Shown: in pieces, positions 1 to 64,000 of the stretch | Layout of the letters: each line of letters begins with the position of its first letter | Position numbering within the stretch: the first letter of the stretch is position 1 | Assembly: GCA_963787835.1 (NCBI GenBank) | Contig: CAWBEI010000002.1 | Coordinates: 320,001-384,000 of the forward strand | Source: Ignavibacteriota bacterium | Lineage (GTDB): Bacteria; Bacteroidota; Ignavibacteria; Palsa-1295 | DNA: 64,000 bases | Reading direction: 5' to 3' | The notes under the pieces: generated by a model | The model's database searches: none | Told to the model about the DNA's origin: nothing | The model's input: the letters and a program-made list of their open reading frames with translations, nothing else | Made by a program: the position numbers and the translations under genes

Positions 1-59
1 AAATAGAATGTGCCGATGTATTTGCATAGTCTTGTAATTGAAAAAATGAAGAAGAACGT

Positions 60-1040
60 TTAATGTGTAACGATGATACGGCGAACCTCCGATGCTGTTG
101 CAGTCGAAAGCCGGGCGAAATAAATTCCGTTGGGTAGATTTCCCGTCAGGAGGGGTACATCGTATTGCCCCGGCGAGTATCCTCCATCGAACAGAGTGGA
201 AACTGGAGTCCCCGATGCATCGAAGAGCTCGATCTGCGCACCCCCTCCATCCAGCGTAGAAAAATGCAAAACAGTCTCGCCGGCAAGGGTTCGTTCTACA
301 TAAAATGAAAGTGGATCCTGATTTGCGGGATATAATTCCGCCACACTCCCAGCCGGACTGGATACGTAGGCAACCATTACTAAATTTGGATAGGCATAGA
401 GAGTACTGGCGCCCAAATGCTGACCGGCAAGGTAATATTGATACGCGGTGGAATTCACTCCATAGGGAGTATCGAGCAGCAGTCGTGATCGATCCCGCTC
501 ATCGTCGAGCGGAAGTTGCGTGGCAGAGGTCAGCGAATCGATCCATACGAAGGATTTCGTTTCTTTGGGATAGGGAGCAACCTCCGAAACAAAGAAATCC
601 GTATCGGCGATCGCGATATGGCTCATTGGGAACGAATAGAGCTCGGCCGTATCCTTTTTGTACACGGTATCCACGTAAGAGCCCGTGTAGGGAGAATTGA
701 AATTCGCATACGGATGGCCACCCGTCCAGGCCACTGGAACTGCTTCCACGAGGATATAGGCGTCCGCGCCGAAGCTATCGGTCGCCATGAGCACCGACAC
801 GCTATCAATGAACGTGTTCGGGTACGGGCAGGTAAAGCGTTCCGAATAGCCAATGATGGTTCGTGCAGTGTCGGTCCCAGACGTCGCACCATAGGTTGCC
901 GGCAACGCCAAAAAAGAATTCGTCGTTATGAGGTTCTGATTGAAATAATATAATTCAGTACTTTTTTGCTGGCACCATGCCGGTGCAGCGAACATCAGAA
1001 CACTGAAACAAAAAAGGACGCTGTTAATAAAAAATTTCAT
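60..1040 (-). CDS. Secreted protein with T9SS type-A-like C-terminal sorting domain
   Basis: Signal peptide MKFFINSVLFCFSVLMFAAPAWC (ATG 1040 preferred); C-terminus IELFDASGTPV...LPNGIYFARLS...RRIIVTH fits the T9SS CTD pattern. Confidence 0.75.
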   Translation of the reverse strand: MKFFINSVLFCFSVLMFAAPAWCQQKSTELYYFNQNLITTNSFLALPATYGATSGTDTARTIIGYSERFTCPYPNTFIDSVSVLMATDSFGADAYILVEAVPVAWTGGHPYANFNSPYTGSYVDTVYKKDTAELYSFPMSHIAIADTDFFVSEVAPYPKETKSFVWIDSLTSATQLPLDDERDRSRLLLDTPYGVNSTAYQYYLAGQHLGASTLYAYPNLVMVAYVSSPAGSVAELYPANQDPLSFYVERTLAGETVLHFSTLDGGGAQIELFDASGTPVSTLFDGGYSPGQYDVPLLTGNLPNGIYFARLSTATASEVRRIIVTH

Positions 1041-1080
1041 ACCAGAGAACACGTGCTAATAAAAAAAGATACGATAAAGA

Positions 1081-1116
1081 AATGGAGGGCGTTGCCTGAT
1101 GCAACGGCCCTCCATT
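1081..1116 (-). terminator. Hairpin, probable terminator between the two T9SS genes
   Basis: AATGGAGGGCGTTGC-CTGAT-GCAACGGCCCTCCATT inverted repeat. Confidence 0.5.
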
Positions 1117-1151
1117 CTAATTACTTCTATCGAAACCGTTCACTCATCGTC

Positions 1152-2729
1152 TCATTGAACGATGAGGTTCGTCGTTTGGGTTTCAGACCCAGCCTGGACC
1201 AGGACAAAGTATAATCCCGAGCTGATCGAGGAGCCGTTGATCAGCAGGGTATGAGACCCTGCCGACATCGCCTCATTAGCAAGCTGCAGTACAAGGTTGC
1301 CCGATCGGTCAAAGACTCGAACTGTGACTTGTGCACTGGTCTGAAGGCTCAGAGTAAGCGAACTGCTAATTCCAGCCCTTAGTGGGTTCGGCACTAATGG
1401 CTCGACAGACAGATTTCCCCCACCTCCGACCTGTTTGCTTCCAAGCTTGATAGAATCTATCGGTGGAAGCCCACCACCGCCGCCAACTGGATTACCTCCT
1501 GGAAGAATCAGTCTGCCTGGAAGGATTGGATTGGAGGTGCCACCACCCGTTCCAACCTTACTTGTCGAATCATTGGATCCACCGCCACCAGAAGTGCCAG
1601 TAGTATCCTTACCACCACCGCCGGTATTAATGGTATCGTTACGACCTCCGGTTGTATCCGGCGGTAACGGAACAATGATAGTGTCCGGTGGGATCGGAAT
1701 GATAATGGTATCCGGCGGGAGCGGATGAATTCCCGTATCAGAGCCATGATGAGCATTGATAAGGCTGTCTAAACGATGCCAGAAGAGGGAATCAAAGCCC
1801 GGTCCACCACCGGTGGTATCTCGGTGACCTAATCCACCAGTATCCGGAGGCAACGGATGAATACCCGTATCAAGGAAGTGATGCCCGAGGAACAGGGTAT
1901 CAAGCCGGTGCCGGAAGAGCGAATCAAAGCCAGGACCACCGCCGGTCGTATCATGATGACCTAACCCACCAGTATCCGGAGGGAATGGATTAATACCGGT
2001 ATCAGGGCCATGATGGGAATTGATGAGGCTGTCTAAACGATGCCGAAACAGCGTATCGAAGCCTGGTCCGCCGCCTGTGGTATCACCACGACCGTGACCT
2101 AATCCACCAGTATCCGGGGGTAATGGATGAATGCCGGTATCGAGGAAGTGATGTCCCTGGAACAGGCTATCCAGCCGGTGACGGAATAGAGAATCAAAGC
2201 CAGGGCCACCGCCAGTGGTATCCCCGTGACCATGACCTAATCCACCAGTATCGGGTGGTAGCGGATGAATGCCGGTATCTGGACCGTGATGTGAATTGAT
2301 GAGGCTATCTAAACGATGCCTGAGGAGTGTATCGAAGCCGGGTCCTCCGCCAGTCGTATCGCCATGACCTCGACCAAGGGTATCCGGAGGTAATCGATGC
2401 ATGCCGGTATCGGGGCCGTGATGTGAATTAATAAGACTGTCTAGACGATGCCGGAAGAGCGAGTCAAAACCCGGTCCGCCGCCGTTCGTATCGGGCGGAA
2501 GCGGGTGATGGTTTGTATCCGGCGGCAAAATTCCGGTATCGGGCGGAAAAGGCAAAATACCCGTATCCAGCCGATGATGTGCATTGATGATGCTATCGAG
2601 CCGATGCAATAGCGTGGTATCACCAAAGTGAAAATTCGAATCCGGACCACCACCTGGCTGTGCAAGACCCAATGAAGGGCTGACCGCAAAAAGGGCCAGG
2701 AGGATAAATAATTGAAGCGTTACTTTCAT
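1152..2729 (-). CDS. His/Gly/Pro/Asp-rich tandem-repeat secreted protein with T9SS CTD
   Basis: Signal peptide MKVTLQLFILLALFAVSPSLGLA; six GGGPGFD(S/T)LxxHRLD...DTG repeats; CTD VPNPLR...VRVFDRSGNLV...SSGLYFVLVQ. Confidence 0.8.
   Translation of the reverse strand: MKVTLQLFILLALFAVSPSLGLAQPGGGPDSNFHFGDTTLLHRLDSIINAHHRLDTGILPFPPDTGILPPDTNHHPLPPDTNGGGPGFDSLFRHRLDSLINSHHGPDTGMHRLPPDTLGRGHGDTTGGGPGFDTLLRHRLDSLINSHHGPDTGIHPLPPDTGGLGHGHGDTTGGGPGFDSLFRHRLDSLFQGHHFLDTGIHPLPPDTGGLGHGRGDTTGGGPGFDTLFRHRLDSLINSHHGPDTGINPFPPDTGGLGHHDTTGGGPGFDSLFRHRLDTLFLGHHFLDTGIHPLPPDTGGLGHRDTTGGGPGFDSLFWHRLDSLINAHHGSDTGIHPLPPDTIIIPIPPDTIIVPLPPDTTGGRNDTINTGGGGKDTTGTSGGGGSNDSTSKVGTGGGTSNPILPGRLILPGGNPVGGGGGLPPIDSIKLGSKQVGGGGNLSVEPLVPNPLRAGISSSLTLSLQTSAQVTVRVFDRSGNLVLQLANEAMSAGSHTLLINGSSISSGLYFVLVQAGSETQTTNLIVQ
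1720..2660 (-). repeat. Coding tandem repeat, about 6-7 units of 135-141 bp
   Basis: Recurring ccaccagtatc / ggatgaat.ccggtatc / aaacgatgcc blocks; boundaries approximate. Confidence 0.8.
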
Positions 2730-3073
2730 GATATCTTTATTATTCGATAAATCCAATTTTTCTTTCCCTATTCTCAAAGAACACTATCTTTGAGATTAAG
2801 GTTTTTTCAATGATTCTGACCCGGAAGAACAATAGGTATAATAGCTGACAAGCATTCGACGCCGGCAATGTCTCTTTGGTTTAATTTCCGAAGTGGAAAT
2901 TTTTACTGCCTTCCGGAAGAGGACCAAAGAAAACTACCTGCTCCAATTTTAACACCGAATGGATGGAGATATAACGAATTATTTTTCTAAATTTTTGTGT
3001 TTGTGGTGTCCGATTTAGATTTTTCCTCCTCTTACTCGAAAAACGGCATCGATTATTATATCAGGTTACTCAC

Positions 3074-4255
3074 ATGGCACAGGAAATACTCAACCCCGTC
3101 AGCGCTTCCACTCCAGCAAACGGCAGCACAAAAGCTGCACCTGCAAAAGCAGGCCTCGAGGACGTCGTCGCTGGAACCAGCGACATTTGTTTTCTCGATG
3201 GTAAGCACGGCATCCTCGCCTATCGCGGATATGACATCCACGATCTCGTAAAAGGCTCCTTCGAAGAAACCGCGTACCTTTTGCTCTTTGGCAAACTACC
3301 GAACGAGGCCGAATTAGCCGAGTTCAGCGGAAAGCTTGTTGCCAGCCGCAACGTACCGGCGCAAGTCAAGCAGCGCCTTTCGGAGTTCCCGCGCAACATC
3401 CATCCGATGGCGGCGCTGCGAACTCTTGTGAGCGAGGCGGGCCTCTATGATGTGCAGGCGGAAGATATGTCCCGCGAGGCTAATATCGAGAAGGGCATTC
3501 GGCTGATCGGCATGCTGCCGCTTCTCGTAGCTTATTTCGATGCCGCTCGCAATGGCCGAGCTTTTGTAGAGCCGAAAGATTCCCTCGGCCATGCCGCAAA
3601 TTATTTGTACATGTTGCTCGGAAAAGAGCAGGATGAGGAAATCGTTAAAATGTTCGACTCCGCGCTTACGCTTCATGCCGATCACGAGTTTAATGCTTCC
3701 ACCTTCACCGCGCGATGTATCGCGGCGACTCTTGCGGACATGTATTCTGCAGTAACCGGTGCGATCGGCGCACTCAAAGGCCCGTTACATGGTGGCGCCA
3801 ACAAGCAAGTAATGAAAATGCTGCTGCGCGTAGGCGATCCGGCAAAGGCGAAAGAATGGATCACCGATGCGCTGGCTCGTAAAGAGAAGGTCATGGGATT
3901 CGGGCACCGCGTCTATCGCACCGAGGATCCTCGCGCTACTCATCTCCGCAAATTCTCCGAAGCCATGGGCAAGCGTACCGGCGAAATGCAATGGTTCCAG
4001 ATGTCCAAGACCATCGAGGAATTTATTCTTCAGGAGAAAAAGCTGTACTCGAACGTCGATTTTTATTCAGCGAGTACGTATTACCTCATGGGTATTCCAC
4101 TGGATCTCTACACGCCGATCTTCGCGATCAGCCGCGTATCTGGATGGGTGGCCCACATTTTGGAGCAATACGCGCATAACCGCATCATTCGCCCGATGGC
4201 CGAATACACCGGCCCAGTCGATCAGGTGTGGCAGCCGGTGGAGGCGAGAAGTTAA
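3074..4255 (+). CDS. Citrate synthase / 2-methylcitrate synthase (short dimeric type)
   Basis: GLEDVVAGTS, LHADHEFNASTF, GPLHGGAN, MGFGHRVY, DPR and NVDFYS motifs. Confidence 0.93.
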   Translation: MAQEILNPVSASTPANGSTKAAPAKAGLEDVVAGTSDICFLDGKHGILAYRGYDIHDLVKGSFEETAYLLLFGKLPNEAELAEFSGKLVASRNVPAQVKQRLSEFPRNIHPMAALRTLVSEAGLYDVQAEDMSREANIEKGIRLIGMLPLLVAYFDAARNGRAFVEPKDSLGHAANYLYMLLGKEQDEEIVKMFDSALTLHADHEFNASTFTARCIAATLADMYSAVTGAIGALKGPLHGGANKQVMKMLLRVGDPAKAKEWITDALARKEKVMGFGHRVYRTEDPRATHLRKFSEAMGKRTGEMQWFQMSKTIEEFILQEKKLYSNVDFYSASTYYLMGIPLDLYTPIFAISRVSGWVAHILEQYAHNRIIRPMAEYTGPVDQVWQPVEARS

Positions 4256-4277
4256 TTCGAGAAAATTCTTTCGAATG

Positions 4278-4309
4278 AAAAAGCCCCTGAAATTATTCAG
4301 GGGCTTTTT
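4278..4309. terminator. Bidirectional intrinsic terminator
   Basis: AAAAGCCCCTGAA-ATTA-TTCAGGGGCTTTT between convergent genes. Confidence 0.8.
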
Positions 4310-4323
4310 AATTTTATGAAAGA

Positions 4324-5739
4324 TCAATTCGCTGGCCGCGATCGTATCCGATTCCCTAATCCCCTCACCCACTTCCCTATTTTTAACGGGTGCTCCGAAG
4401 CCGCGCGCCAGGTGAGGAATATACCTGTAAGCAGCAGAATAAGATTCCCACCCCACATACCCCAGAACGGAGAGATGACTGCACGGTCGGCAAGCTTTTC
4501 ACCGCCAATGAGAAATACCCAATAGAGTACGAAAAACCCGATGGAAAGCCCGGTTCCTGCACCCACGCCGCTTCGTTTCGCCAATGCTCCGAGCGGGATA
4601 CCGATCAAGGCGAAAATAATACACGATGCCGGGATCGCATATTTCTTGTGGGTCTCGACCAAGTAATTGTCCATATCCTCCTGCGTTTCACGCAACGAAG
4701 AAAAATCGTTCTGCATCGCAAGTTGATGCGGGGTGAAGAGATCGCGCATGCGGGAAGCGGTCGTCGGGTTGGAATGCTCTGGCGGCGGCTTCGGAGGGTT
4801 TAACGAGGTCATGGCTGCAGCAAAGGCCTGAAGATGGGTCTTCCAATTACCGATCTCCCGCGCTTGCAGTCCTTCATCGGCATGGACCTTTTTCATCAGA
4901 TCGGTCGCGGAGAGTTCCCTGCCGCTGCGCTCCGATTCGCCTTCGTGCATGAAATCGTATCCACTCGTCGGAACTTTCACGATATACGTTCCGAAATGCC
5001 CGCGCCGGTATTCCGTGGGTTGCGAGGCAAAGACCTCGTGCATTTCGCCATCGTTCAGCGTGAGAATGATACTGCGAAAATCCGGCGTGAACGAGAGATG
5101 CCCCGTCTTCGCGGTAAGCACGCGAGATTCCGAAGGATCGGCATGATCGTAGATCGTGACATCCCCGAGATCGTTCGTTTTCGGATCGACGCGGCGAGAG
5201 AGAATGGAATAGCCGGGAATTTCATCGCCCGTGGTGAACGTACCCGGCTGAATAATAAGTGATGGCTTCTTGCGATTGATATCGGTCATCAGATCCTTTG
5301 CGCGATGGTTAGCATCCGGCAGAATGATGTTATTAAACTGAAGATCGAACACCGCGACGAGCGCACTAAGGATCAGCACAGGGAACATCATGCGCCCGAG
5401 GCTGACGCCGGCGGCTTTCATGGCTGTTAGTTCGTTCGCCGCCGCCATAGAGCCGAACGCCATCACGCCCGCAACCAGCACTGCCATTGGAACCGCAAGC
5501 ACGACCATCCATGCCAGATTAAAAACGATGAGTTCGATGATCGTCCACAAACTTAACCCGCGCCCAACGATGCGGTCGATGAAGCGCATCAGGAATTGCA
5601 ACAAAAACACGAACATGATGACCGAAAGCGCCATCAGGAAGGGCCCCGCCGCCTCGCGGACAATATAGTCCCAGATATGCGCGGAAGTCTTCCACCACCG
5701 GTGGCGTCCGCTCAAGCTTTGTTTAATTTCATGATCCAT
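4324..5739 (-). CDS. lptF: LPS export permease LptF (LptF/LptG family)
   Basis: IWDYIVRE..PF, NELTAMKAAGVS, VETHKKYAIPAS..FALIGIPLG; start placed at ATG 5739. Confidence 0.85.
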   Translation of the reverse strand: MDHEIKQSLSGRHRWWKTSAHIWDYIVREAAGPFLMALSVIMFVFLLQFLMRFIDRIVGRGLSLWTIIELIVFNLAWMVVLAVPMAVLVAGVMAFGSMAAANELTAMKAAGVSLGRMMFPVLILSALVAVFDLQFNNIILPDANHRAKDLMTDINRKKPSLIIQPGTFTTGDEIPGYSILSRRVDPKTNDLGDVTIYDHADPSESRVLTAKTGHLSFTPDFRSIILTLNDGEMHEVFASQPTEYRRGHFGTYIVKVPTSGYDFMHEGESERSGRELSATDLMKKVHADEGLQAREIGNWKTHLQAFAAAMTSLNPPKPPPEHSNPTTASRMRDLFTPHQLAMQNDFSSLRETQEDMDNYLVETHKKYAIPASCIIFALIGIPLGALAKRSGVGAGTGLSIGFFVLYWVFLIGGEKLADRAVISPFWGMWGGNLILLLTGIFLTWRAASEHPLKIGKWVRGLGNRIRSRPAN

Positions 5740-5995
5740 CTGGGTATTACACAATGCTTTCGCAGAAATCGCTCCTTTGTTTCGAATAAGCAGCCTGGTC
5801 AAGTCATGAAAACACAACAATAGTAGTGTGACACGTTTCACATCGTATTTTTGCTGCATGAGCAAACTACCCAATGCCGAGAACGCATTGGATTTTGTCC
5901 TCGTCGGGTTAGATCGTGAAGCTACCATACGAAGCTCCTGGATCGTCCTGCATGGGGAAACTTTCCCTCGGTTTGCAGGTTGTTCTATTCTATAG

Positions 5996-6244
5996 ATGCT
6001 TTCCAACACTCCCGTATCGCTTCTCGATGTGGTCGCGCTCTCGGAGCCGGTTCCGCAGAATGGCCTCGATGCAGGCCAGGTTGGCACTATTGTCGAAATG
6101 CTGGGACGCGATACGTACGAGGTTGAGTTTAGCGACGATAACGGCAGAACGTATGCACAACTCGCGCTACGACGAAGTCAGATCCTTCCCCTTCATTTTT
6201 CCGATCATCCCGAGCAACGTTCACCTTCGGAGCGGTTCAATTAG
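5996..6244 (+). CDS. DUF4926 domain protein
   Basis: LLDVVAL...GLDAGQVGTIVEML...YEVEFSDDNGRTYA matches the family pattern as I recall it. Confidence 0.75.
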   Translation: MLSNTPVSLLDVVALSEPVPQNGLDAGQVGTIVEMLGRDTYEVEFSDDNGRTYAQLALRRSQILPLHFSDHPEQRSPSERFN

Positions 6245-6384
6245 ATCGATTTAAGGACTGAAACGCTACCACCGGTGGTACTACATCCTAAATAATCACG
6301 GAGCGTGGGAAGATGACCCGGAAAAACCTGAGCGCAAGTAGCGAGGACGCACGAACAACGGGAAACTGATACAACCGTTACATC

Positions 6385-6526
6385 GTAGGGACGTGCTGCG
6401 CACGTCCACTCCCGGAGAATTAGGAGAGCTGCTATGATCTACTTTCAAACCGGACCGACCAATATGTATGCACAAAAATTCCGTGCGGCGTGGCAAGGGG
6501 GACGGACGTGCGCAGCACGTCCGTAC
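6385..6526. repeat. Inverted pair of GTAG/GTAC-type REP-like palindromes (REPIN-like)
   Basis: GTAGGGACGTGCTGCGCACGTCC at 6385-6407 and near reverse complement at 6504-6526. Confidence 0.75.
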
Positions 6527-8392
6527 GCCCGGACCGACCAATATGTGTGCACAAAATTTCCGTTTGGCGTGGCAAGGGGGACTGGAAATATTACGAAGGT
6601 CAGGTCCGCGCGCGTCGCTCGCCTGACCCTCTGTTTTCTGTTTTTTTCATTTTTTATAATCAATTCAAATACACAGGCACAATGGAAACTCCTCAAAGCC
6701 AGTCCCGGCAATTTCGAAGTAATATATTTTCTGGATCTTCCCGGGCCATCGAGAATAGGATTTCTGGGTGGTTTCGACTCTTTATTTAAGACTACTGATG
6801 GAGGCAGTACATGGAAGCCAATTATTTTTGATGACCCGAATGCCGGTTATGGGGGCGTTACTCGTTATAATGATATTACATTCAAGGATTCCATAACAGG
6901 ATGGGTGGCGACGGATTTTGGTGGTTTTAAAACAACTGACGGTGGTGAAACGTGGTTCTTGGTTACTATAAATGACAGTGGCTCAGGGGGCACCGTGTGG
7001 GGCATTTATTACGATAAAGTGAGTGATGGTCTATTCCTTTCTACATTTGCTGGTGCCGCACCAGTGTGGCATGGGTTTAACGAACTCTCCTGGGATGAGG
7101 GTGTAACGTGGAAACCTTTCGCATCTGTTGGGAATGAAAACTCCGGAGGTTTTGCCTTTGCCGACGGTAATAATGGTTTATTATCATGGGGTGATTATTG
7201 GCCTGCCCCGTGGTGGCGCACGACAGATGGTGGGCATTCATGGAACGCTTTATCATTTGATACAGCATGTTGGCAGCCATTGGCCATTGCTAGAACAAAA
7301 ACCTATTTCGCGGTTTCTTCCCCCGGAAATGTATTCCGAACCGATAACGCTGGAGACACATGGTCGCTTATTTACTCCTTCCCACCCCAAATTCGTATGC
7401 CAGACGGCCCTGATTCTGGACAAACGGGGAGTTGCATCCGGGGCAACTTAGATAGCCTTTATGTCATGGCTTGCTCTGGCTGCTATCTCTCTACCGATCA
7501 AGGACTTTCATGGAAATACCTTTGTGGTGTGCCTGACCTGAGAATACCAACACAACGTTTTTACCTTAGAGACAAATTGTTATATGTCATTGGCTTTGAT
7601 TCGACACGTTATGCTCAGCTTTGGATGCTAAATATAGATTCCCTCAACACGGTCACTTCAAGTTCGTCCGTGCAGTTGGGTAATGGGTTAAAGCAGGAAA
7701 CCATTTATTCGGGGGATACGGTACGGGTGTATTATCTTTCTGATTCAGGGCTTGGTTCTGAGATCGGGAGCGATTCAATTTCCATTAGCATTTCGTTCGA
7801 TACGAATTCACTTTCACTCGTGCGCTTTGTGCCCGATTCCGGTTGGAGCATCAAAGATTCTTCCTATTCAAACGGAACGTATCATTTGCTGCTTGTCGAT
7901 TCGGATTCATTAGGTTTAGATAGTTCCGCAGTCATTCTCCGCGCCGATTTTGCATCCTATTTATCATCCACGCCCCAAAGCAAGGTGTATCTGGATAGCG
8001 TGCATTTCTATGGTCACCGCCTGAACTGCGATTGCGCAGTAGCTTCGGTCACCGGCGCGGATTCCGTCGAAATAGATTTCGAGGGCTGCGCGGATTCGCT
8101 TCTTCTTGCGGCGATGAGTGGCAAGCCGCTGTTCACGATCGAGAGCATTCAGCCGAATCCGGCGCAGGATGAGATTACGGTGCATCTATCGGGGAATGTT
8201 CAGCCGGTTATCGAGATGTATGATGCGTTGGGCAGAAGTGTGCTAAACTGCAACCCGACCACCCCCCAGCCCCCTCCTTCTATAGGAGGGGGAGTAATTC
8301 TCGATGTGTCGAACGTGCCATCGGGAATATATTTTGTTCGGGTGTCGGCGGGTGGGTATGTGCAGTCGCGGAGCGTGGTGGTGCAGCATTGA
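6434..8392 (+). CDS. BNR/Ycf48-like beta-propeller secreted protein with T9SS CTD (true start probably downstream of 6434)
   Basis: Repeated Asp-box KTTDGGxTW; signal-like LTLCFLFFSFFIINSNTQAQW; CTD IQPNPAQ...YDALGRSV...VPSGIYFVRV. Confidence 0.8.
   Translation: MIYFQTGPTNMYAQKFRAAWQGGRTCAARPYARTDQYVCTKFPFGVARGTGNITKVRSARVARLTLCFLFFSFFIINSNTQAQWKLLKASPGNFEVIYFLDLPGPSRIGFLGGFDSLFKTTDGGSTWKPIIFDDPNAGYGGVTRYNDITFKDSITGWVATDFGGFKTTDGGETWFLVTINDSGSGGTVWGIYYDKVSDGLFLSTFAGAAPVWHGFNELSWDEGVTWKPFASVGNENSGGFAFADGNNGLLSWGDYWPAPWWRTTDGGHSWNALSFDTACWQPLAIARTKTYFAVSSPGNVFRTDNAGDTWSLIYSFPPQIRMPDGPDSGQTGSCIRGNLDSLYVMACSGCYLSTDQGLSWKYLCGVPDLRIPTQRFYLRDKLLYVIGFDSTRYAQLWMLNIDSLNTVTSSSSVQLGNGLKQETIYSGDTVRVYYLSDSGLGSEIGSDSISISISFDTNSLSLVRFVPDSGWSIKDSSYSNGTYHLLLVDSDSLGLDSSAVILRADFASYLSSTPQSKVYLDSVHFYGHRLNCDCAVASVTGADSVEIDFEGCADSLLLAAMSGKPLFTIESIQPNPAQDEITVHLSGNVQPVIEMYDALGRSVLNCNPTTPQPPPSIGGGVILDVSNVPSGIYFVRVSAGGYVQSRSVVVQH
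8261..8294 (+). repeat. ACCCCCxxxCCCCCTCCT-N-AGGAGGGGG palindrome, in-frame in the T9SS CTD
   Basis: Near-identical copies at 34013, 42124 and 51930. Confidence 0.85.
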
Positions 8393-8459
8393 CCAGGATC
8401 TCATAATAATTGTTGAATTTTGTGGCAGGTGTGAAATGTGTCGTATATTGGAGCATGAT

Positions 8460-8616
8460 ATTACAAGCACCTATTTCTCTGAGAACAAACATTGCATAAG
8501 TTCATGAAAGAAAGAGGTGAGTTCATTAAATGACAATTCAATTGAGAGTAATAGGCACCTTTGCTGAAAGAACAAATGGCGAATTCAGCACAGGAACGGC
8601 ACAGCTCATGAACTCC
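8460..8616 (+). repeat. Bipartite dispersed non-coding repeat (two related GCACCT...TTCAT units 87 bp apart), intact copy
   Basis: 8460-8540 matches the reverse complement of 32651-32731 at 75/81 nt; 8541-8616 resembles the reverse complement of 22213-22290. Confidence 0.85.
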
Positions 8617-8722
8617 AAAAGAACAAACACACGAAAAGCGTTGCAATGAGCAAACGGAATGGATCGATTTGAAACTATCAGCCAGCCGAAGGGTTTATCA
8701 ATGCTTCGATCTTTTGCTTTTT

Positions 8723-9343
8723 ATGAAATACATACGAATCCCATCCCTATTGTTTCTGCTTTCGGTTGCGCTCGGCAGCATCTCCGGCTGCTCGAAGAGT
8801 TCCACATCCCCGGAAACGACGGCCACGCTTCCCTCCATACCGACGGTCGGAAGCTCGTTCATTATGCTGGATAATAATTCGATCACCACGTATGATACCG
8901 TAGTTGCGACCACGCTTCTTGATACAGCTCATCATGGCTCGACCGTGAGAGAATTTAACGCAACCGATGCTTCGAATGGCGGGACTTATTCGATGTTTCA
9001 GTCCTTTCTGACCAATGGTGATCTGGCAATCTCAGGTACTTCCTGGGGCCCGACGGGTGTCTTTGAAGCGCTTCCGTTTGCGTCTCACACCACCGTTACG
9101 ACTACGTTTTTCGATCAGGGCACATCTTCGACCGATACGATCACGGCCGTTTATCATAGCGGGAGTGCAGCTTATGTGCTTAATAAGCAGTCCTACGCCA
9201 CCGATAGCGTGACCGTTACTGCGTATTCACAGGGAACGGTGCTTCAATATTACTATACATACATTCCCGCTATTGGCCTGATCGCAAATTATGCCAGGTC
9301 AGACGGATATTCCCAATGGCTCACATCCTATACCGCAAAATAA
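8723..9343 (+). CDS. Hypothetical lipoprotein, Thr/Ser-rich
   Basis: MKYIRIPSLLFLLSVALGSISG-C lipobox. Confidence 0.7.
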   Translation: MKYIRIPSLLFLLSVALGSISGCSKSSTSPETTATLPSIPTVGSSFIMLDNNSITTYDTVVATTLLDTAHHGSTVREFNATDASNGGTYSMFQSFLTNGDLAISGTSWGPTGVFEALPFASHTTVTTTFFDQGTSSTDTITAVYHSGSAAYVLNKQSYATDSVTVTAYSQGTVLQYYYTYIPAIGLIANYARSDGYSQWLTSYTAK

Positions 9344-9485
9344 TCCCAGAACCAACCGGCACGATTTCTTTGAAAACGTTGTACGTATTAATAGAGAAGT
9401 TTGACCTCATTTCTCGCGAAGAACCGGTCGAGCTTCTAAAAATCCTGAACCGCGCGTTCAAATAGTCGTATATTTGTATCGTTAC

Positions 9486-9929
9486 ATGAAGAAAATCATC
9501 ATTTCCGGCGTTCTTTTAGCGTTTTTCGCGCTTGCCGGGTTTGATTTTGCCGGAGGGGTGGATTCGCTGACCGCCCAACCCGATGGCGATGGCATCACGC
9601 TTAACTGGCAATCGGAGATCGAGACCGGGATCGTTCGATACACCGTGCAGCGCGAGAATATCAACAGTACCGCGAACAATTTCCAGAGTGTTGGAACCGT
9701 CACCCCGACCGGGAATTACTCTTTTTATAAGTTCCAGGATAATCACTTGAGTTCAGCTCCGCTCGCCGGTCAAGGCGGCAACATGCAGCCCCTTTCGGAC
9801 GCCTATAAATACCGTTTGGAGATCGACCTTGCCAACGGTGACCTCAGTTATTCCCAAACCGTAAGCGTGACGAAGCCCTCCAGCGGAGTACGCCGAACCT
9901 GGGGAATGATAAAAGAGATGTTCCATTAA
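9486..9929 (+). CDS. Small secreted FN3-like protein with C-terminal TWGxIK motif
   Basis: Signal peptide; ITLNWQS...YTVQR...YKFQD...YKYRLEI; ends RRTWGMIKEMFH. Confidence 0.7.
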   Translation: MKKIIISGVLLAFFALAGFDFAGGVDSLTAQPDGDGITLNWQSEIETGIVRYTVQRENINSTANNFQSVGTVTPTGNYSFYKFQDNHLSSAPLAGQGGNMQPLSDAYKYRLEIDLANGDLSYSQTVSVTKPSSGVRRTWGMIKEMFH

Positions 9930-10050
9930 TTCGGCCTTAGAAAGGTCAACCCCTGACCGCCTCCCAGCGTTGAATCTCTTTACCTCCCGGAACGGGTAGA
10001 TTGGTCGTGAAGTTATATTAGTGGAGCATTATTCCACTTCTCGCGCTGCC

Positions 10051-10638
10051 ATGAAATCCATTTTTACGATCGTACTTTTTCTCTCCGTTGCTCAGGCGGG
10101 AAGCCTTCGTGCGAGTGGCCCGAGGATCGAGCACAAGCTCGGCGGGGATTCTACCATCTTTTCCATGACGCTCGCGCCGAACGAGCATCCCAAAGTGGGT
10201 GGGTCATTTCATGTTATTATACATGTCACGCCGGGGCACGACTGGCATGTCTATAGCTCCAAAATGTCAACGGATGGCGGGCTGGTGCCACTGACGCTCG
10301 TGGTGCCACCGGAACTTAGTGAGTTTTTCGAGGTTCAAAATATAGAAGAGTCCGGCGACATTAAAACCGCCTACGACTCCAACTTCGATGCAGTGACCAT
10401 GGCACATTTTACACCATACGACCTGACGGCCACGATCAAAGTGAAAGAGAAACCGAATCCGGATTCGGCCTTCTACCTGTTGCTGCATTTCCAGACCTGC
10501 AACGAGAACATGTGCATGCCGCCGCGTACCTTCGAAGTACCAATGACCTTCCTCGGCCAGGCACCGATTAAACTGCGTATTGCTGGGGTCATGAAACGGC
10601 CTCCATTCGAATTGGCCAGCATTTACAAACCCGAATGA
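10051..10638 (+). CDS. Stand-alone DsbD N-terminal (alpha)-like domain protein
   Basis: Signal peptide; WHVYS and FQTCNENMCMPP motifs; homologous to the N-terminus of 11228-13321. Confidence 0.75.
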   Translation: MKSIFTIVLFLSVAQAGSLRASGPRIEHKLGGDSTIFSMTLAPNEHPKVGGSFHVIIHVTPGHDWHVYSSKMSTDGGLVPLTLVVPPELSEFFEVQNIEESGDIKTAYDSNFDAVTMAHFTPYDLTATIKVKEKPNPDSAFYLLLHFQTCNENMCMPPRTFEVPMTFLGQAPIKLRIAGVMKRPPFELASIYKPE

Positions 10639-11231
10639 AACTTCGGATAAGACATATCGCCCTTTGCGCGACGCTCCTAATTATGGGAGTGGGGGTAGGG
10701 TATGCCAAAGAGCCAAGAATCTCCACGCAACTCTATGCGGATTCTACTTACTTTACCATGAAAGTAATGAAAGGATCAAAAATTGCAGCCGGCAAAAGTT
10801 TCAAAGTGAAAATTCATGTCGCGGTTCATCCATCGTGGCATGTGTGGAGTTCGACCATGTCAGATGACGGTGGTCTCCTGCCTCTTACCGTTAAGGTTCC
10901 AGACTCGCTGGCGAAATATTTCGAAATTAGTCGCCTGAAAGAGATAAGCACACCGAAAATGGGTTACGATTCGAACTTTATGGTGCTTCTAAAAGCGAAC
11001 CATGAACCATTCGATTTGATCGCCACGATTGCTGTGAAACGGAATCCTCCGGCTCACATTCCACTTCGGCTGCTTGTGAAATACCAGGCCGTTAGTTCGA
11101 CTTATTGCATGCCACCATGTACTTATGAAGTTCCAATGACATTTCTCGGTCAACCGCCAATCAAACTTCGTGCTACGAATGTTGTAAAGTCGGAACCCTT
11201 CGAATTGGCAAGCCTTTATCAACCCGAATGA
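10635..11231 (+). CDS. Second stand-alone DsbD alpha-like paralog with altered Cys motif
   Basis: WHVWS, YQAVSSTYCMPPCTY; C-terminal tail shared with the preceding gene; ATGA overlaps on both sides. Confidence 0.7.
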   Translation: MKLRIRHIALCATLLIMGVGVGYAKEPRISTQLYADSTYFTMKVMKGSKIAAGKSFKVKIHVAVHPSWHVWSSTMSDDGGLLPLTVKVPDSLAKYFEISRLKEISTPKMGYDSNFMVLLKANHEPFDLIATIAVKRNPPAHIPLRLLVKYQAVSSTYCMPPCTYEVPMTFLGQPPIKLRATNVVKSEPFELASLYQPE

Positions 11232-13321
11232 CGCACCATGTAAGACATATCCTGCTTTGCCTGACGCTCCTAATTGCGGGAGTGGGGGTTGGCCATGCGA
11301 AAGATCCAAGGCTGGCAACAAAACTATATTCGGATTCCGCCATCTTCAAGGTGCAATTGGTGAAAGGTGAGGTTCCAACTACCGGCAAATCTTTTAAGGT
11401 TAAGATCCATGTTGATGTTCACAACCCTTGGCACATTTGGAGTTCCATAATGTCCGATGAAGGGGGACTTATCCCACTGAGAGTAAAGATCCCTGATTCG
11501 ATCTCAAATTTTTTCGAGTTGGAAAGCCTAAAAGAGATCAGTAAGCCCGTCGTATCTTATGATTCGAATTTCATGCAGGTTACGAAGGCGATCCACCAAC
11601 CGTTCGACCTGATCGCTTCCATCAAGGTAAAACGTAATTCCTCTACTCCGATAGCCTTCTGGTTACATGTGGTCTATCAGACTTGCAATGAGAGCAACTG
11701 CCTCCCGCCAGCAATGTTTGATGCTCCAATGGATGTCATTGGCGACCGCCCGCTGCAATTACAAATCGCCTATGGTATTCCTGATACAACTCCGGCCCAT
11801 GGCGATTCAATGGGCCAACTGGGTTTGCATAAAGACTCAACAGCTGGAATAGGTCTTACAGCCAACGGCGCACAAAGCCAGCCTCCCTCGGGAGGCCAAG
11901 CTACGGCTCCCGCGGCAAATGGGGATGTCGCCAAAATTGCTGAGAGTTCGATCTGGCAGTTCATGCTTGCTGCTGCAGGATTCGGCCTGCTGGCATTGCT
12001 CACGCCGTGCGTATTTCCGATGGTGCCGATCACGGTCAGCTTTTTTACAAAGCGTAATGCCGGCTCGAAGAAGGAAGCCGCGAAAGATGCATTCCTTTAT
12101 GCCGGCGGTATCGTCGTGACGTTCGTGCTTCTTGGTTTCATGCTCTCGCTTATTGCGGGACCGGCTGGCATCAATCAGTTTGCAGCGAATCCCTGGGCAA
12201 ATCTTGTGATCGCTGCGATCTTTATCGCCTTCGCGCTGAACCTCTTTGGGCTGTTCGAGATCGGCGTTCCCTCTTCGGTGCTATCGAAGTTAAATATGAC
12301 CGCCCAAAAATCGAAGAACCGTACCTTCTCGGTGGTTCTGATGGGTTTTGTGTTTTCACTGACAAGTTTTACGTGCACCGTCCCCTTCGTGGGAACGCTG
12401 ATGGTCGCGTTCTCTCGCGGTTCCTGGTTCGTGCCGCTCCTTGGGATGGTAGTGTTTGCCAGCATCTTTGCAGCTCCGTTCTTCCTGTTGGCGCTCTTTC
12501 CGAATGCGATGAAATCGCTGCCGCGCTCGGGCACGTGGATGAATAATGTGAAAGTCGTGATGGGCTTTCTCGAAATTGCTGCAGCGCTGAAATTCTTTTC
12601 GAATGTCGATCTGATCTGGTCGTGGCATTTCTTCTCACGCGATCTGGTTCTTGCAATGTGGGTTGCCATAGCGATCATCACAACGGTCTATCTATTGGGA
12701 CGTTTTCAGCTATCGCACGATACACCGGTCGAGCAGATCGGAGCGATCCGCGTGCTCATTGCTGTGCTATTCCTTTCCGTTGGGATCTATTTATACACGG
12801 GGTTCAATGGACATCCGTTGGGACAGATCGATGCGTTCCTGCCGCCAACAGACTCCGGAGAAGCGACACAATCGGCTTCGGTAACACCTACCGCCTCACC
12901 TGGTGGCGGCACACAAGCCTCGCAAGTTTCCCTGCAATGGATACCATCCTATTCCGCCGCGTTAGCCGAGGCCAAGCGTACCGGGAAAAACATTTTCATC
13001 GATTTTACCGGTTACACCTGCACGAATTGCCGTGCCATGGAAGCCACCGTCTTTAGCCGCCAGGATGTTAAGCAGATGTTCCAGAAATTTGTGCTTGCGC
13101 GGCTTTATACCGATAACGGCACGCCGCTGAACGATACGAACCGCGACCTCGAAGAGAGCCGGTTCAATACGATAGCGCTTCCCTTCTATGTCATCATCTC
13201 TCCGGATGATAAGCTACTCGCAACCTTCCCGGGCTTCGACAGCAATGCCGAGCATTTCAAGAATTTCCTGGAACTCCAAAAACAATCCGGCAGCACTTCG
13301 GTTGCGATGTTGGGACGTTGA
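11228..13321 (+). CDS. dsbD: Thiol:disulfide interchange protein DsbD
   Basis: YQTCNESNCLPP; membrane domain LLTPCVFPMVP and SFTCTVP; thioredoxin domain IDFTGYTCTNCRAME. Confidence 0.9.
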   Translation: MTHHVRHILLCLTLLIAGVGVGHAKDPRLATKLYSDSAIFKVQLVKGEVPTTGKSFKVKIHVDVHNPWHIWSSIMSDEGGLIPLRVKIPDSISNFFELESLKEISKPVVSYDSNFMQVTKAIHQPFDLIASIKVKRNSSTPIAFWLHVVYQTCNESNCLPPAMFDAPMDVIGDRPLQLQIAYGIPDTTPAHGDSMGQLGLHKDSTAGIGLTANGAQSQPPSGGQATAPAANGDVAKIAESSIWQFMLAAAGFGLLALLTPCVFPMVPITVSFFTKRNAGSKKEAAKDAFLYAGGIVVTFVLLGFMLSLIAGPAGINQFAANPWANLVIAAIFIAFALNLFGLFEIGVPSSVLSKLNMTAQKSKNRTFSVVLMGFVFSLTSFTCTVPFVGTLMVAFSRGSWFVPLLGMVVFASIFAAPFFLLALFPNAMKSLPRSGTWMNNVKVVMGFLEIAAALKFFSNVDLIWSWHFFSRDLVLAMWVAIAIITTVYLLGRFQLSHDTPVEQIGAIRVLIAVLFLSVGIYLYTGFNGHPLGQIDAFLPPTDSGEATQSASVTPTASPGGGTQASQVSLQWIPSYSAALAEAKRTGKNIFIDFTGYTCTNCRAMEATVFSRQDVKQMFQKFVLARLYTDNGTPLNDTNRDLEESRFNTIALPFYVIISPDDKLLATFPGFDSNAEHFKNFLELQKQSGSTSVAMLGR

Positions 13322-13355
13322 TTCCATCCCTGACTCCATCATACATTCTGTCCGA

Positions 13356-13387
13356 TCCCAGGGGTGGAGTGAAACGGAACCCTGGGA
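13356..13387. repeat. REP-like palindrome
   Basis: TCCCAGGGGTGGAGTGAAACGGAACCCTGGGA, intergenic. Confidence 0.45.
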
Positions 13388-13444
13388 CTCCGTGGTTGCG
13401 GAACACGGGTATCATTCAACGTTCGAATCCATTTCTAAATAGTA

Positions 13445-15331
13445 GTGCCAGCCATTCCTAACGATCCAGTGAAGACCATCGAAAACCGCTTCACCGCGCG
13501 GCTTCGAACGGCTCAGGCTCGTCCGATCTTAACGGATGGCTCTATGGCGGCAACGCTCCATGCTGCCGGTTTGACCGATGCGCTTATCGAGCATTATAAT
13601 CTTACGCAGCCGATCGCAGTCGAGCATGCGCACCGCCGCTTTGCCGAGGCGGGCGCGGAACTGCTGATGACGAATACCGAGCATGCGAACCCGATCACGC
13701 TCGCCAAGTATCTCATCGCCGATAAGACGTTCGAGATCAACCGCAAAGGAGTATGGCTCACGCGGGCAGTCGCGAACGATCATGGCGGTCTGGTAGCGGC
13801 GGCGCTTGGACCAATCGGGAAATTTCTAGCACCGATTGGGCCGCTGAATCATGCGGACGTTCGCCGCGCCTATCGCGAACAGCTTTTTGCGCTTACGGAC
13901 GGTGGCCCGGATGTGATCATCCTGAAAAGCTTTATCGACCTAACGGAATTAGAGATCGCCATCGAAGAAGCCCAGCTCGTCGCGCCGCATCTGCCGATCA
14001 TTGCGCAAAAAACATTCCCGGAAGATGGCGCACTTCTTGCAACGGATTTCGCACGTAATGTGGCGGAGCGCCTTCGATCTCATGGGGTCGCGGTAATAGG
14101 ATCGAATGGAACGGTTGGTCCGAACAGGATGCTCTCGATCATCCAGGCATTCGCAGTTCCAGACATCCCGATCAGTGCACAACCAGATATTGGCATTCCT
14201 ACCCTTATCGATGGGCACGCCATCTACCATGCGACACCAGACTATCTCGGATTGGGTGCAAAACGGCTGGTGGAAGCTGGTGTTTCTATTATCGGTGCTT
14301 CCGGCGGGGCTTTGCCAGAACATATTCGGGCTATTCGCGATAGCATTGCAGACCTGGAAGCCGGAGAAATAAAATTCCAAAAGATCGCCGTGAGATCTGA
14401 ACAGCGAAACGGGCAGACAAATGAGGCGCTGTTCTCGCAATTCAAACGGAATCTCGGCAAAAAATTTCTTTCAACGGTCGAACTGGATGTTCCTCGCGGG
14501 CTTGATATGTCGAGCGTACTGGAGGGTGCATCGTATCTTGCCAAAGCTGGGATCGATGCGGTGAACATCACGGATGGGGCGCGTGCGCGGCTTCGAATGA
14601 GTTCCATCACGCTTGGGCATCTTGTGCAATCGAAATGCGGGATAGAAGCCATGACGCATCTGGCATGCCGGGATCGAAATATGGTTGGATTGCAATCCGA
14701 ATTGCTTGGTGCAGATGCGCTTGGTGTCCGGAATATTTTGTGTGTCACCGGCGATCCTGCGCAGATCGGCGATTACCCTTATGCGACAAGCGTGTATGAT
14801 ATTGATTCGATCGGACTTATTCGCGCCGTGAAATCGATGAATGAGGGCTGTGATCTGGTCGGCAATCCAATTTCAGGCGGAGAAATTAATTGCACGCATT
14901 TTCTGATCGCCTGCGGCTGCAATCCGATCGCGGATGACATGGATCGTGAAGCATCTCGTATCCAACGCAAGATCGATGAAGGATGCGAAGTGGTATTCAC
15001 GCAGCCACTCTTCGAGATGAGTGCGCTTGAGAGATTCCTACAGATCATCAAGCCGTTTCAGGGAAACGCAAGGATCATGCTGGGCATTCTGCCGCTTCGA
15101 AGCAAGCGCCATGCGGAATTCCTGCACTATGAAGTACCGGGCATGTCCATCCCAAATTGGATCCAGGAACGAATTGCCAAACGCGCAACGGTCGAAGAAC
15201 AAAGTGCCGAGGGCATTGCGATTTGCGTGGACTTTTTGAAAGAAGCGAAATCGCTCGTCGATGGTGTGTATCTCATGCCGCCATTTAAGAAATATGAGAT
15301 GGCAGTCGATATATTGGAGAAGATAGGATAA
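13445..15331 (+). CDS. yitJ: Homocysteine S-methyltransferase-like / methylenetetrahydrofolate reductase fusion (YitJ family)
   Basis: AGAELLMTNT N-terminal domain; MTHFR motifs TVELDVPRG, VNITDGARARLRMS, HLACRDRN, VTGDP, FTQP. Confidence 0.85.
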   Translation: MPAIPNDPVKTIENRFTARLRTAQARPILTDGSMAATLHAAGLTDALIEHYNLTQPIAVEHAHRRFAEAGAELLMTNTEHANPITLAKYLIADKTFEINRKGVWLTRAVANDHGGLVAAALGPIGKFLAPIGPLNHADVRRAYREQLFALTDGGPDVIILKSFIDLTELEIAIEEAQLVAPHLPIIAQKTFPEDGALLATDFARNVAERLRSHGVAVIGSNGTVGPNRMLSIIQAFAVPDIPISAQPDIGIPTLIDGHAIYHATPDYLGLGAKRLVEAGVSIIGASGGALPEHIRAIRDSIADLEAGEIKFQKIAVRSEQRNGQTNEALFSQFKRNLGKKFLSTVELDVPRGLDMSSVLEGASYLAKAGIDAVNITDGARARLRMSSITLGHLVQSKCGIEAMTHLACRDRNMVGLQSELLGADALGVRNILCVTGDPAQIGDYPYATSVYDIDSIGLIRAVKSMNEGCDLVGNPISGGEINCTHFLIACGCNPIADDMDREASRIQRKIDEGCEVVFTQPLFEMSALERFLQIIKPFQGNARIMLGILPLRSKRHAEFLHYEVPGMSIPNWIQERIAKRATVEEQSAEGIAICVDFLKEAKSLVDGVYLMPPFKKYEMAVDILEKIG

Positions 15332-16282
15332 ATGGTGCAAAGATCTTTTCCACGTGTGGGTATCGTGCTTGTAAACTGGAATAGTTACGAGGATACATCC
15401 GTGTGCCTGCGCTCGTTGGAAGCGATAACGTACCCTCGTGTGGAAATTATTGTGGTGGATAACGGCTCGAAGGATCATTCGTTAGCCAAACTTCACGCGG
15501 AATTTCCCAATGTCACCCACATTCATTCTGAAGAGAATACCGGATTCACCGGTGGTAACAATCTTGGGATCGATCATGCGATCGAAGCGGGATGCGATCA
15601 TGTGCTGCTTCTAAATAACGACACCATTGTTCTGCCAGGTTTTCTGGAACCATTAGTGGCGCGGTTAGAATCAGATCCCAAGATCGCCGCAGCCAGTGGA
15701 AAGATCTATTATGCTCCTCAAACGCGCGGCGGGGAAGACCAAGTTATCTGGTACGCCGGTTGCTATCGCAAGTGGCACATGGGTTATCATCATTATGGCG
15801 TTGAAGAGAAAGACACCGGGCAATTCGAGACACCGAAAGAGATTCCCTACGCATCCGGCTGCCTCATGCTGCTTCGCGGGAGCGTGATACAGGAAATTGG
15901 CGTTCTCTCACCCGAATACTTTATTTATTGGGAAGAAGCCGATTGGTGCCACCGCGCTCGCGATGCCGGATATATCTGTATGTATGAACCCAAGAGCGTG
16001 ATCTACCATAATTTTACAAGCGCGGCACTTGGGTATGAAACGGCATTCCACATGTACATGCAATATAGGAACTGTTTCATCTATGCGAAGAAACATTACC
16101 ATGGGTTCGAATCCGTTCGCTTTTGGACGCTCTACCCATTATATATGGTCTATCGCTGGATCTTCGATCTTCGAGCAAAAAACCCCAAAGCGGCTCGGGC
16201 GATCTGGTGGGGCATGCGGGATTATTTCAAAGGTTACCGGGGAAAACAAGGATTAGTAGAACGCGGATTTATGAAAGCTTAA
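15332..16282 (+). CDS. Glycosyltransferase family 2
   Basis: IVLVNWNS, VVDNGSKD, NTGFTGGNNLG, LLLNND, YWEEADW. Confidence 0.9.
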   Translation: MVQRSFPRVGIVLVNWNSYEDTSVCLRSLEAITYPRVEIIVVDNGSKDHSLAKLHAEFPNVTHIHSEENTGFTGGNNLGIDHAIEAGCDHVLLLNNDTIVLPGFLEPLVARLESDPKIAAASGKIYYAPQTRGGEDQVIWYAGCYRKWHMGYHHYGVEEKDTGQFETPKEIPYASGCLMLLRGSVIQEIGVLSPEYFIYWEEADWCHRARDAGYICMYEPKSVIYHNFTSAALGYETAFHMYMQYRNCFIYAKKHYHGFESVRFWTLYPLYMVYRWIFDLRAKNPKAARAIWWGMRDYFKGYRGKQGLVERGFMKA

Positions 16283-16289
16283 TTTACAC

Positions 16290-17285
16290 ATGCCACGATC
16301 ACTCGTTACCGGCGCCGCCGGATTTATAGGTTCCCATGTTGTCGATGCGTTGATCGAACGCGGTCACGAGGTCGTGGCGCTTGACGATCTTTCCGGCGGA
16401 TTTGCCGATAACGTGAATCCAAGAGCCAAATTCGTTCAAGCAAGCTGCGTGGACCACGAGTATCTTGCCCGACTGTTCAACGAACATGCTTTCGATTACG
16501 TCTTCCATTTGGCGGCCTACGCTGCAGAGGGGCTTTCACATTTTATCAAGCGGTTCAATTACACCAATAATGTGATCGGCTCGGTGAACCTCATCAATGA
16601 AGCAGTGAACCATAATGTGAAGCGGTTCATCTTCACAAGTTCGATCGCCGTCTACGGAAAAAACCAATTGCCGATGCGCGAAGACCTCACGCCCGCGCCT
16701 GAAGATTCCTATGGTATTGCCAAATATGCTGTGGAACTCGATCTGAAAGCTTCCCACGAAATGTTCGGATTAGATTATGTGATCTTCCGCCCTCATAATG
16801 TGTATGGCGAGCGCCAGAACACCGGCGATAAATATCGAAACGTGATTGGAATTTTTATGAATCAAACCCTCGCGGGTGAGCCGTTCACCATTTTTGGCGA
16901 TGGCGAGCAAAAGCGCGCGTTCTCGTACATCGGTGATGTCGCTCCTATCATCGCCGAAAGCGCAATGCACGAAGGCGCGAAGAATGAAATATTTAATGTC
17001 GGCGCTGATGCTGTTTACACGGTCAATCAACTTGCTACTGAGGTGATGAACGCAATGGGAACGCCAACAGAAGTGCGACATCTCCCAGCTCGTAACGAGG
17101 TAGTCGATGCATGGAGCGATCACACGAAAGTACAGCGTGTGTTCGGAAAACAACAAGAAACACCACTTTCTGAAGGTCTTAAACAAATGGCGGATTGGGT
17201 TCGAGTAAACGGACCGAGACAATCAAAACCATTCGAAGGCATCGAGATCGAAAAGAACCTTCCTCCAAGCTGGAAGATAAAATGA
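16290..17285 (+). CDS. NAD-dependent nucleotide-sugar epimerase/dehydratase
   Basis: LVTGAAGFIGSH, YGIAK (YxxxK), RPHNVYG. Confidence 0.92.
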   Translation: MPRSLVTGAAGFIGSHVVDALIERGHEVVALDDLSGGFADNVNPRAKFVQASCVDHEYLARLFNEHAFDYVFHLAAYAAEGLSHFIKRFNYTNNVIGSVNLINEAVNHNVKRFIFTSSIAVYGKNQLPMREDLTPAPEDSYGIAKYAVELDLKASHEMFGLDYVIFRPHNVYGERQNTGDKYRNVIGIFMNQTLAGEPFTIFGDGEQKRAFSYIGDVAPIIAESAMHEGAKNEIFNVGADAVYTVNQLATEVMNAMGTPTEVRHLPARNEVVDAWSDHTKVQRVFGKQQETPLSEGLKQMADWVRVNGPRQSKPFEGIEIEKNLPPSWKIK

Positions 17286-17315
17286 GTTGATGTTGTAACT
17301 TCGAAGTATGATTCG

Positions 17316-20300
17316 GTGTCAATGAAACCATTGGCACCCTTTGTGTCATACTTCAATATGGTCAATACATTTCTTCTCGTTCTGCATAAAGTTTTTGTCA
17401 ACGGTTTTGTATCCTCCGGTTTTTCAAGGATTCGTAGAGGATCTCTTCTTTCACTTGCTCTTCTAGCCGGTATAGGCTGGTATGCCCTTCGTGAAACTAA
17501 CGCTCACGAAAACGGGATAACGGGGCAGACGCAAAAATCGACGAATGCCGGGTGTTCCTGTCATTGTTCGAGTTCCTCCTCCAGCACGACGGTCACGTTA
17601 ACTGCTTCGAGTGGCTACTCTCCGCTTACCACTGAGCCAAATACAACGTATGATTTTACCATTACGGTCGCGAACAGCGACGAAAGCGATGGCGGATGTG
17701 ATATATCAACATACTCCGGTAATGGGCTGACGGCAGGAACTGGTCTATATGCGTCCAACGGAGAACTGACACACAGTAGCCCAAAAAGTTTTTCTGGAAA
17801 CGGGTATTGCAGTTGGACTTTTACCTACACCACCGGTTCAACCGCAGGATGGGATACGATCTATGCTACCGGCAACGCGGTCAACGGGGATGGCAGTGAT
17901 GACAATGGCAATTGCGATGACAAGTGGAACTGGGCCCCGAAATTTATTATCCACATAATTGAACCGACAAAGCGAGCATCGCTAAGCCGAGAACTCGATC
18001 GCGCTTGGGCAACTTCGTGTCGGTCACCGTGTTGCAGATTCTCTCACGATCGCTTCTTATGGGGATACCACGATCACGATCAGCTCAAGCGCAATGAAGG
18101 GCGGCTCCCCCTTCTCGAGTTATCCGACAACAACGAACCGCACGATCGCAACAGGTTCCTTCGAGATCGATAGTGCAATTTTCGCTCCTACTTCTCGCGG
18201 TACATTTCACGACTCGCTTATTTTCAATACCAATTCCGATACAGTTCCACAGCAACGTATGGGACTGGCTGTGAGCGGCCAAGGCATTCAGGCTATTTTT
18301 AACTCGACGAATGGAACAAGTCTCGCATTTGGGAATTTACATGCCGGAGACACCGCGACACAAACATTCTCTTTCTCGAATACAGGCGACGATACACTCT
18401 TCCTGCAAACACCTTCTATCTCCGGTAGTGGATTTTCCATTGCTTCTGGGCTTTCAGCGTTTACCTATCCTCCGAACCAATCCGGAAGTGTTGTTGTGCA
18501 ATTTGCACCGACCGCGAAACAATCGTACAGCGGAACCCTGAGCTTCTCGGCCTCGGATGGTGTATCGGCACCGACCGTGTCGCTCAGCGGGAATGGCATC
18601 CTGCCACAAATTCAAGTATCGAGTTCTGATAACCTCGGTACCATTCGCGTGGGACAGACCTTGGATGGCTCAGTTACGTTTCAAAATGTTGGGAATGATA
18701 CGCTGCACATATCAAACGCTACGCTCAGCCAATCGTCCACATTCTTTAGCATTGGCTCGTACGATCAGTCCGTTATTCCAAATAGAAGCGACACGATGCA
18801 AATTTCTTATACACCGAACGCGGAAGAAACCGACGACGCAACGCTTCATTTCTCGACTGACGACCCCAACGATTCGGCAGTAACGATCTCAATCAGTGCT
18901 ACCGGCGCCCTCCCCCACATGGTAGTCGAAGAGAAGAACGATACTGTAAATATGGGGCAAATAAAAATAAACTCCAGTACGACCGCTACGATCGGCATCG
19001 CCAACAATGGAGGGGTTGACCTTACTGTTTCCAGTGTCAGCGTAAGCCCACGTCCCTTTGCGCTCGATGGAAGTATCCACATCGTGAGTGCCGGAACAAC
19101 TTCGAGTGTAACGGTGGGGTTTTCGCCAACAGTAGCTGGAACCTTTACCGGGGAGCTCATCGTGCAAGGAGACGATCCGAATAATGCGTCGGATACGGTT
19201 TATCTCTCTGGCACTGGCATTACCACTGCGCTCTCCATCGATCCCAGCAGCGTCGATTTCGGACGAGTTCCCATCTTCGCGGATAAGCTGGATACGATTA
19301 CCCTCAGTGATTCCGGGAAGGCAAATGTAACGATTTACAGTGCACAACTCTCTCCAGCAACAGGCGCGTTTAGCGTCGTCGGAGCGACGCCAACCCAGGT
19401 GCTTGCCGGAGGATCTGCCGTTATCGTTCTTAACTTCGATCCGGATTCGAATGTGATTTATTCTGGCATACTGACGCTAACGACCGATGACGCCAACACG
19501 CCGATCAGGACGATCGCTCTCAGCGGGCTTGGCGTAAAGGATCCGTTCACGGCGACTCCCTCTCAAGTCGATTTTGGGCAGGTATCGGTTTTGACGACCG
19601 TTCAGGACACGATCACCATGAATAATGCCGGGACCTCGAGTGTAACGATCTCGAATGCTCAGCTTTTGCCGGCTTCCGGCTCATTTACTATCGTTGGAAC
19701 TGTTCCAGATCAAATCCCTGCAGGAGGCTCTGCAATAATGATCGTCAGTTTCCATCCCGATACCGCCGGCCAGCTACTCCGGAACGATCTCGCTGACCAC
19801 AAACGACGCCAGCGTTCCGATCCGCAGCATTACGTTATCTGGAACCGGGATCAAGGGTGCCCTTTCTGTAAATCCATCCTCCATTAATTTTGGCACCGTG
19901 TTGATTGGCCATGATTCCAGTATCACTGCAACGCTCCACAATACCGGCCAGGCAAGTATTGATATTGATTCGATCATGCTCACTGGTTCGAATAATGCCG
20001 GATTCAGATATGGTGCATTTTCCATCCCTCTGACCATTTTGGCCGGGAATTCAACTACCATGAATATAAGCTTCTCGCCTACCATCGCGGGAAGTTATCC
20101 TGGCAACGTACAACTTATTTTGCAAGACGGCACCTCGATAAATATTTCGCTTCAGGGCGTTGCAACAGGTGCCGGAGTATCACAAAACGAATTCAAAGCA
20201 TCCCAGTTTTCGCTATCGTTATCGCCGAACCCGGCCGGGAACTCTGTCCTTGCACATGCTTCCCTCGCGAGACCATCAGAGACCCTTCTGGAGATCTTCG

Positions 20301-20467
20301 ATGCCACTGGGCACATGGTGCTTTCCCTGCCGATCGGAATGCTATCCGAAGGCAACTATGACATTTTCGTACCAACAGCAAGTTTGGCGAATGGCAGCTA
20401 CTTCGTCCGTGTGAGTAACACGAATGGGGATGCTGCCGAAGCGCAATTGGTGATAGAAAAACAATAA
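17316..20467 (+). CDS. Large secreted protein (Reeler/choice-of-anchor-V-like domain, multiple ASH/choice-of-anchor-D Ig-like repeats, T9SS CTD) split by two +1 frameshifts
   Basis: ORFs 17316-18173, 18094-19887 and 19898-20467 join if one base is removed near 17988 and near 19771; repeats xDFGxV...NxG...FxP...LSGxG continue across both junctions. Confidence 0.75.
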
Positions 20468-20470
20468 AGG

Positions 20471-20503
20471 AAAAGGGACACGCGGACTGCGTGTCCCTTT
20501 TTT
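20471..20503. terminator. Bidirectional intrinsic terminator
   Basis: AAAAGGGACACGC-GGACT-GCGTGTCCCTTTT. Confidence 0.8.
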
Positions 20504-20527
20504 ATTCTCGAAGAGAGAAATCGTTAC

Positions 20528-21124
20528 TTAGTGGGCTGTCTTTCTGACAGCACCGTGATGTTGCTCGGCTGCTGGCGCGGCTGCCGGTGCGGCTTTCTTA
20601 GCCGGTTCGGCCTTCTTTTCAGGTGCGGCTGCCTTCGTTGTGTCAGCGGCAGGAGCAGCAGCAGCAATTTGCTGAATGCGCTGCTGGAGGCTGGAGTGAG
20701 CGTCCTGCAAACTCTTCCACTTATCCGTAAGATCAGTGGTGGCAGTTCCTAAATGATCGTCCGCAGCCTTCAAGCTATCTTGCTGGTCGGGCGTGGCATT
20801 CATATACATCTTTGCATTATCGACAAGCGCGCTGAGAGCGGTCATGTCGGCCTCATGCTTCATGAGATCGGACTTGACCATGCCGATCATCGTCGTATCG
20901 GCGCCTGGTTTTGCTGCAGCCGTCGCGAGCGTGGCCATCCATTGATCGTGATCGGTGTGCATGGTCGTCATGCCTTGATTGATCTGATCGATGAGTGTTT
21001 GAGCCGACGCTTTCTTCGTAGCATAATCGGTTGCAAGCTGTTCATCTTTCTTGCTGCATGCAGCCATCCCGATCGTAAAAGCTGCGAGCATCGCTAACAA
21101 TGATAATTTTCGTAAAGAGATCAT
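20528..21124 (-). CDS. Helical lipoprotein with Ala/Pro/Lys-rich tail
   Basis: MISLRKLSLLAMLAAFTIGMAA-C lipobox. Confidence 0.75.
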   Translation of the reverse strand: MISLRKLSLLAMLAAFTIGMAACSKKDEQLATDYATKKASAQTLIDQINQGMTTMHTDHDQWMATLATAAAKPGADTTMIGMVKSDLMKHEADMTALSALVDNAKMYMNATPDQQDSLKAADDHLGTATTDLTDKWKSLQDAHSSLQQRIQQIAAAAPAADTTKAAAPEKKAEPAKKAAPAAAPAAEQHHGAVRKTAH

Positions 21125-21338
21125 ATCTAATGGTTTGTTTTTGAGTGAGCTGTTCACAAGCAGCGTTTGGAATGATGAGTCATTCGCAGAACGCGATCCT
21201 GTGGTTAGTTGAAAAAATCTATGCCGGATGGTTCATGATAGAACCGCCCATGCGTCGCGCGAAAACAAAGAAATTGCTGAAAAGTGCTAATAGGAGTTCT
21301 GGGATAAGCAGATTATAACCTGATCAATAATTTGTATT

Positions 21339-21418
21339 GTCATTCCCGCGAAAGCGGGAATCCGAACCCCGCCCTTGCCTTAAAGCCAAACCTGGATTCC
21401 CGCTTTCGTGGGAATGAC
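21339..21418. repeat. GTCATTCCCGCGAAAGCGGGAATCC inverted REP-like pair
   Basis: Inverted copy GGATTCCCGCTTTCGTGGGAATGAC; same family at 41174-41253. Confidence 0.85.
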
Positions 21419-21430
21419 AGAAAACCTTGA

Positions 21431-22099
21431 CTACCGCATCCGCTCCCTCGCCAATTCATAGACTCGCTCGACCTGAGCTTCGATCGTCAGACGGGTCGTA
21501 TCGAGTTCAATGGCGTCCGGAGCCTTCCGAAGCGGCGAGATCGTGCGTTCCCTGTCGCGCTTATCCCGCTCCTCTATTTGTTGCCGGAGTTCTTCGAGTG
21601 GGATTTGCGTGCCAAGCCGCTCGAACTCGATTTCTCGCCGTTCCGCTCGAACGCTGGCATCTGCGATCAAAAATATTTTTAACTCCGCGTCAGGGAACAC
21701 CACGGTTCCGATATCGCGGCCTTCGAGCACTACGCCACCATCGCTGCCAAGTTCGCGCTGTTTCTCCACCATCTTTGCCCGCACATCAGCAAGAGTTGAA
21801 AGCTCGCTTGCCAGAAGTGCAATATCCGGCTCCAGAATTTCGCGGGAAACATCCACGCCGTTCAACAGGATATTTCCTTTCTCGTCAAATCCGATCTCTG
21901 CCTGAGAAAGCAGTTCGTGAACCCGCGCGGGATCGTGCCCGTGATGATCGCGGCGACGCACCATCAGAGCAAATGCGCGATACATCGCACCCGTATTGAG
22001 ATGCGTGTAGCCGAGCCGAGCCGCGACTTGCTTGGCAGTCGTGCTCTTACCGGAGGCCGTCGGGCCATCGATCGCTATGATTATTCCTTTAGGGCGCAA
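21431..22099 (-). CDS. cmk: Cytidylate kinase
   Basis: IAIDGPTASGKST, NTGAMYR, EGRDIGTVVFPDAELKIFL, RD..D..R..SPL. Confidence 0.95.
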   Translation of the reverse strand: MRPKGIIIAIDGPTASGKSTTAKQVAARLGYTHLNTGAMYRAFALMVRRRDHHGHDPARVHELLSQAEIGFDEKGNILLNGVDVSREILEPDIALLASELSTLADVRAKMVEKQRELGSDGGVVLEGRDIGTVVFPDAELKIFLIADASVRAERREIEFERLGTQIPLEELRQQIEERDKRDRERTISPLRKAPDAIELDTTRLTIEAQVERVYELARERMR

Positions 22100-22212
22100 T
22101 GTTTTATAATAGATTCGCTAAGAAGAGGAAATGACATGAGTATGTTCCGAATCATCTAAGAATGATACCAGGTCTTGGCTCGAACAATGCATCTAATATT
22201 TTTTTTTACAAA

Positions 22213-22292
22213 TTCATTTAATGAACTGTGGCGTTTCCGAGCCAATTTCGCCAATATGTCTTTTAGAAATAGGTGCCCTTTAAACGCAATTG
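22213..22292 (-). repeat. Second half of the bipartite repeat, left flank of the island
   Basis: Reverse complement CAATTGCGTTTAAAGGGCACCTATTTCTAAAAG...CACAGTTCATTAAATG aligns with 8539-8612. Confidence 0.7.
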
Positions 22293-22348
22293 GGTACTGT
22301 CCTAATTAGACTTGGTTCCTAAAACGATATAGTTTTTGTTGTTAAGGC

Positions 22349-22693
22349 TTACATCCCAATGCTTCCCATAAGTTGACGCACGATGCTCTGAATTAAATTC
22401 GGAGTGACTTCATTGAGCGAAAACGGTTGACCGGCATCTTGTTCAACGATAATTTTACCTTTACGAATCGAGAGCGGGATCATCCTTGTGATAGTAGGAG
22501 ACTCCGAATAGCCGGAAAAATGAATACGAAAACATCTCTCTTCCAGCCCATTTTTAGTTTCGGTAATAGTCAAGCTGCACCGATCTGAGTCGTGGATTAT
22601 TTCTGCGACAATATCGGGGTTTTGTACTAACCTCATTTTAATAAGGTCGAAGGTTGGAAGCATTATCTGGTTCGCACATTCATCAAAGTTCAT
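22349..22693 (-). CDS. Hypothetical passenger protein
   Basis: 114-aa ORF with upstream GGAAT-N17-CGTT motif. Confidence 0.55.
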   Translation of the reverse strand: MNFDECANQIMLPTFDLIKMRLVQNPDIVAEIIHDSDRCSLTITETKNGLEERCFRIHFSGYSESPTITRMIPLSIRKGKIIVEQDAGQPFSLNEVTPNLIQSIVRQLMGSIGM

Positions 22694-22807
22694 ACTCTCG
22701 GAACGCCAGAGATTCGAGTGGCATTCCCATCCCCACGGGCAGGTTCGGTGCTTTCAGGTTTTCCGATTGAGGAAACGATACGAGGAATATTGCCGTAAGA
22801 AGAACTG

Positions 22808-23152
22808 ATGGATTATCGTGGTCAAGAAGCATATTATGATGAAAAAGGAACACTTCGCCGAAAAAGCGACGGCGTGAGGATTGTTCTCACTCTAAAAGAA
22901 AGAGAGCAATATAAAAAAGAAGGCTATCTTTCTAACGGCGTAGAGACCGAGCCTCTTAGAGAAGAAAAATTGCAACGTCAGGGTTGTATGCTTTTATTGC
23001 TGAAGGATAAGTCACTGAACGACAAAGAAACTGAGCGGCGCATCAGCGCATTCGCAAAACAACTTATTAGAGAGAACAAAGGCAATCCTGACTTCTGGGT
23101 CATTCGCGCCCCAGAGGACAATACACAACCCTCTCATTGGACGGTTTTATGA
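22808..23152 (+). CDS. Hypothetical passenger protein
   Basis: 114-aa ORF after GAAAC-N17-CGTA motif. Confidence 0.55.
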   Translation: MDYRGQEAYYDEKGTLRRKSDGVRIVLTLKEREQYKKEGYLSNGVETEPLREEKLQRQGCMLLLLKDKSLNDKETERRISAFAKQLIRENKGNPDFWVIRAPEDNTQPSHWTVL

Positions 23153-23373
23153 TCGTCGGATGGAGCGACATATTTGTCTAAAATCTTGGTAATCTCATCT
23201 TCTGCGGAGCATTCTAAGCAAATGGCATAGTAGGTAAGGGCGAACGACTCTTCGTTTTCATATTCTCCTTTAACCGATTTAACGACCTCAACGGTATGCT
23301 TATCGTTAGTTGTGCATTTCGTATTCGCAAATCGTTTTTTAATTTCAGGGGGAATGCGAGGGATTGTTTCCAT
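23134..23373 (-). CDS. Small hypothetical passenger protein (Cys/His, CxxC)
   Basis: 79-aa ORF co-directional with the IS1595 transposase. Confidence 0.45.
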   Translation of the reverse strand: METIPRIPPEIKKRFANTKCTTNDKHTVEVVKSVKGEYENEESFALTYYAICLECSAEDEITKILDKYVAPSDDHKTVQ

Positions 23374-23379
23374 ACAAAT

Positions 23380-23565
23380 TCAACATTCGCTGGAGTTAAA
23401 GCATTCTTCAGGATCGAGCGCGCTTATTCGAAGCCGCTTTGCTCCATCGTGGCTTTCTTGCATAATACTCCGCACGGCGCGCCCGAAGCTCTTCGGTTCT
23501 TCGGAGGTCGTGTTTGTGTTTGGCGCGGAGTTCATTGGAACGGGTTGATCGAGGAGTCTTTTCAT
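23380..23565 (-). CDS. Small ORF coupled to the IS1595 transposase
   Basis: ATGA overlap with the transposase stop. Confidence 0.4.
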   Translation of the reverse strand: MKRLLDQPVPMNSAPNTNTTSEEPKSFGRAVRSIMQESHDGAKRLRISALDPEECFNSSEC

Positions 23566-24482
23566 AAGGATGCTCCGGTCAATTCCTCATACGTCAGCCG
23601 TTTGCCGAAGAGCATCGTGGCCGCCTTGATGAATCTGCCGGAGTCATTGTCCTTTCTGTTATCGTACCGGAAACCCTGTTCGTCAAGGTAGCGGTCAAGA
23701 TGATAGGGTTCAACGTGGATGTACGTGCCTTTGAGGGCGCGCTTCACCAGCGACCAATAGTTCTCAATGGTATTCGAATGCGTGTTACCCTTGACGTATT
23801 CACCGCGTTTGTGATTGACAGTCGAGTGATCGTAAACGACACCGAGTGCCTTGTACGAATTCGCTTCGTCACTGTAAAGGGTTGAGCCGACCTTCACGGT
23901 TGCAAGCACTTGATTCTGAAGCGTCCGTGCGTGAGTGTTCTCAATGACGCGCGCCTGTACTTTGCCACCCCGTTCAACGGCCCCGAACACGATGGTCTTA
24001 CCATCGCTTCCGCCACGGGATTTTACTTTGTTCGCGTGACGATTGCGCTCGGCACCGCCGAAGTAACTTTCATCTATCTCGACAGAACCCGTAAGTTTTT
24101 CCCCCGCATCCTTGGCAATACTTTCTCGGATCCTATGCCCGACATGCCATGCGCTCTTTTGTGTAATTTCTAAGGCCCGTGCTATTTCGTAGGAGCTAAT
24201 TCCATTCTTACAATTAACGACCATCCACACCGCAGGAATCCATTTTGTAATGGGAATTGGCGAGTTGTGCATGACCGTCCCGGCCTTCAAGGAGAACTGC
24301 TTCTTGCAGTCCCGGCATTTGAAGGCCGGACGAGTACGCATTCCGTAGATTGCTGTGGAGCCGCACTTTATGCAGCATCGTTCACCGCCATGCCAATAAA
24401 GCTCCGACAGGAATTCGACGCATACCACTTCCGAGGAGTAGTAGCGTACCGCTTCGAGTAGGCTTTTGGGTGTTTTGAGCAT
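23562..24482 (-). CDS. IS1595-family (ISXO2-like) DDE transposase
   Basis: Zn ribbon CIKC...CRDC; VEIDESYFGG, YSDE, VNH, HSNTIENYWS..KR, YLDE..FRY, KRLTYEEL. Confidence 0.92.
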   Translation of the reverse strand: MLKTPKSLLEAVRYYSSEVVCVEFLSELYWHGGERCCIKCGSTAIYGMRTRPAFKCRDCKKQFSLKAGTVMHNSPIPITKWIPAVWMVVNCKNGISSYEIARALEITQKSAWHVGHRIRESIAKDAGEKLTGSVEIDESYFGGAERNRHANKVKSRGGSDGKTIVFGAVERGGKVQARVIENTHARTLQNQVLATVKVGSTLYSDEANSYKALGVVYDHSTVNHKRGEYVKGNTHSNTIENYWSLVKRALKGTYIHVEPYHLDRYLDEQGFRYDNRKDNDSGRFIKAATMLFGKRLTYEELTGASL

Positions 24483-24979
24483 GATCGTGAGTTATTAGGA
24501 ACGTTCCCGGTGGAAATTGGATTAAATAGAAATACCCGATCATTAATAATAATGATCGGGCAAGTTGTGGCCCAAGCCACACGATTAAATTGTGCCAGAA
24601 TTCGCGTTCTGGTAGTAGCATGATGAGTGCGCGGGGGCGTTCTCGTCATGTACCCGGAGTGTGATTACTCCGGGTTTTCTTTTTCCGAATGAAGAAGCGT
24701 GGTCGATGCGGCTCATACGGAAAGAAAATCACATAAAAAACCCCAAGATATTACCTGAAAAACTCGCTTGCTGGCGTTGAGTCCCGACCGAAGCCGGGTA
24801 GGTAAATCTTGGGGTCAAACCCAAAAAAGTTTCAGTTGTATCGCCAGCAAGACGATGTAGGCTTTCACCTGACTTGGTTGCTAACGTATCATTACACTGT
24901 TCGTTTCAGTTCGCATGAAAAAAGTGGAAACTCTGAAAGCGGATTTGGGTTTCCATCGTGGCCTTTGGAACTAAATGGG

Positions 24980-26506
24980 TTATTTAGTAATCGCCAGATT
25001 GATGTAGCTCACCATATCTCCCACCCTAACGCGGCATACATATTTTCCCGATGGGAGCGTCTCCGTGCCGAGCGAAATGGATTGTGGGCCTTCGTTTGAA
25101 TAACCGTTCATAACCTCCATTATTTGTTTTCCCAGGGGATCATAAATAGCAATCTGCGTAAAGCTGGATTCTACTGTTGTAAATTTCAAGGTCATTCCAC
25201 CGCTTGAAGGATTTGGGAAAACTTCGGGGTTAAACCAATCGGGCTGTTGAGGGGTGGAAACACCCAACGTCGTATCTGAATGAGTCGGGCAATAAAGTTT
25301 CGCGAACATGCAGGAATCATCGCTCCCAAGTCCGCGTGGAGCGATGTTAGGTTGCGCCTGCTTAGATCCCATCAACATCCAATATCCTGGTATGCTACTC
25401 TTACAATAATTATAGTTATTAACGCAGGTGTCTCCACGAACAATCGTATCTGGATGTAGTAACCCGAGCCAATGGCCGATCTCATGCTCGATTATTTCCT
25501 TAAAGCTGAAATCATAAAACCCTTGATTTGCCGCGCCGGGGTCTGGGGCAGGTCCCGTGTACCATCCCATCAATGGACTCTGGTGTAGCTTGTAACCAGG
25601 AATAGGCTGAAGGGCATCGTTTCCATTTTGGTAGAAGAAGCTATTTGTTGCATTGTAAGTAATAAACCGATAATTTGAGTTCGGACATGCGCCTCCATCG
25701 GGGCATCCCGGATGCCCATACGTCCATGCAACAGGATAGCCGGCTTTTTTCAATCCAGATGCTTGATAAGTTCCTTGAAAGTGAAGGATATTAGTGTCCG
25801 GAATTATGAGGATACAGCAGGTTGTGTCGCCAGTAAATCCGCAAATTCCAAGCCACGCATTTAGATCGGATTGAGCATCAGAACTTGCACCACCCGTGTT
25901 CCAAACCTGATCGTAATGCACATCTGAGCCGTTGGCGTATGATATAGAGTCACTTATGTAAGTGTTGTATCTTTCTATATCGATTTCAAAGATTGAGTAA
26001 TCTTCTCTATCGCAGTCATAAACCGATAATGCCTCTTCATATTCTTCGTCATAGTCATAATTATCACGATTAGGAGGAACATCTGGTTCATGTCCATCAT
26101 GCACTTGGTGGAAATCGGTATCCCATTCGTCTAACCCGGCATTATAGGTTCCGGTATCCAAGACCTCACCCGGATCGGGAATGCAGCCGGAGAAAACATC
26201 ATAAGTATCTGGTAACGAAACAGGTTCTGGCGGCTCTGGAACAGGATCGGTCGGTTGATCGAATACACTCGTGTCAGGTGGAATTACATTTACACAACCC
26301 GGTATTTTCGATTTGGAGGGTGTGTAGCTTGGTGGTGGGTCATTCGGGTTTGTCGAACATTGCACGCCTTGAGCACCTGTAACGAAACAAAATACGTAAG
26401 GGAAACTCTCATTCCCGCATGGAATAGGGCAATGTATCGCCTGTGCCAACCCAATAGACGAAACGAAAAGGGAAGCAGCGATTAGAAGAAGTGGAAAAGA
26501 CTTCAT
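24980..26506 (-). CDS. Secreted metzincin-type zinc metalloprotease with T9SS CTD
   Basis: Signal peptide; HEIGHWLGLLH (HExxHxxGxxH) with a downstream Met; CTD VFPNPSS...LPSGKYVCRV. Confidence 0.8.
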   Translation of the reverse strand: MKSFPLLLIAASLFVSSIGLAQAIHCPIPCGNESFPYVFCFVTGAQGVQCSTNPNDPPPSYTPSKSKIPGCVNVIPPDTSVFDQPTDPVPEPPEPVSLPDTYDVFSGCIPDPGEVLDTGTYNAGLDEWDTDFHQVHDGHEPDVPPNRDNYDYDEEYEEALSVYDCDREDYSIFEIDIERYNTYISDSISYANGSDVHYDQVWNTGGASSDAQSDLNAWLGICGFTGDTTCCILIIPDTNILHFQGTYQASGLKKAGYPVAWTYGHPGCPDGGACPNSNYRFITYNATNSFFYQNGNDALQPIPGYKLHQSPLMGWYTGPAPDPGAANQGFYDFSFKEIIEHEIGHWLGLLHPDTIVRGDTCVNNYNYCKSSIPGYWMLMGSKQAQPNIAPRGLGSDDSCMFAKLYCPTHSDTTLGVSTPQQPDWFNPEVFPNPSSGGMTLKFTTVESSFTQIAIYDPLGKQIMEVMNGYSNEGPQSISLGTETLPSGKYVCRVRVGDMVSYINLAITK

Positions 26507-26545
26507 TGTTTGCTCCTTGTGGTTTTGGGAAGTGAATATGAACGA

Positions 26546-27592
26546 TTATGGATGGAGAATATTATAGATTCTCGCGCGAAGTCTTGACTTCCAGACCGCA
26601 ACCGTTAGACCACCAGAAATGGAGGCACCAAGTCCGAAATCGTCGTTAGGATCAACCACATGACCGCTTACGACTCTATACATCGCTCCTTGATTTCCAA
26701 AGACACCCCAATAAGGTTGAATGCTGAAATAGCCATTGGCGGTATCAATTCCAATTCCTGCGATTCGAAGGAACACGATGTATTCTCCTCCCGGCCTGAT
26801 CCACCATCCGGTCGAATCAGACAAAGCAGGCGAAAAAGGCATTTCATCACCTGCAATTGCACTTGCCCATTCGGGTGAATATTCAAATTGAATACACGCA
26901 CCACTATCAGCGCGAACTGCATACGTTGGCCAAGTTGAAGCATAGCTCATGGTTGTAATCTCATTGGATTTCCGGTGAGTGTGCATGTCTTCGCCGATAC
27001 AGAGTGGAATTTTTTGTCCCTTGATTTCATCAAGGATTGTGGAATTAACCAATACTATGTGTGGGGTAATGTTATCTGACGAGTTATACTTGACGATGGT
27101 ATCCCCGATAGTCACGTCCGCGATAATATCGGAAGCAAGAATAAAACCTGTACGACCGGTATCGCCTATACCATTTCCAATTTGATTAGCTAATATTGGA
27201 ATTGAGTTACCAGGGTTACCTTTATAGTGCCAAGAATAATCTGGGTGCCCTCCAAGAGGCCATGAACTGATCTCCCATTGATATAATGATAACGGATTAT
27301 CGTCACTAACTTTGTAAAGCATCTCGGCAAGGAACGTCATCGTGTCATCGTGCCCAAGATTCCCGATCCATTTGTTGATCAAGTTCCATTGCGTTGAGCG
27401 CATAAGTTCATCGGCCCAAAGGTATGCGCTTGCCACGTCGGAAGGTTGACTATCATATAGTGGTGGGACGGTCGTGAGAAGTGGGAGGCTATACTTGATT
27501 AAACCTGGATAATTCGGCCCCGTTTGGCTTCTCACAGCAGGTGCGGCAAAAAAACCTGCCCAAAGAAAGAGGATGAACATGATTCGTTTCAT
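26546..27592 (-). CDS. Secreted hypothetical protein upstream of the protease
   Basis: Signal peptide MKRIMFILFLWAGFFAAPAVRS; 39-bp gap to the protease gene. Confidence 0.7.
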   Translation of the reverse strand: MKRIMFILFLWAGFFAAPAVRSQTGPNYPGLIKYSLPLLTTVPPLYDSQPSDVASAYLWADELMRSTQWNLINKWIGNLGHDDTMTFLAEMLYKVSDDNPLSLYQWEISSWPLGGHPDYSWHYKGNPGNSIPILANQIGNGIGDTGRTGFILASDIIADVTIGDTIVKYNSSDNITPHIVLVNSTILDEIKGQKIPLCIGEDMHTHRKSNEITTMSYASTWPTYAVRADSGACIQFEYSPEWASAIAGDEMPFSPALSDSTGWWIRPGGEYIVFLRIAGIGIDTANGYFSIQPYWGVFGNQGAMYRVVSGHVVDPNDDFGLGASISGGLTVAVWKSRLRARIYNILHP

Positions 27593-27937
27593 AAAAACCC
27601 TTCCAGAAATGAATATTTGAAGTATGAAATTCAACTAACAGCACAAAGATACAACACTTTTTCCATCAAGTTTTAGATTTGATTTTCCGAATTGCAGGAG
27701 AATAGTAGGGTATTTGCAGGTGCTTTTTTCAAATGAAATGGGCGTTATCGTGGCTCTTTTCAACGGTTCATCGTGCATGATCAATTATTATGGAGGTTCT
27801 TATGATAATCGTGTTGCGAAGCATATTTTGTAAGAAAGCAACGATGGAGTAAGGAGGATAGAATCGGTGTTCGAAAGAAAGTCCGATGCTCACATGCCAA
27901 TGAAAAGCAACGGACTTCACCTCAAACAAAAATCATA

Positions 27938-28144
27938 ATGCTGAATGTACCGAAAACACTACTAAAAGAATTCGACGATATTATGAAAGCAAGCAAATGT
28001 GGTAATGACCGCTCCCACGTTATTTACGGAGATATAAACTGGGTTGTACGCGATGCGGCTGGCCTAAATCGTTACGATTGGTATATTAGATGTAGCGAGA
28101 ATGGGTGTTCCTTCACGGATCATGGTACTATCTGGCGGCCTTGA
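27938..28144 (+). CDS. Small hypothetical passenger protein (Cys/His-rich)
   Basis: 68-aa ORF, overlaps the convergent ORF. Confidence 0.35.
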   Translation: MLNVPKTLLKEFDDIMKASKCGNDRSHVIYGDINWVVRDAAGLNRYDWYIRCSENGCSFTDHGTIWRP

Positions 28145-28366
28145 ATCGAGGGGTAAATGAACTTCATTCCATTCTTCATTGGTTTGAGGCATAACATCGA
28201 AAAGCGGATCGTCTTTGAATTTTTCAACAATGTACTCGATAAATTCTTGATCTTTTGGACATTGCAATACCGCACCCGTGTGATAAGGATTCCCTCGCTC
28301 GGTGAATCGTGTTTCCCTCAGACGAAAATAGATGGCAACGTATTCTTTTTGTTCATCAGAAATCAT
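28064..28366 (-). CDS. Hypothetical passenger protein
   Basis: Shares its 35-bp upstream element with 22808-23152. Confidence 0.5.
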   Translation of the reverse strand: MISDEQKEYVAIYFRLRETRFTERGNPYHTGAVLQCPKDQEFIEYIVEKFKDDPLFDVMPQTNEEWNEVHLPLDSRPPDSTMIREGTPILATSNIPIVTI

Positions 28367-28509
28367 AATTCTACTTAAGGTAACGCCGCTTGTATCGTTT
28401 CCTCAATCGGAAATCCTGAAAGCGGCGTAACTTTATTTGGAAACCTCTGGTTGATTCTAATATATTAGTGCCATTTGACTTAGTTCCTAAAACGATATAG
28501 TATTTGTTG

Positions 28510-28758
28510 TTAAGAGGTTTTCGCTTCAGCCATCACAAAAACTCGATGACGGTAATTACCTTGTTCGCCTTCTTGGAAAAGACAGTGATTAACGCGGGAG
28601 ATTATGTAGTCCATCTTGCTATGATTAAATTCTTCACCGACTGATGGAATGACCGGTGCATGGTTGAGTGGGTATTCGCACTCGAACTCATACATAATCT
28701 GACCGCCTTCACGGAGAACGTATTGCACGGCGTATGTTACGCTTTTGATTGAATCCAT
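28510..28758 (-). CDS. Hypothetical passenger protein
   Basis: 82-aa ORF with TGAAC-N17-CGTT motif and the same flanking modules as 22349-22693. Confidence 0.55.
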   Translation of the reverse strand: MDSIKSVTYAVQYVLREGGQIMYEFECEYPLNHAPVIPSVGEEFNHSKMDYIISRVNHCLFQEGEQGNYRHRVFVMAEAKTS

Positions 28759-28887
28759 TGTGTTGTTGTTTCCTTTCGACCCTCGGAACGCCTTAAATTC
28801 GTGGCTCGTTCATGTCTCCCGAATGCGTTATTATCATCGAATATGGCGTTGAGCCACACTCCTGAAATTATTCACAATTAAAACAAT

Positions 28888-29136
28888 ATGTCTATGCAAA
28901 TTAAATTCAACCTTACGGGCAAATCGAACGGCATTAAAACTTACGATGTAAAGAGCGGAGAGGCTACTCTTACCACCGCAAGAAGATTGCCGGGTGTAAC
29001 GGGCTATGAAATCATCAATCCCCAAAACAACGAAGCAAAACAGGGGTTGGCAGGGGAACTCTTACGTGAGTTCTTCCCAGACCTACGGGGCGCTGCTTTA
29101 GAGATTGAAGATCAGGACGGCATGGCCATTATGTAG
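28888..29136 (+). CDS. Hypothetical passenger protein
   Basis: 82-aa ORF followed by a terminator hairpin. Confidence 0.5.
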   Translation: MSMQIKFNLTGKSNGIKTYDVKSGEATLTTARRLPGVTGYEIINPQNNEAKQGLAGELLREFFPDLRGAALEIEDQDGMAIM

Positions 29137-29147
29137 GGATGTTCAGA

Positions 29148-29173
29148 GAAGGGCGGCCCAATGGCCGCCCTTC
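29148..29173. terminator. Hairpin terminator between convergent genes
   Basis: GAAGGGCGGCC-CAAT-GGCCGCCCTTC. Confidence 0.65.
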
Positions 29174-29175
29174 AT

Positions 29176-29809
29176 TTATTGTAACACAGTATCCCATCCC
29201 CACGCACTGTTCGCAATCCCTGCCATTTGAGCCGGAGTGCAACCGATCGAGGAATGAAAGCGCATGAAATTGTAATGATAGAAGTGAAGATTCACTGCGG
29301 CTCGTAGGTTATCGAGCTTCTTGCTCCAAGCGTTTGTCAGCCTTGTCAGTCGCCTCAACCCCATACGCATCGTGAGGTTTTGCCTCTCGATGTAGCTGGT
29401 GGAAATATCTTCTACCAGTGGTGCGCCGAATATGACTCGTAGCGTTACTCCGACCAGACGGGCGGGTGAGTAACGACGCTCCCCAATGTACGCCTCGGAA
29501 TACTTTTTGTGAACTTGTCCGTAATCAATGGCACTCTTTCCATAGACCTTGTAAATCGCACTCACATAAGCATTCCAGGCATCGGTGCTGAGTTGGTAGC
29601 GGGTTTCGATGCGATCTCGAAGCTGTTCGAGAAGCTTCATAGCACTCCACCCATCACGCTTGCCAACATAGAATGCTGGTACGAGCTTGCTATCTGCATC
29701 AATGGCAACGAAGGTGTAAGCGTCACCATATTCCGCTTTATCAGCTAACGGATCTACACGTTTCTGTTTCTTTCCCACGTATCCCCAGACTTCATCGAGC
29801 TGTATCCTT
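29176..29809 (-). pseudogene. 5'-truncated IS1-like DDE transposase
   Basis: IQLDEVWGYVGKK, STD, ISTSYIERQNLTMRM; homologous to 30285-31139 but the HTH N-terminus is replaced exactly at the TIR starting at 29810. Confidence 0.85.
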
Positions 29810-29860
29810 GGTAGTGGCTCAGTTTGGGAACTTTCGATATTTTTATACTGAATTATGTTT

Positions 29861-30058
29861 ATGAACACACAAAAGATCGAAGTCGGCGATATGGTGAAAT
29901 TGAAAAACGGCGCAACGGTATTAATGTCCGTTCACGAATTGAACGGACATGGGATAGAATGCGATTGGTTAGATAACGAGAATAGATCGCAAAGACAGAC
30001 CTTTGCACCTGCCCAACTTATCCGTTTAACCGATTCCCAAAATAGTCAACGAGAATGA
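29861..30058 (+). CDS. YodC/DUF2158-like small protein
   Basis: IEVGDMVKLKNGATVLMSV...IECDW...QTFAPAQL. Confidence 0.7.
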   Translation: MNTQKIEVGDMVKLKNGATVLMSVHELNGHGIECDWLDNENRSQRQTFAPAQLIRLTDSQNSQRE

Positions 30059-30212
30059 GTTGCTCCGTTATGAAGGCACCTTCTTGGAGTTCCCCGTTTT
30101 TGCTGAACCATTGGCAAATCCAATGATCTCCTGAGCCTTTGCGATTAACGCTCATTATTGGAGTGCCCTGAATGAATCCAAGATGGACTAAAGAGCCGGG
30201 TTTTATTTCCAT
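30018..30212 (-). CDS. Second YodC/DUF2158-like small protein
   Basis: IKPGSLVHL...GTPIMSV...WICQWF...EGAFITEQL. Confidence 0.65.
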   Translation of the reverse strand: MEIKPGSLVHLGFIQGTPIMSVNRKGSGDHWICQWFSKNGELQEGAFITEQLILVDYFGNRLNG

Positions 30213-30243
30213 GATTGTAATAGAATTATGGTTATGAAATAGA

Positions 30244-30271
30244 ACGGGCTGGGGTGAAGTCCCAGCCCGTT
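30244..30271 (-). terminator. Hairpin after the transposase
   Basis: AACGGGCTGGG-GTGAAGT-CCCAGCCCGTT. Confidence 0.6.
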
Positions 30272-30284
30272 TGCGTTAACACGC

Positions 30285-31139
30285 TTAGTCAACCGTCAAA
30301 TCCCGTGTGTCAAGCAGGTCAACCAAGTCACCAATACTCCAAAGGTGATTCGTGAGTCCCGCCTTCATTGCAGGGGTCATTCTAAGGGACTGGTGAACCC
30401 TCACGAAATTGTAGTGCATGAAGTGCAAAGCGATTGATGCGATATGATGCTCAACGCTTTTCGAGAACCCATTCGTGAGCCGGGTAAAACGGCGCATTGA
30501 CATTCTCATTGTGAGGTTTTGACGCTCAACGATTGATGTAGAAATGTGATCGGCATTCGGATTTCCGAACTTCGGCTGTTTCTCAATGCTAATAACTTCA
30601 CCGGGGCTGTATCGCACGTCTGGCGAGTTGCCAGCACCTTTGCCATATTTCTTTACAAGCATTGCATAATCTACACCGTTGACGCCGAACGACTCACGAA
30701 CGGCGGTAAAATAATTTGCATGTGCGTCCGTTGTCAACTGAACGCGGTTAGCGAGACGGCTCGCTACATCACTCATGAACATATAGGCGTACTCTCCGTC
30801 ACGCCGTCCTACGAGCCATGAAATGATTAATTTGGAATCTGTATCAATGGCAGTCCAAGTCCACTGGGAACCAACATTGCCGGAAGCTCTCTCACCGTCC
30901 GTGCAATTAGCGTCTTTCTTTCCTACGAAGCTCCAAATCTCATCGGCCTCAACACGTTGCGCCGTGACACCCTTAACATTCTCATCGTGGAACTTCTCAC
31001 ACGCCGCACCTAAGTCAAGAAGGAGCTTAGAAATGGTATTCCGCGACACGTCAACCATGCGCGAAATCGCACGGATGGAATTGCCCTCGACAAGTGCCGA
31101 TACGATCTGAATTTGTTTGTCTCTGTTTAGCTTGTTCAT
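30285..31139 (-). CDS. IS1-like single-ORF transposase (HTH + DDE, no Zn finger)
   Basis: LVEGNSIRAISRMVDVSRNTI (HTH); VEADEIWSFVGKK; LTTD; HISTSIVERQNLTMRMSMRRFTRLTNGFSK. Confidence 0.9.
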   Translation of the reverse strand: MNKLNRDKQIQIVSALVEGNSIRAISRMVDVSRNTISKLLLDLGAACEKFHDENVKGVTAQRVEADEIWSFVGKKDANCTDGERASGNVGSQWTWTAIDTDSKLIISWLVGRRDGEYAYMFMSDVASRLANRVQLTTDAHANYFTAVRESFGVNGVDYAMLVKKYGKGAGNSPDVRYSPGEVISIEKQPKFGNPNADHISTSIVERQNLTMRMSMRRFTRLTNGFSKSVEHHIASIALHFMHYNFVRVHQSLRMTPAMKAGLTNHLWSIGDLVDLLDTRDLTVD

Positions 31140-31215
31140 GATAACTTAAACGGGTTACCCTAAGCATAAGTTTCAGTTTGTTTATTATTCTTCAAACAAA
31201 ATAGCATTCGTTAAG

Positions 31216-31470
31216 AAACCCGCGCCGGAACAATCCCGGCGCGGGTATGGTTAGTATAACCACGAGAGAAGCCGCCCGCCCGCAAAAGCAAACGGCTCCC
31301 CCTCCGTAACGCAAAAGCGTTACGCCTTTCACGGTAATCGTAAAAAGGGTGCTGGTGAAGCCACTAAAGGCTCTAACCGATTCCACGAAGTAGAAAGCGA
31401 CAGGAATCAGGCCACCAGCAAAATCAATATTAGGGGCTAATTTCGCCGTAGGAAGCGATTTTAGCCCTTT
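31216..31470 (-). ncRNA. Candidate structured non-coding RNA inside the transposon
   Basis: Six consecutive stem-loops, e.g. CGTAACGC-AAAA-GCGTTACG and a GCTGGTG...CACCAGC multiloop, ending in a terminator-like CCCGCGCCGG/CCGGCGCGGG hairpin. Confidence 0.45.
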
Positions 31471-31926
31471 TTATTCATCTTGTTTCGCTAAATTCCATTC
31501 TTTTAACCAGATTAAGTCGCCCTGACGCACGATTCTATCATCTTGTCCAACGCCGATAGCGAAGTTTCGGAATTCAAAAGTCTTGTTTCCGCTTCCCTTA
31601 TAGCCGTTTTTAACGAGGTGGTCGTATGCTTTCCTGAGAGAGTATTTGGCTGTTTTCTGTATTTTTAATAGCGCATAGGTCGCATTCGATGCCGTCATGC
31701 CAGTATAGAGTCCGGGCGACGGTAGATCGCCCTCATCCTCTTCATTCTCGGAAGCATCCTGTTCATCTTCATTTTCATCCGAAATCTCAATAAATTGTAG
31801 GAGTTCATCCGCCACGCCGGGTTTTAAGAATGAGGCAAGCCGATCATTCTCTTCCTTCAAAATCTCAATTTTTCCATCATTTTCAGCGATTTTAGCCCTA
31901 ATTTTGCTCTCTGAAAAGGTTATCAT
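31471..31926 (-). CDS. Hypothetical passenger protein (coiled coil, acidic linker, possible winged-helix C-terminus)
   Basis: Start MITFSE (31926) or ATG 31992; KIEILKEENDRLASFL heptads; DENEDEQDASENEEDE linker. Confidence 0.6.
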   Translation of the reverse strand: MITFSESKIRAKIAENDGKIEILKEENDRLASFLKPGVADELLQFIEISDENEDEQDASENEEDEGDLPSPGLYTGMTASNATYALLKIQKTAKYSLRKAYDHLVKNGYKGSGNKTFEFRNFAIGVGQDDRIVRQGDLIWLKEWNLAKQDE

Positions 31927-31995
31927 GATTTTCTCTGAATTATTTTTTGATGTTCTCGGTTCTATGGTTGCTACAAAATGCAAAACAGCCATTAG

Positions 31996-32072
31996 TAGCG
32001 GGGCGGGGGATCGAACCCCGCTCCTCTGGATCGAAAGTCCAGTGACCTACTGCCAAGTTAGTCTATCCCGCT
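31996..32072 (-). tRNA. Atypical tRNA-Glu(UUC)-like gene
   Basis: Cloverleaf: acceptor AGCGGGA/CCCCGCT, D stem GACT/GGTC with GG in a 12-nt loop, anticodon arm CTGGA-CTTTCGA-TCCAG, T arm CGGGG-TTCGATC-CCCCG, discriminator A followed by CTA. Confidence 0.8.
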
Positions 32073-32332
32073 GTTGAACTTAAAGGAATTGACCGAGTAA
32101 GCCGCCAAGCTTTTACCCGGTCTTTTTCGTTTAAGTGCACCCAACTAACCTTAACGGGTTCGAAAAGATTCATTAGTTAAATGGAAATAATGTAGTTAAA
32201 ATTTTAACGCCTCATTTCAGCAACAACAACTCGAAGCGTAAGACGTAGCTCAATACAGTTTTCAGCGCGTCAGATAAGGACGGAATCGACCCGAACGCGC
32301 CTGTATGACAATGAATAATTCCCACCACAGAT

Positions 32333-32566
32333 TCAATCTGTTTTCTTCTTCCACCGGGCTTTAGCCGCTTTTTTAGCAATCTCAGACCGCTTCTCGGCAC
32401 TTAGACGGGTCGCCCGAAGCTTTCCGCCCTCAGAACCCTTTTTTACGAATACTTCGCGGGGAATGGCTGTTTCTTCCTCGGTAGGCTCTATTTGACCCGT
32501 TGCATATTGCATGATCTTAAAAGCGCGTTGGTTTGGGTCACGGGGTAGTTTTTTGGGTTTTATCAT
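32333..32566 (-). CDS. Small basic transposon-associated protein (PRDPNQ / GGKxRA..LS..RSEIAKKAA.ARW family)
   Basis: Motif I recognise beside this type of IS1-like transposase (often auto-annotated histone-H1-like or RNA-binding); first gene inside the right TIR. Confidence 0.75.
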   Translation of the reverse strand: MIKPKKLPRDPNQRAFKIMQYATGQIEPTEEETAIPREVFVKKGSEGGKLRATRLSAEKRSEIAKKAAKARWKKKTD

Positions 32567-32650
32567 AACCCCTTAACGTTGCTTAGGGGGTAAGCATTGC
32601 TATAAAAAGTATAAAACACGAAACAATGGTTCCGAAAATGAGCCACTACC

Positions 32651-32731
32651 TGAATTGTCATTTAATGAACTCACCTCTTTCTTTCATGAACTTATGCAAT
32701 ATTTGTTCTTCCAGAAATAGGTGCTCTTAAT
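32651..32731 (-). repeat. First half of the bipartite repeat, right flank of the island
   Basis: 75/81 identical to 8460-8540; the 50 nt next to the TIR are identical. Confidence 0.9.
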
Positions 32732-32789
32732 ACCACTCTCTAATATACGACACTTTTCCCAGACGCCACGAAATTCGAAATTTTCTTTG

Positions 32790-33047
32790 ACCTCGGAGGC
32801 AGACGGCTCAAGCCATGCGGTGTAGCCTTGACCTTTAGGTCACAGTGTGATTTCTTTGTGCTCCGCGACCGTGGCCTGAAGGTCACGGCTATGCCGCTTC
32901 TTTCATTGGGGCGTGATTTGATCTGAGCCAATCATCGAAACCATCACACGAATCACATAAATCATAGTTCAGACTCGGAGGCGGACGACGCAAGCCGAGC
33001 AGTGTAGACGTGACCTACAGGTCACGGTATAAATTCTTTGCGCTCCG
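32790..33047. repeat. Cluster of GTAG-type REP-like units with ~75-bp direct repeats
   Basis: CTCGGAGGC.GACG.C.CAAGCC...GTGTAG.C.TGACCT..AGGTCAC.GT...TTCTTTG.GCTCCG near 32792 and 32974; inverted unit near 32869-32891. Confidence 0.7.
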
Positions 33048-33201
33048 GTCATAAATCCCCGCACGGACTGCTCCGCTCCCATATCTTCCACCACCGCGCG
33101 TTTAAATGTGGTTCGTCCGAGTGTTAGGATTGCCCTGAGCCTGTCGAACGGGTCTGGGAACCTGGGGCGTTCGGTGCCGTTCTTGAGTCCTCCAGCCTCC
33201 C

Positions 33202-33884
33202 GCTCCGTAGGAGCGCAATATTTGTAGCCCCCGGTTTCAACCGGGGGTTGAGGAGGGCACAGGAATCATAAGCTCCGGAGGAGCGGCATATCACCCCAGC
33301 GCGGTAAAATCGAACAAGTATCGTTCATCGTATGGAATACCAAACGCTTCGAGCAGCGCAATATACTCCTCACGGAATGTATGCTTTTTATGATGCGCTT
33401 CCTGATTCTGAATGTACGCGATGACATGGTCTAATTGGGAACGCGAATAGGAGAATGCGCCAAAACCCTCCTGCCAACAAAAATGCCGCGTCATCCACGA
33501 CTGCTCGTTCAGCCAGAGCGTTGAACTCGCCTTGATGTGCTTGACAAGATCCGAGATCGATTGATCGGGCTTCAAGCCAACCAGAATGTGGATATGATCC
33601 GGCTCGTTTTCAATTGCAATGAGTTTATGTTTGTGATTTTGAATGATACCCGTAATGTATTTTTGAAGTTCCTCTTTATGCTCGCGTGGGATGAGGTTTT
33701 CACGACCTTTGACAGCAAAAACAAGATGAATATAAAGTTGTGTGTAGGTATTGGCCATTTGGGTGATATTACGCTCCTACGGAGCTAAGGGGTATTATTC
33801 GTGCTCCGCAACCCCCGATTAAAATCGGGGGCTACAAAGATTAGGCTCCTAATGGAGCCATGTAATATTCCGCTCCTGGAGCTT
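33202..33884 (-). mobile_element. Y1-transposase locus flanked by inverted REP-like palindromes (RAYT-like layout)
   Basis: Left GCTCCGTAGGAGC...GTAGCCCCCGGTTTCAACCGGGGG; right CCCCCGATTAAAATCGGGGGCTAC...GCTCCTAATGGAGC. Confidence 0.65.
33291..33758 (-). CDS. tnpA: IS200/IS605-family TnpA (Y1 HUH transposase)
   Basis: YIHLVFAVKGR, PDHIHIL (HUH), FCWQEGFGAFSYS, YIQNQ. Confidence 0.9.
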   Translation of the reverse strand: MANTYTQLYIHLVFAVKGRENLIPREHKEELQKYITGIIQNHKHKLIAIENEPDHIHILVGLKPDQSISDLVKHIKASSTLWLNEQSWMTRHFCWQEGFGAFSYSRSQLDHVIAYIQNQEAHHKKHTFREEYIALLEAFGIPYDERYLFDFTALG

Positions 33885-34012
33885 AAAATCGCTCAAATTT
33901 TCTCCTGCACAATTCATAAAAATTTTCCAGTGCCATTTACGGCACCTTTGTGATTTGGTGCGGTGTTCCTGAATTCGGACTTATTTACGAAAACGGGTGT
34001 TCCACCCTGACC

Positions 34013-34044
34013 ACCCCCCAGCCCCCTCCTTGAAAAGGAGGGGG
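34013..34044 (+). repeat. CCCCCTCCT/AGGAGGGGG palindrome in the recA leader
   Basis: ACCCCCCAGCCCCCTCCTTGAAAAGGAGGGGG. Confidence 0.85.
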
Positions 34045-34079
34045 TAATAAAAATCTTTTAATCGGAAAGCACTTAAACT

Positions 34080-35168
34080 ATGCAAGACACAGCAACGAGA
34101 GACGCGCGTAAGAAAGCACTCACGATCGCGATGGACGCGATCGAGAAAAATCACGGCAAGGGATCGGTCATGCGATTGGGCGATCAGCCGCATGTGAAAG
34201 TGGATGTGATCCCCACCGGCTCGCTTTCCATCGATGCTGCGATCGGCATTGGCGGCGTGCCGCGCGGCCGCGTGATCGAGATCTTCGGACCGGAATCCTC
34301 CGGTAAAACCACGCTGTGCCTGCATATCATCGCGGAAGCGCAAAAGCGCGGCGGAAACGCTGCTTTTATCGATGCCGAGCATGCACTCGATGTGAATTAC
34401 TCGAAGCGTCTCGGCGTGAATGTGGATGAGCTTATTCTCTCGCAGCCTGAATTTGGCGAACAGGCGCTTGATATTCTTGAACAGCTTGTGCGTTCGGCTG
34501 CGCTCGATGTCATTGTTGTCGATTCCGTTGCCGCGCTTACGCCTCGCGCAGAAATTGAAGGCGAAATGGGCGATGCGCAGATGGGATCTCATGCGCGGCT
34601 TATGTCGCAGGCCATGCGGAAAATTACGGCCGTTATCGGCAAATCCGGTACGACGGTTATCTTCACCAATCAATTACGCTCAAAGATCGGCGTGATGTAT
34701 GGCAATCCCGAAACAACGACGGGCGGCAATGCGCTGAAATTTTATGCCTCGGTGCGCCTGGATATTCGCCGCCGCGATGTCATTAAAGAAGGCACGGAAA
34801 TTATTGGCAATCGCGTGCGCGTGAAAGTCGTGAAGAACAAACTTGCGCCGCCATTCCGCGAAGTGGAGTTCGATGTGCTCTACAACGAAGGCATCTCGAA
34901 AATGGGCGATATGATCGATGTTGGCATCGAGAACGACATCATTCAGAAATCAGGCTCGTGGTTCTCCTTCGAAGGCGAGCGCATCGGCCAGGGACGCGAA
35001 TCTGTCAAGGCATTCCTGAAAGAAAATGCGGATTCCTTCGCAAAAGTTGAGAAAGCTGTGAGGAAAAAACTTGGTATCGAGATCGAAGGAATCGCCGGCA
35101 ACCTTGCGACGAATGGTGCCGTCGCAGCGGGCGGGGTGATCGAGGAGAAGAAAAAGAGGGCCACCTGA
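34080..35168 (+). CDS. recA: Recombinase RecA
   Basis: [43 protein letters not shown]. Confidence 0.98.
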
Positions 35169-35207
35169 ACCGGGATTTATGAGATGAATGGGATGTTTGG
35201 GATGGGT

Positions 35208-36182
35208 ATGAAACGATATCTTTTCATAATAGCAATTTTCGCATCATCCTGCTCGTCGAGTTCGACCTCACCAGGATCGGCTCCAAGCTATGGTTCGGGA
35301 GAGTTTGGTTTCACTGTGAACGGCCAGACCGTGGATCGTATCGGGGATGATAAAGGTACGGCCGCTTCGGCGACAATTGCAAGCAATTCTTGGCTAACAA
35401 TATCACTCACATACCCCGGTGAGCTACGAGGTTATGCAATGAATGGTGTAAACATAAGCCTGAAAATGTGGCAATTACGCACGGGCACTCTTGAAGTGAA
35501 AGGCAAATATAATCCTGTAACGCCGCAAGATTCAAATTGCGCAATTCCTTCGCTGCAGTATGTCGGTGTGGACGAATCAGTAGTTAGTACCTACCCGCAA
35601 GGGAGTGTGACTATAACGAAGATAGATACTTTGAATAACCTTGTCAGTGGTAGATTCCAATTCATTATAGACGATGCACCACTTCCTTACGATACCGTTA
35701 CCAATGGTTTCTTCAATGATGTTCCAATCATTACGGGTGGCGGAGGTTTTGCTGGATCTCTGTCTGGAATTCGGAACGATGACAATAATGGGGTATATCG
35801 CGACGACTCATTTCATTCCCCTAAAAATGGGATTGCATCAATAACATGTTACAAAGATGCTGGAACGAAAAATTTAGAAATTCAGGCCAATGTTTATTAT
35901 CCTGACGCAAGCTCTACCTATTTTAACATCACGCTGTACAATGCACAAGACGGATATTTCCCGTTTACCGGATACAGCGGAGGCGCATTCGGACTTTTTT
36001 CAGACAGTAATGGGGCGGATGGTGGCTTTTTCTCTGGTGGCATAACCATCACTAAATTTGATACTGTAAATCACCGATTTTCTGGATCATTTAGCATCAA
36101 TGCATCAGGTGGTGCGGGAGGGGTCACCTTCAATTCAACGTTCCAAGGCACAATCGATAGCGTCCGTTGGTATGATCTTTAG
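35208..36182 (+). CDS. Hypothetical lipoprotein with internally duplicated beta domain
   Basis: MKRYLFIIAIFASS-C; repeated G.(V/I)TITK.DT.N...SG.F motif. Confidence 0.7.
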   Translation: MKRYLFIIAIFASSCSSSSTSPGSAPSYGSGEFGFTVNGQTVDRIGDDKGTAASATIASNSWLTISLTYPGELRGYAMNGVNISLKMWQLRTGTLEVKGKYNPVTPQDSNCAIPSLQYVGVDESVVSTYPQGSVTITKIDTLNNLVSGRFQFIIDDAPLPYDTVTNGFFNDVPIITGGGGFAGSLSGIRNDDNNGVYRDDSFHSPKNGIASITCYKDAGTKNLEIQANVYYPDASSTYFNITLYNAQDGYFPFTGYSGGAFGLFSDSNGADGGFFSGGITITKFDTVNHRFSGSFSINASGGAGGVTFNSTFQGTIDSVRWYDL

Positions 36183-36296
36183 GTTTTCAGACCATTACTC
36201 GACCGATAACCCATCGGCCTACAACGCAAAGTCCATGCTTGCTGTTATGGGATCGACCGTCAATAAGTAAATTTTCAAAAATTGGAGAATATAAAA

Positions 36297-36701
36297 ATGC
36301 TTCGAAGATTACTTCTTATTTCAATTGCATTCACCCTTGTCGCGTGTGCAACGCCTTATGTTAAAAATGCCGGTGGGCTGTTCAGCGGGAGCGGTTATCA
36401 GGATATACCCATCGATTCCACCACCTACCGCATCGTCTTCTACGGAAGCCACGGCGCCACAAGCCTGGAGCAAGTGGATCGGTATGCGTTTTACCGTTCC
36501 GCAGAGCTAACAGAAGAAAAAGGCTACGATTATTTCATCATCCAGCAAAGTGGCGCGGATGAAAAGAATCGCATCGCGTGGAATACCGTACGCATGTTCA
36601 AAGGCCAGCCTCCTGAAAACGATTTTGCCACGTTCGATGCGCGAACGGTCATAAGGGAAATGGCCCCGTACATTCAGCGAGGCGAGGAAGGAGCTAAATA
36701 G
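36297..36701 (+). CDS. CC0125/CC1285-like lipoprotein 1
   Basis: LVA-C lipobox; GYQDIPIDSTTYRIVF...YRSAELT..KGYDYF. Confidence 0.75.
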   Translation: MLRRLLLISIAFTLVACATPYVKNAGGLFSGSGYQDIPIDSTTYRIVFYGSHGATSLEQVDRYAFYRSAELTEEKGYDYFIIQQSGADEKNRIAWNTVRMFKGQPPENDFATFDARTVIREMAPYIQRGEEGAK

Positions 36702-36783
36702 TCGGTATCCCATGTTTTGATTTTGTATTTGTGCTTTCTTTTCTTCCATTTTTTATTTCTTCAACCATTGCCGCTTTATCCTT

Positions 36784-37318
36784 ATGAAAAACAAACAGAG
36801 TGTCATCGCCGTGTTAGGGATCGGATTGTTGTTCTTAGCTTCCTGCGCTACAAAGTACGCACCAGCCACTGGCTCGTTTTGGGACGGCCATACCGGTTAT
36901 TCCGAGATCCCGCTCGATAGCACTATCTACCAAGTCACGTTCTGTGGTAATAATAATACCACAGATGAAGTTGTAAACCGGTATGCCCTTTACCGCTGTG
37001 CGGAACTTACCTCGCAGCGCGGGTTCGATTACTTCGAGGTACTCGATAATAACGATGTCGCCGCGATCACCTCGACCGTCAATCATAATAATACGCAGAA
37101 GACGGAAGTGGAGCACAAGGTCGATCCGCAAACCGGCAGAGTTGTCCCGGTGACCGTTACCACCAATAATGGAAGTTCCACCGTAACCACACAAGCTGCG
37201 CACACGGTAACGAAAACCATTCGGATGTTCCAGGGGGACCGTCCGGGCAGAAGACCCTAATGCCTTCGACGCCAAATCCATGGTTACAATGATGGCGCCG
37301 AGCATTCAGCGTCCATAA
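36784..37318 (+). CDS. CC0125/CC1285-like lipoprotein 2, +1 frameshift near 37245
   Basis: LAS-C; YRCAELTSQRGFDYF; removing one G in CCGGG restores the conserved tail AEDPNAFDAKSMVTMMAPSIQRP ending at 37318. Confidence 0.7.
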
Positions 37319-37339
37319 GAACGCAATCCTATCCTTGCC

Positions 37340-37759
37340 ATGAAAGGACTAGCACTTTTTCTATTATTCTGTTGCGGGCTACTGTTTTCTGCATGCTCCT
37401 CGCCCACGAGATACGCTGCCAATCCCGATCCCGCGCTTGGCAATTACGGTTATAGCGAGGTGCAGGAAGACTCCACAAGGTTCCAGGTTACCTTTGCTGC
37501 AAATTACCAGACACCGACGCAAACGGTAGATCAATACGCCCTTTACCGCTGTGCAGAGCTGACGGTACAACGCGGATTCGATTATTTTATCGTACTTCAC
37601 TCAAAGAATTCTACCTATCTGCTGGGCCGTCGCCGCGAACCTTCGACCACCAAGACCATCCGGATGTTCTTGGGCGAAAGTCCAAAAAGAAATCCGAACG
37701 CCTACGATGCAAAGACCCTGTTGGGCGTGATGGGCCCGAGCATCGAACGCGGAGATTGA
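37340..37759 (+). CDS. CC0125/CC1285-like lipoprotein 3
   Basis: FSA-C; GYSEVQEDSTRFQVTF...YRCAELTVQRGFDYF...PNAYDAK. Confidence 0.75.
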   Translation: MKGLALFLLFCCGLLFSACSSPTRYAANPDPALGNYGYSEVQEDSTRFQVTFAANYQTPTQTVDQYALYRCAELTVQRGFDYFIVLHSKNSTYLLGRRREPSTTKTIRMFLGESPKRNPNAYDAKTLLGVMGPSIERGD

Positions 37760-37762
37760 GGT

Positions 37763-38431
37763 ATGGAAGGCCGCATCACGTCGATCGTCCGGCAAAAGAA
37801 GGATAAAGCTCGCGCCTCGATCTTCTTGGATGAGGAATTTGCATTTGGTGTTTGCGATCAGACCGTCGAACAGTTCCGTCTTCGAAAAGGCGATTACATC
37901 GATCGTGAGATATTCGAAAAGATCACGCAGTTCGATCTTTTTGTGGAATCCAAACGCATTGCCCTCGCCTATTTGAATTACCGCGCCCGCAGCGAGAAAG
38001 AGATCCGTGAGCGGCTTCAAAAAGAAGACATTCCGGAACCCATCCTTTTACAAGTCCTGGAATTCCTGAAGGAACATAACCTGATCGACGATGAAGCGTG
38101 GTCCAAGTCCTTTGTGAACGATAAATTGATTCGGAAGCCGGTGTCTTCAAAACAATTAGCGTATGGCTTAGCCCAAAAGGGAGTATCGAAAGAAGTGATC
38201 GAAGAGACGATCACGGGTCTGAATGCGAACGAAAGCGACGAAAGCCGTGCGATGCGTGCCGCCGAAAAACGCTGGCCTCGCATTCTGAAAACTGAACCCG
38301 ACCCTCGAAAACAAAAGCAGAAACTCTACACTTTTCTCGCCGGACGTGGGTTCTCGTTTGAGACAATCAATGAAGTATATAAAAAAATTGCCATGGACGC
38401 AAAGGATAGCATGGACGATGGAGATGTTTGA
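37763..38431 (+). CDS. recX: Regulatory protein RecX
   Basis: SIFLDEEFAFGV, ALAYLNYRARSEKEIRERL, FLAGRGFS; downstream of recA. Confidence 0.88.
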   Translation: MEGRITSIVRQKKDKARASIFLDEEFAFGVCDQTVEQFRLRKGDYIDREIFEKITQFDLFVESKRIALAYLNYRARSEKEIRERLQKEDIPEPILLQVLEFLKEHNLIDDEAWSKSFVNDKLIRKPVSSKQLAYGLAQKGVSKEVIEETITGLNANESDESRAMRAAEKRWPRILKTEPDPRKQKQKLYTFLAGRGFSFETINEVYKKIAMDAKDSMDDGDV

Positions 38432-38470
38432 TCGCCCCATCATTCATCTTTCATCATTCAACATTGCCCC

Positions 38471-39424
38471 ATGACCCTCGCTCGCGGCATATTTATTTTT
38501 CTCGGGGCGCTGATATTTTCTGCGCTGTTGTGGGCATACGTTCGGCTTTCAGCGGCTTACGAGGCGGATGTCGATCTGCCGATGAAACTCACCGCGCCGA
38601 AAGGATATGCGCTCGCCTCCGGATTACCGGAACGGCTGCACACCCGGGTGCGTGGTGCAGGCTGGCAGATCCTGCTCATGGGTTTTACCAAGAATGCGGA
38701 TTTTCAGCTCGATCTTTCCGAACGCGCCCTTCCGCCGGAAAACATTGTCACGCTGCATTCCGATGAAATTTCGAATGCCGCCGTACTGCCAAGCGAACTG
38801 CGCGTGCTAAAGGTCGAGCCCGATTCACTCGGGCTGCAATTCAGCAAAGCCATCGAAAAACAAGTTCCGATCGAGTCCCGCCTGGAGATCCATCCCGCCA
38901 GAGGTTATACGATCGTGGGTGAACCGGTGATAACCCCCCGAAGTGTTTCGGTACTCGGCGCCATGGAAGTACTCGATTCGCTGAGAACTTTCCCAACGCA
39001 ATCTCTTCGCGTGAACGATGCGAAGGAAGATGTGGATCGTGCGGTACTTCTTTCTGATTCGCTGGATAATTTCATTACGGTAACGAACGCGCCAAAAATT
39101 ACCGTTCATGTTTCCGTGCAAGCCATCGGAGAGCGAAAAGTAAAAGGAGTCCCGGTGACCATCGATGCACTGCCTCCGCAATTCGATCTGCTGCTCATAC
39201 CCGGAACGATAGCTGTCACCGTTCGTGGCGGCGTCTCGGAACTTGCAAAGCTTACTCCCGCTTCCATCCATGCGCGGGTGCTGTATAACCCGATGCTGCT
39301 CGACACCGCAAGCGTGGTAACCCCGCAAATAGACGTTCCCAAAGGACTGACGTATCTCTCCGCAGATCCTCCCAGTGTGAAGTTCATCCTAAGAAGAAAG
39401 AGCGTCGTTCATGCTGCTCCGTGA
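38471..39424 (+). CDS. YbbR/CdaR-like membrane-anchored protein
   Basis: N-terminal TM ..ALLWAYV; repeated P..V.V.V.G YbbR-type modules. Confidence 0.7.
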   Translation: MTLARGIFIFLGALIFSALLWAYVRLSAAYEADVDLPMKLTAPKGYALASGLPERLHTRVRGAGWQILLMGFTKNADFQLDLSERALPPENIVTLHSDEISNAAVLPSELRVLKVEPDSLGLQFSKAIEKQVPIESRLEIHPARGYTIVGEPVITPRSVSVLGAMEVLDSLRTFPTQSLRVNDAKEDVDRAVLLSDSLDNFITVTNAPKITVHVSVQAIGERKVKGVPVTIDALPPQFDLLLIPGTIAVTVRGGVSELAKLTPASIHARVLYNPMLLDTASVVTPQIDVPKGLTYLSADPPSVKFILRRKSVVHAAP

Positions 39425-41171
39425 CGCTTCCTTCGTGGTCGTCGATGTGGAAACGACGGGATTAAATGCCGCACAGCACCGCATCACCGAGATAGGGCTG
39501 GTACGGATTGAATCGGGTTCCATCACGGAGTCCTTTCAATCGCTAATCAATCCGGAGCAATACATCTCGCCATTCATCACCCAGCACACGGGAATCACGA
39601 ATGCGATGGTCTATGATAAGCCGAAATTTCGGGAGATCGCGCCGGAGATCCTGAATTTTATTGCACGATCGAATGCACCGGTGCTGGTTGGACACAACGT
39701 AAAGTTCGATCACGGATTTCTTCTGGCATCCTTCGAACGCGCGGGAATTCTCTTCGAAACAATCCAAGGCCCCCTCTGCACATGCCGGCTTGCACGGCGT
39801 TTGCTGCCACAACTTGGAAGCAAATCGCTCAAGAGCGTGCAGGATCATTTCGGAATAAAGAATTCCAGGCAGCATCGCGCATTAGGGGACGCCGAGGCTA
39901 CCGCCAAGATCCTTGCGAATTTCATTGGAATGGTGGGTGACTTAGAGATCGAAACGGTCGAGGATCTTCTGCGCCTGCAATTTGCGAAACCAAATTATGC
40001 ACGCCGCAAAACCAAGCGGGAGCTTTCCTTGCGCGAGAAAGTACGTATGTTCCCGGACCGCCCCGGTGTGTATATGATGACGAGCCGAACCGGCGATGTG
40101 CTCTACGTCGGTAAAGCGAAGAGCCTGCACGAACGCGTTGCTTCCTATTTTATGCAATCGCATACGGAAGGAACCAAGCTCACCCGAATGATGCGCGCCG
40201 TGCAGGATATAACCTACGAAGAAACAGGCAGCGAGCTTTCTGCGCTGTTGTTGGAAAGCAAAAAGATAAAGGAGCTGAATCCGCGGTTCAATTCGCTCGA
40301 TAGGCGGTACAAACCGCAAAGTTTTATCCGGCTGGATGTGCAGAACGAATTTCCGGAACTGACGTTCATTCGGGAACCCGCACCCGATGGCGCAGAATAT
40401 TTCGGCCCATTTCGGTCGCGCGAGGCAGCGGAATCCCTGATGGAGATCCTGAACCATGCGTTCAAACTCCGTGAGTGCGGCGATAAATTTAAGATCGGCG
40501 CTGATGTTCGGCCCTGCTTGTACTACGAGATCGACCGGTGCAATGCACCATGCGCGCTTTTGCAAACAAAAGAATCCTATCGCGAGGAAGTAAAACGCCT
40601 GCAAGAATTCCTTGCCGCTGGAGACGAAGGAATTTTAGCGCACATCGAGGCGATGATGCGTGAGGCATCCGATAAGTTGGATTTCGAGGAAGCCCTATTC
40701 TATAAAGATCGGCTTTTTGAACTCCGCCGCGTGCTTGGCAATGGTGATAGACCCTCGGCCAGCCTTAGCGCAAATGATTTTGTCTTGATGAACCCACTCA
40801 ATGCCTCGGAATGCGAGATATATTTTGTCCGTTTCGGGCAATTGATGAAACAAATGGTTCTCGGCGCTGGGCATCTTGCCATTGCGGAGCAATGGTTCTC
40901 GCGTCAGCTTCGCATGTATTACGGTGCAACGTCCTCGTTGCCACCCTCGGCCGGCAAACCCGAGATCGACGAAATGCGCATCCTTTCCCGATGGGTAGAA
41001 TCCAGCAAGAAAAAAGGTAGCCGCGTGGTGTATCTGAGCGAACCATGGGAACATTCCGTCAAGAAATTAGTCGAAGAGTTGAGATCGATCCTTGTGGAAT
41101 CACAGAAAGAATTATCACAATCACGATCGAGTCAGCGTAAGCTTCTGCTTAAGCCCATGAAAACAGCCTAA
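39411..41171 (+). CDS. DEDDh exonuclease (DnaQ-like) fused to a UvrC/Cho-like GIY-YIG nuclease
   Basis: VVDVETTG, GHNVKFD, HRALGDA; PGVYMM..LYVGKAKSL; Cys cluster LREC..RPCLYYEIDRCNAPC; UVR motif LDFEEA. Confidence 0.88.
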   Translation: MLLRDASFVVVDVETTGLNAAQHRITEIGLVRIESGSITESFQSLINPEQYISPFITQHTGITNAMVYDKPKFREIAPEILNFIARSNAPVLVGHNVKFDHGFLLASFERAGILFETIQGPLCTCRLARRLLPQLGSKSLKSVQDHFGIKNSRQHRALGDAEATAKILANFIGMVGDLEIETVEDLLRLQFAKPNYARRKTKRELSLREKVRMFPDRPGVYMMTSRTGDVLYVGKAKSLHERVASYFMQSHTEGTKLTRMMRAVQDITYEETGSELSALLLESKKIKELNPRFNSLDRRYKPQSFIRLDVQNEFPELTFIREPAPDGAEYFGPFRSREAAESLMEILNHAFKLRECGDKFKIGADVRPCLYYEIDRCNAPCALLQTKESYREEVKRLQEFLAAGDEGILAHIEAMMREASDKLDFEEALFYKDRLFELRRVLGNGDRPSASLSANDFVLMNPLNASECEIYFVRFGQLMKQMVLGAGHLAIAEQWFSRQLRMYYGATSSLPPSAGKPEIDEMRILSRWVESSKKKGSRVVYLSEPWEHSVKKLVEELRSILVESQKELSQSRSSQRKLLLKPMKTA

Positions 41172-41173
41172 TT

Positions 41174-41253
41174 GTCATTCCCGCGAAAGAGGGAATCCAG
41201 ATCTTGAATGTCATCTCATTTCGGGTCTGGATTCCAGCTTTCGCGGGAATGAC
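41174..41253. repeat. GTCATTCCCGCGAAAG-type inverted REP-like pair
   Basis: Same family as 21339-21418. Confidence 0.85.
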
Positions 41254-41388
41254 ATGATTGGCAAAATTTTCGTGCGACTTTAGGGCTGCTCATGTCTCTT
41301 ATCTCCAAATCCGAAGAATGGTGACCGGTCATTATCCTCGGGCTAACACACACCATAGGTGCTACTTGACCATTGGTGCTAACACAGC

Positions 41389-41997
41389 ATGACACTACAG
41401 GCAGCGAGCATTTCGGCTCGCGATAGCGAGAAGCACACGCGATTCATGGCCCTATTGGAGCCGTGCCTTGCGAAGCTTTCCCGTTACTGCCATGCGATGA
41501 CAAAGGATGTCGAGGATGGACGCGATCTGCTATCGGATGCGATCCTGCTGGCCTACGAGAACTTCGATAAACTTCGAGCGCCGGAAGCTTTCACGAGCTA
41601 TATCTTCACCACGGCGCGCCGGTTATTTTACCGGCGCGAGCGAAGAAAAAAGTTCTGGGGAGTATTCGGAAGCGAAGCGGAAGCCATCGCAGACGAGCGG
41701 GAACCCACGCCCGAGGTGCGTATAGATCTCGAAGCGCTCGACCGCGCACTGACGCAATTACCCGAAAAACAACGCGAGGCCGTGATACTTTTCGAAATTT
41801 CCGGGCTTTCGCTCGCGGAAATTCGGAACGTGCAGGGCGGATCGCTTTCGGGTGTGAAATCGCGCATTGTACGCGGACGCGAAAAGCTGGCTGAACTGCT
41901 CGGCGAGCGACCGCTCAGGCAGACAAGGACGCCTGCTCCACGTGAGACATCTTTTGAAAGATCGCAAGTCGCTTATATGATGAGGGAGAAACTATGA
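41389..41997 (+). CDS. ECF RNA polymerase sigma factor
   Basis: Region 2 DGRDLLSDAIL..F.SYIFT.ARR; region 4 LPEKQREAVILFEISGLSLAEI..GVKSRI.RGR. Confidence 0.9.
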   Translation: MTLQAASISARDSEKHTRFMALLEPCLAKLSRYCHAMTKDVEDGRDLLSDAILLAYENFDKLRAPEAFTSYIFTTARRLFYRRERRKKFWGVFGSEAEAIADEREPTPEVRIDLEALDRALTQLPEKQREAVILFEISGLSLAEIRNVQGGSLSGVKSRIVRGREKLAELLGERPLRQTRTPAPRETSFERSQVAYMMREKL

Positions 41998-44480
41998 AGA
42001 ACGATACACTTCAACCATCCGAGAACTTAGCGAATCACTTCGCGCCTTACCGCGAGGAAGCGCCGCTGATCTCTCTTCCCGAAGTCGAAAAGCTCCTTAC
42101 CGGTAGTGCCACGCTGAAAAACCACCCCCCAACCCCCTCCTTCTTTAGGAGGGGGAGTTTCTTCAACAATAGGAGAATTCTTATGACACTCAGCGGAATC
42201 GCCGGACTTGCAACTTTCAGCTATTTTGCATTTTTTAGTAACCATTTTAATGGGACAATTGGGACTACTGCTACTAATGGGCCTAACACAACCCAGAGGT
42301 CCTATTTGACCCAGCCGTCCCATGACCTTGCCACTGATACACGTTCGCAGCTTGCAACACCTGCAAGCACTACTGCGAAACACACTTCACAGCTTCTCAA
42401 AACTGGCAACGTACATGGCCCCTGGAGCGCCGGCAACGACCAGTTCTACGCCGATCTCTCGCCGGAGGAATTAGCGAAGCTGGGGATTGTGGTGAATGCG
42501 GATACGGTTATAGCATATAAGTTACCACCAAATAAACCCCTCGAATCCATGCAGCTTACTGCCCATTCCATTGGAGGCGGTAACGCAAAAGCAACATTAC
42601 CTGCGGGTGTCAATCCACCAAGCTTTTTCCCTGTCCTTATGACCCGTAACAACGGACACGGTGCAGCTTTCGTCATCGAAGAAAAAGGCCGAACACAGGA
42701 ATGGGGAATGGTTTCAGATGATGAAGGGCAGAAAATGGTTCGGGATTGGCTACAATCACCCGGTACGCCAGGTTACTCCCCGATATGGTTCAAAACAAGT
42801 TCCTTTAAGATATCAGACACCTCCGTAGAAATCAATAAGTGGACACTCGAAGTTGGGAAAAATTTTGCTAAACCCCCAATGCCGTTCTGTGTGCCGAATA
42901 TAGACGGTCTTTCGGAAAGCACAAAAGCCGCACTCATGCAACTGGCCAATTATTATTCCGGCAAAGCGGAAAAACCTGATTTCACAATGCCCAAAAATCT
43001 TTTTCTCAATGTGGATACTGTTACGCCACAAAATATGCTGGATGAAATCGACAGCGAAGAAAATGATGCTACCATGACGCATCTTCGTTCAACAATGGCG
43101 CGCTTAAATGAACTTGTTCCTGTCATTGTTCGGCCCAAAGGCGGTTCCGGTGCGCCTGACACAAACGATTTCATCTTTTGGTACGAGCCAAGCGAAGCAC
43201 TATTCAATGCACTGCCGCCAGCACAAGCAGTAATATTCCGAGAGAAGTTGAATACACCCCCGCATTGCATGACATCACCAAATGCCGTACTGACGAGCGC
43301 GGAGGTTACCTTTTGCGTAGATCATCCACAAACTGTTCATATCACCGTGCGCGACCTGACCGGAAAGGATCGTATCAGTTGGGACAAAGCCGCAATTACT
43401 GGGGACAACGTCGATACATTCAGCACGGCGACTTTGGCTTCCGGCATGTATCTCGTCACTGTAAAAGATGACGATGGGAACGAACGCACCCGCCGCATGT
43501 GGATAGAGAATACACATCCGAAGGAGCCGGGATGGGAATATGAGAATATGAAACCCGACGCAGAGCATGCAATGGAAACATTCTCTACGTTTGGAGGAGA
43601 TACCACAGATAATATTCAAAAAGCGATTCTTAATATCACCTGCATCGTTATGGATAACGAAAAGCTTGCAAGTATTGGCATCGAAAACAATGATAGCCTT
43701 GCTGCATTCTACCATTCGACTACCAAAGCTGGAACTGTAGATTATGTCGGTGTTCTCCGGAATTCAAAAGTCAAATCATTATCAAAGGACCCAATAATAG
43801 ATGGAGTTAAGCCAAAATTTCTCCAGCTAAATGATATTACATCCGTGACCGTACCAACATTCCATCCATTGTTCGTTACAGATGGCCGTGGAGTTAAAAG
43901 ACTTTTCATGACTGATTTTTCCAACATACCAACATTCGATGCCGCCGAAAATCTTCGAAAGATTCACGAAATGAATAAGAAGTTCGATGAAGCTGACCAA
44001 CTCATCCCCATCCTACTTCGGGCCGATAATTCTTCCGATTCCGTCGGCTCTCGCGACCTCATCTTCTGGTACAAACCTACGCCGGAGTTCCTTGCGGCAC
44101 TTCCGGATTCCGAGCGAGCGGTTGCGCAAATGATGTCAAGCGGTACGAACAATCCTCCGGCTTCGGCAACCGATGTACACGGTGCAATCCAGGAAGCTAT
44201 TGCCTATCCAAATCCCTCGCATGGGAAGTTCAACGTCAACGTGACATTAAACGCCAAGCGCACGATCACGATCACACTTCGGAACTTGCTCGGCCAAGAG
44301 GCTGCCCCACCTGTTCAAACTTATCAAATGGGAATGTCCGCTACACCCAATAGCGTGACATATACCTACTCACCGTGGCCAACGCTCGATTTCAGCTCTG
44401 TACCAGAGGGCGTGTATCTCCTCGATATTTCCTCCGATCAGGGCGAACGATATATCGAGCGGGTGGTGATTGCGCATTGA
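41994..44480 (+). CDS. Putative anti-sigma-like membrane-anchored protein with a duplicated module and two T9SS-CTD-like domains
   Basis: ATGA overlap with the sigma gene; one TM (ILMTLSGIAGLATFSYFAFF); repeats FIFWYEPSEALFNALP / LIFWYKPTPEFLAALP; CTD-like LASGMYLVTV and YPNPS..VPEGVYLLDI. Confidence 0.7.
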   Translation: MKNDTLQPSENLANHFAPYREEAPLISLPEVEKLLTGSATLKNHPPTPSFFRRGSFFNNRRILMTLSGIAGLATFSYFAFFSNHFNGTIGTTATNGPNTTQRSYLTQPSHDLATDTRSQLATPASTTAKHTSQLLKTGNVHGPWSAGNDQFYADLSPEELAKLGIVVNADTVIAYKLPPNKPLESMQLTAHSIGGGNAKATLPAGVNPPSFFPVLMTRNNGHGAAFVIEEKGRTQEWGMVSDDEGQKMVRDWLQSPGTPGYSPIWFKTSSFKISDTSVEINKWTLEVGKNFAKPPMPFCVPNIDGLSESTKAALMQLANYYSGKAEKPDFTMPKNLFLNVDTVTPQNMLDEIDSEENDATMTHLRSTMARLNELVPVIVRPKGGSGAPDTNDFIFWYEPSEALFNALPPAQAVIFREKLNTPPHCMTSPNAVLTSAEVTFCVDHPQTVHITVRDLTGKDRISWDKAAITGDNVDTFSTATLASGMYLVTVKDDDGNERTRRMWIENTHPKEPGWEYENMKPDAEHAMETFSTFGGDTTDNIQKAILNITCIVMDNEKLASIGIENNDSLAAFYHSTTKAGTVDYVGVLRNSKVKSLSKDPIIDGVKPKFLQLNDITSVTVPTFHPLFVTDGRGVKRLFMTDFSNIPTFDAAENLRKIHEMNKKFDEADQLIPILLRADNSSDSVGSRDLIFWYKPTPEFLAALPDSERAVAQMMSSGTNNPPASATDVHGAIQEAIAYPNPSHGKFNVNVTLNAKRTITITLRNLLGQEAAPPVQTYQMGMSATPNSVTYTYSPWPTLDFSSVPEGVYLLDISSDQGERYIERVVIAH

Positions 44481-44501
44481 GATTATCCGGCGTTTGATTA
44501 C

Positions 44502-44628
44502 GTCATTGCGAGGAGAATCAAACGACCGGAGGGAGTTTGATTCGACGAAGCAATCTCAAACTTGCAGCGAAGAGATTGCTTCGTCAGAATCACTCCGCTA
44601 TCGCTGCGTGATTCCTCCTCGCAATGAC
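44502..44628. repeat. GTCATTGCGAGG...GAAGCAATC inverted REP-like pair
   Basis: GTCATTGCGAGGAG...CTCCTCGCAATGAC; same family at 63783-63908. Confidence 0.85.
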
Positions 44629-44640
44629 ATTAAAATAAAC

Positions 44641-44676
44641 AAAAGCGCACCCGCCATTGCGGCGGGTGCGCTTTTT
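44641..44676. terminator. Bidirectional intrinsic terminator
   Basis: AAAAGCGCACCCGCC-ATTGC-GGCGGGTGCGCTTTT. Confidence 0.8.
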
Positions 44677-44697
44677 ATATCTCAACAACGATGATTG

Positions 44698-45060
44698 TTA
44701 ATGTGCCATCGGTGCGCGGCCACCACGCCCACGGCCGGGTGCTCCCCAATGTCCATCGACGAAGCCGTAACGTCCGCCCCGGCGCGGGTAGCGCGGCCCA
44801 TACCAAACGTATCCGGGATGCGGCGGGCGTTCCCAGCGTCCGGGAACCCAGATATAAGCCCCGGCGGCATAGTCCCACCGGTGATACCCGGCGATCCATA
44901 CCCCATCGGGATAGGGCGCGGCAACAACGACTTCGTGACGCGGCGGCGGCGGGCCGATGTGAATATCGAAACTGACCTGCGCGAACGCAGGCGCAGCGGG
45001 CGTCAACGCTGCCAACGCTAAGAGCCCGCAAAAACTGATGACTTTCATTACATTACGCAT
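44698..45060 (-). CDS. YXWGXW (WxxGxW) repeat protein
   Basis: Signal peptide; IGPPPPRHEVV, VWIAGYHRW, YIWVPGRW; AAGGAG RBS upstream. Confidence 0.8.
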   Translation of the reverse strand: MRNVMKVISFCGLLALAALTPAAPAFAQVSFDIHIGPPPPRHEVVVAAPYPDGVWIAGYHRWDYAAGAYIWVPGRWERPPHPGYVWYGPRYPRRGGRYGFVDGHWGAPGRGRGGRAPMAH

Positions 45061-45456
45061 GTGGTGTCTCCTTTTAAATTGTTTGTCTAATGATTAGATG
45101 TCTATTCATACGCAAAACGTTTAAAGAGTTATGCAAAAACGAGGCCGAATTAGATTAATTGTTCTTAAGAAAACCGGGGTGATCTTCTTGACCCAAATTC
45201 CACCAAAAAAAATCATTTTCTCCCGCCGCTAATTAAAGTTCATAGAATTTGGTTTGCATTAATTCTATATTCCGCAGCCTGCTCCGGAAGCTCGCCAAAG
45301 GCAGCTTGCCAAAATGGGCTTCGGGAGATGCCAGGCGGATGTGCCCCAAGCGCACAATGGATTTGGATCATCGATGATAGATCATGGATCATCCTCCGAG
45401 GCCCGCTATTCATACGGCATTATCCCATGCGGAGCACATTAGCACCTTAATACTAC

Positions 45457-47511
45457 ATGCAGGAAGAATTGCAATCAGAAGAACAACCGGTTAGTCCGGA
45501 AGAACAACCGATCACTCGGGAAGAACAACCGGTTACTCCGGAAGAACAGTCGGCCACTCCGGATACCATTCCACCTGGCGACCAAACAGCCGATCCAGCA
45601 GGCACACCATCCGATCCAGCCGCTACGCGAGCGCCAGCGGCTACCGCAAGCAGCTACCGTGATATTATAGCGGAACGTCTGGCCCGGCAAGCATCCTCCG
45701 CGATGCGCGGCGAACCCGAGACATCCCCGCACAGTCCAATGGCACATTCCTCGGACGTCGAGCCGACGCATAGGCCTACCTCAGCTTCGGAAGAAACGAC
45801 GCCCGGGCTCCAGCAGCCTCTTGAACCAAGAGGCGGACAGATGGAGCTTCAAAACAATGAATCCAATGAGAGCGCCGTGAAGGAAGCCGGCGATGCAGGA
45901 CTTTCAGGCCGCGAACGTGCGAGAATTCGGCAGCAGGAACGCGCTGCCCTTCGGAAACAAGGTGGGCGCCCGAGCGCACCACGCGAGGAAGCAACCGAAG
46001 ATCAGGAACCAGTTTTATCGGAAGAAGCGCCTGTTGAATCTGCTGCAGAAGCACAAGCACGAAAAGATATTATCGCGGAACGCATGGCCCGCAGAGGCGG
46101 CGATCGGGAGAACAGGCGCCCAGAACGAAACCGCGAGGATCGTCCAGGTGGAGAGGAACGCCCACGTGAAGAAGGACGAAACCGCCGAGAGGAGCCTCGC
46201 CGGGAACCACAACCTCGTGAAGAAGCCCCACGCGAACGTTCGCGCGATGCCGCTGTAAAGCCCCGAACGGAATCGGTTCCCGAAGGACTTACGCTCCGCT
46301 CTGCACAGTCTGCCCCAAAGACCATAGAAGAACCCCGCCGCCGCGAACAGGGTGGCCCACGTCCCCCGATCGATCGTCCGGCGACCGATCGGCAACCACG
46401 ATCCGAAGCGCCTCGCACCGGTGAAAAGGGCTTGGATGCTGCACATGCGCTGGCAGGAAAATTAGGAATTTCCGTTGTGGTGCCACTCTTTAACGAGCAG
46501 GATTCCCTTCGTGAACTGACCGCTTCGCTCAAGCAACAACTGATGCGTCTGGCCGGACCGAAATACGAGATCCTCTATATCAACGATGGCTCGACCGACC
46601 GGTCGGGCGAGATCCTGCAGGACATCCTTGCTACAAGTTCCCGCATCAGCGTCATTACATTCCGGCGCAATCTCGGAAAATCAGCGGCGCTCGCGGCAGG
46701 ATTTACCGAGGCCCAATATGGTATTGTTATCACGCTGGATGCTGACTTGCAGGACGACCCACAGGAATTCGTCAACTTGGTCGCAAAACTTGCGGAGGGC
46801 TATGACCTCGTCAGTGGCTGGAAGAAACAGCGCCACGACCCGATGTCAAAAACAGGCCCAAGTAAATTCTTCAACTGGGTCACGGGAATTTTTAGCGGCA
46901 TCAAGCTTCACGATTTCAATTGCGGCCTCAAGGCTTACCGCAAAGAAGTGACCGAAAGCCTTCAGGTCTATGGCGAACTGCACCGGTATCTGCCGGCGCT
47001 TGCGTATTGGCAGGGGTTCCGTGTTTCGGAGATCCCGGTCACGCATCATCCACGCAAGTTCGGGAAATCGAAGTTCGGTTCGAGCCGCTTCTTCAAGGGT
47101 TTTCTCGATCTGCTCAGCATCGTGTTCACGAATCGCTACGGCAAACGCCCGCTGCACCTGTTTGGCACCATAGGTACGCTCATGGCCATTGCCGGATTTA
47201 TTATTGACATCTGGCTAACCGTTGAATGGGCGCTTGGGCTTACATCGCTCTCGAATCGTCCGATCCTTCTGCTGGGCTTGCTGCTGATCTTAGTAGGCGT
47301 ACAGCTTATTTCGATCGGGCTATTAGGCGAGATGATCGTAAAGAATGTGGCATCGAAGGCGCCGCTGAACTACCAGAAAGAAAAAGGCAAACCCTCCGCC
47401 GAAGCGCGCGAGCGCCGTGCCTCGCGAATGAATGCTCGCGGCCCAAGACCACCTCGTCCTGATGGACGCCCACCGCGACCGGAACAACGCTCGCCTCAAC
47501 GCCGTCCTTAA
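45457..47511 (+). CDS. GT2 polyprenol-phosphate glycosyltransferase (ArnC/DPM-like) with long disordered N-terminus
   Basis: ISVVVPLFNEQ, INDGSTD, RRNLGKSAAL, LDADLQDDP, LHDFNCGLKAYR, YGELHRYLP; two C-terminal TMs. Confidence 0.88.
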   Translation: MQEELQSEEQPVSPEEQPITREEQPVTPEEQSATPDTIPPGDQTADPAGTPSDPAATRAPAATASSYRDIIAERLARQASSAMRGEPETSPHSPMAHSSDVEPTHRPTSASEETTPGLQQPLEPRGGQMELQNNESNESAVKEAGDAGLSGRERARIRQQERAALRKQGGRPSAPREEATEDQEPVLSEEAPVESAAEAQARKDIIAERMARRGGDRENRRPERNREDRPGGEERPREEGRNRREEPRREPQPREEAPRERSRDAAVKPRTESVPEGLTLRSAQSAPKTIEEPRRREQGGPRPPIDRPATDRQPRSEAPRTGEKGLDAAHALAGKLGISVVVPLFNEQDSLRELTASLKQQLMRLAGPKYEILYINDGSTDRSGEILQDILATSSRISVITFRRNLGKSAALAAGFTEAQYGIVITLDADLQDDPQEFVNLVAKLAEGYDLVSGWKKQRHDPMSKTGPSKFFNWVTGIFSGIKLHDFNCGLKAYRKEVTESLQVYGELHRYLPALAYWQGFRVSEIPVTHHPRKFGKSKFGSSRFFKGFLDLLSIVFTNRYGKRPLHLFGTIGTLMAIAGFIIDIWLTVEWALGLTSLSNRPILLLGLLLILVGVQLISIGLLGEMIVKNVASKAPLNYQKEKGKPSAEARERRASRMNARGPRPPRPDGRPPRPEQRSPQRRP

Positions 47512-47619
47512 TTAAGAATTAATAAGTAAGAATTAAGAGTTGAGGGAATTGATTACATGCAATAGGCTTTTGGGAACGAGGAGTTTTTTCCTCGTCTAAT
47601 TCTTAATTCTTAATTCTTA
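47509..47619. repeat. Inverted arrays of AATTAAG / TTCTTAA heptamers
   Basis: TAATTAAGAATTAATAAGTAAGAATTAAGAG ... TAATTCTTAATTCTTAATTCTTA; related array at 61138-61178. Confidence 0.65.
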
Positions 47620-47620
47620 C

Positions 47621-48757
47621 TTGATCTATAAATCAGATTGTCGTCATTTCAGAGGGGATATTCCCTGCGCGCCGAACAAGCGCGAGGGCGTTCATTGCGA
47701 TGGATGCCCGCATTACGACGCGATTACTGAGAATGTATTAATTATTAAGCTCGGCGCCGCCGGCGATGTGTTGCGTACCACGCCGATCCTTACGCCGCTC
47801 CGCAAGCAGCATCCTCACGCCCGCATCTGGTGGCTGACGCATTCGTCGGAGCTGGTTCCCAGATCGCAGGTCGATCGCATTTTGTCGTGGAAATCGGAAA
47901 ATCTCGAAATTCTTCATGCGCTGCATTTTTCTCGCATTCTGAATCTCGATAAAGATCATTATGCCTGCGCGCTGGCATCCTCGCTCGATGCCGATGTAAA
48001 AGATGGTTTTGTACTCGGCGCATTCGGCGAAGCGGAACCCGCGAACGAACGCGCGAAGGCCAAATTCATTACCGGTATCTTCGATGATGTCAGCCTTCAA
48101 AATCATAAAGATTATCCTACCGAGTTGTTCGAGCTTTGCGGCTATGAATTTCACGGCGAAGAATATATTATCGACGTGCCTGCTCCGGAAGCATTCCCAT
48201 TACTCGACGCATCGCGTCCGGTCGTTGGACTGAATACCGGCGCGGGTGCGCGCTGGACTTCGCGGCTCTGGAGTATCGAGAACTGGGTGGAGTTAGCGGA
48301 GCGCATTCACGCTTCCGGGAAGAACGTGCTTCTGCTTGGCGGGCCGGATGAGGACGCTCGCAATCGGGAAATTCATCGCCGGACCAACGGCAAGGCACAG
48401 TATATCGGCTTTTTTGCGCTTCAGCAGTTCATTGGGCTTATGCAGCATTGCGAGCTTGTCGTGACGGGCGTTACGATGGGAATGCATATTGCCATTGCGC
48501 TGAAAAAGAAGATCGTGCTCATCAACAACATTTTCAATCCCTACGAATTTGGGAATTTGTATGGATTAGGCGAGATCGTCCAGCCGGACGCACAATGCAA
48601 ATGCTTCTTCCGTGGCGAGTGCATCAATCCCGAGTATTTTTGCCTCGACCGTTTGAGTGTCGAGAAAGTATTTGCCTCGCTCGAGCGCGTTTCGGTTACC
48701 CCAAACGGCAAGCACCAGCAAGCTCCGCTTGTGATGCCGGGGATGATAACGATGTAA
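47621..48757 (+). CDS. Glycosyltransferase family 9 (heptosyltransferase-like) with Cys-rich termini
   Basis: LIIKLGAAGDVLRTTP, VGLNTGAG.RW...W, VTGVTMGMHIAIAL; TTG start. Confidence 0.85.
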   Translation: MIYKSDCRHFRGDIPCAPNKREGVHCDGCPHYDAITENVLIIKLGAAGDVLRTTPILTPLRKQHPHARIWWLTHSSELVPRSQVDRILSWKSENLEILHALHFSRILNLDKDHYACALASSLDADVKDGFVLGAFGEAEPANERAKAKFITGIFDDVSLQNHKDYPTELFELCGYEFHGEEYIIDVPAPEAFPLLDASRPVVGLNTGAGARWTSRLWSIENWVELAERIHASGKNVLLLGGPDEDARNREIHRRTNGKAQYIGFFALQQFIGLMQHCELVVTGVTMGMHIAIALKKKIVLINNIFNPYEFGNLYGLGEIVQPDAQCKCFFRGECINPEYFCLDRLSVEKVFASLERVSVTPNGKHQQAPLVMPGMITM

Positions 48758-48774
48758 AGCCTTAGGGTTTGTTC

Positions 48775-50904
48775 CTATTTCTGTTTAGCTTCTAATGCCT
48801 CAAGGCGTCGCTCCATTTCAGCAATAGTCTTTTCCTGCGCTTCGGATTGCGCATGTTCCTTCTTCAATTCCTCCAGCAACAGCACTGAAAGCATCGGATA
48901 TTTTACGGCATCGGGAATAACTTCCTCAGACTTTGATCCGGGTATCACATCTTTCGATTTTGCATATTCCGCAAGTTCTGGAAGCACTTTCGCCACATCT
49001 TCTGCGACAAGGCCGAAATATTCCTTCCCATCAATCTTAGAAGTATAACTCACGGGACGTAGATCGTACAGTTTGTCGGTATTGATATCCAGATCGTGAA
49101 TATTGGTTTTGTACCGTGCCGAAGAAGTGCTGCGCATGATCTGCCCTGTTGATGTTACCACCATGTTTGGGGAATTAGCCGTTGTGGCTGCATACGCTCC
49201 CTGGCAATAAAGTGATGAGACTGCACTATTCCCAAGCACTACTTGATTGCTCGTCGTTGCCTGTGCTCCGCTGCCAAGCGTAGTAGTGTTATTGAGACTG
49301 GAGGACGTTGGCCCCGAGCTCGAACCAATTGCCGTATTATCATTGCCAGTTGCATTTTGATTCAAGGCAAGATAGCCGAGCGCTGTATTGCGATAACCAA
49401 TAGAATCGGAAAAAAGCACATGATAACCAACGCCTGTATTATACGCACCGGTGGAATTCCAGAATAATGCAGATGATCCTACAGCGGTGTTTGCCGTTGC
49501 GCTATCAAGAATGGCGGGGCTATTCAGTGACCAGGAATACCCATTTCGGTAAAGCGCAGAATCCCCAATCGCGACGAGATATGATCGTTCCCATGAATAG
49601 GAGAGTGCTTCAGAACCAACCGCGACATTGAAGGAGCCTGAATCGACGTTATCCATGCTGTTCACGCCAACTGCGGTATTTTCTGACCCGTATTTAATAT
49701 TATACATAGAGCCAAATCCGACTGCACAATTAAAGGAAGGTGAATTCGTGTTTTCCATCGCTTCTGTACCGAAGGCGCTGTTGCCTGATCCCTGGCAATA
49801 CTTTAGAGTGGATGCTCCAAAAGCTGCATTGCTACTACCGCTCTGACACGTCTCTAAAGCCAAGTCGCCGCAAGCCGTGTTGCCACCTCCACTCGTATCA
49901 GATTGAATCGCATCAAAACCAACCGCGGTGTTTGCAGAACCTCCGGAAATCGAATGAAGAGCGCCAATACCCAAAGCGGTATTTGCAATCAAGCCGTGAT
50001 CGCTTGTGCCCGATCCCGCGCCTAAATAGACACAGGACCCATTATCTCGGCAATCTTGAAGATTCTTTATTGAATCAGGTCCGCTCGATTGGGTAACGGT
50101 CGCCGGTTTCCACGTTTTTCCGTCCCATGTTAATACTTGCCCGGTATCTGCATTCTGCTTTCCGAGCGAGATCGTTGCGATGGGGCCGCTTCCGTTCGTG
50201 ATCGTAATGCTGCTGTCGGAATTTTGAACGGCCTGAATGCCCGTACCTCCCGTGAAGGTTTGGGAATGAATCGTTATCGTAGTTCCGGTATCGGCGATGG
50301 TCGTACCACCCGCACCCACGAGCGTTAGTTTCCCCGCCGCCGAGTTGAGCGAGAGTACGCCGCTATTTCCTATACCGATACTTCCAGAATTGTTCGCGAT
50401 ACTGATGCCACTGCCTCCCGTGATCGTGATCGAGCCATAGGAACCGTTCACGTTACTGACATAAGAACCGGATAGCGCGTTCGCCGTCGTGGCGTGCGTT
50501 GCATAATTCGCCGAATCGGCATTCAACGCCCGAAAGGCATAGGGTGCGAAGCTGACCGTCGAGCGTGGGGTCAGTTCCGGCGCGCCATCGACGGATACTC
50601 CCAGGTAATACTGTTTCGTGAAATCGAGCGTGGGTAGCAGCGGAGTTACCGCGCCAATCGCAAGATTGAAAATGCCGTTCACTACCATGACGGTTTGTGT
50701 TTCCGAATACAGCGGTGATCCGCCTGTCTCGGAGGTATAGAGCCGGATGGTCAGCGTGTCCGTGCCATTGACGGCCACTCCGTTATTCTGGAGTAATCCC
50801 TGATACGAAATGGTCGGTGACGTTTGGCCCGACACATTAGTGTTGAAAAGTGCGAGAACTCCAACGATCCATGCAATGGATAAGCAGACGGTATATTTTT
50901 TCAT
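48775..50904 (-). CDS. Secreted fibre/adhesin-like protein with NTAxG beta-helix repeats and a peptidase S74-type chaperone tail
   Basis: Signal peptide; ISYQGLL N-terminal module; NTAVG/NTALG repeats; SSARYKTNIHDL..LRPVSY..GLVAEDV..coiled coil. Confidence 0.8.
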   Translation of the reverse strand: MKKYTVCLSIAWIVGVLALFNTNVSGQTSPTISYQGLLQNNGVAVNGTDTLTIRLYTSETGGSPLYSETQTVMVVNGIFNLAIGAVTPLLPTLDFTKQYYLGVSVDGAPELTPRSTVSFAPYAFRALNADSANYATHATTANALSGSYVSNVNGSYGSITITGGSGISIANNSGSIGIGNSGVLSLNSAAGKLTLVGAGGTTIADTGTTITIHSQTFTGGTGIQAVQNSDSSITITNGSGPIATISLGKQNADTGQVLTWDGKTWKPATVTQSSGPDSIKNLQDCRDNGSCVYLGAGSGTSDHGLIANTALGIGALHSISGGSANTAVGFDAIQSDTSGGGNTACGDLALETCQSGSSNAAFGASTLKYCQGSGNSAFGTEAMENTNSPSFNCAVGFGSMYNIKYGSENTAVGVNSMDNVDSGSFNVAVGSEALSYSWERSYLVAIGDSALYRNGYSWSLNSPAILDSATANTAVGSSALFWNSTGAYNTGVGYHVLFSDSIGYRNTALGYLALNQNATGNDNTAIGSSSGPTSSSLNNTTTLGSGAQATTSNQVVLGNSAVSSLYCQGAYAATTANSPNMVVTSTGQIMRSTSSARYKTNIHDLDINTDKLYDLRPVSYTSKIDGKEYFGLVAEDVAKVLPELAEYAKSKDVIPGSKSEEVIPDAVKYPMLSVLLLEELKKEHAQSEAQEKTIAEMERRLEALEAKQK

Positions 50905-51080
50905 AGAATTCCCGGAAATGGGTACATTACACACAGGAGACGACACGGGGAATCACCCAAAAGTCACAATAGCTTGAAAAAACTGAAGCTCCAAAACTTC
51001 TCACCCCGAACCCACTTCACCTGAAGAACAGGTGTAGAAGATTCGGGGCGAGGATCATTCGGTCTCGAAAAGGCTCTCGC

Positions 51081-51437
51081 TCACTCGCGAGAACGATCCC
51101 GCACTGCCTCGTGCCGAATCTGTGCACCGGGCCGAGCGTGGGTTTCTTTGTGCTTCAGGAGAAGTTTTTCGATCACTTTCATCGACATGTCGATCGCTTT
51201 ATGGGTCTCATCGGCGGACTCTTTCACCTTTAGCGTATCTCCGGGAACATGAATGAGCGATTCGAACGTCTTCTTATGTCCGTTAGAGCCCTCCTGATCT
51301 ACAATAAATTCCGCGCTGATTATGTTGGAATGTTCCCCATCGGAAAATTTATTGGCGACATGTTCAAATTCTGTCGTGATATACTTTTGGACTGCCTCTC
51401 GTGCCGCCTCGTGGCGGACTTGAATTCTAATGTTCAT
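51081..51437 (-). CDS. hpf: Ribosome hibernation promoting factor (HPF/RaiA, short form)
   Basis: MNIRIQVRH..VQKYI..IHVPGDTL..AID....IEKLLLKHKE; follows xerC. Confidence 0.75.
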   Translation of the reverse strand: MNIRIQVRHEAAREAVQKYITTEFEHVANKFSDGEHSNIISAEFIVDQEGSNGHKKTFESLIHVPGDTLKVKESADETHKAIDMSMKVIEKLLLKHKETHARPGAQIRHEAVRDRSRE

Positions 51438-51626
51438 AATGGTTTCTTTCATTAATATCGGTAAAAATTGTCCGCTCTGGGTACCGCACTGAAAACTTCT
51501 GAAAAATGGCAAATGTATCGGGAAAGGCGTTTGATCTCATAATAGTATCTACAGCAATTATACTGCCAATGTGCTCATATTGTAACACTATCGTAACGAT
51601 TTTATTACATTAAAGAAAACACCATA

Positions 51627-52706
51627 TTAGGGCTCCGTTCCGCTCCGGGGGTGCGCCTGATCATAGACGGATCTCATGCGCTCGATGGTAAGATGCGTGT
51701 ATCGCTGCGTGGTCCGCAGGGATTCGTGACCGAGTATCTCCTTTACCGCCCGAAGATCAGCTCCGTGATCGAGCAGATGAGTAGCCGTCGTATGCCGCAA
51801 CATGTGCGGATGTGCGCGGGACATGTCCGGTTGGCCTGCAAACGCCTTGGATACAATATCATACACCATTCTGGGCGTAAGTCGCTTGCCATTTTTTAGG
51901 AGAAATAGCGCGTGTGTGTCTTCAAAACCACCCCCTGGCCCCCTCCTTCTTAAGGAGGGGGAAATCGAACGGTGTGCCAAATATTCTTTGATGGCAGTCA
52001 CTGCTTTCGCTCCGATGGGAACGATGCGCTGTTTGGATCCTTTGCCGATCACGCGAACGGTGCGCGCCTTCAGGTCAAGCTCTCTGAGATCGATAGAACA
52101 TAGTTCCGACCGGCGAAGCCCGCTGGAATAGAGTAATTCTATAACGGCACGATCGCGGAGCGATAAGGAAGGAATCGCTGGAAGGGATGAAGGATGAGGG
52201 ATGAAGGATGAAGGTGGGAGCGAATTTCCTTCATCCTTCATCCTTCCAGCATCGTCGGCGATGCGTCCCTCATCCTTTTCCCGTGAGAGAACGTCCGCCA
52301 TTGCGCGTTCACTTACGACGTTTGGTAGATTCTTTTCTGCTTTAGGAGTCTTGAGGAGCCGGGCGGCATTGAATTCAAAAATTCCCTGCTTGACAAGGAA
52401 CTTCACGAACGACCGAACGGCCGCAAGCTTTCGGCCGATGGAGCTTGCTTTCATCGTCTTGGTAATTCCCTTTTGTGCCGGGTAAGCGGTCTGTTCGGAA
52501 AGCGTATGGAGATACCGGCGGAGGGCATAGAGATCGTCATGGGTGCCGGCGAGCACGAGGCGCTCCGATTTTAGGATACGGTAGAGATCGACGAGATCGC
52601 CTTCGTAGGCTTCAATGGTTTTGGGACTCGCCTCGCGCTCGTGTTCGAGGTATTCGAGAAAGGAGCGAAGCCATCGGGGGAAATCAGTGTAGAAATCCAT
52701 AGCCAC
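51627..52706 (-). CDS. xerC: Tyrosine recombinase XerC with two in-frame repeat insertions
   Basis: RDRAVIELLYSSGLRRSEL, GKGSKQR, HPHMLRHTTATHLL, LGH, TTQRYTH; smg-xerC-hpf context. Confidence 0.85.
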   Translation of the reverse strand: MAMDFYTDFPRWLRSFLEYLEHEREASPKTIEAYEGDLVDLYRILKSERLVLAGTHDDLYALRRYLHTLSEQTAYPAQKGITKTMKASSIGRKLAAVRSFVKFLVKQGIFEFNAARLLKTPKAEKNLPNVVSERAMADVLSREKDEGRIADDAGRMKDEGNSLPPSSFIPHPSSLPAIPSLSLRDRAVIELLYSSGLRRSELCSIDLRELDLKARTVRVIGKGSKQRIVPIGAKAVTAIKEYLAHRSISPSLRRRGPGGGFEDTHALFLLKNGKRLTPRMVYDIVSKAFAGQPDMSRAHPHMLRHTTATHLLDHGADLRAVKEILGHESLRTTQRYTHLTIERMRSVYDQAHPRSGTEP

Positions 52707-52760
52707 CAGTTCGCCGGATGCATCGGCGACGATGCTGCTTCCGGTTTGTATCGAACGCTC

Positions 52761-53309
52761 TTAATGGACCCGATCGGAGCCGGTTAACATCACGCGCCCT
52801 AATGGAGAATACGGAGCATCGAAATGGAACAACATGCTGGTCACGAAATCCTTGACCTCTTCCAGCGAGGCGCTTTGCGCGCCGGAAAGCATGATGCGGT
52901 CGATCATGAACTCCAGATCGGAATCCGTAAGAATTCCCAGTTCAAGCATTTGCAGCATGAAGCCACGGGCTTCCTTGGAAATAACGGAACTTTCTATTTC
53001 GTGATAGACGCGGAAACTTGCGAGATCCTTCGCGGGGCCAAGCAAGCTCGGCTTTTTTCCGAACGGTACGGCAAGGATAAGCGGGTCGTCCGAGCCTTGC
53101 GAAAATTTATCGATCAGCCAGGAGAACGCGGTCGATATTTCGATCTCGCTAAAACCACGCACCGAAAGCGGTTTGAGGTCGATCTCGGCAAGGGGTTTGT
53201 TCTCTTTGATCTCCGAAAGGAGAAAAAACACGATCTCCATGATGCGCTCCCGCCCAGAGGCATCCGGCGCGCCGGATACATTCTGTTCGAGTGAGTTATT
53301 CGCGTTCAT
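52761..53309 (-). CDS. smg: Smg/DUF494 family protein
   Basis: GFSEIEISTAFSWL, FRVYHEIE, RGFMLQMLELGIL..EFMIDR. Confidence 0.75.
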   Translation of the reverse strand: MNANNSLEQNVSGAPDASGRERIMEIVFFLLSEIKENKPLAEIDLKPLSVRGFSEIEISTAFSWLIDKFSQGSDDPLILAVPFGKKPSLLGPAKDLASFRVYHEIESSVISKEARGFMLQMLELGILTDSDLEFMIDRIMLSGAQSASLEEVKDFVTSMLFHFDAPYSPLGRVMLTGSDRVH

Positions 53310-53360
53310 CGTACTAATTTCTATTAAAAGAGGAGCCGTGACATCAGTCGGCTATATTCA

Positions 53361-53801
53361 TCATTGGAATGTAGCCAAATACCAACGCTCCCGTGTTCTC
53401 ATTTGTTTCCTGGCCGAAGCAGTCTTATCCTTATAGCCCGCGAGGTGCAAAACGCCATGAATAATGAGGTGAACGATCTCCATATCCACTGTTCGCCTAA
53501 ACCGTTTGGCATTCTCCATCGCACGTTCAACGCTGATGTAAATTTCAGATTCCAGCGCGGTTTCTGACCGTTCGATCTCGAAGGTGATAACATCCGTCAG
53601 CCAATCGTGGCCCAATGCCGTGCGATTGATCTCCAGCAGTTCATCATCCGACATCGAAACGACCGACAGATCGAACTTCCCTATTTCAGGCAAGTCGGTC
53701 TCCGCAACGAGCACAGCAGCCTGTTTCATGTTCGCTCGAAGCTCGGCTGGGATGGCAAAAATCTTTCGAGCCTGAGCCGTCTGCGTCAAACTAAATTTCA
53801 A
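53361..53801 (-). CDS. ybeY: rRNA maturation endoribonuclease YbeY
   Basis: INRTALGHDWLTDVITF, EIYISVERA, HGVLHLAGYKD. Confidence 0.88.
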   Translation of the reverse strand: MKFSLTQTAQARKIFAIPAELRANMKQAAVLVAETDLPEIGKFDLSVVSMSDDELLEINRTALGHDWLTDVITFEIERSETALESEIYISVERAMENAKRFRRTVDMEIVHLIIHGVLHLAGYKDKTASARKQMRTRERWYLATFQ

Positions 53802-53822
53802 CTGAAAATTGCTTTTGTTAAT

Positions 53823-53947
53823 GTCATCCTGAGCGGAGTTCGTTCGACGAAGGAGAACGAACGGAGTCGAAGGATCTGGTGCATGTCCGGAGATCCTTCG
53901 ACTTCGTCTTCCGCCGCTCCGCTACGGAAGACTACGCTCAGGATGAC
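53823..53947. repeat. GTCATCCTGAGCG...GTCGAAGGATCT inverted REP-like pair
   Basis: GTCATCCTGAGCG ... AGATCCTTCGACT ... CGCTCAGGATGAC. Confidence 0.85.
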
Positions 53948-53969
53948 ATGGAAAATTCTGGCGAGGCCA

Positions 53970-54452
53970 CTATTCCTCGTTACGAAAAACTTCGGTGTGT
54001 TCGGCAAAGATCTTCAACGCAACGGCGGCGCGCAAATCCTCATCGCCAACTTCGGAAAGCTCCATCGGTCCCAGCGATTCAGAGATATTCATATACACCT
54101 GGATCGCCCCGCGTGAGCTTAACGTGAGCATCGAAAGCTTACCCGGCGTGGGACGCGAATAAAATGCCGCTTCTTCCGTTGCAGCAAGCAAACGAATCTC
54201 CTCGATGCCGTGCAATTCCACAATACCAAGCGCAGAGGTAACCACCACGCAGGCGTCGCCATTCTGCTCCATCAAATTAATTTCAAGAAGCGGGCTTTCG
54301 CCAGCAACGGCACCGCCGCCATCGGTTCGGGACGTATGATAAATAAGGATATTCGCCTCACGCGAATCCATTCCTGTATCACGCGCGCTCGACATCGCAA
54401 TACCCTCTAAGGTATCGGCAAGGCGTTCGATCAATTCCGGTCGTAAAAGCAT
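53970..54452 (-). CDS. Hypothetical protein
   Basis: 160-aa ORF co-directional with ybeY; GAAC-N18-CGTT motif upstream. Confidence 0.6.
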   Translation of the reverse strand: MLLRPELIERLADTLEGIAMSSARDTGMDSREANILIYHTSRTDGGGAVAGESPLLEINLMEQNGDACVVVTSALGIVELHGIEEIRLLAATEEAAFYSRPTPGKLSMLTLSSRGAIQVYMNISESLGPMELSEVGDEDLRAAVALKIFAEHTEVFRNEE

Positions 54453-54563
54453 GTGTTCTGAACGGAGCGTCCGGCACAGAGGGTTCTCTGCCAGCAGTGT
54501 TCCAGTACGAAAATACGGAATAAATTGGGGGGTGGGGTCTGAACCGGGATTTACGTGATTCGC

Positions 54564-54623
54564 GTGTACACCGGGTTTTAACCCGGTGAAGTGTCCTCCA
54601 CCGGGTTAAAACCCGGTGTACAC
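54564..54623. repeat. Inverted pair of GTACACCGGGTT..AACCCGGTG palindromes
   Basis: GTGTACACCGGGTTTTAACCCGGTG...CACCGGGTTAAAACCCGGTGTACAC. Confidence 0.75.
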
Positions 54624-54634
54624 AGGAAAGTTAG

Positions 54635-56821
54635 TCACCGCATCAGCACCACCGGCAGCGTCTCCACCTGCCCATTCATGCGAATGAGGCATTCATACAC
54701 ACCTTGTTTAGCGTAGGCATTCTTGCCTGCGTCCCAGGTAAAACTGTGCTCTCCTGCACCCAACTCACCGGAAAACAGCCGCGCAACCTCCACGCCAAGC
54801 ATATTCACAATGGATACCTCCGCATATCCGGCAGCTTGCGACGTGAAGGTGATCTGGGTGGATTGGGAGAAGGGGTTGGGGTAAACAAAAGCTTCAGTTT
54901 GAGGAGGCAGTTTTTCCGATACAGAACTTGCTGCAATCATTTCAGATACAGGCCTGCGCCAAACGCCACTATCCGTGCCAATGAAAATATTCGAATTGGT
55001 CGAAGCAATTGTGTATACATCAGAGTCGTGTAAACCCTGATTGAATTTTGTCCAGAAGTCCCGTTTATATGATGAGAAATAGAATCCATGTGGGCAGCCA
55101 CAGAGGAGAAACGAACCATTATTGTCAAACCATGAAATAGATACTTTATCAAGGGAATCTAATCCCCAATTCAAGGATTGCCAAGTGCCACCTAAATCTG
55201 TTGAAACTACTACTCCACCATATTCGTCGCCATAAGCATCAACATAAAAACGAGTTGTACCAATGCTGTCCGTATCAATCGCCAGTGCATTCACCCCATA
55301 ATCATTGTTCGAGAATTGGTTAAGAATGTCCCAACTACGCCCCTGATCTTTGGAAAGAAAAACGCAACTTTCTAGATTAAAAATTCCCCCGGCAAATAAG
55401 TAGCTGCCGTTAGAGGTCAAATTAAGAAAAAGTGATGTCATAGGCGTACTGAGTATTTTCCAAGTCGTGCCATAGTTGGTGGAACGAACTAAATCGCCAT
55501 ACCACGAGGCAGCATACAAAAACGTATCTATTGTCGCAAATGACAGTACTTCCGGATCATTTGACGGGAAATTTGGAAAACCAGAATCGACTAATGACCA
55601 AGAATCTCCGTAATCCGTAGAGCGAAATGGCCCTGACGCTGTCCCCGCAAATATGATCGGGCCTGCGCTCGAATGAATGACATTGAGAGCGGTTATTCCT
55701 ACATCCGACAAACCACGATTACGCTGAACCCATGAAAATCCGGTATCTGTAGAAAGATAAATCCCAAGAGAGGTTCCAGCAAAAAGGTTTTCGCCATCCT
55801 TCAATAAAACACTCGTTTGAAGAACGGATGTAAGTCCCGTATCAAATTCCACCCAACTTTGGCCTGAATCAATAGAGCAAAAAATTCCGTTGGTCGTCAA
55901 AATAAAGAGGCTTGTGTCTCGGATTATTACATCGCTGACAATCGTATTAAAGAGACCCTTATTACTGGATACCCAACTGTTTCCGTCATCGCTTGATAAG
56001 AAAATTCCTCCATTGGTTGCAGCCACGAGTTTAGCTCCGCAACGAGTGATCTTGTTGACATTACTATCGGTCAAACCGTTATTAGCGGGACGCCAGCTTG
56101 CACCTAAATCTGTAGAAGAAAAAATACCTTCACTTGAAATGGAGGCAAATACTTTTATACCACTATCCCCAAATAGCATAGCTGTCAATGCTTCATAATG
56201 AAATGGAAGGGTTGAGTCAACTTCGGTCCAGCTTACCCCGTTATTGCTTGAGCGGAAAATTTGCCCAAACTCTGTTCCAGCTAATATGTATCCTGGAATA
56301 GTAACAAGACTGATAACGTATTGAAAATCAATATCGGAATCAGCCGGAACCCACGTCGCTCCTGAATCTGATGATCGAAATACTCCGCTCTCATACGTAC
56401 CTGCAAAGACAAACGAATCATTTACTGTAAAACAATTAACGGTATTATCGGTGAGGCCCGTACTTGACCATTCCCAATTCACACCACCATCCGTTGAAGC
56501 ATAAATGCTGTTGCCAACATTGCCAGTATAACCACTATCGAGTCCTACTAAGAGCTTTGAACCAATCGCCGTGATTGCCATTACATAGCGATTGAATGGC
56601 AACGGAAATTTTGTGCTTTTCCATGTTTTGCTACTACCTGTCAACGAGGCAATCGGGTCGAGAGAAGTATTCCCAGCAAAGACCGTTGAATCCGCCACAG
56701 CAAGAAACGTTGACCAAACGCCGTATGGACCATTGGTCTCCACCCATTGCCCACGAACAGTAGATACAGTGGAGAGAGTAAATATAAATATCGAAAAGCT
56801 TAGGACGAGTTTGTGTTTCAT
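54635..56821 (-). CDS. BNR/Asp-box beta-propeller secreted protein with T9SS CTD
   Basis: Signal peptide ending GQW; many SxDxGxxW repeats; CTD VYPNPFSQST...GVYECLIR. Confidence 0.85.
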   Translation of the reverse strand: MKHKLVLSFSIFIFTLSTVSTVRGQWVETNGPYGVWSTFLAVADSTVFAGNTSLDPIASLTGSSKTWKSTKFPLPFNRYVMAITAIGSKLLVGLDSGYTGNVGNSIYASTDGGVNWEWSSTGLTDNTVNCFTVNDSFVFAGTYESGVFRSSDSGATWVPADSDIDFQYVISLVTIPGYILAGTEFGQIFRSSNNGVSWTEVDSTLPFHYEALTAMLFGDSGIKVFASISSEGIFSSTDLGASWRPANNGLTDSNVNKITRCGAKLVAATNGGIFLSSDDGNSWVSSNKGLFNTIVSDVIIRDTSLFILTTNGIFCSIDSGQSWVEFDTGLTSVLQTSVLLKDGENLFAGTSLGIYLSTDTGFSWVQRNRGLSDVGITALNVIHSSAGPIIFAGTASGPFRSTDYGDSWSLVDSGFPNFPSNDPEVLSFATIDTFLYAASWYGDLVRSTNYGTTWKILSTPMTSLFLNLTSNGSYLFAGGIFNLESCVFLSKDQGRSWDILNQFSNNDYGVNALAIDTDSIGTTRFYVDAYGDEYGGVVVSTDLGGTWQSLNWGLDSLDKVSISWFDNNGSFLLCGCPHGFYFSSYKRDFWTKFNQGLHDSDVYTIASTNSNIFIGTDSGVWRRPVSEMIAASSVSEKLPPQTEAFVYPNPFSQSTQITFTSQAAGYAEVSIVNMLGVEVARLFSGELGAGEHSFTWDAGKNAYAKQGVYECLIRMNGQVETLPVVLMR

Positions 56822-57203
56822 TTCCTAATAACACATCAGCAAACCATTAGTCGTGGGAGCAGCACACACGTCGGCATCACCGCGAGCGCGGCGAAGAGGG
56901 TGAGTGCGAGAAGCTGTTTCGGGAACATGGTAGTATTTGTATGGAAAACCTTAAGAGAGGTTAAAAGTGCCGATGGTAATGGTCAATTCGGAGCGGCTAT
57001 TTTTTAATTGAGTTGACGGGCAGCTATTTCTCGGAGAAATAATACGGATGAATTATGACCTTGAGGTCTTCAAGATAGCTTTATCTTCATTCATCGGAAT
57101 CAGAAAACTGAAACATGGATTTGTTGCTTACGTTAGAAAACATCGCCTCTTATCTCAGGCAAGCATTTTCTCTACAACAAATTTTAATACAGGAATCAGA
57201 TAT

Positions 57204-58811
57204 ATGTTAAAGAAACGACCATTAGTAGCAGCCATCTTTTTGGTGGTGATCGGTTTGGTATTCGGAGCGACCTTAGTAACCGGCTTTGGCAGTTGGAAAG
57301 GCATGAACATTGCCTTTGGCGCCAGTCAGCCGGAGCTTGGAGGACCTGCCCCCGAGCTACCGAACGATCAGGTACTCGAAAGCTTGAACGGCTCGTTCGT
57401 CGCGATCGCTAAAGCGGTTCAGCCAACGATCGTCCAGATCAATGTCAAGACCGAAGCACCGAAAGTCGCAAAGAACGACAAGAGCGATAACAACAACCCA
57501 TTTCAGCACTTTTTCAATTTCGGCAATGGCGATGATGGAAGTGGCAATGGCGACATCCCGTTCTTCCAAATGCAGCCCCAGCAACGTGGGCCTGAAGAAG
57601 GTATTGGCTCCGGTGTTATCATCACCAGCGATGGATATATTCTTACCAATAACCACGTAGTAAAGGACGCGGCGAAAAAAGGTGGAATTACCGTCCAAAT
57701 GACTGATAAACGAGTGTTCGATGCCCGATTGGTTGGCACCGATCCAACAACAGACCTGGCCGTCATCAAGATCGAAGCTTCGAACCTTCCGGTCGCCGCG
57801 CTCGGCAATTCCGATCAGCTTGCCGTTGGGCAGGTGGTATTGGCGGTCGGTAATCCGCTTGGGCTCGAATCGACGGTAACGGAGGGCATCGTATCCTCGC
57901 TTGGTCGTCCGCTTCAGATCTCGGAGGATAAGAACGTCGGCAATTACGGCATCTCGAATTTCATTCAGACCGATGCCGCGATCAATCCCGGTAATTCCGG
58001 AGGCGGGCTGTTCAATATCAAGGGCGAGGTTATTGGCATTAACTCGGCGATCGAATCGACGACAGGTATGTTCGCCGGTTACGGATTTGCTATCCCGATC
58101 AATATGGCCAAGGGCGTCGCTAACGACCTTATCAAGACCGGCAAAGTAAACCGCGGCTATATTGGGGTGCAGATCGCCAACGTCGATCAAACGATGGCCG
58201 AGGCGCTTGGCCTCGATCGCCCACGCGGGGTTCGCATCGATGAGATCGTCAAAGGTGGCGCCGGTGAAGCAGCAGGGCTCAAGCAGAATGATGTTATCCT
58301 TTCCGTCGATGGGCATGAGACCAATGCCTCGAACCAATTGCAGGGCCTGATCGGCATGCACCACGCCGGAGACCACGTTACACTGCACATCTGGCGCGAT
58401 GGAAAAGAACTGGAGAAGACGGTTACGCTCAAGCCTCGCGAGGAGATCGCCGATAATGACGCAGATGCCGATACCGACAACGGACAAGCTGAGACCCAGG
58501 AAGAATCAGCGAAATCAACAGCTACATTGGATAATGTCGGCTTGACGGTGCGCAATGTAACGGCAGATGACAAAGATACCTATCATGTATCGAATGGCGT
58601 CGTCATCACGAACATTCAGATGGCTTCCGAAGCGCAGCACGAAGGGCTCCGCACCAATTACGTGATCACCGAAGCGGCTCACCAAAAGGTGACCGATGCC
58701 GGAAAGTTCGAAAAGATCATCAAGGATAACCAGGGCAAAGCGGTGGGCCTGAACGTCGTCGATAATAAAGGCGATTCGCACTTCTACGCGATTAAAGTTC
58801 CAACCGAATAA
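57204..58811 (+). CDS. degP: Periplasmic serine protease DegP/HtrA (two PDZ domains)
   Basis: GSGVII..GYILTNNHVV, DLAVIKI, IQTDAAINPGNSGG; start at ATG 57204. Confidence 0.93.
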   Translation: MLKKRPLVAAIFLVVIGLVFGATLVTGFGSWKGMNIAFGASQPELGGPAPELPNDQVLESLNGSFVAIAKAVQPTIVQINVKTEAPKVAKNDKSDNNNPFQHFFNFGNGDDGSGNGDIPFFQMQPQQRGPEEGIGSGVIITSDGYILTNNHVVKDAAKKGGITVQMTDKRVFDARLVGTDPTTDLAVIKIEASNLPVAALGNSDQLAVGQVVLAVGNPLGLESTVTEGIVSSLGRPLQISEDKNVGNYGISNFIQTDAAINPGNSGGGLFNIKGEVIGINSAIESTTGMFAGYGFAIPINMAKGVANDLIKTGKVNRGYIGVQIANVDQTMAEALGLDRPRGVRIDEIVKGGAGEAAGLKQNDVILSVDGHETNASNQLQGLIGMHHAGDHVTLHIWRDGKELEKTVTLKPREEIADNDADADTDNGQAETQEESAKSTATLDNVGLTVRNVTADDKDTYHVSNGVVITNIQMASEAQHEGLRTNYVITEAAHQKVTDAGKFEKIIKDNQGKAVGLNVVDNKGDSHFYAIKVPTE

Positions 58812-58835
58812 GTAATAGAATAGATCCATAGCGTA

Positions 58836-58866
58836 AGGGGGACAGGCGGTTTAGTCTGTCCCTCTT
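58836..58866 (+). terminator. Hairpin terminator after degP
   Basis: AGGGGGACAGGC-GGTTTA-GTCTGTCCCTCT. Confidence 0.6.
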
Positions 58867-59153
58867 GATTTTAAGGGATTGGATTGTTCTTTTCAAGCGC
58901 CGCGTTGATAGATCTGGAATGATCGTTTCCCGGATTCGAAAACTTTTGATGGAAGCAGCCATGCTGCTATTCCTGCTGACGGTCTCGCCGGCCATATATG
59001 CCATGTCGGAAATTGAGTCGCGGAAAACACATCGCGATGCGGTTAAGGTACAGATGGTAACTATCAGGTTGCGACGGCGAGCACTTGACCGAAGAATGAA
59101 TCCCTATATGCTTGTTGGATCTTACGATCCTATCTCTTTACGATATATCAATT

Positions 59154-59423
59154 ATGGAACTTGGAACGATCGCGTTCTCGCCTAACGGAATGACCGAATA
59201 CCGCGCACTGCTCGAAGATGAATTATTTCGCGGCGGCGAATCGAAAGGCCGCTTGCGAACGGCGTTGACCATCCTGACCGATATGCTCATCGAACTGAAC
59301 GCGCTGGAAATTTACTATCAGAAGCCATCGCTGAAATCCATTGTCCCGGCAGAAATAGCGGCGTTGAGGGCTAAGATCGATGCAGTGAAAAATCTCATCC
59401 AGGATTCGATCGGTCTGGAATAA
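59154..59423 (+). CDS. Small hypothetical helical protein
   Basis: Stop overlaps the start of the adenosyltransferase gene (TAATG). Confidence 0.55.
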   Translation: MELGTIAFSPNGMTEYRALLEDELFRGGESKGRLRTALTILTDMLIELNALEIYYQKPSLKSIVPAEIAALRAKIDAVKNLIQDSIGLE

Positions 59424-59986
59424 TGGCAACAAAGATCTATACCAAAACAGGTGACGATGGCACGACCGGCCTGTTCGGCGGCGGCAGGGTCAGGAAGGAT
59501 TCCGCTCGGATCGAAGCCTATGGAAATGTTGATGAGCTGGATTCCGTGATCGGACTTTGCAGATCATTAGATGGGAATGATTGGATCGAACCGCTTCTCC
59601 AACAAATTCAGAACAACCTGTTCGTCCTCGGAGCCGATCTTGCCACGCCACTGGAAACCCGCTCAAACTATAACATTCCTCGAATCACCGAGGAAGATTC
59701 GAAACGGTTAGAGCTTGCGATCGATGGGCATACCGCCATACTTCCGGAACTCAAACATTTCATTCATCCGGGAGGATGCGAACTTGCTGCTCGATTACAT
59801 CTTGCACGAACCGTTTGCCGACGCGCTGAGCGCTCGGTGGTTCATCTTGCCGCACAGGAAGAGATCGGAAAATACGATCTAATCTATCTTAATCGGCTTT
59901 CTGATCTGCTTTTTACGCTTGCACGACGAGCAAATCAGCTCGCTGGCGTGAAGGATGTGGAATGGGATGGAAAGTCCGGAGCATAG
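59423..59986 (+). CDS. pduO: PduO-type cob(I)alamin adenosyltransferase
   Basis: KIYTKTGDDGTTGL, RIEAYGNVDEL, ARTVCRRAER, YLNRLSDLLF. Confidence 0.92.
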   Translation: MATKIYTKTGDDGTTGLFGGGRVRKDSARIEAYGNVDELDSVIGLCRSLDGNDWIEPLLQQIQNNLFVLGADLATPLETRSNYNIPRITEEDSKRLELAIDGHTAILPELKHFIHPGGCELAARLHLARTVCRRAERSVVHLAAQEEIGKYDLIYLNRLSDLLFTLARRANQLAGVKDVEWDGKSGA

Positions 59987-59988
59987 TT

Positions 59989-61134
59989 TTACGCGGTCTT
60001 GACCGTTTCCTTCTTCTCCTGCCAACTCGTCCAATATTCCTTCCATTCAGCAGATTCCCCTGCCGGAGCAATTTTTAGTGGGCGTTTTGCATCCAGCATC
60101 ATGGCATATTCGTTAGTGCGAGTAATATTCGGATTGGCTTTCAGCGCCTTCGGATGCGGGCCATGATGAATGCCTTGTGGATGCAGCGTCATCATTGCCG
60201 GTTTGATATTATCGCGCGAGAAGAAATCACCATCGTGGTAAAATAGCACTTCATCGTAATCGGTGTTGCGATGATAGAATGGCACGCGCAACGTATCGGG
60301 ATCTTCTTCCAACGGACGCGGAAGGAATGAGCAGATCACAAAATTATCTGCAAGAAATGTGGTATGCGCGCTCGGTGGCAGATGCACCCGTGGTGACATC
60401 ACGGGACGAATATCGCGCATGTTGATCTTGTAGGCAGTAAGATCGCCCTTCCAGCCGACAAGATCGATCGGATGATATGGATAAAAGATGGAGGTATATT
60501 CGCCAAGCCGCTTAATGCGAATTTCATATTCCTTCCCATTCGTATCTTGCCTTTTCTCGTACGGAATAAATTCGGGAATCGTAATGGCGGACATATCGTA
60601 AAGCGCATGCATTCCGAGAATCCCTTTTTGCTCGGGCGTTGGCGGCATGATCTCGGAATGCGCTTCGACGCACACGATAAAATTATCTTTGGTCGATGGA
60701 ATGAAGCGGTAGGTCGTCGCACGCGGCATCACGATATAATCGCCAGGTTCATAATCGAGCATCCCGAAATCGGTCTCGATCTTTCCCGTACCCTTATGAA
60801 TAAAGAACAGCTCGTCGCCATCGGCATTACGTGAATAAAATGGCGCAGCTTCGGCTCGGCGGCTGATAGAAAGGATGAGATCGTCATTATAAAGCACTGG
60901 TTCGGATGTGCCGCGCGCGTCAGTCATGTCCGAAGGCTTAACCCTGTCGAGATAGAACGCATGAGGCCGCAAATTCCCCTCGATGCGCGTCCAGCCCGTC
61001 GGAGGATGAACGTGGTACAGATGCGACACGCGGCCAAAAAAGCCTTCGCGCCCATGCTCTTCTTCGAATGATCCTTCCGGCAGCGCAACGTGCGCCTGCC
61101 TGGTTGCTTGTCCTTTAACGATCGGCCAGTTCAT
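59989..61134 (-). CDS. hmgA: Homogentisate 1,2-dioxygenase
   Basis: NADGDELFFIH, DLVGWKGD, HLPPSAHTTF, PFYHRNTDYDEVLFY, HPQGIHHGP. Confidence 0.9.
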   Translation of the reverse strand: MNWPIVKGQATRQAHVALPEGSFEEEHGREGFFGRVSHLYHVHPPTGWTRIEGNLRPHAFYLDRVKPSDMTDARGTSEPVLYNDDLILSISRRAEAAPFYSRNADGDELFFIHKGTGKIETDFGMLDYEPGDYIVMPRATTYRFIPSTKDNFIVCVEAHSEIMPPTPEQKGILGMHALYDMSAITIPEFIPYEKRQDTNGKEYEIRIKRLGEYTSIFYPYHPIDLVGWKGDLTAYKINMRDIRPVMSPRVHLPPSAHTTFLADNFVICSFLPRPLEEDPDTLRVPFYHRNTDYDEVLFYHDGDFFSRDNIKPAMMTLHPQGIHHGPHPKALKANPNITRTNEYAMMLDAKRPLKIAPAGESAEWKEYWTSWQEKKETVKTA

Positions 61135-61249
61135 GTCAATTAAGAATTTAAATTTGAGAATTAAGAGTTAAGGAATTTGTCACATACAGATCCTAAACCG
61201 CAATATCACTAAACCCTATCGGGATAACCAGCGTTCGGCATAACATTCC

Positions 61250-61741
61250 ATGAATCATAGCAAAATAAACCTAAGCGCGATTGATTCGCTCATTAGCACC
61301 GGCGAGCCACTCATCACCGCGCTTTCGAATGCAGCGGCGCTGTTGTATAATTCGATCGAACGCATAAATTGGTGCGGATTCTATCTATTCGATGGCGAAA
61401 AGCTCGTGCTGGGCCCCTTCGGAGGAAAACCAGCTTGCACGACAATAGAGCTGGGAAAAGGAGTTTGTGGAATAGCAGCTTCAGAGCGCAAAATTATTCG
61501 CGTAGCGGATGTAAATGAATTTCCAGGCCATATCGCATGCGATCCGGCTTCGCAATCTGAAATAGTTCTTCCGATTATTCTTTCCAATAGTCGGCTTTTC
61601 GGTGTGCTCGATGTTGACGCTCCCATGAAAAACCGATTTACAGACGAGGATGAAAAAATGCTCTCGAACGTAGTAATGATATTGGAGAGTAAGTTCAGCA
61701 CGATCGTCGAGCGTGCGGGTGGAATATCCTTGCTTGCGTAA
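61250..61741 (+). CDS. msrC: GAF-domain free methionine-R-sulfoxide reductase
   Basis: NWCGFY, LGPFGGKPAC, GKGVCG, FPGHIACD..S.SEIV.P, GVLDVD. Confidence 0.85.
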   Translation: MNHSKINLSAIDSLISTGEPLITALSNAAALLYNSIERINWCGFYLFDGEKLVLGPFGGKPACTTIELGKGVCGIAASERKIIRVADVNEFPGHIACDPASQSEIVLPIILSNSRLFGVLDVDAPMKNRFTDEDEKMLSNVVMILESKFSTIVERAGGISLLA

Positions 61742-61744
61742 ACT

Positions 61745-63934
61745 CTATTTTTGCCCACCGAGAATCGAATCCAGCGGCGTCTCGACTTCTACTTTCACCG
61801 TGCGGCAATAATAGCGTCCTTCGGGAAGATGATTATCATAGAGCAAATTGGATGGGCCGATTCCCTTTGTGCTCGTGATCGATGCGGTTGGTTTATCTGC
61901 AATGATAAGATCGCGGACATTAAATGCGCGCGCTTCGGATAATTTTTGGTTGTGATCGAGTTCCCCTAAATTATCGGTGGAACCTGTGATCGTCGCCGTC
62001 GAAGCCGGATATAATGATTTCGCTACGAACGCGGAGATCATCCGCTGGTTCTGCTCATCGATCGAAGATTGGTCGAAATCGAACACGATGAGCGAGAGCC
62101 GGCTCAACTCGAATGGGTTGATCGTCTTGGAGGCCGAAAGTGCAACCTCCTGAGAAGAATGTGCTCCATTTGTGGAAGTCGCTGCAAGTGTAAGCGAGAG
62201 TGAATCCTTTGTGCTAAGTGTCTTTGCCAGAGATTCCACTTGTCCATCGCTTGGCTTCCAGGGAATTGTACTCGGCGGTGTACCCTCTCCGGACGATTCA
62301 AAGACGGTGTTCCCCTCAGAAGCGATCGTAAGATGCCAATTCCGAACTCCGATGGAACTCGACGCGCTTAATGCAATAGGGATGGTCTTCGGAACTGCCG
62401 ACTCCTCGCGAAATCGCTCATGCACGATCGGCTTGAGAATCTGATCGTTATCCGATGATAACTCCACCCTGCGGTTCTCTTCAAACCCCTCCGGATATTC
62501 TGTGCTTGATGGATTCTTCGGTACATCGGAGGTGGTAATCACAAGCCGTTCGGGATCGATCTTCCAGACACTATTCAAATAATCACGAACAGCAAGCGCG
62601 CGCCGCTGCGCCAGATCCTTTTCAACATCTTCAATCCCTTCGGAACCGGACTTACCCTCGCGGCCGTCCGTGGTACCATTGATCGTGAGCTTCGCACCCG
62701 GATTTGCCTGCATACGGCTACCAACCACATTCAGGATCTGATAATAAGATTCCAGCGAACGATGAGGAAGTTCACTTTCACGAAATTGCATAGCTGCATC
62801 GGGAGCGATCTGCGCATATCGGTCCGGAAGCACCGCACTTGCGCTATCGAAAAAGATGTAAGGAAGAATTGGGAACGTCTCGGTAACCGTCGTTTCTATG
62901 ATGTGGAATGGTTCACTCGCCATGGGCTCCACGGTGACCTTCGGCGCAAATGCGTTTGGATTTTCGTGTTGAACAACGGGTGGAGGAGCTGGCTTTTCCG
63001 GTGGAAGAAGTGGCTCTTCTGTCGCTCCATTCGGCGGACGGTTCCATCTGACTGCCACCCCTACACTAACCGAGGAGACACGCCACGACCTCCCAGACTC
63101 CACGGCATTCAGTGGATAATAATATGATAGTTCCGGTGATGCCGTAAGAATCGGCCCAAAAGGAAGTTCATATCCGACGGTTCCGGTAACCCCAAGCATC
63201 GTATTTACTCCCTGGATCGGCCCCGCGCCATCCGTGAGCGTCGTGGAATTATTCTGCGGATAGACCACGCCTTGTGGCGAAAGGATCGACTCCGTCTGTT
63301 TATAGGTCGCAAGGTGTCCGAGTGGAACTCCCGCGTTAAATTCGGCTAAGCAATAAGCTGCGAAATGCTTTATGGGAGTAAGGCGAAGGCCTCCTGAAAA
63401 ATCAATGTACGGAAGGTTCGCAGAGAACGAATTCTGACGAGTGAGCGGGACATAAACATTGGAATTTGGATTAAGAATAGTGAGTTCATTTGTCACACTT
63501 TGCCCAAAAGCGCCACCACGCTCTGCAAAGCCCAAACCAAACGTAAGATCGAGCCGTCTGTAAAAATTGAACGGTACTTCACCGAAAAAGTCGATCTGAT
63601 AGCCAGCACCGGTCCCGTTCGAAAACGTACCGCATTGCGGGCACCCGGCCACGATCTCGGAATTCGTTTGATGAAAATTTTCAAGATATCCCGCTCGAAC
63701 ACCTGCATGAAACGTTGAAGTAAGCGGATCGGAAGCTTGAGCACATGCCTTAAGTTGAAACCCGATCAAACCAAGAAAAATCGTCATTGCGAGGAGGATC
63801 GAACGACCGAAGGAAGTTCGATCCGACGAAGCAATCCCTCCACCTTGGTGAAGAGATTGCTTCGAAGCGATTGAAATGCTACGCCTTTCAATCGCTTCTC
63901 GCAATGACAGATTCATGATTGCGTTTCCTTCCAT
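61745..63934 (-). CDS. OmpA-family outer-membrane protein with two OmpA-like domains (start uncertain)
   Basis: Beta-strand-rich N-terminus; TINGTTD..LAQRRA..ENRRVEL and ITGSTDNLG..NQKLSEARA..GRYYCRTV. Confidence 0.82.
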   Translation of the reverse strand: MEGNAIMNLSLREAIERRSISIASKQSLHQGGGIASSDRTSFGRSILLAMTIFLGLIGFQLKACAQASDPLTSTFHAGVRAGYLENFHQTNSEIVAGCPQCGTFSNGTGAGYQIDFFGEVPFNFYRRLDLTFGLGFAERGGAFGQSVTNELTILNPNSNVYVPLTRQNSFSANLPYIDFSGGLRLTPIKHFAAYCLAEFNAGVPLGHLATYKQTESILSPQGVVYPQNNSTTLTDGAGPIQGVNTMLGVTGTVGYELPFGPILTASPELSYYYPLNAVESGRSWRVSSVSVGVAVRWNRPPNGATEEPLLPPEKPAPPPVVQHENPNAFAPKVTVEPMASEPFHIIETTVTETFPILPYIFFDSASAVLPDRYAQIAPDAAMQFRESELPHRSLESYYQILNVVGSRMQANPGAKLTINGTTDGREGKSGSEGIEDVEKDLAQRRALAVRDYLNSVWKIDPERLVITTSDVPKNPSSTEYPEGFEENRRVELSSDNDQILKPIVHERFREESAVPKTIPIALSASSSIGVRNWHLTIASEGNTVFESSGEGTPPSTIPWKPSDGQVESLAKTLSTKDSLSLTLAATSTNGAHSSQEVALSASKTINPFELSRLSLIVFDFDQSSIDEQNQRMISAFVAKSLYPASTATITGSTDNLGELDHNQKLSEARAFNVRDLIIADKPTASITSTKGIGPSNLLYDNHLPEGRYYCRTVKVEVETPLDSILGGQK
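63783..63908. repeat. GTCATTGCGAG...GAAGCAATC inverted REP-like pair inside the 5' end of the OmpA ORF
   Basis: Same family as 44502-44628; open in the OmpA frame. Confidence 0.85.
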
Positions 63935-64000
63935 TATTACCGTATGACGACAAACCTCTCGCTTGCACGGTAATCTCCGGCATGGAAGATGATGGAATAG

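Follow-up and report, generated by a model that had tools for sequence, protein, structure and literature searches.

Positions 8401-8640 of the window (the whole stretch of 64,000 nucleotides analysed here) hold a composite element in which a predicted promoter is followed by an operator, two GTTCAT(G/T)AA sites, half of a second operator and a conserved tail (Table 1). The two related units and the linker between 8460 and 8616 that were recognised in the preliminary description are indeed there, with the AGAACAAA copies 87 nt and the GCACC copies 88 nt apart; the element, however, starts about 60 nt further to the left than described and includes the promoter, homology to the second copy running from 8401. 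The -35 of this promoter is poor, and the two short ORFs in the element comprise, by eye, only 14 and 9 codons. Just behind the module, at about 8669-8695, lies a locus-specific GAAACTATC...AGGGTTT motif, kept in four genomes (the window and its orthologues L101, L102 and L103), which is possibly the downstream gene's own alternative-sigma promoter.

Table 1. Features of the module at 8401-8640, of the island that splits the second module, and of the recA upstream region.
Feature	Position	Strand	Remarks
Predicted sigma70 promoter	8422..8449	+	weak -35 at 8422-8427, -10 TATATT at 8444-8449
Operator 1, likely LexA box (GTGC-N8-GCAC type, left half degenerate)	8455..8470	+	15.2 bits, matrix trained only on sites upstream of lexA/recA
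First GTTCAT(G/T)AA site	8500..8508	+	21 nt to the next site, a spacing that recurs
Second GTTCAT(G/T)AA site plus 3 nt, the 12-mer preceding IS1-family insertion points	8521..8532	+
8-mer duplicated on IS1-like insertion, unoccupied in this copy	8533..8540	+	duplicated in G002:C4; also left of the element at 32650
Operator 2, right half-site only	8554..8562	+	score -0.9
Tail, blocks common to type I modules and the lexA leader	8571..8640	+	third TCATGAAC site at 8604-8615
Right half-module, upstream of cmk	22214..22292	-	8-mer 22292-22285 beside element 2; half-site 22277-22269; GTTCAT 22226-22214
Rest of IS1-family element 2	22293..29809	-	5'-truncated transposase 29176-29809, 42% to T1; secreted-protein cargo; right end 22293
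IS1595 transposase inside element 2	23562-24482
IS1-family element 1, 2841 bp	29810..32650	-	22-bp inverted repeats, 20/22 alike
Content of element 1			77-aa small basic gene, tRNA-Glu, 284-aa transposase, two DUF2158 genes
IS1-family DDE transposase T1	30285..31139	-	PF03400 36.7 bits (cut-off 24.1); NF033558 67 bits (cut-off 100)
Left half of second module	32651..32790	-	-10 32747-32742; operator 1 32736-32721, 17.9 bits; GTTCAT 32691, 32670; 8-mer 32658-32651
Full palindromic box upstream of recA (34080)	33929..33946	+	19.1 bits

The copy at 8460-8616 is one of about 70 long copies of a dispersed promoter-like module that is likely repressed by LexA. The view of it as a two-copy element has to be abandoned: a two-block matrix scan of the 3.57-Mb source genome, which is Candidatus Kapabacteria-like (its LexA relatives are named Candidatus Kapabacteria or Bacteroidota), finds 79 modules, 70 of them long, against 0 in the reversed-genome control. 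They divide into 49 of type I, 21 of type II, to which the 8460-8616 copy belongs, and 9 short 'solo' modules; the exact linker occurs 16 times intact and once interrupted. Long modules share one order of parts: a -10 box (TATATT), RGCACC 15-16 nt on, an optional spacer of heptamer repeats, conserved blocks that contain GTTCAT or ATGAAC, and, 88-240 nt downstream, RGCACC again. The sigma70-like -10 box is kept in 79 modules, and in many of them a clear -35 of the TTGAC type precedes it at 17 nt. A broad pattern scan of the whole genome collection returned at least 120 matches in unrelated taxa and was taken as mostly chance.

The first operator points to the regulator. Among the loci used (30 of 35 lexA and 30 recA, from 33 genomes), RGCACC is found upstream of lexA in 29/30 and of recA in 28/30 regions (shuffle means 3.8 and 4.5), and the palindrome (G/A)TGC-Nn-GCAC gives 47 matches at n = 8 and at most one at each other n from 4 to 12. 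The same palindrome stands just behind the -10 box in the 8460-8616 copy, which supports the earlier reading of the element as a protein-binding or regulatory one. A box behind a -10 occurs in 14/16 genomes of the family vs 4/134 of other families; with a stricter box pattern the count is 21/24 vs 0/16 genomes, with 42 copies in the source genome and 1-4 in several relatives. LexA itself has one match in each of 35 genomes and is intact, with cleavage site A99-G100, catalytic S133 and K170, and a TIGR00498 score over the cut-off. The lexA gene of the source genome has a module immediately in front of it, and solo boxes are found ahead of dinB, recQ, ssb, a gene for alkylation repair, and DNA methyltransferase, BRO and SIR2-like genes. 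The first operators score at least 10 bits in 65 of 79 modules, the second sites in 0/71, that is, they are half-sites; because the lexA/recA matrix at 14 bits also has 45 matches in the reversed genome, a single operator score proves little. Taken together, repression of the modules by LexA through GTGC-N8-GCAC is highly probable. Solo boxes often stand before DNA methyltransferase genes (L003, L007, L031, L034, L036, L038), hinting at SOS control of restriction-modification loci.

The Fibrobacter LexA box is of the TGC-N8-GCA type and has the same core as the Kapabacteria box. Our literature search, which mostly lay outside subscription journals, found no published report of a GTGC-N8-GCAC box or of a dispersed LexA-box repeat; the E. 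coli operator is CTGT-N8-ACAG and that of Geobacter GGTT-N10-AACC (PMC8565304), and the LexA motifs published for Bacteroidetes and Balneolaeota differ from GTGC-N8-GCAC as far as the accessible portions of the sources give them (PMC8565304, PMC7739468). Like known SOS boxes, the present one is a palindrome with a fixed spacer upstream of lexA, recA and dinB, alongside a canonical LexA; unlike them, most of its copies lie in a 70-copy repeat and not at repair genes. It provides a testable SOS box for an uncultured family related to Bacteroidota.

Downstream of the operator, TT(C/A)AT(G/T)AA sites follow each other at 21 or 31-32 nt in 21/27 cases. The distances between operators are periodic at about 11 bp (jitter p 0.0005 for 64 values, 0.044 for the 46 unique values), with the best period of the unique distances at 11.1-11.4, not 10.5, and the periodicity then weak. 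These spacings suggest proteins seated on one face of double-stranded DNA, and a second protein bound at the GTTCAT(G/T)AA sites is probable. A search for it among operator-less sites of this type led to bipA, coaE and an NlpC gene, with no regulator among them.

The second copy lies on the minus strand, as the preliminary description had it, and is split there (unit A at 32731-32651, 75/81 identical; linker and unit B at 22292-22213, 72% over 75 nt); the island between its halves contains two transposons, not one. In T1, the transposase of element 1, residues D66, D138 and E205 are invariant in 11 relatives, forming a DDE of IS1 type with an N-terminal HTH; since its NF033558 score falls below the cut-off, T1 represents a divergent IS1 subgroup. 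The right end of element 1 abuts the 5'-truncated transposase of element 2, whose end type at 22293 is a different one and is seen whole in G044:C10 and G014:C6. Each half of the module adjoins its own IS1-family element, which explains the 2-nt overlap of the halves; as the ends of the two elements differ and this family duplicates 8 bp, a 2-bp CA duplication by a single transposon is ruled out. IS1-family elements make target duplications of 8-9 bp, and IS1 can cause adjacent deletions. Two elements thus entered module DNA, and a deletion next to element 1 likely removed the part between them. The right copy of element 1's 8-bp duplication is lost in the window, and the junction of element 2 lies 6 nt to the right of the usual register. 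The 8460-8616 copy, taken earlier for the empty version of the insertion site, is homologous to the target but is not literally the empty site of one insertion. Upstream of cmk, relatives have a whole module (G002, G009), a partial one (G014) or none (G006, G013).

Three details of the island may be added. At its left end, element 1 has a 77-aa basic gene (32333-32566, minus strand) whose look-alikes in the Atlas are unnamed 'histone H1 family' clusters and which is a candidate regulator or targeting helper. The same IS1-family element encloses a tRNA-Glu (31995-32072, minus strand). Within element 2, 28465-28514 is a degenerate inner copy of the right subterminal sequence at 22305-22346 (39/42 alike), suggesting stepwise growth of the island.

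Whether such insertions have a preferred target was followed in elements gathered by transposase similarity, blind to their flanks, and by a search with the pattern of the ends. Among 44 relatives with exact 8-bp duplications, TTCAT(G/T)AA (at least 7/8) stands at one offset in 5/6 complete elements of the genus, in 0/4 of other genera and in 0/34 from metagenomes, against a background of 4.4e-5 per base; in the five, the register is exactly 12 bp plus the 8-bp duplication from GTTCAT(G/T)AA. An independent IS1-like insertion in G002:C4 hit the same nucleotide of another module copy at a different locus, duplicating ACAATTCA. Altogether, 8 register junctions occur in 5 genomes, including the junction in the window, a 161-bp miniature element and a degenerate end in G009; the register is used in both orientations and by two transposase groups about 42% alike. 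The same-nucleotide insertion and the 5/6 elements at one register bear out the proposal that the repeat serves as a landing pad for IS1-like transposons, and neither of the two findings named in advance as speaking against it, that only two copies exist and that related transposons show no flank preference, was made. The CAATTCA/ATTG junction is not a common feature of the targets; what they share is GTTCAT(G/T)AA.

The rule has exceptions. The motif is missing at three genus elements of which both flanks can be seen (G006:C8, G003:C2, G011:C38), one motif-bearing junction lies outside a module (L454), and the sigma70 promoters inside modules were not targeted at the junctions seen. A search with the register pattern placed 9/23 matches at the register, one of them (G044:C47) probably by chance; as the pattern was built from the first examples, this count is not independent. 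The miniature element, at 2766-2926 of L312 (G009:C32), belongs to the IS1 family and holds a REP-like hairpin pair; a degenerate relative is found at another gene's stop codon in L454.

In metagenome relatives, the position can be occupied by another hexamer. In 104 metagenome ends, only one of which per insertion can face a promoter, TTG(A/C)(C/T) is present at offset 15 in 17 ends, no other offset having more than 3, while TT at offset 15 is found in 39 vs a mean of 6.8; a -10-like box follows at promoter spacing in 12/17 of these TTG sites vs 253/4490 (5.6%) of sites at the same loci. At the genus junctions, offsets 15-20 read TGAACT in 5/8 and are one or two letters off in the rest, whereas TGAAC occurs at offset 15 in 0/104 metagenome ends; inspection by eye of the genus junctions saw no conserved -10 behind TGAACT. 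The other Kapabacteria genera show the -35-type geometry in 0/35 ends; GAAC is at offset 15 in 4/35 ends of other genera of the family and in at most 2 at any other offset, a post hoc count in which some ends are unverified. ECF sigma factors typically use -35 boxes of the GAAC type.

Promoter targeting of this kind is known from the Mutator-like transposases of TnGBS, ISLre2 and ISKra4, which insert 15-17 bp upstream of sigma-A -35 boxes (PMC3942029); our literature search found no published report of it for IS1. The metagenome relatives resemble these systems in their fixed 15-bp distance from the -35 box (PMC3942029), but here the transposase is of the IS1 family, both orientations are used, and one lineage has TGAACT in place of TTGAC. 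In Pfam and NCBIfam, the transposase of element 1 has no match to a Mutator family (p-MULT), only IS1-type matches.

Two readings of the register compete. A host protein may guide the insertion, which we regard as rather likely; or the transposase may read the target directly. TTGAC and TGAACT would then mimic the TTTGAA core found in the element's own inverted repeats and the modules would be hit as pseudo-ends, with no need for a host protein; the module would still be a LexA cassette. Direct readout would account for the position of that core, which in most relatives is 13-18 nt from the terminus and thus almost at the target's distance, for the elements lying beside resident ends in L174 and L234, and for the motif outside a module in L454; IS30 and IS911 do insert next to their own inverted repeats (PMC9333248). 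It fits poorly with elements of the same inverted repeat using TTGAC in other hosts and TGAACT here, and with two divergent transposases keeping one register in one genus; the excess of -10 boxes behind TTG sites argues in the same direction, though a loss of in-gene insertions could inflate it. Direct readout is accordingly an unlikely account of the register, and guidance by a host protein is preferred.

The modules themselves mark synteny breaks and probably border variable DNA. Their two flanks are adjacent in G000 at 1/41 module junctions vs 15/54 controls, and where both orthologues are present at 1/8 vs 15/23. T9SS-tail genes, as detected with a home-made profile, lie upstream of 28/70 modules vs 262/2748 genes. 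Modules face the next gene in 45/70 cases (expected 54.6%, p 0.065); with an orientation so near chance, they are not mainly promoters of downstream genes. All p values given here overstate significance, the genomes being related. The copies in the source genome are mosaics, in which promoter and body assort independently: pairs with near-identical promoters have the same body type in 17/29 cases, equal to the 59% background (Mantel r 0.08), and the median body identity between nearest neighbours is 0.88. Upstream of the gene at 8669, too, a type I module stands in G002, G006 and G014 and a type II module in G000. The lexA leaders of G000, G005, G009 and G014 carry the linker block, which suggests that the module family may derive from the lexA promoter or exchange with it. 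For 34 non-solo modules of three relatives, G000 has the downstream orthologue in 25 cases, 16 of them with a module there and 9 scored without one (one of the nine has a promoter-less partial copy); none of the 34 has both flanks adjacent in G000, and no crossover or empty site was caught among them. A role as recombination anchors is slightly favoured by these patterns.

Could the modules instead be selfish non-autonomous elements, moved by Y1/RAYT or IS1-family enzymes or by way of an SOS-induced RNA, with recombination and breakpoints as by-products? Copy numbers by the strict pattern range from 0 to 42 per genome within the family, the genome has several Y1 transposases and REP-like hairpins, the nine orthologous genes scored module-free would fit a mobile element, and an IS in G044 has an internal promoter with the box. 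Against this stand the mosaic rather than clonal copies, the 16/25 positions common to the species, the lack of any empty site or duplication among the 34 modules compared, and the absence of inverted repeats at the termini (no module has edges that match in inverted orientation at 11 of 12 positions), which also argues against a MITE; a selfish origin is therefore improbable. Still less probable, and hardly more than conceivable, is that the modules are genes for a family of DNA-damage-induced small RNAs, functional by structure or by sequence. A promoter, a repressor box, a conserved body of 90-240 nt in 70 copies and a near-random orientation to the neighbours are what such genes would show; yet the 8460-8616 copy folds with z -0.08 and so lacks a hairpin signal, consensus pairs are invariant or broken without compensatory covariation (8/48 copies, for example, break one stem pair), indels amount to one helical turn, no terminator is predicted in 8300-8800 (the one copy scanned), and Rfam matches only tRNA in the window. 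On the same fold value, uncompensated pairs and lack of an Rfam match, a structured RNA or REP is rejected, in keeping with the original statement that the repeat is not a REP-type hairpin. The modules are also not empty cassettes of four-helix-bundle or GxxExxY genes: among the loci listed of 40, no promoter with operator lies upstream of these, although a GxxExxY gene in G018 does have a solo box before it. Genes of both kinds (L128-L139, L252-L279) have on either side short repeats, in inverted orientation, of the kinds that also make up the module spacers.

On balance, the module is reasonably likely to be a scattered, promoter-like cassette under probable repression by LexA, a likely anchor for recombination at the borders of variable DNA, and a target of IS1-family elements at a fixed register. 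In such a cassette, LexA dimers at GTGC-N8-GCAC downstream of the -10 would, on strong indications, silence the promoter until DNA damage, and a second protein would occupy the GTTCAT(G/T)AA sites, which are spaced two or three helical turns apart. Recombination between copies could then shuffle promoters, spacers and bodies, as the mosaic pattern indicates, with new accessory genes, often for secreted proteins, arriving upstream. At the observed register, a protein at the -35-like hexamer, 15 bp from the future IS end, may position the transposition complex; this hexamer would be TGAACT in the present genus and, where other hosts are concerned, TTGAC as found in sigma70 promoters, and its reader would most likely be sigma region 4 of the RNA polymerase holoenzyme, or the site's own protein. 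Bolder, and doubtful as a whole, is the scenario that a bacterial genus amplified its SOS promoter into genome-wide LexA-silenced recombination cassettes swapping accessory secreted-protein genes at their borders, with a widespread IS1 clade reaching safe landing sites by way of sigma-bound -35 boxes and shifting, in this lineage, from sigma70 promoters to an alternative-sigma-like hexamer that the cassettes carry.

Each part of this picture has a precedent; the combination, the box and the anchoring of IS1 at promoters appear to be unreported within the literature searched. The PeSL cassettes of T4-type phages are repeated sigma70-like promoters at the borders of variable genes, whose shuffling is ascribed to recombination between copies (PMC2839356, PMC4122927). 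By analogy, the modules would work like PeSL cassettes, with which they share the repeated sigma70-like promoter and probably the position at variable borders (PMC2839356, PMC4122927), but they are not classed as PeSL: they lie genome-wide in a bacterial chromosome, no terminator stem-loop is seen in the copy scanned, and they have a repressor box and phased second sites. REP sequences are targets of IS1397, ISKpn1, IS621 and others of the IS3, IS110, IS4, IS256 and IS5 families (PMC1525189). Here, too, an IS repeatedly inserts into a family of intergenic repeats, but the target is not a REP hairpin, insertion keeps its distance from a short motif beyond the duplicated bases, and IS1 is absent from the families listed in the accessible part of that source (PMC1525189).

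A chromosome would thus hold about 70 copies of a repressor-controlled promoter, a kind of cassette previously known for phage hyperplastic regions, and promoter-anchored insertion would extend from Mutator-like transposases to an IS1-family clade present in many metagenomes. The switch from TTGAC to TGAACT at the 15-bp register offers a natural experiment on whether RNA polymerase or the transposase picks the targets, and could inform integration tools that spare genes.

Some observations were made along the way. In L167 (G044:C10), at 8041-8546, an IS1-family element has inside it a promoter with the box, immediately ahead of a SocA/Panacea antitoxin-like gene, and SocA-like cargo is also present in the elements of L157 and L159. 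L525 (G000:C2:2500-13000) contains, near the contig start, two inverted copies of bipA/typA with near-identical upstream DNA, either a duplication or an assembly artefact. At 1654-2600 of the window, a 541-aa ORF on the minus strand contains coding repeats of 132-138 nt.

Follow-up and report, generated by a model that had tools for sequence, protein, structure and literature searches.

Within the window, by which we mean the whole 64,000-nt stretch of DNA analysed, the region upstream of cmk is occupied by an island extending from 22293 to 32650 (Table 1). It contains an intact 2.84-kb IS1-like element (A), two broken distant relatives (B1 and B2) and an IS1595 element with cargo, and probably comprises remnants piled up from four mobile elements. 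The earlier note had taken the 10.4 kb as a single composite insertion, a description that is abandoned because there are at least four elements and the outer ends belong to different ones. It had also overlooked the IS1595 element, the second type-B end and the tRNA gene.

Table 1. Features of the island and its surroundings, in window coordinates.
Feature	Position	Strand	Remarks
Undisturbed copy of the same repeat	8401..8600	-	
cmk	21431..22099	-	Pfam PF02224; likely promoter now 10.4 kb further away
GGTGCC box of repeat	22272..22277		
Putative remaining 8-bp target copy of B1, CGCAATTG	22285..22292	+	Assigned by 8-bp rule; separated from GGTGCC by 7 nt; displaced 6 nt from the usual register
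End of type-B element B1, GGTACTGTCCTAATT...	22293..22346	+	End type shared with L036, L038, L039
Small passenger ORFs: 114 aa (-), 114 aa (+), 79 aa (-)	within 22349..23373		No Pfam match
64-bp module	22741-22804		Inverted repeat copy at 28369-28432
61-aa ORF after IS1595 transposase	23380-23565		
IS1595-family transposase	23562..24482	-	PF12762, PF12760; NF033547 180 bits (cut-off 75)
Cargo: 508-aa protein	within 24980..27634	-	T9SS sorting domain, weak M12B peptidase match
Cargo: 362-aa protein	within 24980..27634	-	No family match
IS1595-type right end, GGCACTAATATATTAG	28457..28472	-	Relatives carry comparable ends, with 8-bp duplications
Second type-B end, B2	28473..28514	+	First 12 bp missing; 93% to 22305-22346
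B2 transposase, cut by end of A	29176..29809	-	N-terminal ~61 aa (HTH) absent
Element A, intact IS1-like, 2,841 bp	29810..32650	-	Ends 29810-29831 and 32629-32650 match 20/22
Two convergent DUF2158 ORFs	29855..30212		Pfam
284-aa single-ORF DDE transposase	30285..31139	-	Invariant D66, D138, E205; N-terminal HTH
173-aa passenger	31471..31992	-	No family match
tRNA gene, anticodon TTC	31995..32072	-	No close copy elsewhere in genome
77-aa basic ORF	32333..32566	-	In about half of relatives; one homologue labelled 'histone H1'
Remaining 8-bp target copy of A, TGAATTGT	32651..32658	+	Doubled around related L032 in G002
Box pair TTAATGAA / TTCATGAA, 21 bp apart	32662..32690		First begins 3 bp past target; TGAAC at position 16 from end
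Second GGTGC box with -10-like hexamer TATATT facing cmk	32720..32747	-	Likely cmk promoter, judged from sequence

The junctions are exactly as first read, with CGCAATTG meeting GGTACTGTCC at 22292/22293 and CTACC meeting TGAATTGTCA at 32650/32651, and the letters of the undisturbed repeat copy at 8531-8548 likewise agree. The outer ends are related and not identical, as had been claimed, matching at only 10 of 16 positions and coming from separate clades. Bridging by public contigs is partial. X2 crosses the left junction (22243-22404) with zero differences and X1 crosses the inner junction (29696-30409), where the run of each may include the source sample; the right junction is bridged by none among the matches listed. 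The empty cmk-recA interval sought in close relatives was not found at the strain level, and an order-level pattern search gave the same 35 genomes. The two genes are linked in four of seven fetched relatives, all with other cargo in between (intervals of 1.9-8.9 kb), and none is close enough to serve as the empty allele.

Elements of the IS1 family have short ends starting GGT, generate 8-9-bp duplications and adjacent deletions, and have a weak, AT-rich target preference; the transposase has an N-terminal zinc finger, and classical IS1 has two frameshifted ORFs. Element A resembles these in its DDE transposase matching Pfam PF03400 (DDE_Tnp_IS1, 36.7 bits, cut-off 24.1), its GGT-ended short inverted repeats, its 8-bp duplication and its adjacent deletion. 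It differs in having a single ORF beginning with the HTH, with no cysteine motif or zinc finger and no frameshift, in carrying cargo inside its ends, and in a sharp target choice. The NCBIfam equivalog NF033558 scores the transposase at 67 bits (relatives 72-74), below the cut-off of 100, and we therefore file A as IS1-like and not as IS1 proper; the closest IS1 subgroup is presumably the single-ORF, passenger-carrying 'ISMhu11' group. The predicted structure (pLDDT 82.8) matches DDE enzymes, the top fold match, ISCth4, spanning only ~165 columns with a TM of 0.43. NCBI labels three of four plasmid relatives 'IS1 family transposase', and the family is found also in cultured alphaproteobacteria. 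The basic ORF shows no association with promoter targeting (p=0.73).

In the left half, the B1 end is 92% identical to that of L145, and its type is accompanied by 8-bp duplications in L036, L038 and L039. Neither a transposase nor a second end of its own was detected for B1. As the earlier note recorded, the inner end at 29810 interrupts a second transposase lacking its 5' part, which is 42% identical to the intact one with similarity from residue 62 of the latter; it is sister to the L038 transposase (tree support 0.999). No left end was found for the IS1595 element, and with only the right end present, and thus no paired ends with an 8-bp duplication, we regard it as a remnant.

The TG at the outer junctions had been read as a 2-bp target duplication. 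Across 160 loci, 85 of 93 two-ended relatives have 8-bp duplications and none has 2 bp. The same length is found in 42/60 viral and 13/13 same-class elements, in 17/24 new viral and 2/2 plasmid elements, and in all ten own-family elements; a 2-letter match in one of the 60 viral elements is at the chance level. These duplications lie at many unrelated sites, an observation the earlier note had itself named as counting against its reading. They also rule out duplication like that of IS30-like elements, which is 2 bp long. In genome G002, L032 has TGAATTGT on both flanks, at the equivalent position of another repeat copy. Excising 22293-32650 plus one TG restores the consensus repeat spacing, and two staggered 8-bp targets restore the identical allele. 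The apparent 2-bp duplication is thus likely to be the TG overlap of two staggered, ordinary 8-bp targets.

The events would be as follows. B1 would have inserted with duplication of CGCAATTG and A with duplication of TGAATTGT, at sites 6 bp apart, and a deletion from the left end of A would have run into the B2 transposase. The target copies lying inside would have been lost with it, leaving the shared TG as the one part that seems duplicated. Of the elements present, A alone (2.84 kb) would have kept its mobility. The proposal of two related elements in one site therefore survives as separate related elements in the same repeat, not in tandem on one target. That the second deleted into the first agrees with the right element abutting a truncated transposase, as in adjacent deletion, although the sequence does not reveal which of the outer insertions came first.

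The target itself is a repeat whose core is undisturbed at 17 other places in the genome, 16 of them with the 28-nt spacing of the rebuilt allele. Its boxes are paired at a distance of 21 or 32 bp, with 26 of 27 clusters outside ORFs, and a variant lies upstream of cmk in G002, G009 and G014. We sought to identify the repeat. Rfam at the gathering threshold found only tRNA in the window, which removes a known RNA from consideration. The 20 copies examined as operators have mixed neighbours (typA, CoaE, obg, lptF, an ECF gene, a methylase and several BNR/T9SS proteins), and so no regulon is evident. On inspection, dif, sigma54 and ECF promoters gave half-matches only. There is no recognisable -10 behind TGAAC, with GTT at positions 38-39 in 1/30 genus ends, and therefore the insertion site in this island is not a normal promoter. 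IS1595 elements occupy the same module at other positions, making it also a general hot spot.

The suggestion of targeted insertion is upheld by elements of the genus at a fixed register of the repeat. Five of six other two-ended genus elements sit 3 bp from its TT(C/A)AT(G/T)AA box, and when gaps of 2-30 are allowed, all five genus matches, which are these same elements or ends, fall at gap 11. The chance of this is ~1e-14 under a generous intergenic null, for kin that are not fully independent but have differing flanks. Two transposase clades use the fixed register, and TGAA occurs at positions 16-19 in both the consensus end and the genus targets. TGAA is again present at 16 where the inner deletion stopped, within a gene, and this could reflect either coincidence or a transposase that reads the DNA itself.

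Across the family, a sigma70-type -35 accompanied by its -10 lies exactly 15 bp downstream of the end in 54 of 136 elements, against a background of about 2%. The pair begins at position 16 in 36/83 elements of the first set (background 1.9%), in 10/40 (1.3%) and 8/13 (6.8%) of further sets, and, in a later set, in 4/17 (2.2%) by one count and 4/19 by another. The peak is one base sharp across many taxa, with 56 flanks scoring at position 16 and 0-8 at positions 18-60. The -10 is enriched beside a strong -35 (15/47 vs 13/381) and beside a weak one too (16/183 vs 694/32564), and a sense ORF lies downstream on 35/45 promoter sides vs 22/44 opposite sides. There is no orientation bias (32 vs 24). 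No promoter score was obtained for 82/136 elements, and both two-ended plasmid elements are without a promoter at the register. The sigma70 matrix matched only 1/75 own-family ends. Promoter use is not clade-specific (38 changes vs 41.6 shuffled, p=0.135) on a tree of 133 labelled tips, from which one duplicate genus element and two elements lacking an intact match were omitted. Five of the 136 elements adjoin dif-like sites and six adjoin resident ends, where polymerase is not an obvious guide.

In the host's family outside the genus, a motif recognised post hoc suggests an ECF-type promoter at the register used elsewhere by the sigma70 type. GTT is found at 38-39 in 18/56 ends (background 1.3) and GAA(C/T) at 15-17 in 13/56 (background 1.5), with both in 10/56. 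In G000, 40% of GAAY-N18-GTT occurrences (109/270) are intergenic vs 10-15% for spacers of 13-16 and 20-22. The ECF motif is absent from the broad element set. That the same register holds two distinct -35/-10 pairs suggests guidance by the polymerase rather than by one DNA sequence.

We conclude, with a probability of about 0.55, that IS1-like and IS1595 transposons have accumulated in a repeated promoter-leader module to form the island, through separate 8-bp-duplicating insertions at sites 6 bp apart followed by a deletion from the right element, and that the family docks on a DNA-bound protein, which sets its end 15 bp away from a box of the -35 type. RNA polymerase holoenzyme is our best guess for that protein from the motifs found. 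More tentatively, a very widespread IS1-like family may dock on promoter-bound polymerase regardless of sigma factor, with insertion 15 bp in front of sigma70 and ECF -35 boxes alike; the TGAAC of the genus repeat, which is at most one base away from the register of the ECF -35, would then serve as an ECF-type -35, and the repeat as a -35-only parking site for ECF holoenzyme.

A doubtful but reasonable alternative leaves the island anatomy unchanged and has the transpososome inserting beside any tightly bound protein with no specific contact, be it polymerase, Xer at dif, transposase on a resident end or a regulator on phased boxes. The four kinds of landmark, the operator-like pairing of the boxes, the lack of orientation bias and the mirror placement of B1 and A within the 28-nt spacer, with a conserved motif 7 nt away from either, are all in accord with this. 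Yet the offset varies with the landmark, promoters predominate with one-base precision in two sigma classes, and TGAAC comes within a base of the ECF -35 position. We consider it unlikely that the transposase directly recognises a TTGAC/TGAAC-like motif lying 15 bp from the cut and similar to the TTTGAA of its own ends, with promoters hit for carrying it. The shared TGAA and a weak intrinsic preference S-A-A-N-N-T-T-S inside the duplication would suit such recognition, but sigma-specific -10 boxes co-occur even with a weak -35, the motif is one-sided and not palindromic about the target, and the genus site is common to transposases only 42% alike. Non-promoter sites show no enrichment of 'AC' at 19-20.

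Near-random insertion in AT-rich DNA, with selection sparing copies in harmless intergenic places, is largely refuted. The variable cmk-recA interval and the gathering of IS1595 elements in the module are what it would predict, but it should yield a broad range of distances, not a single base, and the box register in the genus is far beyond its reach. Least credible of all is the earlier headline of one composite with a TG duplication. Although its removal restores the spacing, so do staggered targets, its ends are unlike, its duplication length is foreign to the relatives, and L032 refutes it unless the enzyme of A differs in behaviour from a 70%-identical relative.

The TnGBS / ISLre2 and ISKra4 elements, prokaryotic Mutator-like families, are described as inserting 15-17 bp upstream of the sigmaA -35 with a peak 16 bp from the end, in both orientations for elements with near-perfect ends; polymerase contact was proposed, not demonstrated, and the habit was called unique to those families in a paper whose insertion tables cover families other than IS1-like (PMC3942029). 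The 54 promoter-associated relatives share this 15-17-bp geometry, which is absent at this island's own site. They differ in their transposase family, 284-aa IS1-like, for which the island's enzyme gives no Mutator Pfam or NCBIfam match, and in a wider choice of targets that takes in ECF-type promoters, an operator-like repeat and dif-like sites. The ISAba32 subgroup of the IS1202 family is described as inserting at a set distance from a site occupied by protein, where it makes 5-bp duplications 5 bp from the Xer site, on the XerC side and in one orientation (10.1101/2022.12.17.520857; PMC10132070). A few of our relatives lie similarly at dif-like sites, but with 8-bp duplications and another transposase, and this island's target is not dif. 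In adjacent deletion by an IS, as described, the element inserts and then deletes DNA from one of its ends, erasing the visible duplication (PMC11708052); unlike the deletions described there, the one proposed here left 2 bp common to two staggered targets, and these mislead. Where the two ends of an insert differ, what looks like a short duplication can therefore be an overlap artefact.

We found no report in the open-access literature of promoter targeting by IS1-like elements, and promoter-directed insertion in bacteria has so far been published for Mutator-like elements. An abundant, unrelated 284-aa transposase with the same geometry makes the question of polymerase contact testable with a small enzyme. 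If the reading is true, insertion scars would map promoters in uncultured bacteria, and one rule would explain cargo elements stacked on one target. Promoter homing would explain the low-cost spread of cargo carriers and their stacking into islands.

Both junctions and the intact repeat copy quoted in the earlier note are present in the window as given. The repeat, a dispersed promoter-leader module carrying TT(C/A)AT(G/T)AA and GGTGCC boxes, has an intact core at 17 further places in the genome, and excising the island (22293-32650) together with one TG restores a 28-nt spacing, as in 16 of the 17 other copies. The island itself occurs once in the genome. Public contigs span its left and inner junctions with no differences, and none among the matches listed spans the right junction. 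We are confident that it is an ordinary pile-up with the four-part anatomy tabulated below.

Features of the window and their coordinates
Feature	Coordinates	Description
B1	from 22293 rightward	another second-type end, own passengers
IS1595 remnant	left of B2	secreted-protein cargo; right end present
B2	28473-29809	transposase and second-type end without first 12 bp
Element A	29810-32650	intact, 2,841 bp; ends 20/22 alike; 284-aa transposase, two DUF2158 ORFs, tRNA gene, 77-aa basic ORF
Junction-made ORF	29176-29868	230 aa; starts inside A end, runs through B2 catalytic domain, without HTH
tRNA gene	31995-32072	TTC anticodon; carried by element
Leader module	8401-8600; 22200-22292 + 32651-32760	phased palindromic boxes, GGTGCC boxes, inward-facing -10
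Y1 transposase	33208-33851	IS200/RAYT-like, between 48-bp inverted repeats, adjoining recA
Tandem coding repeats	1654-2603	132-138 bp, within 541-aa ORF

The B2 transposase is 42% identical to that of A and is cut where A ends, and the outer ends of the island agree at 10 of 16 positions. In a tree A and four genus elements form one cluster (support 0.889), B2 and locus L038 another (0.999), the clades being separate. A left end of the IS1595 remnant was sought and not found; a shared 64-bp module may have been the crossover point joining B1 to the IS1595 body. The tRNA carried by A differs from the host's two tRNA-Glu genes. A tRNA-like gene occurs in 10 of 136 relatives, with a stop-reading anticodon in two.

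Element ends were set blind to the flanks. In a set of 160 loci from genomes and metagenomes, an exact 8-bp duplication surrounds 85 of 93 two-ended elements; six of the remainder have none, one has 1 bp, one 7 bp, and none has 2 bp. The same length was found in 13/13 elements from same-class genomes, in 10/10 two-ended elements resolved among 18 loci from relatives, in 42 of 60 elements from viral loci (none in 14, 1 bp in three, 2 bp in one), and, in a later set, in 17/24 new viral and 2/2 plasmid elements. L032, an element with a 70% identical transposase, occupies the same position in another repeat copy and is flanked on both sides by TGAATTGT. This doubling and the 8-bp rule point to TGAATTGT as the sequence duplicated by A and to CGCAATTG as that duplicated by B1; these targets share TG. 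The 2-bp TG duplication proposed earlier is an artefact, most likely the overlap of two staggered 8-bp targets. Deletion from the left end of A into B2 would have removed the inner target copies, and passages of PMC11708052 document adjacent deletion as a reason for absent duplications.

The suspicion of targeted insertion in the earlier note is borne out, and we put the probability that targeting is real at about 0.95. The TT(C/A)AT(G/T)AA boxes are paired, mostly 21 or 32 bp apart, with 26 of 27 clusters in the host genome outside ORFs and the exact 21-bp pair in 7 of 15 genus genomes. In five of six other two-ended genus elements the duplication stops 3 bp short of a box, the exception being L037; counted per end, this register is kept in 8/30 genus ends versus 0/56 outside the genus. 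A box search permitting gaps of 2-30 gave five genus matches, all with gap 11, and two non-genus matches besides, neither an element end. The B1 end is 6 nt off register and lies at the mirrored position, 7 nt away from the GGTGCC box.

In three relatives (G002, G009, G014) cmk is preceded by the module, at which the end pattern finds no IS1-like end; the cmk-recA interval ranges from 1.9 to 8.9 kb across four relatives. From this placement, insertion likely cuts cmk off from its putative promoter. The leader module has no Rfam match. IS1595 elements of the genus land in it too (L434, L435 and L440 in G009, G006 and G002; L436, L438, L443, L445), and in three of these the 8-bp duplication sits on a -10-like hexamer. 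On host contig G000:C2, at ~4,680 and ~10,540, two identical repeat copies, their flanks also identical, face opposite ways next to typA-like ORFs and may reflect a fold-back in the assembly.

Across the family the main landmark is a promoter. In 83 non-redundant elements, counting outward from the element end, TTGAC begins at position 16 in 17 of the downstream flanks and 5 of the upstream ones. Under an approximate sigma70 matrix, with its 5-bit threshold chosen on this first set, 36/83 elements score at position 16 versus 1.9% elsewhere; later sets gave 10/40, 8/13, 4/17 and, for plasmids, 0/2. The peak persists at thresholds 4, 6 and 8. When the first 136 elements are pooled, position 16 has 56 scoring flanks, its neighbours 15 and 12, and positions 18-60 only 0-8. 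A second promoter peak (14 flanks) lies at position 6, one helical turn nearer. The -10 is co-enriched at the register even where the -35 is weak, elements that do not score retain an excess of TTG at position 16 (19 vs 2.6), and a sense ORF follows in 35/45 promoter sides versus 22/44 and 74/148. Promoter insertions showed no orientation bias, and promoter targeting no link to clade or basic ORF. Element L486 has a promoter at one flank and a resident end at the opposite one, as predicted if elements stack on a single promoter site.

Among 75 ends from the host's own family, the sigma70 matrix scores at one. Outside the genus (56 ends), GAA(C/T) stands at 15-17 in 13, GTT at 38-39 in 18 and both in 10; the GTT comes from 8 genomes, and many of the ends are those of MITEs of G015. 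This ECF-type motif was recognised post hoc, and the broad set lacks it. It has the shape AAC...N17-18...GTT given for ECF promoters in Chlorobaculum (10.1101/172254) and for EcfG promoters (PMC7083833). In the host genome the intergenic share of the motif is 109/270 at spacer 18, 18% at 17, 27% at 19 and 10-15% otherwise. The ~100 intergenic GAA(C/T)-N18-GTT(A/T) sites, 74 facing a gene, are likely a large ECF regulon. MITEs of 140-170 bp with family ends, some with an internal hairpin repeat, were also seen (L129-L141 in G015; L082, L090, L074), as was a 42-bp relic with both ends (L109, G011).

That two unlike -35/-10 pairs occupy one register is most readily accounted for by a protein common to both, the polymerase holoenzyme. 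Judged from sequence, a transposon guided by holoenzyme bound at the promoter is somewhat favoured; direct readout of the target by the transposase, or pure selection, fits worse. For the window's site a regulator bound to the phased boxes would be nearly as likely a guide, since the TGAAC of the repeat has no -10 behind it, although it falls within one base of the ECF -35 register. A looser roadblock rule is favoured by five elements at dif-like sites, called by sequence pattern, and six that abut or overlap resident ends. Insertions over the outer arm of dif-like sites occur at two offsets (L156, L158, L171, L178, L197, L280).

Dif targeting is described for an IS1202 subgroup in a bioRxiv preprint, and PMC3942029 describes TnGBS, ISLre2 and ISKra4 as inserting 15-17 bp upstream of the -35 boxes of sigmaA promoters. 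The A transposase scores above the Pfam IS1 model cut-off and below that of NCBIfam, and is therefore classed as IS1-like. It works like ISLre2, but is a strict member of neither that group nor IS1. No account of promoter targeting by IS1-like elements turned up in the open-access papers searched. The targeting described here leads to a family-wide, testable rule.

Follow-up and report, generated by a model that had tools for sequence, protein, structure and literature searches.

The target choice of most bacterial insertion sequences is an open question. Elements of the IS1 family have terminal inverted repeats (TIRs) that start with GGnnnTG and produce target site duplications (TSDs) of 8-9 bp. 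The closest kin of the element described here are presumably the single-ORF, passenger-carrying IS1 members, namely the ISMhu11 group or transporter IS. The TnGBS ICEs, ISLre2 (p-MULT 3) and the ISKra4 group (p-MULT 4) have been reported to insert at 15-17 bp upstream of -35 boxes, and for them too a contact with RNA polymerase has been proposed (accessible part of PMC3942029). Allo-tRNAs and irregular tRNA polycistrons have been reported near transposon and toxin-antitoxin genes (accessible part of PMC5389517). In the literature that we found, promoter homing is described for Mutator-like elements only, and a search that covered papers outside subscription (hence not the ISfinder reviews) returned no paper in which IS1-type elements insert at a fixed distance from promoters or carry tRNAs.

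The window analysed here is a stretch of DNA of 64,000 nucleotides, and the transposon under study occupies 29810..32650 (2841 bp). We consider it probable that this transposon is an IS1-type transporter IS with a fixed core and variable cargo, that the TSD in its family often ends exactly 7 nt upstream of a sigma70 -35 box, likely through docking of the transposase on RNA polymerase, and that its RNAs are likely passengers. The element shares with the ISMhu11-type IS1 elements PF03400, an HTH with a DDE domain, TIRs of the GGnnnTG type, an 8-bp TSD, cargo to either side of the transposase and adjacent deletion. It differs from the IS1 family in scoring below the NCBIfam cut-off, in lacking the InsA/InsB frameshift and the zinc finger, and in having a basic gene in its core. 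Its family differs from canonical IS1 in the fixed promoter spacing (0/26 canonical sites) and in the irregular tRNAs of about 9% of members. The distance of 15 nt (8 + 7), which is seen family-wide and not at the window's own site, resembles that of TnGBS, ISLre2 and ISKra4, and insertion in both orientations where the IRs are near-symmetric resembles ISKra4, as far as the accessible part of PMC3942029 describes them. The transposases of those elements are Mutator-like in that source, whereas the transposase of the window's family is IS1-type and has no Mutator family among its Pfam hits (to E 0.05), so that its promoter-spacing habit likely arose independently. An IS1-type enzyme of 284 aa with the same 15-bp geometry would be a compact system in which to study the contact proposed between transposase and RNA polymerase, and might serve as a tool for integration without disruption or for the mapping of promoters.

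Boundaries and gene content of the element

The two TIRs are 22 nt each and 91% complementary. One was identified by TIR search at the transposase-distal end (29810..29831, plus strand). The other, which starts with GGTAGTGGCTCA, was identified by TIR search and by the family TIR at the basic-gene end (32629..32650, minus strand). The ORFs between them encode a 77-aa basic protein, a 173-aa coiled-coil protein, a 284-aa transposase and two DUF2158 proteins. Every part that an earlier note on this DNA had listed (TIRs, basic protein, hairpins, tRNA-Glu-like gene, coiled-coil protein, transposase and DUF2158 pair) was found in place. The comparison of relatives gave a fixed family core of TIRs, small basic gene, transposase and 8-bp TSD, and a cargo that varies. 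The small basic gene is present in 59/64 and 103/108 elements. An exact 8-bp TSD flanks 59/64 TIR-bounded elements and 78/108 elements of the larger set. The description of the window copy as a complete transposon stands for its interior, which is intact, and not for its TSD, which is missing.

The non-coding share of the element is 872/2841 nt (31%), and the same rough ORF rule gives a median of 15% among relatives, 5/63 of which reach at least 29%. The non-coding fraction is high and not unique. The earlier emphasis on much structured non-coding DNA is borne out by this share and by a very stable tract, and is tempered by those five relatives.

The transposase (30285..31139, minus strand) is an intact single-ORF IS1-type HTH-DDE enzyme of 284 aa according to Pfam, NCBIfam, alignment and structure. 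It matches PF03400 with 36.7 bits (cut-off 24.1), and its N-terminal HTH matches too. Residues D66, D138 and E205 are invariant in 16 homologues. The fold is RNase H-like DDE, and structural matches to ISCth4 are limited to some 160 residues of the catalytic core. Since the NCBIfam IS1 equivalog NF033558 is the best match but remains below its cut-off (67 vs 100 bits), the sequence places the transposase in a divergent subgroup of the IS1 family. The canonical IS1 architecture of InsA/InsAB' in two frameshifted ORFs with an N-terminal zinc finger was not found; there is one 284-aa ORF with an HTH start and two Cys in total. The TIR start fits the IS1 type, as does the TSD of relatives. The reading as an IS1-type element with passengers was confirmed, with the PF03400 cut-off passed and cargo on both sides of the transposase. 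A terminator-like hairpin was folded 3' of the transposase (30243..30271, minus strand).

The near-orphan cargo protein (31471..31992, minus strand) has 173 aa, or 151 aa when called from 31926, and ORF analysis with structure and domain look-ups gave a coiled coil and a likely winged HTH. HARE-HTH is found on 38% of one look-alike cluster, and there is one full-length relative (39%). No homology to the cargo beside other tRNAs was detectable. The two DUF2158 cargo genes (30018..30212, minus strand, and 29855..30058, plus strand) both pass the PF09926 cut-off, are convergent, and overlap at their 3' ends by 41 nt.

Insertion sites across the family

In the discovery set of 60 elements, TTGAC stands at outward offset 7 in 11/120 flanks and in no more than 2 at each of the remaining offsets. 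The same peak was found in two held-out sets, with 13 occurrences in 38 metagenome elements (at most 1 elsewhere) and 7 in 42 viral elements (at most 2 elsewhere). The 136 pooled elements have TTGAC at offset 7 in 31/272 flanks, TAnnnT at offsets 30 and 31 (26 + 15), TTG at offset 7 in 61/136, and a promoter score of at least 6 at offset 7 in 44/136. No other offset exceeds 5 by this score, and the peak is one base wide, with 4 and 5 at the neighbouring offsets, 6 and 8 respectively. The 8-bp TSD and these 7 nt place the IR tip 15 nt from the -35 box. Boxes of the -10 type are enriched at flanks with a poor -35, with 17 vs 3.7 expected in 200 flanks, 5 of these 17 having TTG at offset 7, 8 or 9, and with 11 vs 2.7 in 161 flanks. 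The signal is one-sided, since both flanks have TTG in only 2 cases where 7.2 were expected (p = 0.007). A gene start comes next on the promoter side in 24/31 and on the other side in 17/31, which is not significant (p = 0.11).

The offset-7 signal is present across phyla. It is also present in elements without detected tRNAs and in a sister clade from the host's class, where 14 of 15 elements have no basic gene, TTG stands at offset 7 in 9/30 flanks and TAnnnT at offset 30 in 8. Canonical IS1 has the signal at 0/26 sites, against 44/136 in the family (Fisher p = 0.0002), and the comparison of canonical IS1 in prophage contigs (0/26) with family members in viral contigs (10/42) gave p = 0.01. 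By these sequence comparisons, the 15-nt promoter spacing is independent of the basic gene and the tRNAs and is absent at canonical IS1 sites. The targeting is a bias and no rule, because only about a third to half of the sites are promoter-like and 31/103 reconstructed empty sites lie within long open frames (72/103 do not).

Insertion site and history of the window copy

The 32650 end adjoins the middle of an intergenic repeat with about 19 genomic copies, as had been noticed earlier for a conserved repeat. Repeat comparison assigned the right half to 32651..32750, which opens with the 8 nt of the would-be TSD and has TGAACT 7 nt further on, and the left half to 22259..22292. The related element L093 is inserted at the same nucleotide of another repeat copy with an intact 8-bp TSD, and that copy is orthologous to an empty copy here. 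The suggestion of a non-random target is upheld. TIR comparison identified the surviving TIR of a second element type (GGTACTGTCCTAATTAGA) at 22293..22310 (plus strand), the left edge of a 10.4-kb composite. The same TIR type occurs in L097 and L262. At 29176..29809 (minus strand; ORF, Pfam) lies the transposase gene of a second IS1-type element (42% identical), which is truncated 5' and cut at the TIR, the 29810 end having removed the 5' part of the gene. A short-read contig, possibly from the source sample, spans the junction at 29810 with 0 differences.

The TSD of the window copy was presumably lost through an adjacent deletion from the 29810 end. Before this deletion, the copy would have inserted into the repeat next to an older element. 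We considered and dropped the idea that a 2-bp TG duplication flanks the 10.4-kb composite; the family TSD is 8 bp, not 2 bp, so the two ends of the composite are read as separate insertions with a distance of 6 nt between them.

Neither TTGAC nor an in-register -10 is present at the window's own site. The primary sigma of the host is of the Bacteroidota type with a weak -35, and in this host the 7-nt register lands on TGAAC within the intergenic repeat, which has T, A and C in common with TTGAC. The repeat was rejected as dif, sigma54 or ECF promoter, as no XerD arm, -12 or -10 fitted by eye against the consensus sequences. The word TGAAC is compatible in register with ECF -35 boxes and no more.

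tRNAs and hairpin tract

ARAGORN predicted an irregular tRNA-Glu(TTC) at 31995-32072 (minus strand; annotated as 31996..32072), and Rfam RF00005 matched it with 47.4 bits (gathering score 29), in agreement with the tRNA-Glu-like gene claimed before. Its D-stem is identical to that of the host tRNA-Glu, and it is redundant with the host's own Glu(TTC). The irregularities are A1:U72, an A7/C66 mismatch, a 12-nt D-loop and G37. With the anticodon masked, the body best matches Met (69.5), and the Glu-type D-stem nonetheless agrees with the anticodon. The cloverleaf is short-armed with a 5-nt variable loop and roughly 7/5 (or 6/6) with a mismatch. It is unlike the allo-tRNAs, which are 8/4 or 9/3 with a long variable arm in the accessible part of PMC5389517.

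A tRNA lies inside only 17/192 TIR-bounded relatives (about 9%), scattered across the tree, and none was found in the nearest relatives (L092, L093, L012/L095, L094 and L259). Carriage as a clade trait was rejected, the tRNA label requiring 17 changes for 18 tips against a shuffled mean of 17.5. In 15/22 tRNA-bearing relatives the tRNA occupies the same slot, immediately upstream of the transposase promoter, which suggests selection on the tRNA instead of neutral carriage. The passenger tRNAs of the family are irregular, and body and anticodon often disagree. With anticodons masked, the host tRNA body that matches best and the amino acid of the anticodon differ in 21/21 in-element tRNAs with a clear anticodon vs 3/20 flanking controls. 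Clear cases are a Leu body with UCC or UUA, a Ser body with UAU, and a short-arm Arg-like body with GCU/ACU. The body/anticodon mismatch, the Ser bodies with UAU and the tandem irregular tRNAs resemble those in the accessible part of PMC5389517; unlike the setting given there, the family tRNAs are mapped inside TIR/TSD-bounded elements. Irregular, possibly mistranslating tRNAs are thereby placed on a defined mobile carrier.

The multi-hairpin tract (31218..31467, minus strand), identified by folding and homology searches, is element-specific and lies in the slot where other members carry tRNAs. The folded region 31140-31470 has z = -6.7 (0/100 shuffles equally stable), the most stable among 67 equivalent regions. 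The equivalent slot reaches z <= -3 in 11/66 relatives vs 2/66 inside the transposase. The tract has no counterpart in 87 loci or in 34 other genomes of the order and no Rfam match, and the hairpin-bearing spacer ahead of the tRNA (32073..32332, minus strand) has no homologue in the relatives searched. The tract likely acts as a terminator or insulator. A 15-nt direct repeat between hairpin 1 and the cargo ORF was rejected as an antisense switch; equally long repeats occur in 10/172 elements. Since the tRNA and the hairpins are missing from most relatives, they are likely swappable passengers outside the jumping machinery, as judged by this distribution. The RNA content is the variable part of the element, not its core.

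Explanations of the targeting

We incline towards a contact with RNA polymerase over direct readout of DNA. The transposase would dock on promoter-bound RNA polymerase, where sigma region 4 or alpha-CTD sit at -35 to -50, and insertion at such a short distance ahead of promoters would leave host genes unharmed, as a safe harbour. Under direct readout, which we regard as rather unlikely, the transposase itself recognises the word T-x-x-A-C, ideally TTGAC, at a distance of 7 nt from the cut, and promoters are struck for that word with no contact with RNA polymerase. T..AC indeed stands at offset 7 in 41/272 flanks, the offset-7 word in the host genus is TGAA[C/G] at 5/6 sites with no -10 in register (family 5/10; motif set after viewing), and the window's TGAAC site fits equally well. 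However, the -10 enrichment at poor -35 flanks, the one-sided signal despite near-symmetric TIRs, and L275, which has a TATTTTG box at offset 30 but lacks a -35, speak against direct readout. Random insertion with purifying selection that keeps only copies upstream of promoters is hardly credible; all sites are natural survivors and most lie outside long frames, but such selection fits poorly with the one-base peak (44 vs 4 and 5) and with the contrast between canonical IS1 in prophages and family members in viral contigs.

The earlier note had proposed an RNA-equipped transposon, in which tRNA-like RNAs and hairpins would act with the basic protein to regulate or guide transposition. The stability of the tract, its place in the tRNA slot and the stable folds of some relatives there speak for such a role, which we nevertheless find very improbable: the tract has neither a sequence homologue in the relatives searched nor an Rfam family, the nearest relatives, which lack the tRNA, are at the same repeat position, and targeting is independent of the basic gene. 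The absence of the RNAs from homologous elements, which the note had named as a refuting finding, was largely observed. No conserved non-coding RNA was found across relatives, in line with the lack of a guide-like match to the target reported before. As a doubtful possibility, the irregular tRNAs form a selected host-facing module, either of missense/nonsense suppressors whose induction would cause mistranslation (with growth arrest or abortive infection) or of spare tRNAs that resist nucleases, restrained by the adjacent HTH cargo. The consistent mismatch and the preferred slot favour it, as do irregular tRNAs near toxin-antitoxin and transposon genes that arrest growth when induced; the rarity of carriage, low scores that may reflect mere divergence (as for the window tRNA) and several irregular tRNAs inactive in translation count against it (both tRNA reports from the accessible part of PMC5389517). 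Such a module is a compatible addition to the promoter-targeting explanation. It is unlikely that one cross-phylum clade homes on promoter-bound RNA polymerase, retunes to a different landmark under a Bacteroidota-type sigma and exploits these safe sites to spread recoded tRNAs that mistranslate (Ser-to-Arg, Gly-to-Leu, Ile-to-Ser, ochre-to-Leu) and serve as an inducible toxin or against phages.

Small basic gene and operator-like palindrome

The small basic helical protein of 77 aa (32333..32566, minus strand) is encoded by a core gene of the subgroup according to family counts and the model. A fold search with this model gave a best Z of 4.2 and no clear match. A role as targeting adaptor was rejected, as elements without the basic gene keep the targeting. 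The modelled protein is likely an autorepressor. A putative operator-like palindrome lies ahead of the basic gene (32580..32596), and the transposase promoter region contains a related half-site (31153..31169, minus strand), both from sequence and family count. The protein would repress both element promoters via the shared ATGCTT-N-AAGCAT palindrome. Of the 172 basic-type elements, 51 have the palindrome at the transposase promoter; none of the 21 elements in the group that mostly lacks the basic gene and none of 172 control windows has it.

Family of the element and its core parts

The element at 29810-32650 falls within a divergent subgroup of IS1. All the parts listed for it in the earlier note are present in the sequence. 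Its terminal inverted repeats (TIRs) are 22 nt long and 91% complementary, its transposase retains D66, D138 and E205, 31% of its DNA is non-coding, and the host genome carries one copy. Homologues were collected as the best 80 each from GTDB genomes, metagenomes and viral contigs, with a further set of 31 regions from the order and class of the host. Both TIRs were located in 192 loci, and the median element length is about 3.0 kb. Exact 8-bp target-site duplications (TSDs) were found in 59/64 elements (the window element included) and in 78/108 elements; TSD matches were favoured by the rule used to pair the ends.

The small basic gene is a core part (59/64 and 103/108 elements). The other cargo is highly variable, with 146 of 194 ORFs being singletons; the clusters resemble HigA/HigB, P63C, SocA-like, methyltransferase and coiled-coil/HTH proteins. 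Of 172 basic-type elements, 51 have an ATGCTT-N-AAGCAT-like palindrome that overlaps the promoter of the transposase; it was found in 0/21 elements of a mostly basic-less group and in 0/172 control windows. In the window element, related copies stand ahead of the transposase as well as the basic gene, and the basic protein is probably an autorepressor. Its C-terminal helical motif also begins larger cargo proteins, presumably P63C-like (L018, L025, L052, L053, L064, L071 and L090). Two elements (L059 and L283) abut the TIR of another element end to end.

Promoter spacing at the insertion sites

Offsets are counted outward in nt from the TSD edge. TTGAC at offset 7 was first spotted by eye in the first set and counted afterwards, giving 11 of 120 flanks and at most two at any other of 60 offsets. 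The position was replicated in the later-fetched sets (13 among 38 elements from metagenomes, 7 among 42 from viral contigs), from which 28 of 108 bounded elements had been removed as duplicates or as lacking a TSD. The pooled count is 31/272 flanks from 136 elements, four loci from the family of the host being excluded. In these 136 elements the counts of TAnnnT are highest at offsets 30 and 31, which corresponds to a spacer of 17-18 nt, and a sigma70 weight matrix scored at least 6 at offset 7 in 44 elements and in at most five at other offsets. The -10 excess is kept where the -35 box is poor (17 against an expected 3.7; TTG stands at offsets 7-9 in 5 of these 17). The signal is one-sided, is found in either element orientation and is present across several phyla. 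Counting against promoter targeting, the majority of family sites fail the promoter score and 31/103 empty sites lie inside long open frames. Downstream gene starts were not significantly enriched at the insertion sites.

The signal persists in 15 elements found in the host's class but in families other than its own. As 14 of these elements have no basic gene, the sequences point to the transposase as the source of targeting. Canonical IS1 exhibits no offset-7 peak at 26 distinct sites. In its behaviour the element resembles a promoter-homing element of the TnGBS/ISLre2 type. PMC3942029 describes insertion of TnGBS, ISLre2 and ISKra4 15-17 bp upstream of -35 boxes and proposes contact with RNA polymerase; the -35 box of the present family is likewise 15 bp from the TIR tip, whereas the enzyme here is IS1-type. 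The available parts of PMC9208149 and PMC7986276 hold nothing further on IS1 targeting. Three insertions (L013, L042 and L089) lie directly upstream of tRNA gene promoters of their own hosts.

Target repeat in the host genome

The primary sigma factor of the host has 287 aa and is presumably of the Bacteroidota type. TAnnTTTG is enriched in host upstream regions (158 vs 77 antisense), and TTGACA is not (32 vs 27 antisense). TGAA[C/G] stands at offset 7 in 5/6 insertions mapped in the genus of the host, the mapping having demanded a TSD. These sites are the main weakness of a model in which the transposase docks on promoter-bound RNA polymerase: they fit either a shifted host landmark or a direct readout of the target word by the transposase itself.

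About 19 intact or near-intact copies of the target repeat were identified in the host genome, and 14/19 have a divergently oriented gene on the left side. The L093 insertion is at the same repeat nucleotide as the window element, in the counterpart of a copy that stands empty in the host genome. The repeat (22259-22292 plus 32651-32750; also 8415-8566) is intergenic, contains GGTGC boxes and TTCATGAA-type palindromes at a spacing of about 21 bp, and is targeted repeatedly by family elements within the genus. Heptamer tandem repeats (TTCATAC/TTCTTAA types) lie directly upstream of many host tRNA genes.

Local history of the window copy

The element end at 32650 adjoins the right half of the repeat (32651-32750). 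The left half lies at 22259-22292, at a distance of 10.4 kb, and after it comes the TIR of a second type of element, whose transposase gene is truncated by the end at 29810. A short-read contig, possibly from the source sample, spans the 29810 junction with 0 differences. Since relatives have 8-bp TSDs, the simplest history would begin with two insertions into a single repeat copy, at sites 6 nt apart, followed by an adjacent deletion that started at the end at 29810. Canonical IS1 also often has no TSD (missing in 39/67). The gene content of the cmk-recA interval differs in two congeners.

Of the second IS1-type element a remnant is left at 22293-29809. Genes for an IS1595-family transposase (23562-24482) and a T9SS-sorted metallopeptidase-like protein (24980-26506) lie within it, together with an inverted repeat of 64 nt (22741-22804/28369-28432) and a direct repeat of 42 nt (22305/28473). 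A Y1/IS200-like (RAYT-like) transposase is located beside recA between REP-like hairpins (33200-33760), which match Acido-Lenti-1 slightly under the gathering score.

Hairpin tract and tRNA genes

The hairpin tract is far more stable than its shuffles (z -6.7) and ranks first in stability among the 67 regions that were folded, from 172 available, with 12 shuffles each. It fills the slot upstream of the transposase where the tRNAs of relatives sit. The tract and the pre-tRNA spacer have no homologue in 87 loci, except the last 75 nt of promoter common to L093, and none in 34 further genomes from the order, apart from one 31-nt promoter-end match; one exact 21-mer had no match in viral contigs. 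The window tRNA-Glu(TTC) scores 47.4 bits (Rfam cut-off 29), and the host already has its own tRNA-Glu(TTC) and tRNA-Glu(CTC). ARAGORN and the tRNA covariance model identified tRNAs inside 17/192 bounded elements and in five loci without both ends. The tRNA is at most 500 nt upstream of the transposase in 15/22 of these loci and farther upstream, at -933, in the window. Carriage is scattered on a FastTree tree of 262 transposases (17 changes per 18 labelled tips, shuffled mean 17.5; four class-level tRNA cases found later are unlabelled), and the nearest relatives of the window element have no tRNA. The tRNA and hairpin RNAs therefore do not appear, from these comparisons, to be core machinery. 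The RNA-equipped transposon of the earlier note, with RNAs regulating or targeting transposition, is not borne out by a tract without homologues in 87 loci and a tRNA in only 17/192 elements, and the element is not an RNA-guided system.

When anticodons were masked, the host body that matched best disagreed with the anticodon in 21/21 in-element tRNAs vs 3/20 flanking controls, four more in-element tRNAs without a clear anticodon being excluded; the test is crude, and for low scorers, the window tRNA among them, mismatch and divergence look alike. The D-stem of the window tRNA is identical to that of host tRNA-Glu. PMC5389517 describes similar irregular tRNAs, some of them toxic when induced and others inactive, in the neighbourhood of transposon and toxin-antitoxin genes, and the loci of its Figure S6 may overlap with the elements collected here. 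Irregular tRNAs, some without a D-arm, stand two or three in tandem directly upstream of the transposase in L044 (4766-4919), L110 (482-629), L179 (4726-4889) and L181 (4628-4877). L190 has a Leu-body, ochre-suppressor-like tRNA (4776-4858), and L284 and L287 have Ser-body tRNAs with a UAU anticodon inside the elements.

Follow-up and report, generated by a model that had tools for sequence, protein, structure and literature searches.

The window, the whole 64,000-nucleotide stretch of Ignavibacteriota DNA that we analyzed (contig CAWBEI010000002.1, positions 320,001 to 384,000), holds an IS1-family transposon with cargo, inside which lies a candidate RNA of 255 nt. On the minus strand the element reads: small basic gene, tRNA(UUC), 151-aa gene, candidate RNA, transposase and two DUF2158 genes (Table 1). 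The transposase matches NCBIfam NF033558 (E 2e-18, 67 bits) below the 100-bit cut-off, which places it in a distant IS1 subgroup. The start codon of the 151-aa gene is settled by two homologs (38% and 30%); a relation to HARE-HTH is suggested tentatively, by 38% of one Atlas cluster. The element’s tRNA is irregular in its A1-U72 pair, an A-C mismatch in the acceptor stem, a long D loop and G37, and the host genome has its own tRNA-Glu(UUC).

Table 1. Features of the transposon, of the candidate stretch and of the cargo slot in relatives (window positions unless a locus is named).
Feature	Position	Strand	Remarks
IS1-family transposon with cargo, 2841 bp	29810..32650	-	terminal repeats, transposase
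Left terminal inverted repeat, 22 nt, 91%	32629..32650		
Right terminal inverted repeat	29810..29831		
Small basic protein, 77 aa	32333..32566	-	near left end of many related elements
Hairpin and T run upstream of tRNA	32091..32127	+	terminator-like on plus strand
Extra irregular tRNA, UUC anticodon	31996..32072	-	
Cargo gene, 151 aa	31471..31926	-	coiled coil, winged-helix-like
Candidate stretch	31216..31470		
Hairpin H1 and TTTTT	31434..31472	+	predicted intrinsic terminator of plus-strand (antisense) transcript
Three-way junction, tRNA-sized	31347..31420	-	predicted fold
Junction closing stem, 7 bp	31419-31413/31357-31351	-	U-A pair beyond stem
Four back-to-back hairpins H4-H7	31247..31347	-	G-U-rich; H6 17 bp with 9 G-U
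Hairpin H8, 13 bp, GC-rich, and UUUCUU	31213..31246	-	terminator-like; weak U tract; missed by simple terminator scan
Structured units, 5' to 3'	H1 31467-31434, junction 31420-31350, H4 31347-31325, H5 31324-31305, H6 31302-31265, H7 31263-31247, H8 31246-31218	-	
Promoter-like site TTGTTT-18-TAGCAT	31178..31207	+	points into structure; ends 10 nt from H8
Conserved block before transposase start	31140..31183	-	family promoter region; looks shortened in window copy
IS1-family DDE transposase, 284 aa	30285..31139	-	Pfam PF03400, above cut-off
Two convergent overlapping small DUF2158 genes	29855..30212		cargo between transposase and right end
Y1 transposase/REP-like region	32792-33050, 33202-33296, 33291-33758, 33761-33851		
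Mismatched cargo tRNA, L022	3784-3857		
Mismatched cargo tRNA, L029	3756-3840		
Mismatched cargo tRNA, L035	3766-3918		
Mismatched cargo tRNA, L075	3845-3916		
Mismatched cargo tRNA, L080	3590-3661		
Mismatched cargo tRNA, L104	995-1086		
Mismatched cargo tRNA, L124	2776-2857		
Mismatched cargo tRNA, L144	2679-2751		
Mismatched cargo tRNA, L160	2781-2863		
Mismatched cargo tRNA, L173	2540-2627		
Mismatched cargo tRNAs, L217	3469-3719		

The element, its relatives and its surroundings

Relatives were gathered from genomes (the best 80 of 583), from 300 genomes of the class and from viral contigs (64), giving 174 distinct loci after duplicate removal, with the window counted, and thus 173 relatives. 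The element-end motif is present at both ends in 89 of the 174 distinct loci, and 71 of 174 have an exact 8-bp duplication. The two flanks of the window element show no 8-bp target duplication, and a second IS1-like transposase gene (29176-29809) has its 5' end cut off by the right end of the element; together, the missing duplication and the truncated gene suggest an adjacent deletion. Pieces of the element occur in four public DNA runs, all from one study that possibly includes the source sample, and do not count as independent support; among the public runs listed as containing the element, none is from RNA.

Single-ORF, passenger-carrying elements of the IS1 family are called ‘transporter IS’. 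The window element resembles them in its single IS1-similar DDE transposase, its GGTAGT-type terminal repeats around the cargo, the 8-bp duplications found in its family and the variable cargo on both sides of the transposase; it differs in its lack of an 8-9 bp duplication and in a cargo to which an irregular tRNA and a putative folded RNA other than a tRNA belong. Within the open-access literature, our searches found no IS1 element described as carrying a structured RNA other than a tRNA, or as keeping its tRNA cargo under antisense control.

A family block before the transposase start, mostly leaderless, is shared by the relatives. An earlier sequence-only reading of the stretch had placed the candidate directly upstream of the transposase promoter, but a link between the two does not hold: the relatives share only ~70 nt before the start codon, and what lies beyond is exchangeable cargo. 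An element from the same genus (L185) tracks the window to about 31207 and diverges beyond, which argues that the candidate is itself exchangeable cargo and not a promoter or leader of the transposase.

Several other features were seen in the window and among the relatives. The non-coding sequences that border the island on its two sides (32655-32735 and 22205-22285) are similar, and several diverged copies of 32651-32790 occur in soil contigs; sequence of this type is possibly a preferred insertion site or a small repeat. A Y1 transposase gene (IS200-like, REP-associated type) lies just upstream of recA; it is flanked by GTAG-hairpin repeats in inverted orientation and by clustered REP-like palindromes. 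The region 22305-28805 contains an IS1595-family transposase (23562-24482) and duplicated blocks of 42 nt and 23 nt; at 24980-26506 it also has a gene for a secreted, metalloprotease-like protein that ends in a T9SS tail. In a host-class subgroup of relatives (L104, L106, L109, L111, L112, L116 and L117), a conserved small helix-turn-helix-like gene with its own promoter is positioned ~370 nt before the transposase, directly upstream of it. A conserved block of ~330 nt upstream of the transposase in L104-L117 was set aside when it proved to be a small protein gene.

Fold and strand bias of the 255-nt stretch

The stretch is an exceptionally folded, strand-biased, orphan non-coding element. The region 31200-31490 folds at -112.6 kcal/mol on the plus strand (z -7.5) and at -134.3 kcal/mol on the minus strand (z -8.4), with 0 of 200 shuffles as low in either case. 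The stretch itself reaches -124.4. Among 1500 windows of 255 nt that were matched to it in GC and drawn from the host genome, the mean is -74.9 (sd 7.1) and none equals it. Since the region had been selected for its folded look, these ranks are somewhat flattered, but selection cannot account for a gap of 7 sd. When the folds of the cargo slot at 161 distinct loci were compared with shuffles (10 each), the window ranked first at -47.6 kcal/mol, and the next locus stood at -36.5. All 14 stem words that the sequence-only reading had picked out, and both arms of its GC-rich hairpin, are in place (31433/31461, 31351/31413, 31359/31369, 31379/31403, 31325/31339, 31305/31317, 31268/31293, 31218/31236), and its proposal of a structured non-coding element with back-to-back stems is borne out by the comparisons with shuffles and genome windows.

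That reading had also favored the minus orientation ‘weakly’, by way of two A-C mismatches. The orientation stands; the qualifier and its basis do not, as 16 of the 91 pairs in the minus fold are G-U, against 2 of 85 in the plus fold. For the core (31240-31425), the difference dG(minus)-dG(plus) is -22.6, compared with -10.9 +/- 4.0 in shuffles (0/300). The bias is concentrated in the middle block (31240-31350), with z -5.1 on the minus strand (0/200 shuffles) and a non-significant z of -1.2 on the plus strand. The strands are about equal for the three-way junction (z -3.6 minus, 2/200 shuffles; z -3.3 plus). H1 (31434-31467) folds better on the plus strand (z -5.0 vs. -3.7) and is followed on that strand by five T, so it looks like a plus-strand terminator and not part of the minus-strand structure. 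Folded as DNA, the stretch has a slightly better z on the plus strand (-7.7 vs. -6.7), which makes the strand bias specific to RNA pairing rules. We regard it as probable that a folded minus-strand RNA of some form exists.

Between the predicted terminators H1 and H8 there are five structured units (~175 nt). Mean pair probabilities of the helices in the minus fold are 0.78-1.0, except for the weak base of the junction’s long arm (0.49). This arm carries an 18-nt loop, and the second arm is a 5-bp hairpin with a 6-nt loop, flush with the 3' strand. A U precedes the 7-bp closing stem, and the 3' side continues with ACCC and five U. In the predicted fold, the closing stem and the small hairpin would form a 12-bp acceptor-plus-T-like helix (7 + 5 bp), followed by a discriminator and CC. 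On a public contig (X3-21, depth 3.6) the C run at 31298 is one base shorter; this version folds better (-55.3 vs. -51.5), with H4, H5, H6 and H7 directly abutting. The window’s C run may be a homopolymer error, or the low-depth contig may be the one in error.

Searches for homologs were negative over a wide range of sources. In agreement with the sequence-only reading, which had recognized no ribozyme or riboswitch consensus, the Rfam scan it had proposed gave no match to any family (best 12-19 bits, against gathering thresholds of 43-80). DNA searches found the stretch as a single copy in its own genome, by which an origin as a repeat or REP was rejected; they returned one 31-nt match in 60 relatives, confined to the promoter region, and four matches of 22-28 nt in 400 genomes of the class, all of them lacking both the structure and a related transposase. 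No homolog of the stretch was found in phage and plasmid collections, or by blastn and nhmmer on the related loci. Two single-sequence covariance models (R1 and R2), which are insensitive tools, matched only coding DNA or a tandem repeat in 179-190 sources and 140 genomes of the class. Pattern scans gave 8, 1, 0 and 2 matches in viral contigs, which we take as chance, and 2 in metagenomes, both coding.

Other structured blocks were seen among the relatives. In three of them (L007 ~1330-1560, L028 ~3660-3880, L142 ~2700-2900), a structured non-coding block of ~230 nt separates the divergent promoter from a divergent cargo gene. The block is shared by L007 and L028, which are 69% identical over a 656-nt upstream region, and has no Rfam match; it is a better target for covariation analysis than the candidate RNA.

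Irregular tRNAs and opposite-strand signals in the cargo slot

In relatives, irregular tRNA genes fill the slot of the candidate on the same strand. A tRNA-like gene lies beside the transposase in 16 of 173 relatives, and in 14 (~8%) it is upstream of the transposase, on the transposase strand, 74-415 nt before the start; 4 of these 14 loci are between both element ends with an exact 8-bp duplication. Many other relatives have protein genes in the slot. One locus found by another query (L217) has three tRNA-like genes in a row, one of them with degenerate D and anticodon arms. Judged by the best host-tRNA alignment and by eye, many cargo tRNAs combine a body of one type with an anticodon of another: Arg-type with GCU or ACU, Leu-type with UCC or UUA (the ochre anticodons of L124 and L160), Ser-type with UAU (L104, L117 and L173), and Gly-type with broken anticodon arms. 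Four loci (L029, L035, L144 and L160) show the order gene, A run and hairpin, tRNA, T run. The order in the window is alike: gene, A run and H1, 14 nt, a 69-nt module with the 7-bp stem, ACCC and five U. An A run and hairpin also follow the cargo genes of three relatives that have no tRNA (L188, L191 and L195).

Irregular tRNAs of soil bacteria, located near transposons and toxin-antitoxin systems, have been described by Mukai et al. (PMC5389517); some of them are toxic or play no part in translation. Allo-tRNAs, and irregular tRNAs arranged in polycistrons, are the subject of a review (PMC7609411). The likeness to the allo-tRNAs of PMC5389517 is that sister elements carry irregular tRNAs in the candidate’s slot; the terms ‘IS1’ and ‘transposase’ do not occur in the supplement text that was searched. 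Unlike allo-tRNAs, the candidate lacks a cloverleaf, an anticodon loop and a T-loop, and has four extra hairpins. We rejected membership among the tRNAs or allo-tRNAs, as the junction forms no cloverleaf with D arm and anticodon arm and has neither a T-loop nor a D-loop consensus. ARAGORN and Rfam made no tRNA call for it, and its best score against the host tRNAs (19.8) is below those of all 18 cargo tRNAs (23.1-48.5). Pairing of the candidate with the element’s own tRNA was also considered and set aside: there is no special complementarity (rank 6 to 44 of 47).

The transposase of the window element largely avoids GAA, the codon of the element’s irregular tRNA(UUC), which was picked beforehand from the anticodon. 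Only 1 of its 12 Glu codons is GAA; among 44 genes with GC3 of 0.40-0.60 (window counted), the next lowest GAA share is 0.39 and the median 0.66, and eight host genes use GAA for 196 of 312 Glu codons. No other codon of the transposase deviates as strongly as GAA (p = 2e-4; next, 0.04), and 2 of 52 matched genes have some codon that is equally or more extreme. The 151-aa gene shows no such avoidance (10/17). In the simplest reading of this pattern, the irregular tRNA would misread GAA or cause stalling there, and the transposase would have evaded this effect. Across the relatives, no consistent general link of transposase codons to the cargo anticodon emerges: the codon is enriched in L217 and L146, neutral in others, and depleted in L144 as well as in the window.

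Signals on the opposite strand accompany the cargo tRNAs. Past the 3' end, the opposite-strand promoter score is higher at 15 cargo-tRNA loci (the 14 slot tRNAs and L217) than at 46 host tRNAs (Mann-Whitney p = 9e-5), and an upstream opposite-strand terminator occurs at 7 of 15 cargo-tRNA loci vs. 5 of 46 host tRNAs (p = 0.006); both p-values are inflated by the relatedness of the cargo-tRNA loci, and the hosts also differ. One relative (L022) has a perfect sigma-70-like promoter on the opposite strand. Pairs of cargo tRNA and antisense RNA are thus possible in the relatives. The candidate stretch has both signals, the promoter-like site at 31178-31207 and the predicted terminator H1, which bracket it as in several relatives with tRNAs; a full-length antisense RNA is therefore likely to be made opposite the candidate. 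The -10 region of this site is common to the same-genus elements L185 and L188, and also to a site upstream of an ORF in L002. The site has a mediocre score of 9.4, which is not significant when its segment is shuffled (p = 0.6), and is missed by a generic promoter scan. Divergent promoters are common to these elements, and the one in L185 drives protein cargo; finding one at the candidate is therefore no proof of an antisense role.

A probable transposon-borne RNA and the alternatives

The stretch is likely to encode a new RNA that is carried by the transposon, probably alongside an opposite-strand copy. Our main reading, to which we give a probability of roughly 45%, is that the minus strand encodes a tRNA-like effector RNA under antisense control. 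The RNA would be transcribed as the 3' part of a cargo unit that includes the odd tRNA and the winged-helix gene, with transcription stopping at H8, ahead of the transposase. Bacterial RNase P cleaves hairpin-like substrates without a T loop, including 4.5S, CI and C4 RNA, as described in PMC5499578. In the candidate, it could cut at 31420/31419, after the U that precedes the 7-bp stem stacked on the 5-bp hairpin and followed by ACCC, and so free a tRNA-sized RNA of ~70 nt, with or without the four hairpins. From the divergent promoter (31178-31207), an antisense RNA of ~260 nt would run to H1 and pair with the sense RNA over its full length. In the last and weakest step, the RNA would mimic or act as a decoy for a tRNA, like the mismatched tRNAs of sister elements, and interfere with translation once antisense control is lost; the transposon would then benefit from an addiction or stress module that consists of RNA alone.

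The main rival, which we regard as possible though doubtful, is that the stretch is a structured 3' end or insulator with no separate RNA function, in which H1 (plus strand) and H8 (minus strand) are back-to-back terminators that, with stabilizing hairpins, stop cargo transcription from running into the transposase and divergent transcription from entering the cargo gene. The terminator-like form of the two hairpins on opposite strands fits this, as do the A run and hairpin after cargo genes of the tRNA-less relatives and the failure of homolog searches to find conservation of the stretch; however, the five units between the terminators fold significantly by themselves (the junction and the middle block alike), and no slot among the 161 loci is equally structured. 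Rather unlikely, in our judgment, is a functional RNA on the plus strand, a discrete small RNA of ~260 nt running from the divergent promoter to H1, with the minus-strand fold incidental. Promoter-like site and terminator bracket the stretch almost exactly, the -10 region recurs in L185, L188 and at the L002 site, the junction folds about as well on this strand and the DNA fold is better on it. Against it stand the middle block, which loses its significance on the plus strand, where H6 would hold 9 A-C mismatches, a strand asymmetry that no shuffle attained, and the relatives, in which 14 of 16 cargo tRNAs are in the slot on the transposase strand.

Two comparisons with known systems, and one with the element’s own ends, lead to readings of still lower probability. 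The C4 RNA of P1/P7 (RF01695, RF03163) and the CI RNA of P4 are also found on mobile elements as leaders of stacked hairpins (~250 nt) with a three-way junction, and are processed by RNase P without a T loop, which is predicted for the candidate; the layout of C4 leaders is described in PMC2864571, and the P1 c4 leader folds with z -5.2. A captured or decayed phage leader of the C4/CI antisense or attenuator type, whose junction RNA pairs with a target in its own transcript and controls a downstream gene, is nevertheless quite improbable. The small loop of the junction could pair over 6 nt with the loop region of H7, as read from the sequence, but the best same-strand loop pairings are of 6-12 nt, the longer ones with G-U, and the long closing stem, the single-stranded a' linker, the a'/b' target pairing layout and a regulated ORF before the terminator are all absent. 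Covariance models for C4 and c4-a1b1 gave no match at the locus (E 10) or genome-wide among the candidates scored (150/325 and 150/1262) while finding the P1 control (68.8 and 51 bits), and membership in either family was rejected. Type I toxin-antitoxin loci have a fully overlapping antisense RNA, and the candidate is like them in its predicted convergent, overlapping transcripts, each with a terminator, and in its heavily folded sense strand; GGAGG at the base of H6, read from the sequence, would suit a toxin-like mRNA whose minus-strand fold hides a small ORF (31386-31192 or shorter), with the antisense as antitoxin. We consider this highly improbable. Conservation of the 64-aa ORF at 31192-31386 had been named beforehand as grounds for giving up the RNA, and it was not found: a search of 5.8 billion proteins gave a single candidate for the frame, none scored, and hence no homolog; the frame matches no Pfam family, and it depends on the C run, the shorter version of which cuts it to 44 codons while improving the fold, although at depth 3.6 that version may be an error. 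The frames listed show no strongly hydrophobic segment; the ORF was dropped as a product, and, unlike at type I loci, the RNA itself would be the effector. Finally, the RNA or DNA might carry the core of the terminal repeat and direct or titrate transposition. The suggestion that loops track insertion sites gains little from the data, its sole hint being an 8-nt word of the element’s own terminal repeat at 31368-31361, in the small hairpin of the junction, which 33 of 1000 shuffles equal; this is a single, marginal, post-hoc match that lies half within a stem, and the 173 relatives are without this RNA while clean 8-bp duplications are still found at 71 of the 174 loci. IS1-type DDE transposases are not known to be guided by RNA, and such a role is scarcely probable at all.

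The tRNA-like effector RNA under antisense control thus remains our preferred reading for the window. A broader version of it, that this IS1 subgroup carries RNA-only addiction or defense modules, each with a translation-interfering RNA and a full-length antisense neutralizer, and that the purge of GAA from the transposase is a form of immunity, seems to us unlikely. The interfering RNA would be a mismatched tRNA in most elements and, here, also the tRNA-mimicking junction RNA with its G-U-rich tail.

The candidate RNA is a single example, with folding energy and strand bias as the basis for its structure. Mismatched tRNAs have been described near transposons and toxin-antitoxin genes (PMC5389517), and the 2.8-kb element, short enough for cloning in one piece, offers two handles on their purpose: the sense and antisense RNAs predicted for it, and the avoidance by its transposase of the codon that its cargo tRNA reads. 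If expressed, the candidate would be an RNA with a marked fold that belongs to no known family and is carried by a simple transposon at the place where mismatched tRNAs lie in its relatives.

Follow-up and report, generated by a model that had tools for sequence, protein, structure and literature searches.

The closest described counterparts of the tRNA gene reported here are the natural allo-tRNAs, which adjoin toxin-antitoxin genes and some of which mistranslate and kill E. coli (Mukai et al. 2017, PMC5389517). Irregular tRNA polycistrons are also placed near toxin-antitoxin genes, one of them overlapping a transposon-related ORF, in the accessible sections of the same paper and of a review (PMC5389517; review PMC7609411). 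For HisRS, a triplet shifted to positions 35-37 is proposed in those sections (Mukai et al. 2017, PMC5389517), with which the tRNA of locus L107 in our collection, combining G-1/C73 with a Thr anticodon, may be compared. To natural mistranslating tRNAs, whose purpose has been a question ever since allo-tRNAs became known, the elements analysed here offer a bounded genetic home and a candidate control system. Two further systems provide points of reference. CreTA, as set out in the available part of its description, has as its toxin CreT, an RNA with a mini-ORF that acts by sequestering a rare tRNA and whose repression depends on CRISPR-Cas (PMC8501985). IS1-family transporter insertion sequences carry passenger genes and share with our elements the DDE transposase, short inverted ends and variable cargo.

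The cargo tRNAs resemble allo-tRNAs and irregular tRNAs in being extra tRNAs, for most of the sister tRNAs with a body identity that looks unlike the anticodon, and UAU and stop anticodons recur in both. They differ in fold, since allo-tRNAs have an 8/4 or 9/3 arrangement of acceptor and T stems with a long variable arm, whereas the tRNA studied here is predicted to be 6/6 with a short loop and most of its sisters are 7/5. The text and supplement rows of PMC5389517 that were available do not mention IS1 or bounded elements, nor do they refer to antisense control or to avoidance of codons, and its supplement may include some of the sister tRNAs. The open-access literature, subscription papers being outside our scope, yielded no account of IS1-borne tRNAs, of tRNA cargo in a recurring slot, of antisense-controlled tRNA toxins or of a 6/6 fold. 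By analogy, the proposed system would resemble type I and type VIII toxin-antitoxin modules, i.e., a small RNA directed against one codon class, a selfish element and control by RNA; unlike CreTA, the candidate toxin would be the tRNA itself and the control a predicted cis-antisense RNA. The cargo tRNA is a real and non-ordinary variant of the mismatched-tRNA theme, neither an allo-tRNA by definition nor an ordinary tRNA-Glu.

A tRNA gene inside an IS1-family element

The window, i.e., the whole 64,000-nt stretch of DNA that was analysed, contains a 2,841-bp IS1-family element bounded by 22-nt inverted repeats at 32629-32650 (left end, minus strand) and 29810-29831 (right end, plus strand), with GGTAGTG-type ends and arms that are 91% complementary. 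The cargo tRNA (31996-32072, minus strand) is separated from the nearer end by about 560 nt. Read along the minus strand, the element consists of the left end, ORF77, promoter-like motif, leader hairpin, tRNA, 151-aa ORF, a second structured non-coding slot, the IS1-family transposase, two DUF2158 genes and the right end, which abuts a second IS1-family transposase (about 29176-29808) truncated at its 5' end. An IS1-type DDE transposase and terminal inverted repeats identify the element as an IS1-family transporter insertion sequence, and we take ISMhu11-type to be the appropriate label for this single-ORF IS1 subgroup. It is present as a single copy in the genome, and no 8-9-bp target duplication was found around it, whereas one of 8 bp accompanies 136 of 164 two-ended relatives; the element may be old or rearranged. 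The preliminary description had called the tRNA cargo and not an attachment site, and we agree: the gene is internal and no duplicated tRNA end was found, so the attachment-site reading was rejected.

ORF77 (32333-32566, minus strand) is a small basic core gene of the family, with an automatic 'histone H1 family' label as an Atlas lead, and many related elements have a homologue of it at their left end. The transposase (30285-31139, minus strand) is a single ORF of 284 aa that scores over the cut-off of Pfam DDE_Tnp_IS1 and reaches 67 bits with NCBIfam transpos_IS1, below the cut-off of 100. The two small DUF2158 cargo genes are convergent and overlapping (30018-30212, minus strand, and 29855-30058, plus strand; together 29855-30212). 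The second non-coding slot (31140-31475, minus strand, 336 nt) opens with the same A-tract and hairpin as the tRNA leader, continues as a run of strong hairpins and is strongly structured (z -7.35, matched by 0/100 shuffles); it had no Rfam match at gathering score and is possibly a second toxin or regulatory RNA.

The ORF of 151 aa downstream of the tRNA (31471-31926, minus strand; 173 aa if counted from the first ATG at 31992) is a candidate regulator, and the tRNA ends 69 nt before its likely start, on the same strand. Its product has an N-terminal coiled helix, an acidic linker and a likely winged-helix domain, in a structural model that is confident in the coil only (pLDDT 62); no relative was found by sequence. 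A HARE-HTH lead comes from 38% of one Atlas cluster. Genes of this coil/winged-helix class, searched with a profile built solely from tRNA-less elements, occur in 7/14 tRNA-bearing elements against 17/144 others (p 1.3e-3); the 151-aa gene of the window, at E 0.13 to the profile, is not among the seven. The class mostly lies upstream of the tRNA in relatives.

Elsewhere in the window, 32792-33047 and 33208-33851 contain a pair of palindromic repeats of 74 nt each, together with an IS200-like Y1 transposase gene flanked by a 48-nt inverted repeat, in a REP/RAYT-like arrangement. An IS1595 transposase and long repeats lie around a secreted-protease region (22305-28514 and 23562-24482).

The 77-nt cloverleaf with a UUC anticodon, read from 32072 to 31996 on the minus strand, was recovered both by ARAGORN, as tRNA-Glu(TTC) at 31995-32072, and by Rfam RF00005 at 47.4 bits (E 5e-7; gathering score 29), with the invariant bases present and a fold (z -2.57) that 0/200 shuffles equalled. 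A1-U72, A11-U24, the 12-nt D loop, G37 and CTA are all in the sequence, as had been noted, together with A73. The A7-C66 mismatch and 5-nt variable loop first described belong to a less stable reading, since C66 pairs with G48 instead (predicted probability 0.99), giving a 6-bp acceptor stem, a 6-bp T stem and a 4-nt variable loop at a predicted -29.3 kcal/mol, against -26.0 kcal/mol for the 7/5 fold. All 21 stem pairs are formed in the predicted 6/6 structure, and three extra pairs can form in the large D loop.

Some features that had been taken as non-canonical proved unremarkable. A11-U24 is part of a GACU/GGUC D stem shared with host tRNA-Glu(UUC) and same-family relatives, and CTA in place of CCA is not diagnostic in a genome where only 4/47 tRNA genes encode CCA and a CCA-adding-type enzyme is present. 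G37 is not odd in itself, as both host tRNA-Gln have G37-A38 too; the unusual feature is C36-G37, since all 10 host G37 come after G36. A survey of related elements had been proposed as a check: tRNAs do recur in them, but this particular tRNA was without a close homologue in the sequences searched, whether among relatives (0/60), in a pattern search of viral contigs (0 matches), with an anticodon-arm pattern (8 matches, none a tRNA) or in phages and plasmids (chance-level matches only).

Related elements and their leaders

Searches with the transposase yielded 80 loci from metagenomes, 64 viral ones and 80 from genomes, besides relatives; among the 257 related loci, the 164 two-ended ones carry GGTAGTG-type ends. 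With two covariance models, a tRNA of at least 25 bits was detected in 14 of 158 distinct two-ended elements (about 9%); the other cargo tRNAs come from elements with one or no detected end or were found later. The total is 37 cargo tRNA-like genes in 30 elements after merging of duplicates, with L266, L272, L185 and the weak L291 left out as uncertain. Most lie on the transposase strand, 55-860 nt upstream of that gene. On a midpoint-rooted FastTree phylogeny of the transposases (153/158 elements, five with short or broken frames having been dropped), tRNA-bearing elements are scattered, with 13 changes for 14/153 tips against 13.6 in shuffles, which suggests repeated gain or exchange of tRNAs. 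Two elements with transposases 85% identical both keep a long-arm Tyr-anticodon tRNA and an Ala-body tRNA despite drift. Variable cargo in related elements also includes HicA, HigB and Panacea-domain genes.

When assigned by hand to classes against published identity rules (PMC9976931, in its available part), the 36 other cargo tRNAs, from 29 elements, comprised 23 with a clear mismatch between body and anticodon, 6 with a probable mismatch and 7 with an aberrant anticodon loop; none was ordinary, whereas 16/19 flanking tRNAs outside the element ends look ordinary. The body identities, which follow from sequence rules, would be Ser (9), Leu (3), Ala (5), Arg (5) and His (1) for the clear mismatches. 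Ser-type bodies carry UAU, UGG, UAA, GUA or UUA anticodons and Leu-type bodies UUA or UCC; Ala-type bodies (G3-U70) have non-Ala loops, Arg-type bodies (A20) have ACU or GCU, and one His-type body (G-1/C73) has AGU. Read-through of the elements' own stops by UUA or UCA tRNAs was considered and rejected, since the three transposases checked are open frames ending in TGA. Near a related transposase, L266:1057-1129 (minus strand) joins a Glu-type D arm and CUC anticodon to an Ala acceptor (G3-U70, A73); it is a predicted Glu-to-Ala decoder for which element ends were not found.

In at least nine related loci, an ordinary tRNA gene lies no more than about 200 nt from one end. Loci with an end near an ordinary host or phage tRNA gene are L023, L038, L067, L080, L097-099, L115, L147, L176, L223 and L411, and insertion beside tRNA genes is a possible route of tRNA capture. 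Hidden allo-tRNAs were sought in tRNA-less elements with a coil/winged-helix gene, and Rfam found none in the 11/17 such loci scanned; 12 T-arm candidates from all 257 loci included no convincing cloverleaf. Between the coil/winged-helix gene and the transposase, tRNA-less elements hold small ORFs behind strong ribosome-binding sites or a recurring hairpin motif. The slot without a tRNA, often with a leader hairpin and a facing promoter, is seen in L138, L220, L051, L182, L157 and L040, and in L010, L027, L025, L041, L192, L006, L148 and L202; these slot fillers are candidates for type I toxins or CreT-like RNAs.

The upstream region of the tRNA had been said to resemble that of the transposase, and this holds at 13/15 positions (0/150 shuffles). 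The shared core, CGTT(T)AAG, occurs only three times in the element, at 32578, 32156 and 31152, i.e., before ORF77, the tRNA and the transposase. The most natural reading of the 15-mer is a promoter motif with three uses in the element; the copy at 32146-32160 (minus strand) would probably be the tRNA's own promoter. Between this motif and the tRNA lies an A-tract and hairpin (32091-32128) which, on the plus strand, reads as a hairpin with a U-tract (-10.8 kcal/mol), i.e., as a terminator in antisense orientation. Such terminators occur in 18/25 cargo leaders (the 25 being the cargo tRNA clusters known when the test was made) and in 14/46 host tRNAs, 3/19 flanking tRNAs and 30/200 shuffles; in position-matched windows of tRNA-less elements the count was 16/142 (Fisher 8e-10 against 18/25). 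For some leader hairpins, an alternative role could be to terminate the upstream gene, acting in both directions.

Promoter-like sites facing the tRNA were found in 14/25 cargo leaders, against 4/46 for host tRNAs, 0/19 for flanks and 16% of shuffles. The matched comparison showed antisense promoter-like sites not to be specific to tRNA-bearing elements (5/15 against 34/142 controls), and a specific antisense promoter is thus unsupported. The site in this element, TAATTTTG at 31899-31906 (plus strand), is of the host-type TAnnTTTG form, a motif enriched about 3-fold upstream of host ORFs. Running from this tentative promoter to the hairpin at 32091-32128 would be a candidate antisense unit, with a predicted RNA of about 220 nt (about 31910 to 32128).

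Identity elements and codon usage

The preliminary description had set the tRNA against E. coli identity rules for tRNA-Glu. The differences are in part real, and the deviation was overstated, given the host enzyme and the shared D stem. The genome encodes one GluRS, a GlnRS domain was found in 0/5 genomes of the genus, and GatB is present in 5/5 congeners (0/1 in this 98%-complete assembly); together these make the host GluRS most likely non-discriminating, an enzyme that would accept host tRNA-Gln with U1-A72 and G37. That the gene differs from host tRNA-Glu(UUC) was borne out, the two being about 50% identical (37/73 aligned columns, hand count). They share the anticodon, the GACU/GGUC D stem, A26, A73 and, in the 6/6 fold, a 4-nt variable loop; they differ in A1-U72, A9, the 12-nt D loop, G37-A38 and the stems of the acceptor, anticodon and T arms. 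In a comparison with 138 tRNAs, host elongator Met, with the same 3' acceptor strand, and a Leu(UAG), whose anticodon arm is the same except at positions 35-36, came closest, followed by Glu, so that the body appears from these alignments to be a mosaic of Met-, Leu- and Glu-like parts.

Identity was assessed synthetase by synthetase using the available parts of PMC9976931, and GatCAB recognition using those of PMC2811023 and PMC1635274. For GluRS, U34 U35 C36 and U13-G22 are present and nucleotide 47 is lacking only in the 6/6 fold, whereas there is G37 not A37, A1-U72 not G1-C72, a 6/6 not a 7/5 fold and a D loop of 12 not 8-9 nt; all 22 distinct Glu tRNAs of relatives have G1 and A37, the latter being part of the search pattern with one mismatch allowed. 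Plain glutamylation seems plausible, as the anticodon, D stem, U13-G22 and 4-nt loop supply most GluRS signals. For LeuRS, A73, A20a and G18G19 are present, A15-U48 and a long arm are not. Conversion from Glu to Gln by GatCAB was disfavoured by A1, the rule being U1-A72, and by the long D loop. Of the initiator-like formylation elements, G2-C71, C3-G70, G4-C69 and A73 are found, the C1-A72 mismatch and third G-C pair of the anticodon stem are missing, and such formylation was considered within the stalling option discussed below. A 6/6 or 7/5 fold with a 4-5-nt variable loop also departs from the allo-tRNA architecture of 8/4 or 9/3 with a long arm.

For ArgRS, A73, G2-C71 and C3-G70 are present and the C-G pair of bases sits one place 3', at 36-37 and not 35-36; A20, the main bacterial ArgRS determinant, is replaced by C20 followed by A20a. 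C36-G37 is an alternative Arg signal in yeast tRNA-Asp, and a second cargo tRNA (L021) has C36-G37 as well, with A73 in place of Asp's G73. The available part of one study states that m1G37 stops ArgRS from using yeast tRNA-Asp and guards against +1 frameshifts, and that TrmD requires G36 (PMC5372744); since the cargo tRNA has C36, its G37 would stay unmethylated.

The transposase uses 1 GAA and 11 GAG codons, against 84:38 in seven tRNA-less relatives of similar GC3 (6e-5). Of 239 transposases (not dereplicated), this one shows the most extreme GAA depletion, which also ranks second in 13,929 codon tests. It is confined to the reading frame (GAA 1/4/13 by frame), third-base use is normal for Lys and Gln, and sites that are conserved as GAA in relatives have become GAG or Asp, Gln, Ala or Lys. 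However, the other four genes of the element keep GAA (GAA:GAG 3:5, 10:7, 3:1 and 4:1), 5/495 host ORFs with a comparable number of Glu codons have equally little GAA, and family-wide avoidance was not found in 23 tests (combined z -0.99, one up to +2.7), the 22 on sister tRNAs showing no overall trend; the tests excluded L218 (no full frame), the stop-anticodon and aberrant-loop tRNAs and six later-found elements. The single strong result may therefore be due to chance or another cause. A genuine signal would speak for impaired UUC decoding at the time the transposase is needed, as expected of a saboteur or a decoy but not of a helper.

A candidate RNA toxin and its rivals

We put the chance that the tRNA is an RNA toxin corrupting GAA decoding at about even (roughly 0.5). 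The starting points are what was observed directly, i.e., the gene, its fold prediction and location, the family pattern, the leader terminator and the codon skew, and from these we infer the steps that follow. The tRNA would be transcribed from a promoter of its own, RNase P and 3' nucleases would release it and CCA would be added, with G37 left unmethylated owing to TrmD's need for G36. It would then carry the wrong amino acid; otherwise it would carry Glu, or stay uncharged, in a form prone to stalling or slipping. A wrong amino acid is possible, if doubtful, with Arg through the shifted C36-G37 signal as lead candidate and Leu second; taken singly, Arg is a long shot, its precedent being from yeast and the A20 of bacterial ArgRS being absent, Leu is a longer one, and Gln and any other residue are both highly improbable. 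Stalling or frameshifting at GAA we consider unlikely, less so than any single misincorporated residue. Host tRNA-Glu(CUC) would buffer GAG codons, and the transposase, its gene nearly free of GAA, would be immune to the toxin of its own element. The tRNA would be kept quiet by a cis-antisense RNA that ends at the leader terminator, possibly aided by the coil/winged-helix protein; loss of this control, through loss of the element or host shut-off in phage infection, would lead to growth arrest as in type I/VIII toxin-antitoxin modules, to the presumed benefit of the element.

Extended to the whole family, the proposal is that a widespread IS1-family lineage uses tRNAs as toxins in antisense-controlled addiction or abortive infection, re-coded tRNAs having been gained repeatedly in one slot, and that the present case adds an undescribed 6/6 fold, Arg or another wrong residue at GAA and a transposase recoded for immunity. 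We advance this only tentatively and at clearly less than even odds. If true, the known toxins of toxin-antitoxin systems would come to include tRNAs, and the recoding of a transposase against cargo of the same element would be a clear case of genetic-code conflict within one small unit. The elements are units of 2-3 kb that can be cloned whole, which makes a direct test feasible, and the cargo set offers natural missense, ochre, opal and possible frameshift suppressors, as well as a predicted 6/6 fold, for code engineering.

Among the roles offered in the preliminary description, a mis-charged decoder fits best, being consistent with the family pattern and the GAA loss. The rival that survives best, itself distinctly unlikely, is a non-decoding decoy that ties up GluRS, U34-modifying enzymes or an anticodon nuclease and so lowers the supply of host Glu-tRNA(UUC). 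It would account for the loss of GAA from the transposase too, and for an anticodon and host-type Glu D stem kept in an odd frame; 7/36 family members have aberrant loops, and in the accessible parts of the allo-tRNA report many allo-tRNA(UAU) were inactive in translation, and among the irregular tRNAs some went unused although charged (PMC5389517). Against a decoy, no tRNase gene was recognised in this element, and most family members look made for anticodon-ignoring enzymes, which is relevant only to decoding.

The tRNA might instead be a neutral passenger, i.e., a captured host tRNA that is now drifting, the GAA depletion being coincidental. The ends of related loci beside ordinary tRNA genes (at least nine), the single copy, the lack of a target duplication and the presence of tRNAs in only about 9% of elements all agree with this; we find it improbable nonetheless, as every stem is intact despite about 50% divergence from any host tRNA, the Met-, Leu- and Glu-like mosaic has its own promoter-like motif and leader hairpin, and the mismatch is systematic across independent gains.

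A nuclease-resistant decoder had also been offered; as a correctly glutamylated tRNA-Glu that takes over the decoding of GAA once host tRNA-Glu is cut, it would suit the UUC anticodon, the host-type D stem, the 4-nt variable loop, a non-discriminating GluRS that takes G37 and weak 1-72 pairs, and the Glu-rich (11%) 151-aa neighbour. Such a rescue role has little likelihood because a GAA-reading helper would not select against GAA, and the transposase avoids that codon and does not favour it; moreover, the host already has both tRNA-Glu(UUC) and tRNA-Glu(CUC), ordinary cognates number 0/36 among the sister tRNAs, and an antisense terminator would not be needed. Least likely of the four is that the cloverleaf serves as an RNase P/Z site setting the 5' end or level of the regulator mRNA, which would fit the same-strand spacing of 69 nt to the 151-aa gene and the co-occurrence of tRNAs with its gene class, but not the mostly upstream position of that class in relatives, nor the GAA loss, and cutting needs neither identity elements nor a given anticodon.

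Annotation pipelines would miscount genes such as the cargo tRNAs as ordinary host tRNAs. A host tRNA-like gene (G000:C4:58882-58980, minus strand, in the host assembly G000) has a long hairpin inserted in its anticodon loop and was missed by ARAGORN; loop insertions like it are seen in L017 and L438. Downstream of it is a 317-aa ORF, which by eye we take to resemble AlbA/Schlafen domains. Neither tRNA-Cys nor gatB was found in G000, probably because of assembly gaps. Partial duplicates of tRNA-fMet (C5:66909-66984) and tRNA-Ser (C4:17757-17842) in G000 suggest integration sites, and tandem 7-nt repeats lie upstream of many host tRNA genes.
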